Below, in pieces: positions 1-32,000 of a stretch of DNA of 32,000 nucleotides. The stretch is taken from NCBI GenBank assembly GCA_008080745.1, contig SHMX01000006.1, positions 90,001-122,000 of the forward strand, given 5' to 3'. The position numbers were made by a program, and so were the translations under genes. The notes below the pieces were generated by a model, which was given only the letters and a program-made list of their open reading frames with translations, had not been told where the DNA came from and made no database searches. Source of the stretch: Candidatus Thorarchaeota archaeon (GTDB lineage Archaea; Asgardarchaeota; Thorarchaeia; Thorarchaeales; Thorarchaeaceae). How positions within the stretch are numbered: position 1 is the first letter of the stretch; each line of letters begins with the position of its first letter.

Positions 1-2
1 TA

Positions 3-617
3 TTCTGGACAGACCATCCAGATGATGGTCTAGTAAAAGCAAAGACAAATCTAGAGGATATGGAAATTCAAGTCACTGAGATTAGCGATTTATGGAAAGG
101 AGTAGAACTATCTTGGACTGCAGAAGTTCAGAAATTCCTACGAGGATTAGATTTCAAAATACAATATCTCACTGCTCCCGGATGTCCAATGATTATTATC
201 TCATCCACAATTAACAATGACACTTCAGCACCCTTCACACTAAGCCCCTCTTTTTTCATTGATAATGCATTCAATGGAGACCTATCCAATATGGTTATTG
301 AATCAGTCTTCGGTCATAAGAGAAGTACATCTAGAGTAGGAGATATTCCGATTTCATACATATCTGAAAATAATATCATATGGACCCGAAAGGAAGATTC
401 TCAAAAGACTCCTGAGGGATTAGGACTGATGATTCCATACGAGCAAAAGAAGGGTCTGTTTATTGGTATTCAAGGATTGGTCCTGACTGGTTTCACTGAA
501 CGAAAAATATACCTTAAGCCAGGAGAGAAGAAGAATATCATCTTTGCGCTTCTTGTAGATCCGCCTAGTCTAGAGTTAATGGAGAAACTGAGAGGTCTTA
601 TTTTAGGCCTGCTTTAG
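3..617 (+). CDS. C-terminal part of a hypothetical protein, 5'-truncated by the window edge
   Basis: Frame is open from base 3 (FWTDHPDDGLVKAKTNLED precedes the Met at 60) to TAG at 615-617. Beta-rich sequence with no recognisable motif. Confidence 0.7.
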   Translation, partial: FWTDHPDDGLVKAKTNLEDMEIQVTEISDLWKGVELSWTAEVQKFLRGLDFKIQYLTAPGCPMIIISSTINNDTSAPFTLSPSFFIDNAFNGDLSNMVIESVFGHKRSTSRVGDIPISYISENNIIWTRKEDSQKTPEGLGLMIPYEQKKGLFIGIQGLVLTGFTERKIYLKPGEKKNIIFALLVDPPSLELMEKLRGLILGLL

Positions 618-624
618 ACTATAA

Positions 625-649
625 GGACCGGGCTTGATTCACCCGGTCC
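625..649. terminator. GC-rich hairpin between convergent genes, probable terminator
   Basis: GGACCGGG (625-632) and CCCGGTCC (642-649) form a perfect 8-bp stem with a 9-nt loop, followed by ACCATTTTT. It lies between stops at 617 (+) and 657 (-). Confidence 0.6.
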
Positions 650-656
650 ACCATTT

Positions 657-1652
657 TTATCTCGGTTTTATGTGACCGCCCCATTCAACCATATCTTCTA
701 TGGTTTCTTTGCGATCCCATTTTGACTCGAATCCAAGTTCTTCTTTGATTTTTGTATCATCGACAATATAATTAGAACCTAACATTTTTACTCGAAATGA
801 AGTGATTAGTGGTGGTTCTGGTCTGAGAAAGGCTCTGTATAGCCCTCCAACTAATGCGCCTAGTCCTACAGCTACCTTGTACGGAATACTTCGGAAATCC
901 TTCGCAACCCCCAGCTCATCAGCCACCATTTCAGCAAATTCCCGCATCTCGGTTGTAAATGAAACCACATTGTACGCGTTTCCATTTGCTATATCCATCT
1001 TTTCTGCTGCTAATACTAGCGCTCTGGCAACATCCTCTCCATGTACAATACTTTGTTTATTCTTTCCTCCACTAAATACGGTATAATCTCCGGATTTCAT
1101 TAATTTGAGAATATTAGGACCAGTGTACATATCACCGTAACCAAGTACTATGGGAGGTCTAATTGCTGTAGCATTGAAATTGTGTTCTTCTGAATACTTC
1201 CAGACAATTCTTTCAGCTTCCAATTTCGATTTCTGATAGGCATTAGCAGGTTTGTAAGGAAAATCTTCATGCATTGGTTCTTCTGAATTTGGAAAGCCGT
1301 ATAATGCTGTAGAAGAAGTGTAGATCAGATTGGAGATGCCTTTCTCAACAAGAACATCCAGAACATTTCTTGTACCCTCGACATTTACCGGCCAGAAATG
1401 CTGTTTGCCGCCCCAGTCAGACATAATTGCTGCGTTATGGAAAAACCATTCAATATCATTGGGGATTGCATCACGTAGACTACCAGTATCTGTTATATCA
1501 CCAATAACAGTAGATACCTCAACATCATCCAGTAAAGACATGTTCGAGGTTTTTCTTACAAGAACAATCACATCATGTCCTTTTTGAATCAGAGTTCGAA
1601 CAATGTGGTTACCAATAAAACCCGTTCCACCAGTTACAAAGCATCGAGTCAT
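657..1652 (-). CDS. NAD-dependent epimerase/dehydratase (extended SDR, 3-beta-HSD-like)
   Basis: FVTGGTGFIG Rossmann motif, HNAA, catalytic Ser in YTSS, and YxxxK (YQKSK). Probable start is ATG at 1652 (MTRCF); the 72-aa upstream extension overlaps the divergent gene. Confidence 0.9.
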   Translation of the reverse strand: MTRCFVTGGTGFIGNHIVRTLIQKGHDVIVLVRKTSNMSLLDDVEVSTVIGDITDTGSLRDAIPNDIEWFFHNAAIMSDWGGKQHFWPVNVEGTRNVLDVLVEKGISNLIYTSSTALYGFPNSEEPMHEDFPYKPANAYQKSKLEAERIVWKYSEEHNFNATAIRPPIVLGYGDMYTGPNILKLMKSGDYTVFSGGKNKQSIVHGEDVARALVLAAEKMDIANGNAYNVVSFTTEMREFAEMVADELGVAKDFRSIPYKVAVGLGALVGGLYRAFLRPEPPLITSFRVKMLGSNYIVDDTKIKEELGFESKWDRKETIEDMVEWGGHIKPR

Positions 1653-1782
1653 CCTTACATCAAATATCTTGATGATATTCTGCTGTTTTAATCTTCCGAA
1701 GAATCTTGATTGTGTGTTTCTATGAACAAAAGATACTATTAAGAAGTGAAAAATTAGTATGTAAGAACTGGAGTTTAGGAGA

Positions 1783-2451
1783 TTGAAGAAAGTAATCTTA
1801 CTCTTCATCTGCATATTGATGATTTCAGATACGACTAACATAGTAGATGTAAAAAAATCAATGCTCACTCCAGAATCAAGCGTGTTACACTCACAAACGG
1901 AAGAAGGGTTTCAACTTCATAATCCAATCAACATTCATTCGGATCAAGAACTAGCAGAGGCCGGATACCCAGGAGAGGGAACTAAAGAATCACCATATAT
2001 CATTGAAGAGTTTAAAATCAATAGCGATGAAACGTGTATTTCCATTGAGGAAACTCGTAAGCACCTTATCATAAGAAATTGCATTTTAGTATCTGAAAAT
2101 GAAATAGATATCACACCGATTATCAATTTCGTAGACGTTGAAAATGTCAATATTCTAAATTGTACATTTAAAGGTAAACTAGTTTATCTTGAAATCACTC
2201 GTAGTATGAATGGAGCTATTGAAAATTCATCAATGCTAGGGGAAACAAATTCCATTCAGATTCATCATTCATCTGTATATACTATATCAAACAACTTCTA
2301 TCCAGAAACTAGTGCTGGAATAATCAACCTATATGATTCAGATAACATAGAAATTAGGGATCATTATGAAAATGGTCCAACATATATATCTGGTTCTGAT
2401 TCAAGTTATTGCACTATTAGAAATAACATTCTTTTCAAAAAGGATGTTTAA
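1783..2451 (+). CDS. Secreted NosD/CASH-like right-handed beta-helix protein, short or truncated
   Basis: TTG start and signal-like KKVILLFICILMIS. Cap motif HNPINIHSDQEL..GYPGEGTKESPYIIE is shared with the 7141 gene. I-x-N-C/N-x-I repeats. No C-terminal anchor. Confidence 0.7.
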   Translation: MKKVILLFICILMISDTTNIVDVKKSMLTPESSVLHSQTEEGFQLHNPINIHSDQELAEAGYPGEGTKESPYIIEEFKINSDETCISIEETRKHLIIRNCILVSENEIDITPIINFVDVENVNILNCTFKGKLVYLEITRSMNGAIENSSMLGETNSIQIHHSSVYTISNNFYPETSAGIINLYDSDNIEIRDHYENGPTYISGSDSSYCTIRNNILFKKDV

Positions 2452-2707
2452 TAATTATTCATTTCTACAGTATAGAAACGTGATAATGCTGCTATTATCC
2501 TGTTTTCCTCTAGATATGCTCTACCAGCTCTAAGTATTTCTTCCATATTATTTGATCCGAGTTTTGAGCAATATCGAGTATAGCATTTAATATGATATGA
2601 AATTCAGCTTCTGTATTTGCCAACCTTTCAATAGTAATATTGGTAATCTCATCATCTCTCGAAATTGACCGTGGTCTTGATGATGAGGAATATACTCGGG
2701 TAGGAGG
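2448..2707 (-). pseudogene. Possible C-terminal tail of the disrupted receptor gene, after an in-frame TAA and with one frameshift
   Basis: Frame stays open for 65 codons after the TAA at 2708 (PPTRVYSSSSRPRSISRDDEITNITIERLANTEAEFHIILNAILDIAQ...). Adding one A in the A4 run (2562-2565) gives KLGSNNMEEILRAGRAYLEENRIIAALSRFYTVEMNNY*, whose stop overlaps the stop of the opposite gene (TTAA, 2448-2451). Confidence 0.35.
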
Positions 2708-4618
2708 TTAGTAATGTACTAGTTTATCAGGTTTGAAATGCTCCCCACAATTTGGACAATTAACTTTTCCAAACATATCCTGTTGTGAAACATGATATGC
2801 TGAAGTTGTCCAACATTTTGGGCATATGACACCACCAGGTTTTTCTAATGATTTCTTAGGACCTGTACATAATACATTGAGATAGATTATGATTCCAATT
2901 ATTGCAATAATTAAGCCAATAATTCCACTTAGAAAGATTCCAATCAAAACACCAACTGTAATAACTCCTCTTGCTGCATCTATGTTTTCACTTTCTTTCC
3001 TTGATGAGAACTCTTGTGTAGGAGTATATTGGGGTATCTTACGGGGTCTATCTTCTACCATTTTACTCGGAAACTCTTGAGTTCTAGGTACAGCTTTTCG
3101 AGTAACAGGTTTTGATTCTTTAGGACGGGAGTATCTTCTAATAATTGTATCAACCTGTTGTTCATCAAGATTAGAATCAGATTTTAGACTCGATAATGTT
3201 CTTTCTCTATCTTCCTGTAAACTTTTCCTGAAATCTGAAATCCATTTACTACTAATAATCAAATCAGCTGACACAATTATTTGAATCTCATCAAATCGTT
3301 TGTATTGAAGTGCCCTAACTAAATCGTCAAGAGGTATCTCTAACCTTTCAGCCTCATCAGAAAGAAAAATGATATTGAGATTTTGAGCACGTTGGATTAT
3401 TTCCTGAAATTTTTTATCAACAGTTCTAATTGTATCATCTTCCGTTTTTAATATTGTCAATCTACTTGAAGCAAGAAGTTCTGTAAGAATATGACTTGGA
3501 AGATGAAAAACTTGTTCTAATTCACTCATAGTAGTATATTCTTGAGAAAGAAGGTACTCACTGACCTTATCAACTAGAATTTTTCTTCTGTAGCACTGGT
3601 AATCATCTGTGAAGATAAGGTCTGGCTCAGAGCCATCAGCTATTTGTTTAATTTTGTCGGAAGATACTCCACTTAATTTTGATAGTTTTTGTATGTCGAG
3701 ATGTCCATTTTCATTCAAAGAAGTTCCAATTTTTTCACTAAGCCATAGAAATGAAACAGCAAATTCACCATCTTGTGAAAGAATGACAATCGGTGAATCT
3801 TCCACAATTTTTCGAGTCTCTTGATCTGATTTTCCAAGAATCATCCTCAAATCAATTATCGAAACAATGTCGTTATCCTCCATTGCTTTTTCTAACGTGG
3901 ATTTTATCTTCCTTCGAGATAGAACCATTACAGCTCCAATCACTCCAATTAGCATCACTGCGGAAACACCACCGTAGATTGATACTGTCAAAACAGCTAA
4001 TCCGTTATCACGCTCAATTGTGATGGAAACGGTGTCTGAAAATTCTCTACCAAGTATATCGATAACGACTATTCTATATTCATAGATTCCAGGTGTATAA
4101 TCATTAATCTCAACAACTACATCATTGTTCCAATTCGTTCTCTTGTCAATTAGCTCATCATTCCTGAAAACCTCATAGGAAAAAGGATAATTGGAATTAA
4201 TAGTCCATTTAATGGTTTGATTTGTTGCGGTATCAAGAATTGTAGAATTGGATGCTGAAAATATGGAGAGACTACCAGTATAGACAAAAATCTCCACAGT
4301 CGAACTCCAATCACTCTTAAAGGTCAAGTCATCAACTGAACGAATCCGAACATAATACGTCCCATCTGCTAATTCTGTAAAAGTGTGATTCGTGCACGAG
4401 GTAGTGATTGAAGTTGAGTCGATAAAGTCATCTTCTTCATCAAATTCAAGCTGATATTCAATTACCGAACCATCTGGGTCTGAACATTCCAACCAAGTAA
4501 TTACAACATCCCTAGTTGAGCTCCGAATATAATCCGATGAAGGGACGGGAACCTCAGGTAAATCATTCTCTGGAAGGGCAACTACAAAAGAAGAAGTAAC
4601 ACTCCAAGAACTTGAGAT
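2708..4618 (-). pseudogene. 3' fragment of a disrupted membrane receptor: FN3-like, Ig-like, TM, tandem winged-helix repeats, TM hairpin, CxxC..CxxC Zn ribbon
   Basis: ORF 2708..4492 is open upstream to about 4618 (ISSSWSVTSSFVVALPENDLPEVPVP...VVITWLECSDPDG). GTYYVRIRS..KSDWS FN3 signature. TM at aa 165-192. CPKC/CPNC. Confidence 0.75.
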
Positions 4619-5085
4619 GCATATTCATTTGTGGATTTTATCCGAGTATAATAGGTTCCATTTGTAAGACCGCTAACTTCAATTGAAGTGTTTTCTACAG
4701 TATAAGAAGTAGGATCAGGAAATGAATCAGTTGTGTCTATGTGGATTGTATAAAAATCAATTGCGGCATCAACACACGTAGATTCATTCCATTCTATTAG
4801 CATGGTAGGTGTAACTACAGGGTCGGGGAGGCTTGTGAAATGAGGTGTTGTAGGAGTGGCTGATGTGACGTTCCACTCAAATGATTGAACGTGATCAGCA
4901 CCATAATTTGTACCATCATTCTCCATTGGTGACAAATCAGGACATGTGTCTCCATCCAGAGAATCAAAAGAGAGATGTAAAACAAGACCATCAGTAGCCG
5001 GATCAGAATTATCCATTGTCGACTCTATCTCTTCTTGTGTTAGTACTCGATTATAGATTCTTACTTCATCGATATACCCATAAAA
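4582..5085 (-). pseudogene. Middle fragment of the same gene: end of LamG domain plus FN3-like repeat
   Basis: FYGYIDEVRIYNRVLTQEEI (in frame, 5085-5026) is the canonical end of a LamG-like jellyroll. The FN3 repeat GTYYTRIKSTNEY shifts frame at about 4620. Confidence 0.75.
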
Positions 5086-5589
5086 TTAGTCACCTGAATA
5101 AGTACTATGGGGTTTATTTCCAATACATAGAATCACATCAGAAGTCATGAAATCTCCCGGTGTTGATGCGGATACCTGAAGTTCACCATTGTAAAATATC
5201 TCAGTATCAGTACGATCGAAAGTCCCCACAACATGGACCCACTCATTTGCAGGAGGTAGTGGGGTTTCAGCATGCCCATTTGTCGAGGCACCAAATTCCA
5301 TATTGCCTTCATCAATGAACCGATAGGATTTTTCTAGTATCCGTCGATTTCCAGCCCAATCAGTAGCTTTGATCCAGGCCATTGCAGTTATCTCTTCAGT
5401 TGGGTTTAATGATGAATCGTCTTGAACCACAACCTCATCTGAACCATCAAAGTACAACGCCATATTCGTTTCTTGACTAGTATTGAAATCTTTGATGAAT
5501 TGCTTTTCTCCAAATGATTGCTGATGCATTATTGGAAAAATCGAACTCATTACAAGTATTGTTATGACCAAAATCCTTCCTTTCATCAT
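5086..5589 (-). pseudogene. 5' fragment of the same gene: signal peptide plus LamG-like jellyroll, ending at a premature TAA
   Basis: Signal-like KGRILVITILVMSSIF. ALYFDG, ITAMAWIK, EWVHVVGTFD and IFYNGEL are LamG motifs. TAA at 5086-5088 interrupts GD*FYGYIDEVRIY. Confidence 0.8.
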
Positions 5590-5988
5590 ATATCCCTGAA
5601 AATATCAAGGTAGAAGAAAAGGATAAGTTATGTCTTTGCTAAATATAACATATTGATAGAAAATCAATTACAAAAACATACCAAAGTTGGATAGATAGAA
5701 GTCATAGATTTCGCAAAGTTTCTAGAATCTGTTCCAATCACGAATGATATCAAATCATTTTCCTTTTGAATTCTTTTCAAAAGCAACAAGGAGTAATTTC
5801 TGATATTGTAATAGATTCAATTAGGTTTTCTTTAACTCCAATACATAATATAGAGCATCCTAAACCGCATATACAATAATTTGAGTTCTATAAACTCTTC
5901 TTTTACTCGGAGAAAAGAAAGAGGATAAAATACTTACTTTTTCCCATTAGATAATATCATGGTTATGAAACAAATGTAACCAATTATT

Positions 5989-6016
5989 GAATGATGAAGG
6001 ATAATTCCCATCATTC
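5989..6016. promoter_or_regulatory. Inverted repeat upstream of the winged-helix genes, candidate operator
   Basis: GAATGATG-N12-CATCATTC with inner GGA/TCC pairing, ending 33 nt before ATG 6050. Confidence 0.35.
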
Positions 6017-6049
6017 TTTCTTTAGAAAAATCTTGGTAGTGAAATTAAC

Positions 6050-6427
6050 ATGACAGAAGATACTGTAGATGGCATACTTATGAACACAATTCTTCCAGTT
6101 CTAGAAGATGTAGATGACATAAGTAAGATTGAGGAAATAATAGAAACATGTAGCAAAGATGAGGTCAAAATTTTACGTTTCCTTTTTGAAATGTTTAGAA
6201 AAGACCAAAGAAGATTCCCAATAAACCAAGCGGGGTGGAGAAACAAATATAGAATCCATTTAGGAACGGATATCTCTCAGAAGAAAATTTACTCGGAAAA
6301 TGGACCAATCGAATCTTTGATGGAATTGAATCTGCTCGAAATTCGAGATTCTCCTAATAGATGGGGAGGCCAGAAATACAACTATCGTATTCATGTAACT
6401 AAAAATATGTTATCTTATTTTGAGTAG
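6050..6427 (+). CDS. Stand-alone winged-helix protein (TrmB-like HTH pattern; GWRNKY/WGGQKY family)
   Basis: YRIHLGTDISQKKIY...IESLMELNLLE resembles an HTH, followed by wing WGGQKYNYRI. Clear paralogy with 6499..7101 and with the C-terminus of 9069..11207. Confidence 0.75.
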   Translation: MTEDTVDGILMNTILPVLEDVDDISKIEEIIETCSKDEVKILRFLFEMFRKDQRRFPINQAGWRNKYRIHLGTDISQKKIYSENGPIESLMELNLLEIRDSPNRWGGQKYNYRIHVTKNMLSYFE

Positions 6428-6498
6428 GTAGATCTGATTGAATAATATTCCAATTAACAAAAATCCTATTAGTCTTAGTTCAGAGTACAGTAATTGGT

Positions 6499-7101
6499 AT
6501 GGAACAAATTCGTCAAATTGGCAACTCAACTCTTTCCAAAGAGTATTATCCGAATCCAGAAAACAAGAGAACAGTGAATATCTTATTGGAAGTTTCCATG
6601 CCGATTATCATGTTCTCGATTCTTTCTCTCGGTATTTCAATCATAATGCTACTTTATGCAGTTCTTATGATGCGAGGTGTTTTCGGTGCAAAATCTCGGA
6701 GTGATGAAGCTTTGAACCGTGAGAAGATATTGATTCCGGATTCCATTGCAAGGGAAATCACTTCAGATAACATTTTGAAATTTCTAGGTTCTCTACTTAC
6801 AGAGGACGAGGTAAGAATAATAATTTCATTAGCTAAGGCGATTATCACTGATAGGGGAAATTCCATTGAAGAAAACAGAGCAGGTTTACGAAACAAATAC
6901 CAAATTAGCTCTGAATCAGGTGTAGCACAAAGATCGGTCTATGATAAAGGAGGTCCAATAGACCGTCTTGTTGAAGTAGGAATCATCACTAAGATTGAAG
7001 CTGAAAAGAAAACTGGAGGGCAGAAATACCTCTATTCTCTTAGCAAAGAGAGTTATATTATAGCTCCACTCATCGCAGTGCTTGAGAGTAATGAAGAGTA
7101 G
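6499..7101 (+). CDS. Membrane-anchored winged-helix protein of the same family
   Basis: TM segment ILLEVSMPIIMFSILSLGISIIMLLYAVLMM, then GLRNKYQISSESGVAQRSVYDKGGPIDRLVEVGII...TGGQKYLYSL. Start codon uncertain. Confidence 0.75.
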   Translation: MEQIRQIGNSTLSKEYYPNPENKRTVNILLEVSMPIIMFSILSLGISIIMLLYAVLMMRGVFGAKSRSDEALNREKILIPDSIAREITSDNILKFLGSLLTEDEVRIIISLAKAIITDRGNSIEENRAGLRNKYQISSESGVAQRSVYDKGGPIDRLVEVGIITKIEAEKKTGGQKYLYSLSKESYIIAPLIAVLESNEE

Positions 7102-7140
7102 ATGTCTTGGGAAAGCCCTTTATTATGTAGGAGGATTATC

Positions 7141-9057
7141 ATGAAAACTACAAAGCTATTCAATATAGTCATTTGTTCTTTGTTGCTAGTTTTCATTTTA
7201 TATTCGGTTCCAAGACCCATTTCGCATCAAGCCAATTCATCATCAATTGCGATTTTACACAATTCTTCGGAGCCGATTACTATTAGAAATGAATCTGATC
7301 TGGTAGGTATGGATTTACCTGGAGGGGGTACACAAAGTAACCCGTTCTATATCGAAAATCTCCATATCCAAGCTTTCAATACATCTGCTCTATCCATTTC
7401 AGAAATAGAAAACTACTACGTAGTTATCAGAAACTGCATCTTCGAGTCAGTCACTGGTTTCCAATTCGTTTTGAATATAACACATGTTTTGAACTTGAGT
7501 ATCGACAATTGTTCATTACGATGTAATCAAGCACCTGCAATGAATGTAACAGATTGTATTAATCTCGAAATAACAAATAGTAAAATAGATGGAGCAGGAG
7601 CTATGTTTTGGTTTTGTACCAATCTCGAGCTTATCAAAAATGAGATTGGCGATTTATTTTCCTCATCTGCAACATACGCATCAATTAAATCATTAGCATT
7701 AGTATTCTCGGTTCATATGGAAAATTGTACTTCTGTGAGATTCGTTGACAACTGGATTCACAACACTCCAACTCATGGATTGTTCGTTCGTTATAGTAAT
7801 TCTATCAATGCTTCAGGAAACATCATTGAATCTCTAGCATCATGGTCGTTTTATTTTTCAAGAAGTCATGATATTGCGGTTTATGAAAATGCAATTTATG
7901 ATACTGATTGGGTACCCATTCGTTTCTACAAATCTCATAACTGTGAAGTTATCAATAACGATATCCAGAGAAGTGGAGAATGGGGAATTTATCTTGTGGA
8001 AGTGAATCAGACGAAAGTTATCCAAAATCATATCGCAAATAGTCATTTTACGGCGATAGCAATAGAAAATTCGAGTAACTGTGAAATTCTTGATAATACA
8101 ATTCGAGATGTAGAATCGAACGGTATTTCTATTGAAGATTCAAATCATCAAAAGATAGTGAATAATTCAGTAATTACTACCATGCATAATGGAATTCATG
8201 TAAGGTATTCTAGTGAGATAATTCTTAGTGAATGTTTTGTTAAAGGTTCATTATATGATGGAATAGTCTTCGACATGATAACTAATGGTAACATTTCAGA
8301 TTGTTATATAGTTGAATGTTTGAGAGAAGGTATCTTCTTCTATCAGACAAATTCGAGTGTTATTCATAAAACATGGAGTGTGGATAATTCATTTTCAGGT
8401 ATTCGATTAATACTAAGCAATAACATATCAATAACAAATAACTCGTTGTGCCGAAACGATGAATTTGGGATATCGCTATCAGAAACAGAATCATCGAAAA
8501 TATGCTACAATAGAATTGGACTCAACCATCAAAGAGCCTTCGACGATGTCGGAAACAATCAATGGAATTGCACAGATTTTGGAAATCTATGGTATGCATT
8601 CAATGGTCTTAACGATTCATCAACTTCAATTTTGGGATCCTCTAAGGCTTACGATTTTCATGCATATCGATGGTCTAGAACTATTCCCAACATCACATCA
8701 ATATCTCCGAGCCATATAATCAAACAAGACTTGGAAATCTTTGTCTTCGAGTTAGAATCACCAAATCTAGAATGGTATAAAATTTATGTAGACTCTGATG
8801 AAACAGTTTCACGTTGGGGACCAGCTACGACAATACGAACAACTTTGAATCTAAGTGTTGGAACGCATAACATAACGATCTGGGTTATCAACGCATTTGG
8901 AGAAACTAACTCAGTGTCACAGATAATTACCATTCATCCTGCTGAAACTAACATTAATGAAGAAGTCATAGTTTCAATAATCCTAATTTCAAGTGGGATT
9001 ATCCAACTTGTTGCTAGTTCTATCCTAGTTCTTGAAGTGAAAAAAATGAAAGAATGA
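7141..9057 (+). CDS. Surface protein: signal peptide, NosD/CASH beta-helix, Ig-like domain, C-terminal TM anchor
   Basis: AGGAGG at 7129-7134 supports ATG 7141. Cap motif PITIRNESDL..DLPGGGTQSNPFYIE. About 22-aa I-x-x-N-x-I repeats with GI-x-L. DDVGNNQWN..GNLW. TM VIVSIILISSGIIQLVASSILVL followed by a basic tail. Confidence 0.85.
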   Translation: MKTTKLFNIVICSLLLVFILYSVPRPISHQANSSSIAILHNSSEPITIRNESDLVGMDLPGGGTQSNPFYIENLHIQAFNTSALSISEIENYYVVIRNCIFESVTGFQFVLNITHVLNLSIDNCSLRCNQAPAMNVTDCINLEITNSKIDGAGAMFWFCTNLELIKNEIGDLFSSSATYASIKSLALVFSVHMENCTSVRFVDNWIHNTPTHGLFVRYSNSINASGNIIESLASWSFYFSRSHDIAVYENAIYDTDWVPIRFYKSHNCEVINNDIQRSGEWGIYLVEVNQTKVIQNHIANSHFTAIAIENSSNCEILDNTIRDVESNGISIEDSNHQKIVNNSVITTMHNGIHVRYSSEIILSECFVKGSLYDGIVFDMITNGNISDCYIVECLREGIFFYQTNSSVIHKTWSVDNSFSGIRLILSNNISITNNSLCRNDEFGISLSETESSKICYNRIGLNHQRAFDDVGNNQWNCTDFGNLWYAFNGLNDSSTSILGSSKAYDFHAYRWSRTIPNITSISPSHIIKQDLEIFVFELESPNLEWYKIYVDSDETVSRWGPATTIRTTLNLSVGTHNITIWVINAFGETNSVSQIITIHPAETNINEEVIVSIILISSGIIQLVASSILVLEVKKMKE

Positions 9058-9068
9058 CAAAACGGTAT

Positions 9069-11207
9069 TTAGCTCAAATCCAACATTATTTGAAATATCA
9101 GATTTTCGATGTTGATTCGATATTTAAACCTCTGACCACCCCAATTACAAGAAGTATAATTCTCTGAAATTAGGGTATTTTTCAGTAATGAATACATCAC
9201 ACCATTTTGACTGTAAATTTGCCGCTTGGACACCTTGGCTCCCATATGTATCTGGTATTTATTTCTCCATCCATATTCGTAAGGAGTTAATGAGTAGTCA
9301 CTTGCTAAGTCTTGGAGGAATTCATTAAATAGATAATAAATAACAGAATACATTTCACGATTGAGAATACTATCAAGAAATTTCCAACACCTATCGATTG
9401 TAAGATTTGAGAATATACGTTGTAAATTGATTACCAAGTATTGTGAGTAGGGGTACATCAGTGTACGTTCCTTGATTTTTTCTAATAATAGAAAAGCCAC
9501 GCCTATAGGAAATATAATAAGAACGAAGATTTTCAAGATTGGGGTCAGATTAGATAGAATCAATAGTGGAGGTTGTAATTCGTAATCAAACGTATTCGTG
9601 CTATTGATATTACCATCAAAATCTTGGACAATAATTTCAAATTGGATAACACTGAAACTTCCAATCATAATATCTGTTGACCAACCACATTCATTTTTTG
9701 TCATCTCTGTAACATTCCAGATATTGGATGAGTCAATCGAGTAATTTAACCTCATTATTTCAATTGAAGAATTAGTGGAAGCAACAATTGTTACATTTGA
9801 CATATCATGGTAGATTTCCAAATTCAAGGATATCGAAGGAGGTTTATAGTTAATAGACTCCCTCATACTGATTACGACATCAACACTCATGATAGGATAA
9901 AGGTCTTGTATCCCGAATTCAATTGTGTAAGGTTCGTCAGCAATAAGATCTCCGTCATCATCTTCGCCCTGATATGAGGCATAATAATTTCCGTATTTCG
10001 CATTACAGAATTCTATGAAACCAAGTTCTGTACCACTGATTAAATCTGAGGAGGGTTGAATTAAAGCGTTTACGAAAACTCGTCCAGAACTTTCCCAAAA
10101 ATTCATGCTCGTAAGCATTGACCGATTTATAATATTTCCAAAGATACAGACGTTCTCTACTTCAGTACAAGATAGACCCCAACCTTTTGACATTATAATA
10201 TCATTCAGAACTATATCGATTCCTCCAGATCTATAAATTTCAATTCCATCTCCACTTGAATAGTATACAGAATTAGATGAAATGGTAATATCTTCAGTAT
10301 ATTGAACCAATAAAGAATGACAATTCTCCAATGTGTTATTTTGAATATTGCTATCAATACACTCAAAGAACCTTATTCCTGAGCGATTGGATTGTATAAT
10401 GAGATTGTTACTGAGAGTTGCATTTTTTGTTCTGCAAACATAGATTGCATTTTCATTACTCGACGCAATGGTATTGCAAGATATTATGGAATTGTTTGTG
10501 GTGTCAACGAATATACCATTAAGAGATGATTCAAATATTGAATTATTTTTAATATATATATCTGAACTCTGAATAACATCAATCGCATCGCCATTCGATT
10601 CAAACAGATTTCCGAAAATAGTAACTTCTGATGCATAAGCGACTTCAATCCCAATATTGGATCCCGAAATGTTATTGTGAGTCAGGATTGTTTTTTGTGC
10701 TTCATGGACTTTTATGGCTCTTTTAGGCTGATTGAAAAAGGAACAATTTTGAACGAGCGAATCAAAACCGCTAATATGAATTAGCTCCTTTGTTATATAT
10801 CCTGCATAGAACATGCAATCAATGAGTTCGACGATAGAACCTTCATGGGAAATAAAATACCACTCAAACTCCTCAATCGATCTAATGTACGTGTTTTCTA
10901 GTTTCAGGAAACCACCGTTTTTTACTATGATATTGCAATAATCTTGAGTAGCAATTATTGTGCAATTATCAAAGAGTATTCTTTCGTCTTTAGAAATATA
11001 AATTGAAGTTTCTAGTTCGAATATTTTGTTGCGGTAGACACTTGTGTAATCATTACTCTTCTGCTTAATCATGTTAGAATCAAAGTGAGATGAGTAGGGA
11101 ATAATATCAGGGAATCCAAAAATAGAGGTGCCAAATATCTGTAGGGAAAATAGTGATAGGAATAACAATGAAACTATTCGTTTACTATCAAATCCTGCCC
11201 TTCTCAA
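9069..11207 (-). CDS. Single-pass receptor-like protein: NosD/CASH beta-helix, Ig-like domain, TM, cytoplasmic winged-helix domain
   Basis: TTG start with GGTGTGA upstream. N-terminal hydrophobic segment. Beta-helix repeats ending in GNYY..YQGEDDDGDLIADEPY. TM ILKIFVLIIFPIGVAFLLL. C-terminal GWRNKYQIH...IYSQNG...WGGQRFKYRI. Confidence 0.85.
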   Translation of the reverse strand: MRRAGFDSKRIVSLLFLSLFSLQIFGTSIFGFPDIIPYSSHFDSNMIKQKSNDYTSVYRNKIFELETSIYISKDERILFDNCTIIATQDYCNIIVKNGGFLKLENTYIRSIEEFEWYFISHEGSIVELIDCMFYAGYITKELIHISGFDSLVQNCSFFNQPKRAIKVHEAQKTILTHNNISGSNIGIEVAYASEVTIFGNLFESNGDAIDVIQSSDIYIKNNSIFESSLNGIFVDTTNNSIISCNTIASSNENAIYVCRTKNATLSNNLIIQSNRSGIRFFECIDSNIQNNTLENCHSLLVQYTEDITISSNSVYYSSGDGIEIYRSGGIDIVLNDIIMSKGWGLSCTEVENVCIFGNIINRSMLTSMNFWESSGRVFVNALIQPSSDLISGTELGFIEFCNAKYGNYYASYQGEDDDGDLIADEPYTIEFGIQDLYPIMSVDVVISMRESINYKPPSISLNLEIYHDMSNVTIVASTNSSIEIMRLNYSIDSSNIWNVTEMTKNECGWSTDIMIGSFSVIQFEIIVQDFDGNINSTNTFDYELQPPLLILSNLTPILKIFVLIIFPIGVAFLLLEKIKERTLMYPYSQYLVINLQRIFSNLTIDRCWKFLDSILNREMYSVIYYLFNEFLQDLASDYSLTPYEYGWRNKYQIHMGAKVSKRQIYSQNGVMYSLLKNTLISENYTSCNWGGQRFKYRINIENLIFQIMLDLS

Positions 11208-11600
11208 TTGTCACACCGATTTCAAGCAATAATTATATTTGTGAAATATATTAGTTCTTCTGGTCTTTTATAACATATCTATAAAAATTCAAAATATTTT
11301 CATCTGATAGAACAGGTATGGAGAGTCATGTGATATATGAGAATCAGAAGTGTCTACTGAGTTTCATGGACGAAAGCTCAATGCATGTATTATTAATTTC
11401 ACAGAAAGATTTTGAAATCATATTCAAAGCCTAGGAAATAAATTGAAGCCTAGCATCATTCTAACTCTGTATTTCTTCAAATATTTAATCGAACCACAAG
11501 GATTTAAACAAGTGACAGAAATATTTCTAATTGAGGCCGCAAACCAATTGAAGGATAATTCATAATACTCTCAATTTTTAGCGGCTGGGAGACAAATGAA

Positions 11601-11774
11601 ATGAGTAAGAAAATCAAAAAGTTTGTTAGTGTTCTTGGCGGTAAAGTAGATGTCACCTGCGATGAATGTGGTGGCAAGATGCGTCCAGGCGGTCACTATC
11701 AATTAGATCATGGCGATGACAGCTACCAGTTCTGTAGTGAGAAATGCATGGAAGCCTACGAAGCCAAGATGTAG
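11601..11774 (+). CDS. Small TRASH/YHS-type metal-binding protein (57 aa), absent from the ORF track
   Basis: MSKKIKKFVSVLGGKVDVTCDECGGKMRPGGHYQLDHGDDSYQFCSEKCMEAYEAKM*. C-x2-C-x21-C-x3-C with FCS. GGGAG upstream and a hairpin downstream. Confidence 0.85.
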   Translation: MSKKIKKFVSVLGGKVDVTCDECGGKMRPGGHYQLDHGDDSYQFCSEKCMEAYEAKM

Positions 11775-11792
11775 TGGAAACAGAAAAGCATC

Positions 11793-11809
11793 GGGGTCGT
11801 CCAGGCCCC
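11793..11809. terminator. Hairpin between convergent genes
   Basis: GGGGTC-GTCCA-GGCCCC followed by TTTCTAATTTTT, between stops at 11774 (+) and 11850 (-). Confidence 0.5.
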
Positions 11810-11849
11810 TTTCTAATTTTTATTCTTACACCTCATTCAATTTTTCCAA

Positions 11850-13271
11850 TCAATGATGATGTTCACCGAGAGGTGACATCGCTCCAAATGCTCTTTGGAC
11901 CACTTCTGGTAGAGCTGGATGTATATGAATTGCTCTAAACATTGGCATGAAACTTCTATTTTCAGTGTACATGAGATTAGTAATTTCCTGAATAAGAATC
12001 GGAGCATAGGGTCCTATAATTGAAGCACCAAGAATCTCGCCAGACTTTCTATCTGCTATCACTCTGACAAATCCATTAGGTCTACCCATAGCCATACCTT
12101 TTGCAACATTCTCATACTTGCTTTTTCCCACAAGTAGCTCGCGATCAGTTTCTTTTGCTTCTTTCAGGGTCATTCCTACTGTAGCAACCTGAGGATACGA
12201 AAAGACAGCTCTAGGTATAGCATGATAACTCATACTTGCTAACTCAACCTCATCACTCCCATCCTCTTCAGCTTTCATGACTTGAGTAATATTATGTTGA
12301 ACAACCTGAGATTGGTCATTTGCTACATGCCTGAACATATCGTGTCCTAAAGCATCTCCAAAGGCCCAAATATTCTTCTTGGACGTTCTAAGGAACTCGT
12401 CAACCTTTATCCAACCATGTTCATCTGTTTCTACGCCCGTTTTTTCAGGTTTAAAGAGGTCCGCATTGGATCGTCGTCCAGTGGCAATCAATATCTCTTC
12501 TGCCCTAAACTCCTTTGTATCTCCAGAAGACCTATCTCTAGCGATTGCTACTTTGAGTCCTCCATCTTCTTTTACCTCAATAACCTCATGATTTGTTAGA
12601 ACTGTCATCCTTTTCGATAGTTCATTTTCTAATAGTTCGGAAACGTCTTTATCTTCATCAGGTACGAGATATTTGTTTCTTCCAAGGATGGTAATTTTGA
12701 CCCCTACTGCATCAAAGAAATGGGCGAATTCAGCGGCAACATAACCTCCACCAACAATAATGAAAGACTCGGGTTTTTTCTTTATGTCCATTAAGGTCTT
12801 GTTCGTATGATAATCAATATCCTCGATTCCTTTTATTTTCGGTATGAGTGGTCTTGCTCCCGCGGCAATTATAATATGTGGAGCAGTTATTTTTTCATCT
12901 CCAACTTTCATAGTGTAATCATCCACAAACTCACCAGTTACTTCATACCAATCATAATTTTCTGCTTGTCTGATTGATTCGCCCATCTTATTAGAATCGG
13001 GGCGAATCTCCTCACGCATCCTATTCATTATTCCCTCAAAGTCAATAGATTCTACTCCAAACTTGACACCTAGTTTTTTGCCATGTTCTGATTGTACAAT
13101 TAGATCAGCAACATACGTCAGAATCTTTGTTGGGATGCAACCTCTATTTAGACAAGTTCCACCCATACGTCCATGCTCAACAAGGGCCACTTTCATGCCT
13201 CTTTGGTATATAGAAGAAGCAACATTTGTACCAGCTCCAGAACCAATGACAATTAGATCGTATTCTTTCAT
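11850..13271 (-). CDS. Class I pyridine nucleotide-disulfide oxidoreductase (dihydrolipoamide dehydrogenase / mycothione reductase-like)
   Basis: IVIGSGAG FAD motif, redox disulfide GGTCLNRGCIPTK, GGGYVAAE, IWAFGD, and C-terminal His-Glu pair HIHPALPE. Confidence 0.9.
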   Translation of the reverse strand: MKEYDLIVIGSGAGTNVASSIYQRGMKVALVEHGRMGGTCLNRGCIPTKILTYVADLIVQSEHGKKLGVKFGVESIDFEGIMNRMREEIRPDSNKMGESIRQAENYDWYEVTGEFVDDYTMKVGDEKITAPHIIIAAGARPLIPKIKGIEDIDYHTNKTLMDIKKKPESFIIVGGGYVAAEFAHFFDAVGVKITILGRNKYLVPDEDKDVSELLENELSKRMTVLTNHEVIEVKEDGGLKVAIARDRSSGDTKEFRAEEILIATGRRSNADLFKPEKTGVETDEHGWIKVDEFLRTSKKNIWAFGDALGHDMFRHVANDQSQVVQHNITQVMKAEEDGSDEVELASMSYHAIPRAVFSYPQVATVGMTLKEAKETDRELLVGKSKYENVAKGMAMGRPNGFVRVIADRKSGEILGASIIGPYAPILIQEITNLMYTENRSFMPMFRAIHIHPALPEVVQRAFGAMSPLGEHHH

Positions 13272-13447
13272 ATTAGACCCAACTCTCTAAACTATCGTTT
13301 AATGAATTTTTAGCCTGATAAACTTGCTGATAGTGTATCTTTGGATAAAATACAGAAAAAAGAATCCAACAGATTAATAATCCAACTATGGTATTCGCAC
13401 AAAGCATCTAGCGAAGTCAATGAAATTACACCAATTGAGGATTTACT

Positions 13448-13669
13448 ATGACACTTACTCAGAAGTTAAAATCATACTTGAGCGATTGGAAGAATCTAGC
13501 AACTCATGCAATCGTAGGAATTATGTTAATGGCGGTTATATTCATCATTCCAGTTCATATTCATTTCAGAATTAGTATTCTGTTTTCCGTTGTAATTATC
13601 AACATTATCAGAATGAGAGTTGAAAATGCAGAGGAACCCGTACTTGAAGATGAATCCAGTTTGATTTAA
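13448..13669 (+). CDS. Small two-TM membrane protein
   Basis: GAGGA upstream of the ATG. Two hydrophobic segments and an acidic tail. Confidence 0.65.
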   Translation: MTLTQKLKSYLSDWKNLATHAIVGIMLMAVIFIIPVHIHFRISILFSVVIINIIRMRVENAEEPVLEDESSLI

Positions 13670-13716
13670 TCGTGTTATTTCACAAGTACTCTTGTTATTT
13701 GATGGTTCATTTTATC

Positions 13717-14655
13717 CTATAAATTATAGAAGAGATGTGCATTTCTCCAGTATAACTTCTCTAAAATGGACATGGGAAGGTCTAATCCATTGATGAATGT
13801 ACCTCCCAAGTCCTTTGTATCTTGGTCGACAAAAGGAAGCGGTCTGTGTTCTACATCAGTATCCCAGAGAAGACGCTGTGCCACATACCGACCTGAATAG
13901 TATTCATGTTCACCTCTGTTACTACCTACATCGGTCCCAAACAGAATACGGTCAGCATATTGCAAAATAAATTGACGAGAAGTGTCTGGATCTTTACTCA
14001 ACTCTCTAGCCATCCATCGAGATGAAGCTGTATCAAGAACAATGTTCGGAAATGTATCCATCCATCTAGCTAGATTGTCTAATCGGTGAATTTCAGGTTG
14101 TGATCCGAAATGAGCTATCTGTAACCTTAGAGATGGAAACTGTAAGAGAACATTTTCCAGTTGTTGTAAATTTTCATCTTTTGTTCCATATTTGGAAGTA
14201 TCATGGTAGAGGGTCTCAAAGTACGTATCAGGGTCACCAACATGAATGATTAGAGGTATCTCTTCTTTCTCTATCATCTCAAAGAATGGATTTAGACGAG
14301 AATCATCTAATCTGAAACTATTATTCTCGTCTTCAACGTAGTCTCTCCAACGAGGTCCAAACCACATTTTCAAGAGTGAATATCCCTCATCATATAATGT
14401 TGAAACTTCCTCCAAAAGGAGTTGAACATTATAACGAGTAGTTTCACTTGTTGGAAGATACTTGGCAAAAATGATTCTATCGGCATATTTAGATCTAGCA
14501 TAGTCCAAGACTTTAGGGGTATGAACTATTCCAATTTGCTTACATATGTCAAATTCATCTTCTATAGCTAGCATCTTTGCTAGTCCTTCATGCCCAATAT
14601 GAGTATGAGCATCAAAAATTGGACCGCTATATTTCCATGATCCCGTCACAGTCAA
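13717..14655 (-). CDS. Amidohydrolase_2-family metal-dependent hydrolase
   Basis: IFDAHTH (HxH), IIHVGDP, IAHFG, and ILFGTD, the typical TIM-barrel metal ligands. Confidence 0.85.
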   Translation of the reverse strand: MTVTGSWKYSGPIFDAHTHIGHEGLAKMLAIEDEFDICKQIGIVHTPKVLDYARSKYADRIIFAKYLPTSETTRYNVQLLLEEVSTLYDEGYSLLKMWFGPRWRDYVEDENNSFRLDDSRLNPFFEMIEKEEIPLIIHVGDPDTYFETLYHDTSKYGTKDENLQQLENVLLQFPSLRLQIAHFGSQPEIHRLDNLARWMDTFPNIVLDTASSRWMARELSKDPDTSRQFILQYADRILFGTDVGSNRGEHEYYSGRYVAQRLLWDTDVEHRPLPFVDQDTKDLGGTFINGLDLPMSILEKLYWRNAHLFYNL

Positions 14656-14863
14656 TCAAGTCGCTGATATAATCATAGTTGAAAAGGGATTCTTTATGAG
14701 CATAATTTGGAATCTATACAGACATGATTATTGTCTTAGAATGCTATGAAATGATTTTGAGTAATTTAGGTATCAGATTTGGAAGAGATACTAATTGATT
14801 CTTCAGTTCATCTCAATAAAAGATCCTGAATACAAATCATTTGAAATTCTATGATCTAACGAG

Positions 14864-15481
14864 TTAATCACCTTTTTTCCGCTTCCAGGTCACATATCGC
14901 TTGTAGACAAGCACGAACAATGATAGTCCAATCATGATAGTGAAGAGAACAAATATGATAGGATTCGCGAAATCAGTGCCAATTAGTACTCCGTGAATAT
15001 ATGCCAGCATCAAAGCAATGTAGATTGACATGTGAAAGAACCTCCAGTACTTTGGAAGTGTTCTCCTTGCAAACCCAAAAAATAGAGAAATGTAAATTAG
15101 ATATATAGCTGGACGTCCACCGAGAATTAGAAAATTCTCTAGTGATGAAACATCAGGAACGAATACTGCTATACTCATAACCTTGACTGCTAGAGTGAGT
15201 GGATGTATTGTGACTAGTATTAGGCCAAGAATAGCAAATAGATGGTGAATCTGTACGTATGAACGCCCGAATAGTTGGTAAATCTGACGAGTAAAGCCAG
15301 AAAAAACAGAAGCCAAAAAGAGTGATACAAATCCAGTAAGTGCAGAATAACGGATGATTGTTGAAGATATATCAGAGGATGGCTCTATCAATACAGGTAT
15401 TGAAACCAACACAAAGAGAATTAGAATTGAGAAAATCACAAATATCTTCTGGAAAGTTCTATCGGATAAGGCCCTAACCAA
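14864..15481 (-). CDS. Ferric-reductase-like / MsrQ-like heme-b transmembrane protein
   Basis: About six TM helices with two His pairs each 13 residues apart (IHHLF...TIHP and FFHMS...YIHG). No FAD or NAD domain. Confidence 0.75.
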   Translation of the reverse strand: MVRALSDRTFQKIFVIFSILILFVLVSIPVLIEPSSDISSTIIRYSALTGFVSLFLASVFSGFTRQIYQLFGRSYVQIHHLFAILGLILVTIHPLTLAVKVMSIAVFVPDVSSLENFLILGGRPAIYLIYISLFFGFARRTLPKYWRFFHMSIYIALMLAYIHGVLIGTDFANPIIFVLFTIMIGLSLFVLVYKRYVTWKRKKGD

Positions 15482-15601
15482 GCTAATGCACCAATAATCA
15501 ATAGTTAATAGGGGTATATGAATGTTACAGAACCACCCATACTATGATTATTGCGCCAACCTTAAGAATGGGTAGCTAGAGAACGAAGATGAGGTCTCAA
15601 C

Positions 15602-17488
15602 ATGAGAATGCTACAGATTCATAGTGACGGCTTTTTATTTGAAGCAAAGAAAAAAGCAATTAAATCAGCTGAGAAAATTGAAGAGAAGAAATACTCGACA
15701 AAAGATTCGTGCCTAGTAAATTTCATTGCCGCCGAGACCTCTGATACACGAGATATTAGTAGAGCAGCTGAACTTACAGCGGAAATGATTGAAACTGCAG
15801 CTAATGAAGTCCAAGAGAAACATATCATAGTTTATCCATGGGTACATCTCACTGAGAAACCATCCCCTCCAAGTGCAGCTTTAAAACTTCTCAAAAAAGT
15901 TGAGAAGCATCTCGTTGAGAAGGGCTTTGAGGTATTCAGAGTTCCTTTTGGTTGGTACAAATCCTTTGCAATTCACTGTAAAGGTCATCCATTAGCTGAA
16001 CGTTCGAAAGTTCTAGATATCACTGAAACTACAAAAGGTGATATAGATTCCACTGAGGGCGAAGATCTTACTGCACTGCAAGCCGAAGATGAAGCCATCT
16101 CCCAGTTTTATATCATGGAACCCGATGGCAAAATGACCGAGTATGATAAGTTCGATTATACTGGATATGAAGAACTCAGATTGTATGTGAATTATGAAAC
16201 CGCTAAGGACAGGACCGCCCATGACCCACCAGCTCACATTGATATAATGAAACAGTTGGAACTTGTAGATTACGAGCCTGGTTCCGATGCTGGTAATTTC
16301 CGCTGGCCTTCCAGAGGTCTTACTCTAAAACGAGCAATTGAGAAAAGGGTAACACAGGAAATGGTAGATTATGGGGCTCATGTTCTTCAGACTCCATTGA
16401 TTTATGATTATCAACATCCAGCCCTCAAGTCCTATATGCAGAGATTCCCATCTAGACAGTATGTTGTTCGTTCTGGTGACCGAGACTATTTTGCAAGATT
16501 CTCTGCATGCTTTGGACAATTCCTCTTGATTTCACAGGCACAGATATCCTACAAGCAACTACCCTTGAAACTCTTTGAGATTGCTCCTTCATACAGAAGG
16601 GAGCAGAGTGGTGAGCTAGCAGGTATGCGAAGACCCCGAGCCTTCACTATGCCGGACATACACGAGATAGCTAGCGACATGGAAATGGCAAAAGAGGCGG
16701 TTCTCAACCAACTGGTCTTTGTTGAGAAACTAATGGACGAACTTGAAATTCAGTACGAGGTCTCCTTCAGGTTCCATCGTCCTTTCTTTGAAGAGAATAA
16801 GGAATTCATTGATACAGTTATTGCGAGGATTGGTAAGCCAGTAATGATTGAGATTTTCGAAGAACGATACGCCTACTTTGTTTTCAAAGGAGAATGGAAC
16901 GTAGTTGATGATCAGCAAAAGGCAGCTTGTCTTGGAACAATTCAGATTGATGTGGAAAATGGAGAACGGTTTGATATCACCTATGTTGATGAGGACGGAG
17001 AAAAGAAATATCCACTCATACTTCATACCTCACCATCAGGGTCAATTGAAAGAATCCTCTATGGGGTTCTTGAACAAGCAGTCAAAGATATGAAAATGGG
17101 AAAGAAACCTATGATTCCTGTCTGGATGACACCCGTTCAGGTCCGATTAGTACCAGTTGATGAGAGCATGGTTGATTACTGTAAGGATATAGGTTCTAAA
17201 TTGGATAAGGCTGGAATTCGGTATGAGATTGATGACCGAGACCAGACAGTTGGTAAGAAGATAAGGGCAGCCGAAAAGCTTTGGATCCCCTTCACTTGTG
17301 TAATTGGAGACCGAGAAAAAGAATCTGGAGAACTGGCGGTAAGAAGAAGACTCGAAAAGGACCAAGTTAAATGGACTCTTAAGGAACTCATTAAAACCGT
17401 TCACGAACTAACATCATTTGCACCGGAGCAAAAACTACTTTTGCCTTCACTAATCTCTAAACAGGCAATATTCTCAAGAACAGTCTAA
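15602..17488 (+). CDS. thrS: Threonine--tRNA ligase, archaeal type with N-terminal editing domain
   Basis: MRMLQIHSD N-terminus, PFGWYK, CKGHPLAE. Catalytic SACFGQF, YRREQSGE, FTMPDIH, ILHTSPSGSIER. Anticodon-binding domain DDRDQTVGKKIRAAE. Confidence 0.97.
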   Translation: MRMLQIHSDGFLFEAKKKAIKSAEKIEEKKYSTKDSCLVNFIAAETSDTRDISRAAELTAEMIETAANEVQEKHIIVYPWVHLTEKPSPPSAALKLLKKVEKHLVEKGFEVFRVPFGWYKSFAIHCKGHPLAERSKVLDITETTKGDIDSTEGEDLTALQAEDEAISQFYIMEPDGKMTEYDKFDYTGYEELRLYVNYETAKDRTAHDPPAHIDIMKQLELVDYEPGSDAGNFRWPSRGLTLKRAIEKRVTQEMVDYGAHVLQTPLIYDYQHPALKSYMQRFPSRQYVVRSGDRDYFARFSACFGQFLLISQAQISYKQLPLKLFEIAPSYRREQSGELAGMRRPRAFTMPDIHEIASDMEMAKEAVLNQLVFVEKLMDELEIQYEVSFRFHRPFFEENKEFIDTVIARIGKPVMIEIFEERYAYFVFKGEWNVVDDQQKAACLGTIQIDVENGERFDITYVDEDGEKKYPLILHTSPSGSIERILYGVLEQAVKDMKMGKKPMIPVWMTPVQVRLVPVDESMVDYCKDIGSKLDKAGIRYEIDDRDQTVGKKIRAAEKLWIPFTCVIGDREKESGELAVRRRLEKDQVKWTLKELIKTVHELTSFAPEQKLLLPSLISKQAIFSRTV

Positions 17489-17502
17489 TGAACAGGAATA
17501 CG

Positions 17503-17563
17503 AAAGTGACATCTACTGTGAAGTGAATATTCGAATATTAATAGATTAAGTAGATGTCATTTT
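17503..17563. terminator. Long nested stem-loop downstream of thrS
   Basis: TGACATCTACT (17507-17517) and AGTAGATGTCA (17549-17559) are a perfect 11-bp IR enclosing the palindrome AATATTCGAATATT (17526-17539), followed by TTTT. Confidence 0.55.
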
Positions 17564-17642
17564 AATAAAATAGAAAGTTGCTTATACGGAACTATTTTTA
17601 CTTAGTATAACCATATACTGGTTATTTCCGGTGGAAACAAGC

Positions 17643-18785
17643 ATGAAAGTACTGGTATTGGGTTCTGGTCTGATGGGCCGAGGTGCCGCTTTTGATCTAA
17701 AGAATAGTGACCACGTAGAAAGTGTCATTGTTGCAGATATCGACGAAAAAAGAGCACAGAAACTGGCAGATGAAATGGGGCAAAAAGTCACTGCAAAAAA
17801 AGTGGATGCGTCAAACAGAGAACAGCTCGTTGACGTATTTAATGAGGTAGATGTTGTAGTGAGTGCTGTCAGCTATCGTGTAAATCTATTACACACTGAA
17901 GTAGCCATTGAAACAGGAACTCATCTGTGTGATCTTGGAGGAAATTTTGAAGTTGTGCAAAAGCAATTAGAATTAGATGGAGAAGCAAAAGAAGCAGGAG
18001 TAACCATTATCCCAGATTGTGGACTTGCCCCGGGAATGGTAAGTGTGTTGGCGAGAGCCGCAATTGATGGGCTTACTAAAACAGAAGATGTAAAAATTAG
18101 GGTGGGAGGTCTCCAGCAAGAGCCGAGACCCCCTCTAAATTATGCTTTGATTTTCTCAGTCGAAGGTCTAATCAATGAATACATTGAGAAATGTATGGTA
18201 CTTCGTGATGGAGAAATAACCTATGAAGAGCCTCTTGTGGGATTCGAACAGATTGAATTCCCTGAGCCTTTTGGAACTCTTGAGGCATTCAATACGAGTG
18301 GCGGTACATCTACACTACCCCTCACATATGAAGGAATTATTGATAATCTTGATTACAAGACCATCCGATATCCAGGTCATGGTCATAAAATGTGGACCTT
18401 GATGAAGTTAGGCCTAATGGATAGTGAACCTCAAGAATTTGATGGTGTGAAGATTGCTCCACGAGTGGTGTTAGAAAGGCTCCTTGAACGCAATCTACCC
18501 GAGACCTCAAAGGATGCTACTCTGGTACGGGTTTCAGCCTCTGGTTGGAAAGGGACAGAATCCCGATGTATCGACTATGAGATAATTGACTATTTCGACG
18601 ATGACACTGGTCTCACATCAATGATGAGAACTACATCGTTTACTGCATCAGTAGCTGCGCTCATGATGGGAGATGGAAGGATTACTGAACGAGGTGTTGT
18701 ACCACCAGAGAGATCCATTCCACCTACACCATTCATTGAGGAGCTTCGAGCGAGAGGTATTGATATCAAAGAACGCATCTACTAG
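17643..18785 (+). CDS. Saccharopine dehydrogenase / lysine 6-dehydrogenase-family oxidoreductase
   Basis: VLVLGSGLMG Rossmann motif, DLGG, DCGLAPG, YKTIRYPGH. ATG 17643 preferred over GTG 17631. Confidence 0.9.
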   Translation: MKVLVLGSGLMGRGAAFDLKNSDHVESVIVADIDEKRAQKLADEMGQKVTAKKVDASNREQLVDVFNEVDVVVSAVSYRVNLLHTEVAIETGTHLCDLGGNFEVVQKQLELDGEAKEAGVTIIPDCGLAPGMVSVLARAAIDGLTKTEDVKIRVGGLQQEPRPPLNYALIFSVEGLINEYIEKCMVLRDGEITYEEPLVGFEQIEFPEPFGTLEAFNTSGGTSTLPLTYEGIIDNLDYKTIRYPGHGHKMWTLMKLGLMDSEPQEFDGVKIAPRVVLERLLERNLPETSKDATLVRVSASGWKGTESRCIDYEIIDYFDDDTGLTSMMRTTSFTASVAALMMGDGRITERGVVPPERSIPPTPFIEELRARGIDIKERIY

Positions 18786-18798
18786 AAGATACGAGAAA

Positions 18799-18837
18799 AC
18801 CAAGCTGCTAGTTGTTCAGTAGCTTGGTATTTTCTTT
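18799..18837 (+). terminator. Intrinsic-terminator-like hairpin
   Basis: ACCAAGCTGCT and AGTAGCTTGGT form an 11-bp stem (one G-U) with an 8-nt loop, followed by ATTTTCTTT, 13 nt after the stop. Confidence 0.65.
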
Positions 18838-18938
18838 AGAAAAGGAATGAATCACCTGAATTTCTTCTCACCACTGTCATATTTTGTTTGTTAGAGATAA
18901 AAGGGACTAGATACAACCTTTAGTTATACGCTAAAAAC

Positions 18939-19223
18939 ATGAGATTTGAAGCTTCTAAGATGATAGAAAAAATCGTGGAGGAGGAGGCAAAAGGCAACAC
19001 AACAACAGACGAAGCTCTTGCTTTTCATATCGCATCGTTCGAACAAAATAGGAAGCAATGGATTGGTGATACGGGAATAAATCCGAATTTCAACGAACAA
19101 CTTGTTGTATTGGTAGTATGGAGATTATATAGATAAGGGAAGATTCCAAGAGATGAATTCATTGAGGTTATTACAGGCAAAGATTCGGCAATTAGATCAT
19201 CTCAAACCTGCAACCACTCTTGA
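18939..19223 (+). pseudogene. Small hypothetical protein, probably interrupted by an in-frame TAA at 19134
   Basis: 65-aa ORF ending WRLYR*, with protein-like in-frame continuation GKIPRDEFIEVITGKDSAIRSSQTCNHS* to 19223. Confidence 0.45.
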
Positions 19224-19226
19224 ATT

Positions 19227-19256
19227 TTATCTGAAAAATATCAGATAATTTTCAGA
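19227..19256. promoter_or_regulatory. Interlocked inverted repeats upstream of ilvA
   Basis: TTATCTGA-N6-TCAGATAA (19227-19248) overlaps TCTGAAAA-N11-TTTTCAGA (19230-19256). Confidence 0.35.
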
Positions 19257-19309
19257 CATTCTAGGAATTGTTATCAGTCAGTCATATATTCCAAAATTGA
19301 GGTTTAGGA

Positions 19310-20530
19310 ATGAAATATGACCATATCTATGAAAAAATTCTTGATGCTCGTGACGTATTGAAGGATATCAAACATGTTACCCGTCTTGATCATTCAAGTA
19401 CATTTAGTAGATTTGCAGATGGTGAGATATACCTCAAATTAGAGAATTTACAAAAGACTGGTTCATTCAAGGTAAGAGGGGCAGCCTATGCAATGTCACA
19501 GCTTACCGATAATGAGAAGGAGGCTGGAGTTGTTGCAGCCTCAGCTGGGAATCATGCACAAGGAGTCGCTTATGCTGCAACTCGTTTGGGAATCAAATCT
19601 ACCATCGTCATGCCAGTTTTTTCTCCAGTGGCTAAGATTCAGGCAACAGAAGGATATGGTGCAGAGGTCATACTTCATGGAACCAGTTTTGATGACGCAC
19701 TTTCGCATGCCCTCGAAATTGCGGATAATTCGGACGTGACATTTCTTCATCCATTTAACGATGAAGATGTTATTGCAGGTCAGGGAACCATAGGCCTTGA
19801 GATACTTGACGAATTACCAGATGTAGAAACTATTGCCGTTCCTGTTGGAGGTGGAGGGTTGGTATCAGGTATTGCAATTGCAATAAAACATCAGAAACCA
19901 GATGTGAAAATCTATGGTGTTGAGGCTAAAAGTGCTGATGCAATGAAAGAATCATTGGCTGCTGGAAAAGTAGTTGGGGTTGAAGGGTTAGATACCATTT
20001 GTGATGGCATTGCAGTTAAAAAACCCGGCAGTATCACATTTGAGATTGCATCCGATCTTCTTGAGGGTGTCGTCAGTGTCGAAGAATTTCAGGTAACTAG
20101 AACGTTATTTCATCTGTTAGAACGTGCGAAGATTGTTGTTGAACCTGCAGGAACAGTGGGACTAGCAGCTATGCAGCACGGAGTTATTGATGTAATAGGA
20201 AAGAAAGCTGTCGCAGTACTCTCTGGTGGTAATATAGACATGAGCATGATGTCAAGATTAGTTGAGAAGGAGCTCTTTAGACTAGGTCGTTCTGTAAGAG
20301 TAAAGGGTGTAATACTGGATCGGATTGGAAGCATGAATAAAGTACTGGAAGTTGTTGCAGAATCGGGAGTGAGTGTTATTCAGATTAGCCAGGATAGAAG
20401 TGATCCAGATATTGCACCTAACAAAGCTGAATTAGAACTTGTATTGGAAGTTCCAGACCAATCAGCTGTGGATAGTATGTTAAAACTCCTTAGAGAGAAG
20501 GGCATGGAGTTTGAAATTCATGAAGACTGA
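19310..20530 (+). CDS. ilvA: Threonine ammonia-lyase, short form with one C-terminal ACT domain
   Basis: YLKLENLQKTGSFKVRGA (PLP lysine), SAGNHAQGVA, VPVGGGGL, SGGNID, and an ACT-like C-terminus. Confidence 0.95.
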   Translation: MKYDHIYEKILDARDVLKDIKHVTRLDHSSTFSRFADGEIYLKLENLQKTGSFKVRGAAYAMSQLTDNEKEAGVVAASAGNHAQGVAYAATRLGIKSTIVMPVFSPVAKIQATEGYGAEVILHGTSFDDALSHALEIADNSDVTFLHPFNDEDVIAGQGTIGLEILDELPDVETIAVPVGGGGLVSGIAIAIKHQKPDVKIYGVEAKSADAMKESLAAGKVVGVEGLDTICDGIAVKKPGSITFEIASDLLEGVVSVEEFQVTRTLFHLLERAKIVVEPAGTVGLAAMQHGVIDVIGKKAVAVLSGGNIDMSMMSRLVEKELFRLGRSVRVKGVILDRIGSMNKVLEVVAESGVSVIQISQDRSDPDIAPNKAELELVLEVPDQSAVDSMLKLLREKGMEFEIHED

Positions 20531-20638
20531 TGTGGTTTAGATTATTAGGGGATAATTAGGTTTATGATTTTAAGGAAATAAGATAATATCTCAAAAATAC
20601 ATGGATATATATCATACCGTATCACGAAGAATTGTGAT

Positions 20639-21022
20639 ATGACACCCAAAGCTAGCATCATTATTGCTGATGACGAGCCTATGCTCATCCAGTTGTACCA
20701 TGATGCAATATCTAGTCAGGGGTTTGAGATTGCTGAAACCTTTCAAAATGGCCGTGAGCTTATGGAGTACCTTACCAGAACCAACGGTAGAAAGGTAATA
20801 ATTTTGGATCATCTTATGCCCTTGTGTGATGGCATATCTATAGTCAAGAAGATCAAGCAGAATGCTAATGCTAAGGATCATTATTTCATTTTGGTAACAG
20901 GAGATATTACATCGATTGATGATGCACACAAAGCAGGTGCCGACGAGGTTCTGGTCAAACCCTTCCGTATGCATGTACTTACAAGAGCAATCACTCAAGG
21001 ACTCGCGCTTTTATCGAATTAG
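20639..21022 (+). CDS. Single-domain response regulator receiver (CheY-like)
   Basis: IIIADDEP acidic pair, phosphoacceptor Asp in ILDHLMP, Thr in LVTG, and KPF. Confidence 0.9.
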   Translation: MTPKASIIIADDEPMLIQLYHDAISSQGFEIAETFQNGRELMEYLTRTNGRKVIILDHLMPLCDGISIVKKIKQNANAKDHYFILVTGDITSIDDAHKAGADEVLVKPFRMHVLTRAITQGLALLSN

Positions 21023-21030
21023 ACTTGAGC

Positions 21031-22725
21031 TCAGAAGACAGGAGTAAGTATTAGAACATAGACAACTGTACTTAGAATAATAGATGCAATTGGATTCTTA
21101 GCTCTTATTGTAGACCAACTAATTATTAGTGTGCTGAATATTGTCAAGAGGGAAAAACGAATCATAAGGAGTGCTACTCGAATACTAAGAATCATTCCAT
21201 TTATTGCAAATAAATACACAATGATTGCAAAGAAACCTATTACCATAATCCTCGCAAATAAAGCAAAAATAAGATTGATGTCTTCCGAGTAATTAGAATT
21301 CCATTCTCGCTCTGCAAGAGAAAATCCTCGAATAATTAGAGCCTCAACCAATATGTAGAGAAGAATTGGCCCACCGATGATAATAGCCTTTACTACATTG
21401 GAGGGTTCGAGCATGTATAGTACATAGGGCGAAATTATTGATACGTCTAGTATAACAATAAAGGGAGTCATGAATAACCAAGCAAGTGTCCAAACGAGAC
21501 AGAGGGCTGTAATAGCAATAGATTTCAACAGATCTTCAAACGCATTTCGCGGATTTCGAACAAAGATGTTTACTGTATTGAAAATCATCTTGTTAGTACT
21601 TCTTCTATTACCTAAAGAGAGTACAAAAACCGAGAGGTACAAACCCACTAAGATAGCTGCTATGAATGAAACTAACGAAAAGCTTAACGTCATCGTTAGA
21701 ATTAGGAGAGATGAAGATATCAGTCCCAGAAAAGAGGAGAGAGCGATAGCATGCCCAGTAGTAGGTGGATTCTGATTCTTAGATAGAAAATGAAATTGAA
21801 ATCTCTTGGGAATAACAGAAATCAGAATGATGAATAAGGAAATGAGAGTACCAAAGAAGGTTATTGGACCGATAATGATCGAATAAGTTCGATATTGAAA
21901 GACGGTTTGAGAAACGTCCAAAGTTCTATTAAATTGTGTATTTCCCTGTATGCTGCGTATTGCCCATTCGATAGCTGAAATTGTAGTTAATTTATCATGG
22001 AGCTGAAGTTCATGGAGTGAGGAAAAGACCTGCAATCCGTAAGCATCCTGTTTTTCAAAACTACCATACATAAAAGGTAGTGGAATCTCATCCAATCCTG
22101 TTACATTTTCGAGCAATGATGTTATCAAGCTGATATTTTCGTAATTATGACCGAGTGCGAAATAGGTATTTCCTGGTAGAGTAAAATTATCAGGAAAATC
22201 TATCGATGTGGGATCACCTAATGCGATGTAGGAAGAAGGAGAGTTAGTATAATTGCTCATTGCCAGAGCTATTTGAAATCCATAAGAATAGCCAATAACT
22301 CCATACCTGTCATTTCTGATATTTGGACTGTGATTGACATAAGTGAGGAACGCAGAGTAAAAATCTCTAGCTTTTGAATTGATTATGGCAGCATCAAGAT
22401 TTGTATCTGGTTGACGTAAAGCTGATAAATCGAATGAGATGACTGTAAAGTTCCGTCTTGCCAGCTCAATATTTACAGCATAAAGAGATTCATAGGTCTG
22501 TCCAAAATCGGGTATTGTGAGAATAACTGGATAATCTGTTGGATAGGTTTGGATTCGTGGAGTAAATATTTTGCATGTGCAATTTTCATCGGTTAAGATA
22601 TCGATATCAGCAGTATCTACAGTAGCATCACCAAATCCGGTTTCTGAGGTGAATGCAAGATAAAGAGAGGATAGGGTAAGTATGGAAAGAATTAGCAACA
22701 GGACGTATTGGTATCCTCTTTTCAC
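21031..22725 (-). CDS. Membrane protein: N-terminal anchor, alpha/beta-hydrolase-like domain, multi-TM C-terminus
   Basis: PVILTIPDFG, FTVISFDL, and GVIGYSYG (GxSxG). About seven TM segments after aa 280. GTG start. Confidence 0.75.
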   Translation of the reverse strand: MKRGYQYVLLLILSILTLSSLYLAFTSETGFGDATVDTADIDILTDENCTCKIFTPRIQTYPTDYPVILTIPDFGQTYESLYAVNIELARRNFTVISFDLSALRQPDTNLDAAIINSKARDFYSAFLTYVNHSPNIRNDRYGVIGYSYGFQIALAMSNYTNSPSSYIALGDPTSIDFPDNFTLPGNTYFALGHNYENISLITSLLENVTGLDEIPLPFMYGSFEKQDAYGLQVFSSLHELQLHDKLTTISAIEWAIRSIQGNTQFNRTLDVSQTVFQYRTYSIIIGPITFFGTLISLFIILISVIPKRFQFHFLSKNQNPPTTGHAIALSSFLGLISSSLLILTMTLSFSLVSFIAAILVGLYLSVFVLSLGNRRSTNKMIFNTVNIFVRNPRNAFEDLLKSIAITALCLVWTLAWLFMTPFIVILDVSIISPYVLYMLEPSNVVKAIIIGGPILLYILVEALIIRGFSLAEREWNSNYSEDINLIFALFARIMVIGFFAIIVYLFAINGMILSIRVALLMIRFSLLTIFSTLIISWSTIRAKNPIASIILSTVVYVLILTPVF

Positions 22726-22789
22726 AGCAATTCACCCAAATATATTGTGATATGATAATCGTCGATATCATATACCGTTGTACAGAACT

Positions 22790-23062
22790 TGGACAAAGGT
22801 GGACATGAGTCCTCATCTGTAGTCTGTTTCCTGCTTCACCGCGGTTGCGTCACAACTCAGAGGATCTACGACGTCTTATCTCCTCTTCACAGGCGTTTTG
22901 TGCCTCCGTGCAACTCACGGCGGCATGCCTGTCTAAACATGATACCTAATAAATTCCGCTTCTGATGGTCTCGGCACACACTCCCAGTATCCAAGCTGCT
23001 GGTGATACCGTATACAGGTCAATATATCAAAGAGTCAATCGATATATGTCAAACCTTGTCCA
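22790..23062 (-). ncRNA. Candidate structured non-coding element of unknown class; strand tentative
   Basis: By hand count, 118 of 230 nt are G+C over 22791-23020 (51%), versus 15 of 50 just left of it. Multiple stems, an imperfect terminal IR, and no credible ORF. Confidence 0.45.
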
Positions 23063-23236
23063 CGTTTTGATCAGCTGTTGCATACCCTTTAAGCTCTCCG
23101 TATTCTTCTCATAGTCAGATTCAATATCTGTCGGAAACTATCAATTCATAAACAAGTCATTTTGCTTCAACCACAATCCTTTATCAAAAAAAGACATACC
23201 AAGCCTAAGGAATCCAAAAAAGTCTGTGATACTAAC

Positions 23237-24763
23237 ATGAAATTCTCATCTTATTTTCTATTACTGGTTATCCTTCTACTGCCGATTCCTGTACTGCACT
23301 ATGGAAATGTAAACATAGACACCTACAGAGATATAGGACCGTTAGAAGATTCAGGTCGAGAAAGTCAAGAACAAAACGAAGGATTAGTAACATGGACAAG
23401 TCCAAAAGTAACAACCCCTGTTAGTCTGGCTAATAATTCAGTCATAACTGGAGATCATATAGAGCTGAGCATTAACCCAAACCTATTCGAGTATTCAAGC
23501 TACACATCAAAGATCTACGTCGAAACGACAGGATACATCAATCACACATATACAGGTGAGTTAGTTGTACCCGATACCAACTATGATTTCACGAATTCCC
23601 CGATATATGGTTATGAAGACCAATATACTTGGATTGAGGTCAAAGGTCTTAGGCAAGGATTTCCAGTATATTTGACTGGTAATTTCACCAACGAAGATAC
23701 AGATTTCTTTGGTTGGCAAGGAAACATTGACCCGGAGGAATATACCTATCTGTATAATACCTTAGGAGATAGAATGGTTTCAAAGAGTAAACCAGAAACA
23801 GCCACAATCTATTGGAGTTATCCCTCTGATACTCTCGTAATTGCCATATTCTCTTGGAGTCACGATTCTGGAAATTTTAGTCTTCATGTTGAACAGGGAA
23901 GACATTGGGAAGAAACCAATGAGAACCTTCCAGCAGAATTTGACTCTTATCAAATGGGTTCCAACTACAGTATCAATCTTGAAGCGTTTGTGTCTTCATC
24001 GAGAGGTAATATCTCTCAATATTATGTTAATGTCACCCTCCAGAATTTCTTTGCTCCACAAGTAGAAGATATCCAATTGCATGGCAATCAGACACATGTT
24101 GAAGTTAGATGGTCAGTTCTTGATAGAAATATCAATGAAACTCATATATGCGAAATTCATATCTCAAGAACCAGATCCACCAGTAGTTCGTTGTTAGGGT
24201 ATGCGTTCAATGATGACTGGTTTTTCGAGTATAATACAACTGACCTGCTTCTTGCTGATGATTACTATTTAATCATCACTGCCATAGATTCAGGGAATAT
24301 TCAAGGTTCAGAAACAACAGGAGAATTTACCGCTGGAGACGTCTTCCAGACTCCAGCTAGAATTGTGAGAGAAATCCAATTAATAGGGCATTCCTTGCTA
24401 TCATTTGTTAACGGGTCTGAAGGAAATCTGTTGAGATGGGTCGTATCTGGAAATTTTTCATTTCAATACCAGATAGTAATTGATGGTTTAGTGGTAAGAC
24501 ATACTATCTGGAAAGAAGGCCCAATTGAAATAAATTTAGATTATTTGGAACAAGGTGAACACCATGTAATTGTGCAAGCCTCTTGTGCAGTCCAATCAGC
24601 ATATGGGAAAGCGGAAACAATGGTTATCGTATATGATCCGATGCTAAAAAACAAGGGATATCTAGATAATGAGTTTATTTCAGCAAGCGCCGCTATATTG
24701 ATTCTAGCTCTTTCGATGGTTATTGTAGAAGTCACTATTTCTCGGTCACCAATTGAAAAATAA
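23237..24763 (+). CDS. Single-pass surface protein (PPC-like and Ig-like domains), paralog of 27720..29243
   Basis: Signal peptide MKFSSYFLLLVILLLPIPVL at ATG 23237. C-terminal TM FISASAAILILALSMVIVEV. Collinear motifs with the 27720 gene. Confidence 0.8.
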   Translation: MKFSSYFLLLVILLLPIPVLHYGNVNIDTYRDIGPLEDSGRESQEQNEGLVTWTSPKVTTPVSLANNSVITGDHIELSINPNLFEYSSYTSKIYVETTGYINHTYTGELVVPDTNYDFTNSPIYGYEDQYTWIEVKGLRQGFPVYLTGNFTNEDTDFFGWQGNIDPEEYTYLYNTLGDRMVSKSKPETATIYWSYPSDTLVIAIFSWSHDSGNFSLHVEQGRHWEETNENLPAEFDSYQMGSNYSINLEAFVSSSRGNISQYYVNVTLQNFFAPQVEDIQLHGNQTHVEVRWSVLDRNINETHICEIHISRTRSTSSSLLGYAFNDDWFFEYNTTDLLLADDYYLIITAIDSGNIQGSETTGEFTAGDVFQTPARIVREIQLIGHSLLSFVNGSEGNLLRWVVSGNFSFQYQIVIDGLVVRHTIWKEGPIEINLDYLEQGEHHVIVQASCAVQSAYGKAETMVIVYDPMLKNKGYLDNEFISASAAILILALSMVIVEVTISRSPIEK

Positions 24764-24789
24764 AAAAGAAAGCTCCAAAGGATGGAGCT
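24764..24789 (-). terminator. Intrinsic-terminator-like hairpin for ppdK
   Basis: AGCTCCA-AAGGA-TGGAGCT (24771-24789) is a perfect 7-bp stem. On the minus strand it is followed by TTTCTTTTTT. Confidence 0.7.
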
Positions 24790-24797
24790 ATCTAGTT

Positions 24798-27515
24798 CTA
24801 CGTCATCGTGCTTGCTTCTTTAATAGCCGCCTGAGCTGCAGCTAATCGAGCTATTGGAAGTCTGTAGGGTGAACAAGACACATAATCAAGACCAATCTCA
24901 TAGAAGAACTCGACAGATCGGGCATCTCCACCATGTTCTCCACAGATTCCTAATTTAATATCTGGCCGAGTCTTTCGACCCCGCTCAATAGCAATCTGCA
25001 TTAACTGACCAATTCCACGTTTGTCAATGCTCACAAATGGGTCGTTCCGTAAGATATGACCATCCAGATACATTGGTAGGAATGTTTCGATATCGTCTCG
25101 GCTGAATCCAAAGCCCATCTGACTAAGATCATTAGTACCAAACGAGAAGAATTCAGCAGTCTGAGCCATATCACCAGCTCGCATACATGCTCTTGGTATC
25201 TCTATCATAGTTCCAAGCATGAAGTGGACCTCTTCGCCGGTTTCTTCCTTGAATTTCTCGTAGACCTTGTCAACTCGCATCTTCATGTGTTTTAGTTCGG
25301 CAGACCCCACTGTAACCGGAATCATAATCTCCAACTGAACATCCTTTCCCTCATTCTTTAGTTCAGCTGCTGCTTCGAGTATTGAACGTACTTGCATCTC
25401 ATAGACTTCAGGATTAGTTATCCCTAACCGAACACCTCTATGGCCCATCATTGGGTTATTCTCACGGAGTGCTTCACCACGTCTTCGAACCTCATCAAGT
25501 GGTATATCCAGAGCGTGAGCAAGTCGTTCCTGACCAATCTTGCTCTGGGGAACAAACTCATGGAGGGGCGGATCAAGTAATCTAATTGTTACTGGCTTTC
25601 CAGCCATGACCTCCAAGGTTGCTTTGATATCCTTCTTCACATAAGGTGAGAGCTCTTTTAGAGCATCGGTTCTTTCTGCTTTGGTAGCGCTCATTATCAT
25701 TTTTCGAAGGAGAAATAGTGGTTCATCCGAACCCTCACCGTAGAACATATGCTCTGTTCGAAATAGACCGATACCCTCTGCACCAAATTCTAATGCTTGT
25801 ATAGCATCTTCTGGAGTTTCAGCATTCGCTCTAACACCCATCTTTCGATATTTATCTACCAAGTCCATGAATTCCTGAAGGCGTGGATTCTTAGTAGAAT
25901 CAATCATAGGCAATTCGCCTTCGTAGACGTTACCTAGTGTGCCATTAAGGGTAATTGTTGTACCTTCTTCGTATACTTTGCCATCAATCACCATCTTCTT
26001 CTGATATGGATCGACTTCAATTTCAGAAGCTCCTACAATACAACATTTGCCCCAACCTCTGGTAACAAGTGCTGCATGGCTAGTCATACCACCACGAGCA
26101 GTAAGAATACCATTCGCCGCACGCATTCCCTCGATATCTTCTGGGCTGGTTTCTTCGCGTATAAGAATGACTTTTTTGCCTTCGTTATTCCATTTTACTG
26201 CATCTTCAGATGTGAATACAATTTGACCCACTGCACCACCAGGACCAGCTGGTAAGCCTTTAGCAATTGCTTGTTTTTCCTTTTCTGCTTCGGGATCTAG
26301 GATAGGATAGAGCAGCTGACTCAATTGACTTGGAGCCAATCTGAGTACAGTGGTTGACTCGTCTATGAGTCCCTCATCAAGCATATCGAGGGCAATGTTC
26401 AAGGCTGCTGTTGCAGTTCTCTTTCCAACTCGATGTTGTACCAAAAAGAGTTTATCCTGTTCGATTGTAAACTCAAGATCCACCATATCCTTACTATAAC
26501 CCTCTAACTTGTCTTTTATCTCTCTAAGCTCTTGGTAGAGTTTAGGCATCTTCTCTTCCAAAGTTGGTAGATGCTTATTCTGTTCATTTTTGGATTCTTC
26601 ATTCATTGGATTTGGAGTTCGTATTCCTGCAACGACATCCTCGCCCTGGGCATTAAAGAGACATTCACCATAGAATTTGTTCTCACCAGTAGCTGGATCT
26701 CTAGTAAAAGCAACACCTGTTGCAGATTCTTCACCCATGTTGCCAAAGACCATTGACTGAACGGTACAAGCAGTACCCCACTTATCAGGAATGTTTTCTA
26801 TTCGGCGATAAGCAACTGCGCGATTGCCACCCCAGCTCTTGAATACTGCGCCTACTGCACCCCACAGTTGTTCATATGGATCGTCAGGAAATTCCTTACC
26901 CAGAGTTTCTTTAATTCGAACTTTGAATTCCTGTATCAGTTCTTTCAGGGTCTCGACAGACAAGTCAGTGTCTAATACTGCACCTGTGTCTCTCTTTCGC
27001 TTGCTCAGAATCCATTCTAGTTGTTGTCTGATACCCTTACCCTCCTCAGGTTGGATGCCTTCGGCTTTTTCCATGACAACATCACTATACATCATGATTA
27101 ATCGTCTATATGTATCGTACACGAACCATTCATTGTTTGTAATTTCAATTAACCCAGGTAGAGTTTTAGTCGTGAGACCTACATTTAGCACGGTCTCCAT
27201 CATACCTGGCATACTCATTCTAGCTCCTGAACGAGTGGAAACAAGTAGCGGATTTTCAGGATCGCCAAATTTTTTGCCCATTATTTCTTCGATATATTTC
27301 AAGGCATCCTTGGCTTGTGTCTTGACCTCCTCAGGAATCCCACCCTCTTCAAGATAGATGTTACATACATCTGTAGCAATCGTAAAACCTGGAGGTACAG
27401 GAAGGCCGAGTAGTGTGGCACTTGCTAGGGCTGCTCCTTTTCCACCGAGCTCATTTTTCATTTTACCAGTGCCATCTGCTTTTCCTGCTCCGAATTTGTA
27501 AACATATTTTGTCAA
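24798..27515 (-). CDS. ppdK: Pyruvate, phosphate dikinase
   Basis: KYVYKFG, LGGKGA, LLVSTRSGARMSMPGMMETVLNVG, phospho-His GGMTSHAA, GIGLFRTEHMF, FFSFGTNDL, GICGEHGGD. TTG 27515 has AGGAG 10 nt upstream. Confidence 0.97.
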   Translation of the reverse strand: MTKYVYKFGAGKADGTGKMKNELGGKGAALASATLLGLPVPPGFTIATDVCNIYLEEGGIPEEVKTQAKDALKYIEEIMGKKFGDPENPLLVSTRSGARMSMPGMMETVLNVGLTTKTLPGLIEITNNEWFVYDTYRRLIMMYSDVVMEKAEGIQPEEGKGIRQQLEWILSKRKRDTGAVLDTDLSVETLKELIQEFKVRIKETLGKEFPDDPYEQLWGAVGAVFKSWGGNRAVAYRRIENIPDKWGTACTVQSMVFGNMGEESATGVAFTRDPATGENKFYGECLFNAQGEDVVAGIRTPNPMNEESKNEQNKHLPTLEEKMPKLYQELREIKDKLEGYSKDMVDLEFTIEQDKLFLVQHRVGKRTATAALNIALDMLDEGLIDESTTVLRLAPSQLSQLLYPILDPEAEKEKQAIAKGLPAGPGGAVGQIVFTSEDAVKWNNEGKKVILIREETSPEDIEGMRAANGILTARGGMTSHAALVTRGWGKCCIVGASEIEVDPYQKKMVIDGKVYEEGTTITLNGTLGNVYEGELPMIDSTKNPRLQEFMDLVDKYRKMGVRANAETPEDAIQALEFGAEGIGLFRTEHMFYGEGSDEPLFLLRKMIMSATKAERTDALKELSPYVKKDIKATLEVMAGKPVTIRLLDPPLHEFVPQSKIGQERLAHALDIPLDEVRRRGEALRENNPMMGHRGVRLGITNPEVYEMQVRSILEAAAELKNEGKDVQLEIMIPVTVGSAELKHMKMRVDKVYEKFKEETGEEVHFMLGTMIEIPRACMRAGDMAQTAEFFSFGTNDLSQMGFGFSRDDIETFLPMYLDGHILRNDPFVSIDKRGIGQLMQIAIERGRKTRPDIKLGICGEHGGDARSVEFFYEIGLDYVSCSPYRLPIARLAAAQAAIKEASTMT

Positions 27516-27719
27516 TCTAGTTGCGCTCCTATTCGCATCATTTGAGCCTGCCTCTTGTTTTTCCAAAGGAACTTTCTAACGTATGTGAAGCAGACACTTC
27601 AAGTAAAGATGATTGCACTTTTCCATTAAAAGGGGTTTCATGTAGACATAGAACACATTATTTACAGAATTGGGAATCGTTTAAATCCAAAAAAGCAGAT
27701 AGTAAAAAGGGAGTACGAA

Positions 27720-29243
27720 TTGACATCGAGAGAACTGACAATAATTCTTGTAGGCATACTAGTTGGTTCGATACTATTTACTTATTCCCCAACGAACAAT
27801 CAAGTTATCCATTACACTCTCAAACCTGACGAATCAACCGTGCTCACAGATACACCCGAAGGACTCTTGAAATGGTCAAGCTATGAAATATCTACACGAG
27901 AACCAGTTTATGATAATAGCACTATTGTAGGAGATCATATTACTCTACATTCTTCACCGACTCCACCAGATGGAAGAATTATCGATAGTGTCGAACTGAA
28001 GGTTCCCAAAGAGATATTTCATAATTCTACCTACGACTTGGTTATTCCAGATCCGGACTTTGATCCTTTTGGAGCGGTATTTTCTCGATATGACTCAAAC
28101 TTTCAATGGGTAGTTATTCAAGATATAGCAATTGGTTGTACTGTTCAAGTTAAAGCTACATTTTCAAATGAAGATGTTGATGTAATGGTATGGCACGGAG
28201 GACAGAATCCTGACAGGTATTCATATGATAACAACATCATAAGTGGTCAAATGGCATCGCAGAATAATCCTGAGATAGGACAAGTTGAATGGTTCTTTCC
28301 AAATCGGACGATGATTTTGGCAATCTTTGATTTCACTGAAGAAATGGGAAATGTCACAGTAGAGATTACTAGCATAGAAGAAAGCCTAGTGTCTGGTACA
28401 GATAGTATCACCTATGAGACCTATTATTTTGAAACCAACAGAACTGTCAATCTTACCATATCATATTCGTTAGATAATGGAAGTCACTATCTCTATGATT
28501 TCAAAAATATTACTTTTCAGAATTTCTTTTCTCCAAAAATTACTGATTTACAAATAACAAATAACGATGCTGTATTTACGTTTGCATGGAGCATTCAAGA
28601 TAGAAATGCCTATGAGTTCCACACTTCAGATGTCTTCCTTTCTTCAGATGACGGTAAAACATTTTTGCGCATATCTTCAAATTTGAATGAATCTGAATTT
28701 ACATTTGATATGACTGGATTCTTGAATAGGGAGTATTATCTAAAGGTTATAGTGACTGATTCAAGTGGTCTTTCTGGAGAAAAAGTGGACATGTTTTCTT
28801 TATCTCCACCAGTCAATCCGCTCCTATTAGGTGTTGAACCCGTGGAAGATATGGTTATTGAATTGGGGTCCGTTGGAAATGTAATAACTTGGAATTTGGA
28901 TATTGAAGGTAATGCAATTTGTCAGTACAGAATTGTCGTAGACTCCGTTCAAGTAATTCAAAGTACCTGTTATGATGGAACTATTCAGTTCAATCTTGAT
29001 AGTCTACCAGTAGGGACCCATGATGTCAATCTAGATGTATGGATGTCGGAAGTGAGACATAGTGATACAGTTGTAGTGATTGTTGTAGAATCTGGAGTTC
29101 CAATATGGTTGCTTGTGAGTTTGGGATTGACTTTATTTGGAATAACCATCATGGGTATATTTCTATACAAAATTACAGATGCAAAGAAAAAGCGCTTGGG
29201 TAAATGGAGTTTAGAAGATTTGCTTGAAGAGAAAACCAACTAA
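27720..29243 (+). CDS. Single-pass surface protein, paralog of 23237..24763
   Basis: TTG start, N-terminal hydrophobic segment, GDHI, FQNFFSP and WSIQDRN motifs shared with the paralog, and C-terminal TM plus KKKR. Confidence 0.8.
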   Translation: MTSRELTIILVGILVGSILFTYSPTNNQVIHYTLKPDESTVLTDTPEGLLKWSSYEISTREPVYDNSTIVGDHITLHSSPTPPDGRIIDSVELKVPKEIFHNSTYDLVIPDPDFDPFGAVFSRYDSNFQWVVIQDIAIGCTVQVKATFSNEDVDVMVWHGGQNPDRYSYDNNIISGQMASQNNPEIGQVEWFFPNRTMILAIFDFTEEMGNVTVEITSIEESLVSGTDSITYETYYFETNRTVNLTISYSLDNGSHYLYDFKNITFQNFFSPKITDLQITNNDAVFTFAWSIQDRNAYEFHTSDVFLSSDDGKTFLRISSNLNESEFTFDMTGFLNREYYLKVIVTDSSGLSGEKVDMFSLSPPVNPLLLGVEPVEDMVIELGSVGNVITWNLDIEGNAICQYRIVVDSVQVIQSTCYDGTIQFNLDSLPVGTHDVNLDVWMSEVRHSDTVVVIVVESGVPIWLLVSLGLTLFGITIMGIFLYKITDAKKKRLGKWSLEDLLEEKTN

Positions 29244-29355
29244 GTAGAATCTAGCTTTTGCATTATTCAGTTAGCAATACTTCCTACTAGCATATACAAA
29301 ACGGCAACTTATTAGGGAAATCACACCCCTCTTGGAAATTACCAGAGGGATATCC

Positions 29356-30825
29356 ATGATTGATCTAACTCGCAATGAAGAACAATTGGCAAGAACTGTG
29401 AAAAGATGCAGAGAGCGAAATATTGTCATTCCCACTTTTGAACAACTCAAGAATCCCGAGCTTATTCCAGACCAAATCAAAGAAGAATTGAAGAAGATAG
29501 ACCTTTGGGCCGTCGAACCCCAGAACCTGTTCAGAATAACATGGAAGAATGAGCCACAAGATAGTGGTGGGCTATTTCGAGAGATACCTAACTACATGGA
29601 GATTCCCCAAGAGCTCACTGGAATTGAGGCACGAGTTATTGCATTAGTAGGAAAATGGTTTCCCACAGGTGCTCATAAAGTAGGGGCGACCTTCGGTTGT
29701 CTGGTCCCGCCTCTGGTCACAGGACAATTCGATCCAACCACACACAAAGCTGTTTGGCCAAGTACTGGCAATTACTGCAGAGGTGGTGCCTATGATGCAA
29801 CTCTTCTAGCATGTGAGAGCATAGCAATTCTGCCTGAGGAGATGTCCCAAGAACGATTTGATTGGCTCAAGACCGTTGCAGGAGAAATAATAGCTACTCC
29901 CGGCAGCGAGAGTAATGTCAAAGAGATCTATGACAAGGTCTGGGAACTAAGACGGGAACGTGATGATATCTTTGTATTCAACCAATTCAGCGAGTTTGGT
30001 AATTATTTGTTTCATTATGATGTTACAGGTGCTGCAATGGAGGAAGTTCTAGAGAAAGAGCTGGGAAACGATTGTTATCAGGGAGTATGTCTTACTACCG
30101 GATCAGCAGGAACAATAGCTTGCGGGGATTACATGAAACAACTATATCCAGCATCTAAGATTGCTGCTGGAGAGGCTCTGCAATGTCCCACTTTATTGTT
30201 GAATGGATACGGGGCACATAGAATTGAAGGGATTGGAGATAAGCATGTACCTTGGATACATAATACACGCAACACTGACATGGTGATAGCGATTGATGAT
30301 AATGATTCCATGGCCTTGATGAGACTGTTCAATGAACCTGCTGGAAGACACTATCTAACTGAAGAAATTGGGATTCCGGGAGAGTTTATTTCACAACTTG
30401 ACCTCCTTGGAATATCTAGTATTGCAAATCTACTAATGTGTATAAAATTTGCAAAATATTACGAATTAACCTCTGATGATGTTATTCTTACGGTCTTCAC
30501 TGACTCTATGGAAATGTACGATTCTCGATTGAGAGAGGCAAGAGCTAAACATGGAGAATATACGCGAGAAAATGCCATTCGTGACTTCCACCTGCATCTG
30601 AAAGGAATGAAAATCGATGCATTGATGGAGATGGGTTATTACGATAGAAAACGAATCCACCACCTGAAATATTTCACGTGGATTGAGCAACAACAATTCG
30701 AACTTGATGAGCTGAACAGGCAGTGGTATGATTATGATGAATACTGGTCAAGCATCCAAGCCATAACCCCAGAGATTGACGAACAGATAACCAAGTTCAA
30801 TCAAGCAGTAGGTCTTCTTAAGTAA
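29356..30825 (+). CDS. PLP-dependent fold-type II enzyme (cysteine synthase / threonine synthase-like beta family), substrate unknown
   Basis: WFPTGAHKVG (PLP Lys), WPSTGNY, TTGSAGT phosphate loop, HRIEGIGD, LGISS. ATG 29356 preferred over TTG 29332. Confidence 0.85.
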   Translation: MIDLTRNEEQLARTVKRCRERNIVIPTFEQLKNPELIPDQIKEELKKIDLWAVEPQNLFRITWKNEPQDSGGLFREIPNYMEIPQELTGIEARVIALVGKWFPTGAHKVGATFGCLVPPLVTGQFDPTTHKAVWPSTGNYCRGGAYDATLLACESIAILPEEMSQERFDWLKTVAGEIIATPGSESNVKEIYDKVWELRRERDDIFVFNQFSEFGNYLFHYDVTGAAMEEVLEKELGNDCYQGVCLTTGSAGTIACGDYMKQLYPASKIAAGEALQCPTLLLNGYGAHRIEGIGDKHVPWIHNTRNTDMVIAIDDNDSMALMRLFNEPAGRHYLTEEIGIPGEFISQLDLLGISSIANLLMCIKFAKYYELTSDDVILTVFTDSMEMYDSRLREARAKHGEYTRENAIRDFHLHLKGMKIDALMEMGYYDRKRIHHLKYFTWIEQQQFELDELNRQWYDYDEYWSSIQAITPEIDEQITKFNQAVGLLK

Positions 30826-31998
30826 TTGAAAAGCAAAGAGATGAACAAGATGGAGTCCTCAAAATCACTTGTTAGGATTCCTTATTCTGGAAATCTTGGA
30901 AAACAAGTTGAAGAAGTCTCTGAAGATGCTATGAAAATTGATCTCTATCTCCGTACAATTTCATCTATTGACCTACAAGAAGTATCCAGAATGAAACAAC
31001 TCGAATGTCTTGATCTATCCTATAACCGTCTGGAAGAAGTAGACTTGAGTGGACTGTCAGGTTGCATCAAACTACGTGAAGTGCGATTGCAGCACAACGG
31101 TCTTATTTCAGTAAACCTTTGGCCTTTGATATTTTCAGAGAACCCATTCTATATTGACATATCAAATAATGAAATTGATTTCATAGACCTCACTCCCGTG
31201 TTTCATTGGAAGGCAGTACTTACTGATCCAGGTCTTCATGTCCAATTCGATCCGTGTTTGAAATACATTCCACAGATTCTTAGTAGAAGTATGATTGATG
31301 AAAGAACGAAGTTCAAAGAACCCTTGGCAATAGTGGGTTTCAATGACTATCAAAAGGTCATTGAAGAGCAAGGCTGGAAATACGTTGTAGACAGGATAAA
31401 TCGGGTCTTTGAGAAAATTCAATCTAATGATTGGTTTGCATTCCAGAGAGGAGTCATGGAGGGGCTGGGGATGGGAGAGATTGCTTGCTATGACGGAAAT
31501 CCCATGGATATCTTAGAGAACGGTCTTGAAATTGACTCATTTGAAGATGCCAGATATACCATCTACTCTGAAGCAGTCAGCCTAATAGATAGACAGATTG
31601 AATCTAGCGGGCCCACAACATTTCTAGACATTGAACGTATGCTGAAGACCGAAGCCTGTACCTTAGTGCCGAAGATTGTAGACCGGAGAATAAATGAGAT
31701 TGAGAACACAATCGTACCTCAGACAAATGATAGAGTTCTCTTGATGCCTTTATGGATTACATCAATTGGTTATAGTATTCTATCAGCGATGAAACTTGGA
31801 TTACGAACGAATCCAAAAGTTGTACAACAAATTAGAAAGCACATTGCAAAGCTTGGTCAAAACATCACTATTGCTCGAAATGTCGCTACTGAGAATCCCT
31901 ATGGGGTAGCATGTAGTAGGTCATATCGTAGACACATTGCTCAGATGGTGCAGCATAACCAGCCATCGCCCCAATACATTAGTTCACGGAAACTGTGA
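30826..31998 (+). CDS. Leucine-rich repeat protein with an uncharacterised helical C-terminal domain
   Basis: LECLDLSYNRLEEVDLSGL, LREVRLQHNGLISVNLWPL and IDISNNEIDFIDLTPV fit LxxLxLxxNxL. Start may be 30826, 30841 or 30850. Confidence 0.85.
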   Translation: MKSKEMNKMESSKSLVRIPYSGNLGKQVEEVSEDAMKIDLYLRTISSIDLQEVSRMKQLECLDLSYNRLEEVDLSGLSGCIKLREVRLQHNGLISVNLWPLIFSENPFYIDISNNEIDFIDLTPVFHWKAVLTDPGLHVQFDPCLKYIPQILSRSMIDERTKFKEPLAIVGFNDYQKVIEEQGWKYVVDRINRVFEKIQSNDWFAFQRGVMEGLGMGEIACYDGNPMDILENGLEIDSFEDARYTIYSEAVSLIDRQIESSGPTTFLDIERMLKTEACTLVPKIVDRRINEIENTIVPQTNDRVLLMPLWITSIGYSILSAMKLGLRTNPKVVQQIRKHIAKLGQNITIARNVATENPYGVACSRSYRRHIAQMVQHNQPSPQYISSRKL

Positions 31999-32000
31999 AA

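Follow-up and report, generated by a model that had tools for sequence, protein, structure and literature searches.

Of the UFM1 system, UFL1 and DDRGK1 are the part that is understood least. DDRGK1 (UFBP1) consists of an N-terminal TM anchor, a helical region, a WH1' carrying the DDRGK motif and, at its end, a partial WH. UFL1 is built of about five consecutive PCI-like winged-helix (WH) domains with their first helices forming a backbone (Peter et al., PMC9627666), its N-terminal alpha-1 helix binds UFC1, and its partial WH pairs with the pWH' of DDRGK1 (PMC9627666, PMC10937380). In the solved complex, the WH domains of UFL1 contact almost exclusively ribosomal proteins and not rRNA (PMC10937380). 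Phylogenies trace UFL1 and DDRGK1 to Asgard archaea and suggest that both predate UFM1, and for the Asgard proteins a role independent of UFM1 was put forward by Picchianti et al. (PMC10183829); the role of the pair before UFM1 is the question on which the present finding bears. UFL1/DDRGK1-like proteins of Asgard archaea have already been published (PMC10183829; bioRxiv 10.1101/2020.10.19.343400), among them "E3 UFM1-protein ligase 1" domain proteins in whose C-terminal part Liu et al. (bioRxiv 10.1101/2020.10.19.343400) describe domains of the adaptin/COPI appendage and Vps28-like kinds. Moreover, homologues of Ufm1 itself were found in nine Asgard clades via structure comparison (PMC12962969).

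We analyzed a window of 32,000 nucleotides from a Candidatus Thorarchaeota archaeon (contig SHMX01000006.1, positions 90,001 to 122,000), in which a first-pass annotation had flagged positions 3131-3904 of the minus strand, corresponding to aa 197-454 of a 594-aa ORF (2708..4492), as cytoplasmic winged helices resembling UFL1 on a surface receptor. Three-frame translation showed that this ORF belongs to a single disrupted gene of ~960 codons, encoding in order a putative signal peptide, LamG, two FN3 domains, a putative Ig-like domain, a TM helix, a winged-helix (wH) array, a linker, a hydrophobic hairpin and a Zn ribbon (Table 1). A carbohydrate-binding-type ectodomain is joined via one TM helix to 4.5 PCI-like wH. 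The gene probably specifies a rare Asgard receptor with a cytoplasmic wH scaffold that is homologous to UFL1/DDRGK1 and would serve UFM1-independent docking, in a copy that is broken in this genome.

Table 1. Features of the disrupted receptor gene, in window coordinates (aa numbers refer to the 594-aa ORF).
Feature	Position	Strand	Basis
Whole disrupted gene	2708..5589	(-)	Three-frame translation; collinear with intact homologues P0006, P0012/L021, L022
N-terminal signal peptide or signal anchor (putative)	5509..5589	(-)	Hydrophobic N-terminus read from the sequence, without a predictor
LamG / concanavalin-A-like lectin domain, split by stop codon	5026..5448	(-)	Pfam Laminin_G_3
In-frame TAA nonsense codon within LamG	5086..5088	(-)	Sense codon at this site in intact homologues
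Interval holding a 1-nt deletion-type frameshift, close to the end of the first FN3	4585..4624	(-)	
Two FN3 domains	4292..4809	(-)	Weak Pfam fn3 matches
Putative membrane-proximal Ig-like / E-set domain	4013..4270	(-)	Aligns with the equivalent segment of homologues
TM helix 1, aa ~164-192	3917..4003	(-)	Hydropathy; predicted unbroken into helix 1 of wH1
wH1, aa 193-247	3752..3916	(-)	AF2 secondary structure
wH2, aa 248-302	3587..3751	(-)	AF2; inside PF09743 match at aa 236-351
wH3, aa 303-357	3422..3586	(-)	AF2; aligns to the UFL1 WH with the GQVTISEL segment
wH4, aa 358-414	3251..3421	(-)	AF2
Fifth wH, incomplete, aa 415-457; made of three helices without beta wing	3122..3250	(-)	AF2, alignments
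Linker, aa 458-503, disordered, basic (net charge +4) and rich in Pro	2984..3121	(-)	pLDDT <50; charge count
Hydrophobic stretch (34-35 aa), probable membrane hairpin of two helices	2879..2983	(-)	Hydropathy
C-terminal four-Cys zinc ribbon	2729..2830	(-)	CPKC aa 557-560, CPNC aa 579-582

In Pfam, Laminin_G_3 was matched upstream of the TAA with E 8.5e-13, and the final 20 profile positions lie after it. The fn3 matches had E 0.0023 (fragment 4585-5085) and E 0.014 (aa 5-67 of the 594-aa ORF), with E 5e-10 to 5e-11 in the homologues, while the Ig-like segment gave only sub-threshold E-set and PKD-like matches. At the protein's opposite end, the hydrophobic segment aligns with a clear two-helix hairpin of the homologues and was modelled by AF2 as two helices at low confidence, and all four Cys of the zinc ribbon are invariant among homologues, with sub-threshold Pfam zinc-ribbon matches.

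The frameshift interval is limited by two stop codons, TGA (4625-4627) in the downstream frame and TAG (4582-4584) in the upstream frame, and by homology the lesion most likely lies around 4612-4617. Two Logan contigs (43x and 112x), built independently from two runs, were identical to the window over 2600-5700 and contain both the TAA and the frameshift, so that assembly errors were rejected as their cause; the assembly itself was probably made from these two runs, therefore this agreement rules out an assembly error and leaves room for a minority intact allele. Recoding of the TAA was also rejected as unparsimonious, considering that a frameshift would be needed too and that neighbouring ORFs are normal under table 11. 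As the nonsense codon and the frameshift are reproduced in independent contigs, the copy of this genome is probably a recent pseudogene. Downstream of the lesions, 638 codons are still open, in DNA of 33-36% GC; inactivation would therefore be very recent, or the C-terminal part may still be in use.

The receptor form was found in 3/87 genomes, this one included, and is intact in the two others. The homologues (P0006, 1435 aa; P0012/L021, 913 aa; G037, 2015 aa) share with it the order LamG-FN3-TM-wH5-hairpin-Zn-ribbon and align collinearly with it between the membrane-proximal domain and the Zn ribbon; the copy studied here differs in that it carries the TAA and the frameshift and is missing the wing of the fifth wH, which the alignments place in the homologues. 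The coupling of a LamG/FN3 ectodomain to the array, as first described from the ORF, is real and recurs in intact homologues. Conserved neighbours of the gene are small wH proteins of another kind ("GWRNKY" wH), one of them soluble and 125 aa long. Their candidacy as specific partners of the receptor was weakened, as the same wH pair of a congener adjoins a different (beta-helix) surface protein.

Directly after the TM helix (3916..3122, minus strand), the AF2 model of aa 190-480 (pLDDT 87, pTM 0.71, 10-row alignment) contains four complete and one partial wH with a period of ~55 aa, which agrees with the about five repeats of about 50 aa initially noticed. Complete units have the topology H1(long)-b1-H2-H3-b2-b3, and the chain is disordered beyond the fifth unit. 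A second AF2 model, whose alignment consisted of the four receptor homologues only, gave the same array; in it, a single helix spans aa 164-206 and includes both the TM segment and helix 1 of wH1. Because the units are mutually just 9-15% identical, the repeat is an observation of structure and not of sequence. The array carries a net charge of -11 here and of -7 to -18 across all four receptor arrays.

We then compared this array with known structures. The resemblance to UFL1 was recovered as the best match in Pfam, in PDB profiles, in Foldseek against PDB and AFDB Swiss-Prot, and by VIA-align. Against PDB, the top five Foldseek matches were all UFL1 or a DDRGK1-UFL1 chimera (E 1.7e-9 to 1.5e-7). 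Across the structural alignments, the modelled array was collinear with UFL1 residues 56/60-350 (Foldseek E 7e-10 to 1.7e-9). In AFDB Swiss-Prot, the best 30 models were all UFL1 orthologues, which came from animals, plants and Dictyostelium; query residues 5-265 were aligned on UFL1 60-350. VIA-align gave Z 11.7 over 227 residues with 8b9x_A, a match that covers DDRGK1 as well as the UFL1 portion, and Z 9.8 over 264 residues with 8ohd_A. TM-scores were low (0.35-0.44) because the inter-domain geometry differs.

At the sequence level, PF09743 (E3_UFM1_ligase) was the top Pfam family for the cytoplasmic part with 17.2 bits (E 0.004, aa 190-480) or 14.9 bits for the whole ORF, both below the gathering threshold of 23.2 bits, and at E <0.1 it was not found in P0006 and L021, two of the three intact homologues. 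Using a mixed profile against PDB, UFL1 chains were the sole matches under E 0.01 (best 2e-5), and a receptor-only profile returned 8b9x first (E 0.004). Single-sequence phmmer against PDB gave nothing meaningful, its best match being an AlbF homologue at E 0.13, and a k-mer homologue search with aa 190-480 returned only the protein itself. The two UFL1 segments that the first-pass annotation had quoted proved genuine, as HMMER alignments to UFL1 chains of PDB contain both, and the profile alignment pairs them with the receptor residues it had proposed, the first pair being identical at 12/35 positions.

Searching for related arrays, we found two further types in the same genome, both annotated as "hypothetical proteins". 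Type B (G000:C3:430682-432649) has an N-terminal TM helix followed by ~11 wH in ~650 aa, and type C (G000:C1:410824-413154) has a TM helix, ~5 wH and TPR in ~780-810 aa. Like the receptor, both are membrane-tethered with a collinear and homologous five-wH module, but they are without ectodomain, hairpin and Zn ribbon. The receptor profile aligned with the C-terminal five wH of type B at 98.9% in hhalign (E 1.2e-17, 277 columns), and the receptor HMM found type B (E 1.5e-23) and the N-terminus of type C (E 1.2e-14) in its own genome; phmmer across the whole library linked the receptor to the TM+11-wH family at E 1e-6 to 7e-6. The array belongs to a lineage-specific (Thorarchaeota-type) family in which wH arrays are anchored to the membrane. 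In 21/76 sampled genomes of the family, type B is present as a conserved single-copy gene, and its proteins clear the PF09743 cut-off with up to 50.4 bits (E 3e-13), a Pfam family present in 77/301 sampled genomes. The TM+11-wH paralogue is better conserved than the receptor form, and a scan with the type-B protein led to one congener, "Promethearchaeota archaeon RBin_111". As PF09743 stays sub-threshold in this protein and is lacking in 2/3 homologues, the direct sequence link to UFL1 is weak, hence homology of the array to the wH scaffold of UFL1/DDRGK1 is supported through transitivity and predicted structure.

The protein is no UFL1 orthologue. No feature of UFL1 beyond the wH array is present: the helix that binds UFC1, the pWH and the region at the C-terminus are all missing. 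In the AF2 model, the first complete wH follows the membrane without any intervening segment that could correspond to the alpha-1 helix and pWH of UFL1, and structural alignments begin past the UFL1 pWH, at UFL1 residues 56-60. The UFL1 C-terminal helical region with the PTC loop is absent and the linker, hairpin and Zn ribbon are found instead; no match to a UFIM or DDRGK motif was found in the protein. The first domain gave a weak profile alignment with the DDRGK1 WH, and PF09756 (DDRGK) had no match on this gene. The PF09756 matches of the genome were not used, as they are sub-threshold, lie elsewhere and come from a model that also rings in 9/14 control genomes.

We also looked for the UFM1 system in this genome, as the first reading of the locus had suggested. 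A six-frame Pfam search of the 98%-complete genome revealed no UFM1 or UFC1 gene (best E 0.999 for Ufm1 and 0.15 for UFC1), no CDK5RAP3 and no UQ_con, and only one generic ThiF-type E1-like gene. The genome is therefore without a detectable UFM1 system by Pfam, from which divergent homologues recognizable by structure only may escape.

Taken together, these data point to the array as an acidic, fairly rigid protein-docking platform. Anchors at both ends would hold it on the inner face of the membrane, its first helix extending the TM helix, and it would link the glycan-binding surface part to putative, probably basic, cytoplasmic protein partners. A scaffold rather than a nucleic-acid binder is suggested by the net charge of the array and by the contacts of the UFL1 WH domains with ribosomal proteins (PMC10937380), and independence from UFM1 by the absence of Ufm1, UFC1, UQ_con and CDK5RAP3 matches as well as by the role proposed for Asgard UFL1/DDRGK1 (PMC10183829). 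The array would then function without UFM1, neither as E3 ligase nor as DNA-binding regulator.

Which partners might be docked can be approached from the best structural matches, which are UFL1 chains from 60S complexes. A specific version of the scaffold idea is a ribosome/translocon dock, in which the membrane-pinned array, similarly to UFL1/DDRGK1 on the ER, would bind large-subunit proteins and keep ribosomes or free large subunits on the membrane next to this surface protein, without UFM1. All WH of UFL1 touch ribosomal proteins and deletion of WH2-4 abolishes ribosome modification (PMC10937380, PMC9627666), the acidity of the array would match ribosomal proteins that are basic, and its anchor sits right at the membrane. 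However, the main elements gripping the 60S (the UFL1 C-terminal region, the UFBP1 N-terminal helix and CDK5RAP3) are absent, and the rarity of the receptor fits an accessory role better than one in core translation, so that we consider such a dock unlikely. A broader, evolutionary reading, to which we likewise give a small chance only, takes the single-chain TM+wH arrays as the unsplit pre-UFM1 state of DDRGK1 and UFL1, a membrane-anchored platform to which large ribosomal subunits or other machinery would dock and that eukaryotes would later have split and recruited as the ER UFM1 ligase. If true, the receptor fusion would tie an extracellular glycan-binding domain to the local docking of machinery.

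The likeness to UFL1 might also reflect convergence, or an ancient shared wH ancestry, of a generic tandem of PCI-like wH, and the first-pass annotation had itself named a resemblance not exceeding generic wH folds as what would speak against its proposal. The protein stays under the PF09743 cut-off, its repeats have diverged strongly from each other, and single wH match many unrelated regulators (Z 7-8.6). Moreover, the repeat register depends on the method, the HMM setting wH2-3 on UFL1 WH1-2 and Foldseek setting wH1 on WH1, and one-to-one orthology of the repeats with UFL1 WH units was not established by either register. On the contrary, UFL1 leads both the profile and the structure searches. 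In Foldseek against PDB it is 4-6 orders of magnitude ahead of the other tandem-wH proteins, the next family being SelB (E 5e-5), followed by ESCRT-II and PCI (E 8e-3 or worse); in VIA-align single-wH matches do not exceed Z 8.6 and UFL1 is the sole family aligned over 230-260 residues. UFL1 comes first by sequence too, in Pfam and in PDB, and the homologous TM+11-wH family clears the curated Pfam threshold. This explanation is already disfavoured and appears improbable to us.

The winged helix is the classic fold for DNA binding, and a transcription regulator of the ToxR/CadC type, one-component and tethered to the membrane, with one or more wH that would bind DNA upon ligand sensing by the ectodomain, was also considered. 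Single units indeed match IclR, PurR and Z-alpha (Z 7.3-8.6), and the conserved neighbours include small wH proteins of another kind; but the array is acidic in 4/4 homologues (-7 to -18) and pinned to the membrane by either end, and the matches that cover several of its domains are scaffolds with no regulators among them, making this a very improbable reading. A true UFM1-type E3 ligase of archaea, joined to a receptor, which would agree with the homology to the UFL1 WH array and with the Ufm1 homologues reported in nine Asgard clades (PMC12962969), is hardly credible at all, considering that the alpha-1 helix that binds and activates UFC1 and the pWH are absent, with the TM helix entering wH1 directly, and that the 98%-complete genome gave no match to Ufm1, UFC1, UQ_con or CDK5RAP3 and has a single E1-like gene, of a generic ThiF type.

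The UFM1-independent docking scaffold is the reading that we retain as probable. On the role of the pair before UFM1, the finding adds that one Asgard lineage already has the UFL1-type array as a scaffold anchored to the membrane, in the receptor as well as in the TM+11-wH paralogue, and that this array is present in a genome without detectable UFM1, UFC1 and CDK5RAP3. The value of the locus itself is limited by the broken copy, by the very rare receptor form and by the previously known presence of the domain in Asgard archaea; the receptor and its TM+11-wH paralogue nonetheless are concrete proteins for testing a UFM1-independent, membrane-proximal docking.

Among described systems, tandem or paired wH are likewise found in SelB (C-terminal wH1-4), in ESCRT-II (Vps22/25/36) and in the PCI proteins of the CSN and proteasome lid, with no sequence-level signal between these and the array. 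The winged helices of SelB, ESCRT-II and PCI proteins serve as RNA or protein docking modules. Closer are the published soluble Asgard forms of ~790 aa, which combine Zn fingers with a UFL1-type wH array of the same type; those proteins are soluble and, by the domain names of Liu et al., fused to ESCRT/trafficking domains, whereas the receptor described here is integral to the membrane and has an extracellular part. The closest comparison is with the UFL1-DDRGK1 complex (8b9x, 8c0d, 8ohd, 8qfc), which also has consecutive PCI-like wH with the first helices as backbone and an N-terminal TM anchor on the cytoplasmic membrane face, provided in eukaryotes by DDRGK1. In contrast to this split pair joined via a composite pWH, the Thorarchaeota protein carries its array in one chain, to which a LamG/FN3 ectodomain outside the cell, a second hairpin in the membrane and a Zn ribbon are fused.

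The cytoplasmic array of the receptor is a homologue of the UFL1/DDRGK1-type winged-helix (wH) array, without one-to-one orthology of the repeats. It lies in a 594-codon minus-strand ORF (2708..4492), where the first-pass annotation had seen tandem wH repeats directly after the TM helix. The AF2 model covering aa 190-480 (built from a 10-row alignment; pLDDT 87, pTM 0.71) agrees with this, giving four complete wH in the order H1-b1-H2-H3-b2-b3, with a period of about 55 aa, and a fifth unit of three helices without wing. A second model, with four receptor homologues only as input, gave the same array; there, the TM helix is predicted to be continuous with the first helix of the first wH and, with low confidence, the hydrophobic segment beyond the linker is predicted as two helices. 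Identity between repeats is merely 9-15%, and the array is acidic (net charge -11 in the window copy, -7 to -18 across homologues).

Features of the receptor from the outside inwards, and of the second kind of wH domain found near it
Feature	Coordinates	Remarks
Signal peptide		Outermost part, N-terminal
LamG domain		Ectodomain, next to signal peptide
Two FN3 domains		Ectodomain, after LamG
Ig-like domain		Ectodomain, between FN3 pair and TM
TM helix	aa ~164-192 in the 594-aa ORF	
UFL1-like wH array	aa 193-457 of the 594-aa ORF	
Disordered basic linker		Follows array
Hydrophobic segment, 34-35 aa		Between linker and zinc ribbon; two-helix hairpin obvious in aligned homologues
Four-Cys zinc ribbon		Innermost, C-terminal; cysteines invariant among homologues
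GWRNKY...WGxQK wH domain	6050-6427 (+), 6499-7101 (+), C-terminus of 9069-11207 (-)	

The proposed likeness to UFL1 was supported by Pfam and Foldseek, as UFL1 ranks first in both. E3_UFM1_ligase (PF09743) was the top Pfam family for the cytoplasmic part, with a score (17.2 bits, E 0.004) that does not reach the curated cut-off of 23.2 bits. Against the PDB, the profile of the four receptor arrays matched best the DDRGK1-UFL1 chimera 8b9x (E 0.004), and with a broader profile including paralogues UFL1 chains were the sole matches with E < 0.01 (best 2e-5). The top five Foldseek matches in the PDB were all UFL1 (1.7e-9 to 1.5e-7), the next families being SelB (5e-5) and the ESCRT-II and PCI proteins (1e-2), while UFL1 orthologues of animals, plants and Dictyostelium made up 30/30 among the matches listed for AFDB Swiss-Prot, with collinear alignments (query 5-265, UFL1 60-350). 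VIA-align to UFL1 entries extended over 227 residues (Z 11.7) and 264 residues (Z 9.8); all non-UFL1 matches covered a single wH with Z <= 8.6. Both UFL1 segments quoted in the annotation are authentic and, in the HMM alignment, lie opposite the same residues as proposed. The repeat register varies, HMMs pairing wH2-wH3 with UFL1 WH1-WH2, Foldseek pairing wH1 with WH1 and VIA placing the array along the full length of the DDRGK1-UFL1 chimera; such a non-unique register is expected for repeats. By hhalign, the array is clearly homologous to the five C-terminal wH of a TM+11-wH protein (98.9%, E 1.2e-17, 277 columns), and members of this protein's family exceed the E3_UFM1_ligase threshold (at best 50.4 bits, E 3e-13). 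Matches to the DDRGK model elsewhere in the genome were sub-threshold and non-specific.

Three-frame translation revealed a longer gene starting at 5589, with the 594-codon ORF as its distal two thirds. The first 167 codons of this gene encode a signal-peptide-like N-terminus and most of LamG (Pfam Laminin_G_3, E 8.5e-13) and are terminated by an in-frame TAA at 5086-5088, after which the unchanged frame encodes the last 20 LamG profile positions and then an FN3; a one-base shift between 4624 and 4585 joins this frame to that of the ORF. Both sites are read through in intact homologues, namely the metagenomic protein P0006 (1435 aa) and the 913-aa and 2015-aa proteins from two genomes within the same family. 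Logan contigs from two marine-sediment runs (43x and 112x, built independently) match window 2600-5700 identically; therefore, the TAA and the frameshift are real in the DNA and no assembly artefact. The receptor gene in this organism is thus most likely a recent pseudogene, although the two runs are probably the source sample of the assembly, so that a minority allele may be intact. A second contig of the same runs (106,855 bases) matches the window only at the LamG segment 4883-5080, with a diverged 129-base middle, and its LamG gene is a paralogue from the same or a co-occurring organism.

A close relative (the congener) is syntenic with the window on either side of the receptor position and carries in this slot an intact 1567-aa beta-helix surface protein (L079:3125-7828). 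The window ORF 1783-2451 (+), 222 aa, is left over from the N-terminal part of that protein, and the remainder of the slot is filled by the receptor gene in opposite orientation. Therefore, the receptor gene belongs to a variable island of surface-protein genes that undergo exchange and decay, two decayed genes being present here. The GWRNKY...WGxQK motif marks a rare wH domain, different in kind from the UFL1-like one, with five copies in the genome and present in 18/87 genomes of the order; it mostly comes in pairs, one protein being soluble and the other TM-tethered. This domain occurs within 5 kb of all four receptor loci seen (the window, L077, L078 and G037:C140); as it also adjoins the beta-helix protein of the congener, it is tied to the island and not to the UFL1-like array specifically. 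The G+C content of window 2001-6000 is 0.33-0.36 vs 0.39-0.43 for the genome's contigs, which fits a recent acquisition, an ectodomain composition bias being possible as well. Five contigs of the genome (C14, C15, C17, C18 and C19; 2.4-15 kb) have 62-65% G+C vs about 41% elsewhere and are probably contamination in the bin.

Peter et al. described the UFL1 array as a helical-backbone scaffold (PMC9627666), and structures of 60S complexes show WH domains of UFL1 touching ribosomal proteins almost exclusively, and not rRNA (PMC10937380). Considering the conserved acidity, the rigid TM connection, the second membrane anchor and the zinc ribbon, the receptor array probably acts as a protein-docking platform lying along the inner membrane face and coupled to a carbohydrate-binding-type ectodomain. 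In the 2015-aa homologue, two further domains, one six-hairpin glycosidase-like and one ThuA-like, lengthen the ectodomain. By analogy with UFL1, ribosome docking would be an attractive special case of such a platform. ToxR-type DNA binding is unlikely for an acidic array anchored twice in the membrane. True E3 activity is also unlikely, as the features making UFL1 an E3 are absent: the UFC1-binding and UFC1-activating alpha-1 helix and partial WH (PMC9627666, PMC10937380) are missing because the membrane helix enters the first complete wH directly, and UFL1's C-terminal region is not present. Moreover, the UFM1-system genes that the first-pass annotation suggested looking for did not emerge, as Pfam searches of all six frames in the 98%-complete genome found no Ufm1, UFC1, CDK5RAP3 or UQ_con but only a single generic ThiF-type E1-like gene.

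UFL1- and DDRGK1-like Asgard proteins, and the proposal that they predate UFM1, are already published (PMC10183829). PF09743 is widespread, in 77/301 sampled Asgard genomes, the majority of these proteins being soluble, of ~790 aa, with N-terminal zinc fingers, and corresponding to the fusion of Liu et al. (bioRxiv 10.1101/2020.10.19.343400). In another Asgard family (f9), ~790-aa proteins (L065, L068, L074) occur in 60/68 sampled genomes; they carry several zinc fingers at the N-terminus, an array of five wH scoring up to 72 bits for PF09743, and a large C-terminal portion, and are probably the published Vps28/adaptin-appendage/E3-UFM1 fusion. A 776-aa protein of the window's genome (G000:C1:410824-413154 (-), locus L003) has about five N-terminal UFL1-like wH and then a long TPR region; it matches the receptor profile (HMM E 1e-14), and its 808-aa orthologue in G077 has a hydrophobic N-terminal helix. 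Our literature search found no paper joining UFL1, winged helix and Asgard, and no description of a receptor-fused or TM-anchored single-chain UFL1-like form in the literature examined. The receptor form is present in 3/87 genomes of the order, with exactly one additional 50%-identity representative among 1.8 billion proteins. The TM+11-wH paralogue occurs as a single copy in 21/76 genomes sampled from the family, and at E 1e-20 none turned up in the rest of the phylum; being better conserved, this paralogue is a more promising object than the receptor locus. In the window's genome it has 655 aa, an N-terminal TM helix and then about 11 wH (G000:C3:430682-432649 (-), locus L001:187-2154). Both it and its orthologues score above the Pfam cut-off for E3_UFM1_ligase (25.7 to 50.4 bits), and the protein looks like DDRGK1 plus UFL1 in one membrane-anchored chain.

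Follow-up and report, generated by a model that had tools for sequence, protein, structure and literature searches.

A lineage-restricted family of predicted winged-helix domains with soluble, membrane-tethered and receptor-fused forms beside surface-protein genes of Thorarchaeota

Transcription factors of the ToxR, CadC and TcpP type are single-pass membrane proteins in which a cytoplasmic winged helix binds DNA while the protein remains anchored. In these factors an OmpR-type winged helix forms the N-terminus and a periplasmic sensor forms the C-terminus. The RsgI and SigI proteins of cellulolytic clostridia represent a different arrangement, and are referred to as polysaccharide-sensing anti-sigma systems. 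To our knowledge, archaea have no sigma factors. In MalT/LAL regulators, the helix-turn-helix (HTH) output domain is located at the C-terminus. Among archaea, ArnR and ArnR1 of Sulfolobus acidocaldarius are paralogous, membrane-bound one-component HTH activators of archaellum and pilus genes, and ArnR is composed of an N-terminal HTH, HAMP-like and sensor domains, and two C-terminal transmembrane (TM) helices (PMC6396743).

Signal transduction and gene regulation are almost uncharted in Asgard archaea, and these organisms are not yet genetically tractable. The thorarchaeotal locus described here comprises four genes, referred to as A to D, in the window, i.e., the whole 32,000-nucleotide stretch of DNA that was analysed. 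Gene A (6050-6427, plus strand) encodes a 125-aa protein that, judged from the ORF list and hydropathy, is a soluble (S-type) form of a predicted winged-helix (WH) protein. It consists of an acidic N-terminus (residues 1-35) and the WH domain (25-125), and a TM segment was looked for in it and not found. Gene B (6499-7101, plus strand) encodes a 200-aa, T-type paralog, in which ~33 aa lie outside, followed by a TM segment at residues 36-54 (6604-6660), basic residues directly after it, a flexible linker, and a cytoplasmic WH domain at residues 95-193 (6781-7077). Gene D, also on the plus strand, extends from 7102 to 9057; its ORF adjoins the stop codon of B, and an ATG at 7141 is the likelier start. 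The product, a type-I membrane protein, combines a signal peptide and a NosD/Beta_helix ectodomain with a C-terminal TM segment (626-644), beyond which only a 7-aa tail remains. Gene C (9069-11207, minus strand) encodes a 712-aa type-I membrane protein with a signal and an outside part of ~500 aa, of which residues 126-430 (9918-10832) form a Beta_helix/NosD ectodomain. Its TM segment (557-575; 9483-9539) is followed directly by K/R residues and then by an S-type WH domain at residues 600-712 (9072-9410), within an inner tail of 137 aa.

An earlier note, made from the sequence alone, had described A as soluble, B as tethered, C as carrying a large ectodomain and D as lacking a tail. This predicted arrangement agrees with hydropathy and with the positive-inside charges. 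By the positive-inside rule, a membrane anchor and a cytoplasmic, predicted DNA-binding domain are combined in one polypeptide in both B and C. The ectodomains match Pfam Beta_helix/NosD models (E = 7e-20 for C and 9e-30 for D), exceeding the gathering scores of PF13229 and PF05048 with 71.6 and 71.9 bits, respectively, for C and 103.9 and 102.7 bits for D. They are not NosD proper, since at 59 bits they do not reach the NCBIfam cut-off of 300 bits for the NosD subfamily. Identity between the C and D ectodomains is only ~25% within the repeats, which rules out C as a recent duplicate of D plus A. Genome-wide, only ~14 beta-helix genes are found in 3.16 Mb. The cytoplasmic part of a neighbouring LamG receptor (2708-4492) was also considered as a relative of the WH family and was ruled out (probability 0.4%). 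The sequencing runs listed for the region are two DNA runs from one marine-sediment study, from which the sequence probably derives, and no RNA run is listed.

The feature common to A, B and the C-terminus of C is a collinear domain of ~100 aa. Pairwise BLASTP comparisons gave E-values of 8e-20 for A and C (34% identity over 85 aa), 4e-15 for A and B, and 8e-14 for B and C, far beyond chance, so that the sharing of a domain among three proteins holds. All four ORFs are also as the earlier note described them. Motif glycines had been placed at positions 6233, 6883 and 9272 (minus strand); these coordinates are exact and correspond to G62 of A, G129 of B and G646 of C. Fifteen columns of the domain are invariant, among them G.RNKY, Y81, GGQ and Y, and the wing bears W-G-x-Q-K, in agreement with the GGQ motif previously assigned to it. 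Both conserved Trp residues are lost in B (GLRNKY, TGGQKY) and in its ortholog from G336, a genome of the same genus. Two more copies of the domain are located elsewhere in the genome, beyond the window. One, on contig C9, is an orphan T copy, a TM-tethered protein of 201 aa encoded beside a PRTase-like gene; the other, on contig C1, is a pseudogene with an in-frame TAG. A Pfam lead connected with the PRTase-like neighbor (“wHTH-PRTase associated”) was dropped, as all scores were below threshold.

No Pfam or NCBIfam model reaches threshold for the domain, and its named members are “hypothetical”, in keeping with the earlier reader's inability to assign it to a named family. A, B and C show no match to the Pfam TrmB model (PF01978) at E up to 1, and the model is matched weakly by eight of 37 family members (best E = 0.0018, below the gathering score). 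Alignment by hhalign to two genuine TrmB proteins of the same genome gave probabilities of 39.8% (E = 3e-4) and 2%, the better-scoring alignment being in register across H2, H3 and the wing. MarR models are absent from the Pfam matches of A, B, C and the 37 members. For Lrs14 and Sta1, B scored 17.8 and 14.9 bits in the wing region, short of the NCBIfam cut-off of 80-90 bits. A, B and the tail of C are assigned to a previously unnamed, lineage-restricted family of basic, putative winged-helix domains in Thorarchaeota (Asgard archaea).

Matches to the family amount to only 43 representatives among 1.84 billion. It is nearly limited to one Thorarchaeota family, and is present in 18 of 85 genomes. 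Two subfamilies are resolved in the tree, one soluble (S) and one N-terminally anchored (T), the latter with just 5-50 aa outside. A lies within the S clade, and the tail of C falls inside this clade together with its G336 ortholog (support 97/90). The receptor-fused form represented by C is limited to this genus, where it occurs in two genomes, G336 included. A receptor-fused circuit, which the earlier note had envisaged, is therefore not the general unit; rather, the unit consists of a soluble and a tethered paralog beside tail-less surface proteins. Distant homologs of the domain occur in other Asgard families at the C-terminus of AAA_16/NB-ARC plus TPR proteins of 1060 and 1149 aa (hhalign probabilities of 94.7% and 91.4%). 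Small TM proteins encoded downstream of these STAND-TPR-WH genes were ruled out as relatives of T (hhalign probability 0.1%). Also rejected were P0041 and P0043 from the wide search, which are Ig-repeat proteins and false positives arising from repeated GGQR, and the feature-based matches in the ESM Atlas (phage proteins, translation repressor), which are at chance level.

In AF2 models, A has a mean pLDDT of 86.5, with most of residues 25-125 above 90, and residues 58-200 of B have a pLDDT of 82.6, with the first ~21 residues below 50. The cores of both exceed 90 and are modelled as confident winged helices of one topology: H1, b1, H2, a short H3, an insert, H4, b2, wing, b3 and a C-terminal helix. 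The flanking N- and C-terminal helices are present in the models, but short. The winged-helix (wHTH) fold that had been proposed from the motif pattern is thus also the fold predicted for the domain in A and B, and structural matches point the same way. In the VIA comparison, A matched the C-terminal winged-helix domain of ORC2 (5c8h) with a Z of 11.2 (rmsd 2.3 A over 95 residues, spanning 21-125) and MarR-type BpsR with a Z of 9.8. For B, the MarR family leads (Z = 9.8) and the ORC2 WH is sixth (Z = 8.9). Many MarR and ArsR structures reach a Z of 8-9.8 with both proteins, the best 50 VIA matches are nearly all WH, and the fold-search matches are mostly DNA-binding regulators (MarR, ArsR/SmtB, TrmBL2, Cdc6/ORC). 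Foldseek searches of the PDB yielded no match at E 0.001 or better, though the top matches are all WH. When the family profile was used for a sequence search of the PDB, no match was significant; RovC (E = 0.71) and uS4 (E = 0.76) came closest. The ORC2 match indicates fold and not kinship, because its lead over the next matches is ~1.4 Z.

Of note is that H3 is only 4-5 residues long in the models (A 77-80; B model 87-91), or about one helical turn, and is followed in both by a conserved loop (Y-x-x-x-G) and then a second helix. A 3-residue insert in the recognition helix is likewise placed by hhalign against a TrmB protein of the same genome, as the earlier note had claimed of this helix. 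The 56-aa core from GWRNK to the wing has a median net charge of +7 in S and +5.5 in T, with a pI of ~10; its flanks are acidic, and the pI of full-length A is 5.5. Conserved residues occupy the places usual for DNA contact, namely R-N-K before H2, S-Q-K in H3, and R, W-G-x-Q-K and Y-R in the wing. A complex prediction for A with the cytoplasmic part of B scored 0.00 in both runs (subfamily alignments A3 and A4, run without controls), a value that argues neither for nor against contact between them.

Eleven loci were examined for gene neighbourhood; they are not independent samples, because relatives share synteny by descent. A T gene is located beside or near an S gene or its remnant in nine, and in seven the S and T genes are convergent, with 3′ ends that overlap or nearly touch. 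A Beta_helix/NosD type-I membrane protein is encoded within one or two genes in nine loci, and different glycan-type surface proteins are found in the other two. Since the genes are kept together near surface-protein genes, the possibility that they are never co-located in relatives, which would have counted against the earlier note, falls away. No recurring Pfam-recognisable protease was found in the 11 neighbourhoods. A small 4-TM protein with no Pfam match recurs next to T in some loci.

A candidate cis-element is located upstream of A at 5909-5945. It consists of GGAGAAAAG (5909-5917) and, after a 19-nt spacer in which GATAAAAT is found, the inverted partner arm CTTTTTCCC (5937-5945). Only a few blocks are conserved in G336, and they include both the right arm and the GATAA centre. 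The element resembles a dyad, G.GRAAAAAAG-GATAGGT-CTTTTTCTCC, that is conserved in three other genera, in each of which it sits in the divergent intergenic region between the S and beta-helix genes. Two of these genera contribute four loci, of 9-18 kb each, that have a single near-exact copy of the dyad, invariably in this spacer; for the third genus, the alignment shows no more than a degenerate version. Neither the window nor G336 contains the dyad with its 7-nt spacing, and the window has a looser relative only, such that the element upstream of A is a weak candidate on its own. An initial search for palindromes common to the upstream regions found none, and the 10-mer GGAGAAAAAG shows no enrichment across the window, with 5 matches vs. 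3.6 expected and none of them near the genes described here.

Because these genes lie beside surface-protein genes in relatives, the products of A, B and C probably regulate such neighbours. The reading as a whole, to which we assign a probability of roughly 0.5, is that the proteins act as local DNA-binding regulators of surface-protein genes, with membrane-held paralogs. It draws on the shared domain and its predicted fold, the basic core with conserved residues at the usual DNA-contact places, the C-terminal position of the domain in the distant STAND-TPR homologs, the gene neighbourhood in a genome with few beta-helix genes, the dyad, and the precedent of ArnR and ArnR1. An old duplication would have given rise to the soluble subfamily (S, including A) and to T (including B), predicted to be held at the inner membrane face by one N-terminal TM helix and a flexible linker. 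The S and T genes have stayed together, with genes for beta-helix or other glycan-type surface proteins anchored in the membrane as their neighbours, and in this genus an S-type domain has been joined to the cytoplasmic end of one such surface protein to form C. In the mechanism considered most likely, the S protein would bind DNA through its basic HTH-plus-wing face and serve as a local regulator of the adjacent surface-protein genes, with the conserved dyad of the common promoter region as its site of action. The forms held at the membrane (T, and in this genus C) would tie this control to the membrane or cell surface in one of two ways: they would bind DNA while anchored, like ArnR, ToxR and CadC, or they would titrate the soluble paralog. 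Several points argue against a regulator. A modelled one-turn H3 before a conserved loop is unusual for a major-groove reader, several good structural matches are protein-binding winged helices (MksE/JetB-like, Rio2, YceH), and the conserved dyad could be a bidirectional core promoter instead of an operator. In addition, A as a whole is acidic and matches the ORC2 WH best, and the window has just the looser relative of the dyad.

The same structural matches bear on a different function, in which the winged helix is a protein-protein adaptor, and S and T are its soluble and anchored subunits. Such an adaptor would link the short cytoplasmic ends of surface proteins, or the membrane, to a sorting, secretion, glycosylation, cytoskeleton or ESCRT machine. 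The ORC2 WH domain tops the structural matches of A (Z = 11.2), and protein-binding winged helices (JetB/MksE-type, the Rio2 N-terminal WH, YceH and Nse1-3-4) are among the good matches. A conserved insert that splits the recognition helix, the direct fusion of the domain to a surface-protein tail in C, and conserved neighbours that are surface proteins and not only obvious regulatory targets would all be at home with this function. However, the HTH-plus-wing face is strongly basic and conserved, and the domain also forms the C-terminus of STAND-TPR proteins, a position at which a DNA-binding output is usually found. A conserved dyad adjoins the S genes, and an S gene divergent from its neighbour is the typical layout of a local regulator. 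An adaptor role is regarded as possible but doubtful. RNA binding, in the manner of La-type winged helices or uS4, would instead place control at the translation or stability of surface-protein mRNAs. The surface is basic, a weak collinear two-block match to eukaryotic uS4 covers G.RNK..I and the following helix (E = 0.76), and the top named Atlas match is a phage translation repressor family (0.90, a score reached by 4-10% of random sequences). Both of these matches are at chance level, though, and that to uS4 requires a ~17-residue deletion; the fold predicted is that of a canonical WH, with DNA binders as its structural neighbours, making an RNA-binding function highly improbable.

In the circuit envisaged by the earlier note, the beta-helix ectodomains would sense a ligand outside the cell, and the tethered WH domains of C and B would be released by regulated proteolysis or swap partners with A, thereby switching transcription without a kinase; the ligand would probably be a glycan. 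C, with its ectodomain, TM segment and WH tail, is built like a one-component transmembrane receptor; the ~20-30 low-confidence residues that follow the TM segment of B could serve as a cleavable tether, and the co-location of S, T and beta-helix genes is conserved. Set against this circuit are the restriction of the fused form to two genomes of this genus, T forms with almost no extracellular part, and the lack of a recurring Pfam-recognisable protease in the 11 neighbourhoods. Moreover, C-terminally anchored proteins of the beta-helix/NosD type are frequent among archaeal surface proteins, and a sensor function does not follow from this architecture. The full circuit appears rather improbable, and the interpretation of the earlier note as a whole is partly supported. 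A related idea, which seems unlikely, is a kinase-free transmembrane module in which glycan-binding surface proteins would act via a soluble transcription factor and a membrane-tethered paralog serving as decoy or co-factor, with sensor and transcription-factor domain fused into a single receptor (C) in one genus. If true, it would constitute a switch by paralog sequestration, a kind of regulation not known to have been described in archaea.

Under the preferred reading of local DNA-binding regulators, an Asgard lineage would couple its cell surface to transcription without kinases; an adaptor role would instead be a lead to cytoplasmic-side machinery for handling surface proteins. The family is compact, new and clearly marked by its motifs. 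Its soluble and membrane-tethered members are organised in pairs, their association with surface proteins is conserved, and both a candidate operator and a naturally occurring receptor fusion are available. It provides grounds for a new Pfam-type family and for better annotation of “hypothetical” genes in Thorarchaeota MAGs.

Compared with known regulators, the family shares with MarR, TrmB and ArsR wHTH proteins the same predicted topology, flanking N- and C-terminal helices and a basic HTH-wing face. It differs from them in its own invariant motifs (GWRNK before H2 and WG.QK..YR in the wing), the interruption of the recognition helix by a 3-residue insert, a longer wing, and the existence of membrane-tethered and receptor-fused forms. 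The ORC2 WH (5c8h), while the best structural match of A, shows 10% identity and no sequence signal. In MalT/LAL STAND regulators, the C-terminal output position is that of the WH in the distant AAA_16/NB-ARC plus TPR homologs, but the MalT output is a LuxR-type HTH, and the three proteins of the window are without NTPase or TPR. RsgI and SigI offer a parallel in that the membrane partner is single-pass, bears an extracellular carbohydrate-binding module and works with a soluble transcription factor in the cytoplasm, and in that the genes adjoin those of surface glycan-active proteins. However, the inner anti-sigma domain of RsgI is unrelated to its sigma partner, whereas the tethered and soluble proteins here are paralogs from one WH family. 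C resembles ToxR, CadC and TcpP in having an outside domain, one TM segment and an inside WH, although its domains come in the opposite order and its WH family has no sequence relationship to theirs. Finally, ArnR and ArnR1 are likewise archaeal paralogs with a membrane anchor and a cytoplasmic HTH, and they control genes of cell-surface structures, as is proposed here; in the present family, the TM segment lies at the N-terminus in T and behind a large ectodomain in C, neither a HAMP nor a recognised sensor domain is present, and one paralog is soluble.

Four open reading frames (ORFs), all present as the earlier note had described them, make up the cluster. By simple hydropathy scan, A (6050-6427, +; 125 aa) has no transmembrane (TM) segment and B (6499-7101, +; 200 aa) has a single one at residues 36-54. 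D (7102 or 7141 to 9057, +; 651 aa counted from the first ATG) and C (9069-11207, -; 712 aa) each have a signal-like segment and a C-terminal TM segment, at residues 626-644 and 557-575, respectively, and their Beta_helix/NosD ectodomains score well over Pfam thresholds. A and B are separated by 71 nt, the D ORF abuts the stop of B, and C follows in convergent orientation. Since basic residues come after the TM segments of B, C and D, the positive-inside rule would place the winged-helix (WH) parts of both B and C on the cytoplasmic side.

Anchored surface proteins are abundant in the window. A LamG surface receptor gene occupies the other flank (2708-5589, -) as three same-strand ORFs that look like one large, interrupted gene: one with a signal and a Laminin_G_3 domain (5086-5589, -), a middle part (4582-5016, -), and a last part with a TM segment at residues 172-190 (2708-4492, -). 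The cytoplasmic part of this receptor was ruled out as a WH-family relative (hhalign probability 0.4%). Two proteins without a Pfam match (23162-24763, + and 27720-29243, +) likewise combine a signal-like segment at the N-terminus with a C-terminal TM segment. Divergent from C is a 57-aa Cys-rich ORF (11601-11774, +; CxxC ... FCSxxC, zinc-ribbon or TRASH-like), whose DNA, unlike the flanking spacer, is strongly conserved in the same-genus genome G336.

The domain common to A, B and C aligns over ~100 residues without large gaps, with 15 invariant columns (pairwise BLASTP E-values of 8e-20 for A-C, 4e-15 for A-B and 8e-14 for B-C); the motif glycines previously placed at 6233, 6883 and 9272 (-) agree in position for all three. 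For A, B and the C tail, every Pfam and NCBIfam model stays below threshold, and publicly named members are annotated "hypothetical protein" of Candidatus Thorarchaeota, in keeping with the earlier note, which could not place the domain in a named family. When a profile of the three copies was searched against 1.84 billion cluster representatives, only 43 proteins matched at E <= 0.001, two of them Ig-repeat false positives. Marine sediment is the source of the window's DNA, and named contigs bearing the domain are Thorarchaeota or Promethearchaeota MAGs. Matches occur in 24 of 400 genomes of the phylum; the counts are 18 of 85 within the window's GTDB family and only 5 of 315 elsewhere in the phylum.

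AlphaFold2 models of A (37-row family alignment) and of the cytoplasmic part of B (residues 58-200; 22-row alignment) reached mean pLDDT values of 86.5 and 82.6, with cores >90. The topology is identical in both: a pair of N-terminal helices comes first, then a single-residue strand at W-R-N, H2, and an H3 of just one turn; a conserved loop leads into another helix, and a beta hairpin, the wing, precedes the C-terminal helix. In an exhaustive structural comparison, A matched the C-terminal WH domain of ORC2 best (Z 11.2; rmsd 2.3 Å over 95 residues) and B the MarR-type BpsR (Z 9.8); dozens of MarR, ArsR/SmtB, Cdc6/ORC and TrmBL2 domains came next at Z 8-9.8. Foldseek matches were of lower significance (E > 0.01), yet every one was a winged helix, and AlphaFold DB returned family members on top, then annotated HTH regulators. 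Sub-threshold TrmB matches were found in 8 of 37 members. With hhalign, the family profile aligned in register with a TrmB protein of the same genome (probability 39.8%, E 3e-4), showing a longer wing and a recognition helix that carries an insert of three residues; a second TrmB protein gave a probability of 2%. The models, structural matches and insert therefore bear out the earlier reading of a winged helix with an insert, but not membership of TrmB, MarR or Lrs14.

Members are of two types, soluble (~105-146 aa) and N-terminally tethered by one TM segment (~175-230 aa). A maximum-likelihood tree of 54 domains sets a soluble clade, S (97/90 support), apart from the tethered forms, T; the sole cleanly discriminating position is Y67 in S versus His in T. 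B and its ortholog form a long branch with both conserved Trp replaced, and the first 20-30 residues past the TM segment are disordered in the model of B, resembling a flexible tether. Within S, the C tail pairs with its same-genus ortholog at 100/100 support. Because its ectodomain only distantly resembles that of D, C is a separate beta-helix surface protein that gained an S-type tail, only in this genus.

Besides A, B and C, the window's genome holds a tethered copy on contig C9 and a pseudogene on contig C1, which makes five copies in all. The orphan T-type copy (C9:31391-31654; L004 1213-1818; 201 aa) is away from any beta-helix gene, flanked by a DeoC/LacD-type aldolase gene and a weak PRTase-like gene, a three-gene layout repeated in G336 (L023). 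The decayed gene (C1:583579-583929; L005 about 1440-1790) has in-frame TAG stops, one within the WG.QK wing motif.

Gene neighbourhoods were compared at 11 loci, the window and ten relatives, spanning five genera. At nine loci, an S-type gene or its remnant has a T-type gene next to it or close by, and seven of these have a convergent pair with 3' ends overlapping or almost touching. In the window's genus, the pair is in tandem, followed by D and convergent C, and G336 is collinear with the window. A type-I membrane protein with a Beta_helix/NosD ectodomain is one or two genes away at 9 of 11 loci; the remaining two have anchored surface-protein neighbours with GlcNAc-2-epimerase-like, CBM56, FG-GAP or LamG domains. 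This association is beyond chance expectation, given only ~14 beta-helix genes in the 3.16 Mb of the window's genome, with the loci related by descent and thus non-independent. The convergent overlap measures ~21-27 nt in three genera (L036 5801-5821, L037 6935-6955, L038 9270-9290, L039 8569-8589, L040 8743-8769) and could cause mutual transcriptional interference. A small 4-TM protein (139-151 aa) without a Pfam match adjoins the T-type gene in several relatives (L036 4592-5047, L038 8011-8445, L043 1520-1939) and is absent from the window's cluster.

When spacers between divergent S and beta-helix genes were aligned for three genera, conserved blocks appeared within otherwise unalignable DNA. 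The main one is a dyad, G.GRAAAAAAG-GATAGGT-CTTTTTCTCC, followed by two more half-site copies. A scan allowing one mismatch found the dyad at four loci in two genera, a single time in each locus of 9-18 kb and nowhere but in the S/beta-helix spacer, including one genome (G325) with the gene pair in opposite orientation. For G327 and the third genus, the alignment shows no more than a degenerate version. The exact form is absent from the window and G336; the window has a looser element, GGAGAAAAG (5909-5917) facing CTTTTTCCC (5937-5945) around GATAAAAT, whose right arm and centre belong to the small number of blocks that G336 also conserves. The conserved dyad could act as an operator or as a symmetric core promoter; in both cases it links the S gene to its neighbour.

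Family, fold, topology and cassette can be regarded, with high confidence, as established by computation. As to function, we put at roughly one in two the probability that the S protein is a local DNA-binding regulator of adjacent surface-protein genes, which membrane-held paralogs would modulate. In favour of DNA binding, the 56-residue stretch that starts at GWRNK and takes in the wing is strongly basic in the family as a whole (pI ~10, median net charge +5.5 to +7), between acidic flanks. The residues that are invariant or nearly so also count in favour: R-N-K where H2 begins, S-Q-K within H3, and, in the wing, R, W-G-x-Q-K and Y-R. The HTH of MalT/LAL regulators is C-terminal, and distant homologs of the WH domain occupy this same position in AAA_16/NB-ARC (STAND) proteins with TPR repeats from other Asgard families (L056 1280-4462; L057 365-3814), where they keep the GWR motif and reach hhalign probabilities of 94.7% and 91.4%; this, too, was counted in favour. 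Each of these two STAND genes is followed by a family-less, small single-TM protein unrelated to the T forms.

Against DNA binding count the split recognition helix of the models, the best structural match of A, a WH domain not mainly known as a DNA reader, and several good matches that are protein-binding WH domains. A role as a protein adaptor, to which these matches would point, is nonetheless rather unlikely beside the basic core. The full kinase-free circuit of the earlier note, with ligand-sensing ectodomains and WH domains that are released or heterodimerize, is less probable still, and RNA binding highly improbable.

The fold and the concept of a membrane-bound winged-helix regulator are already known. 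New are the WH family itself, which has distinctive motifs and neither a model nor a name; the pairing of soluble with tethered paralogs; the conserved association with beta-helix surface proteins and with the dyad element; and the natural fusion of the domain to a surface protein. An archaeal precedent for the regulatory reading is provided by ArnR and ArnR1 of Sulfolobus, paralogous membrane-bound HTH factors that control surface structures, although their domain order differs from that of the present family (PMC6396743).
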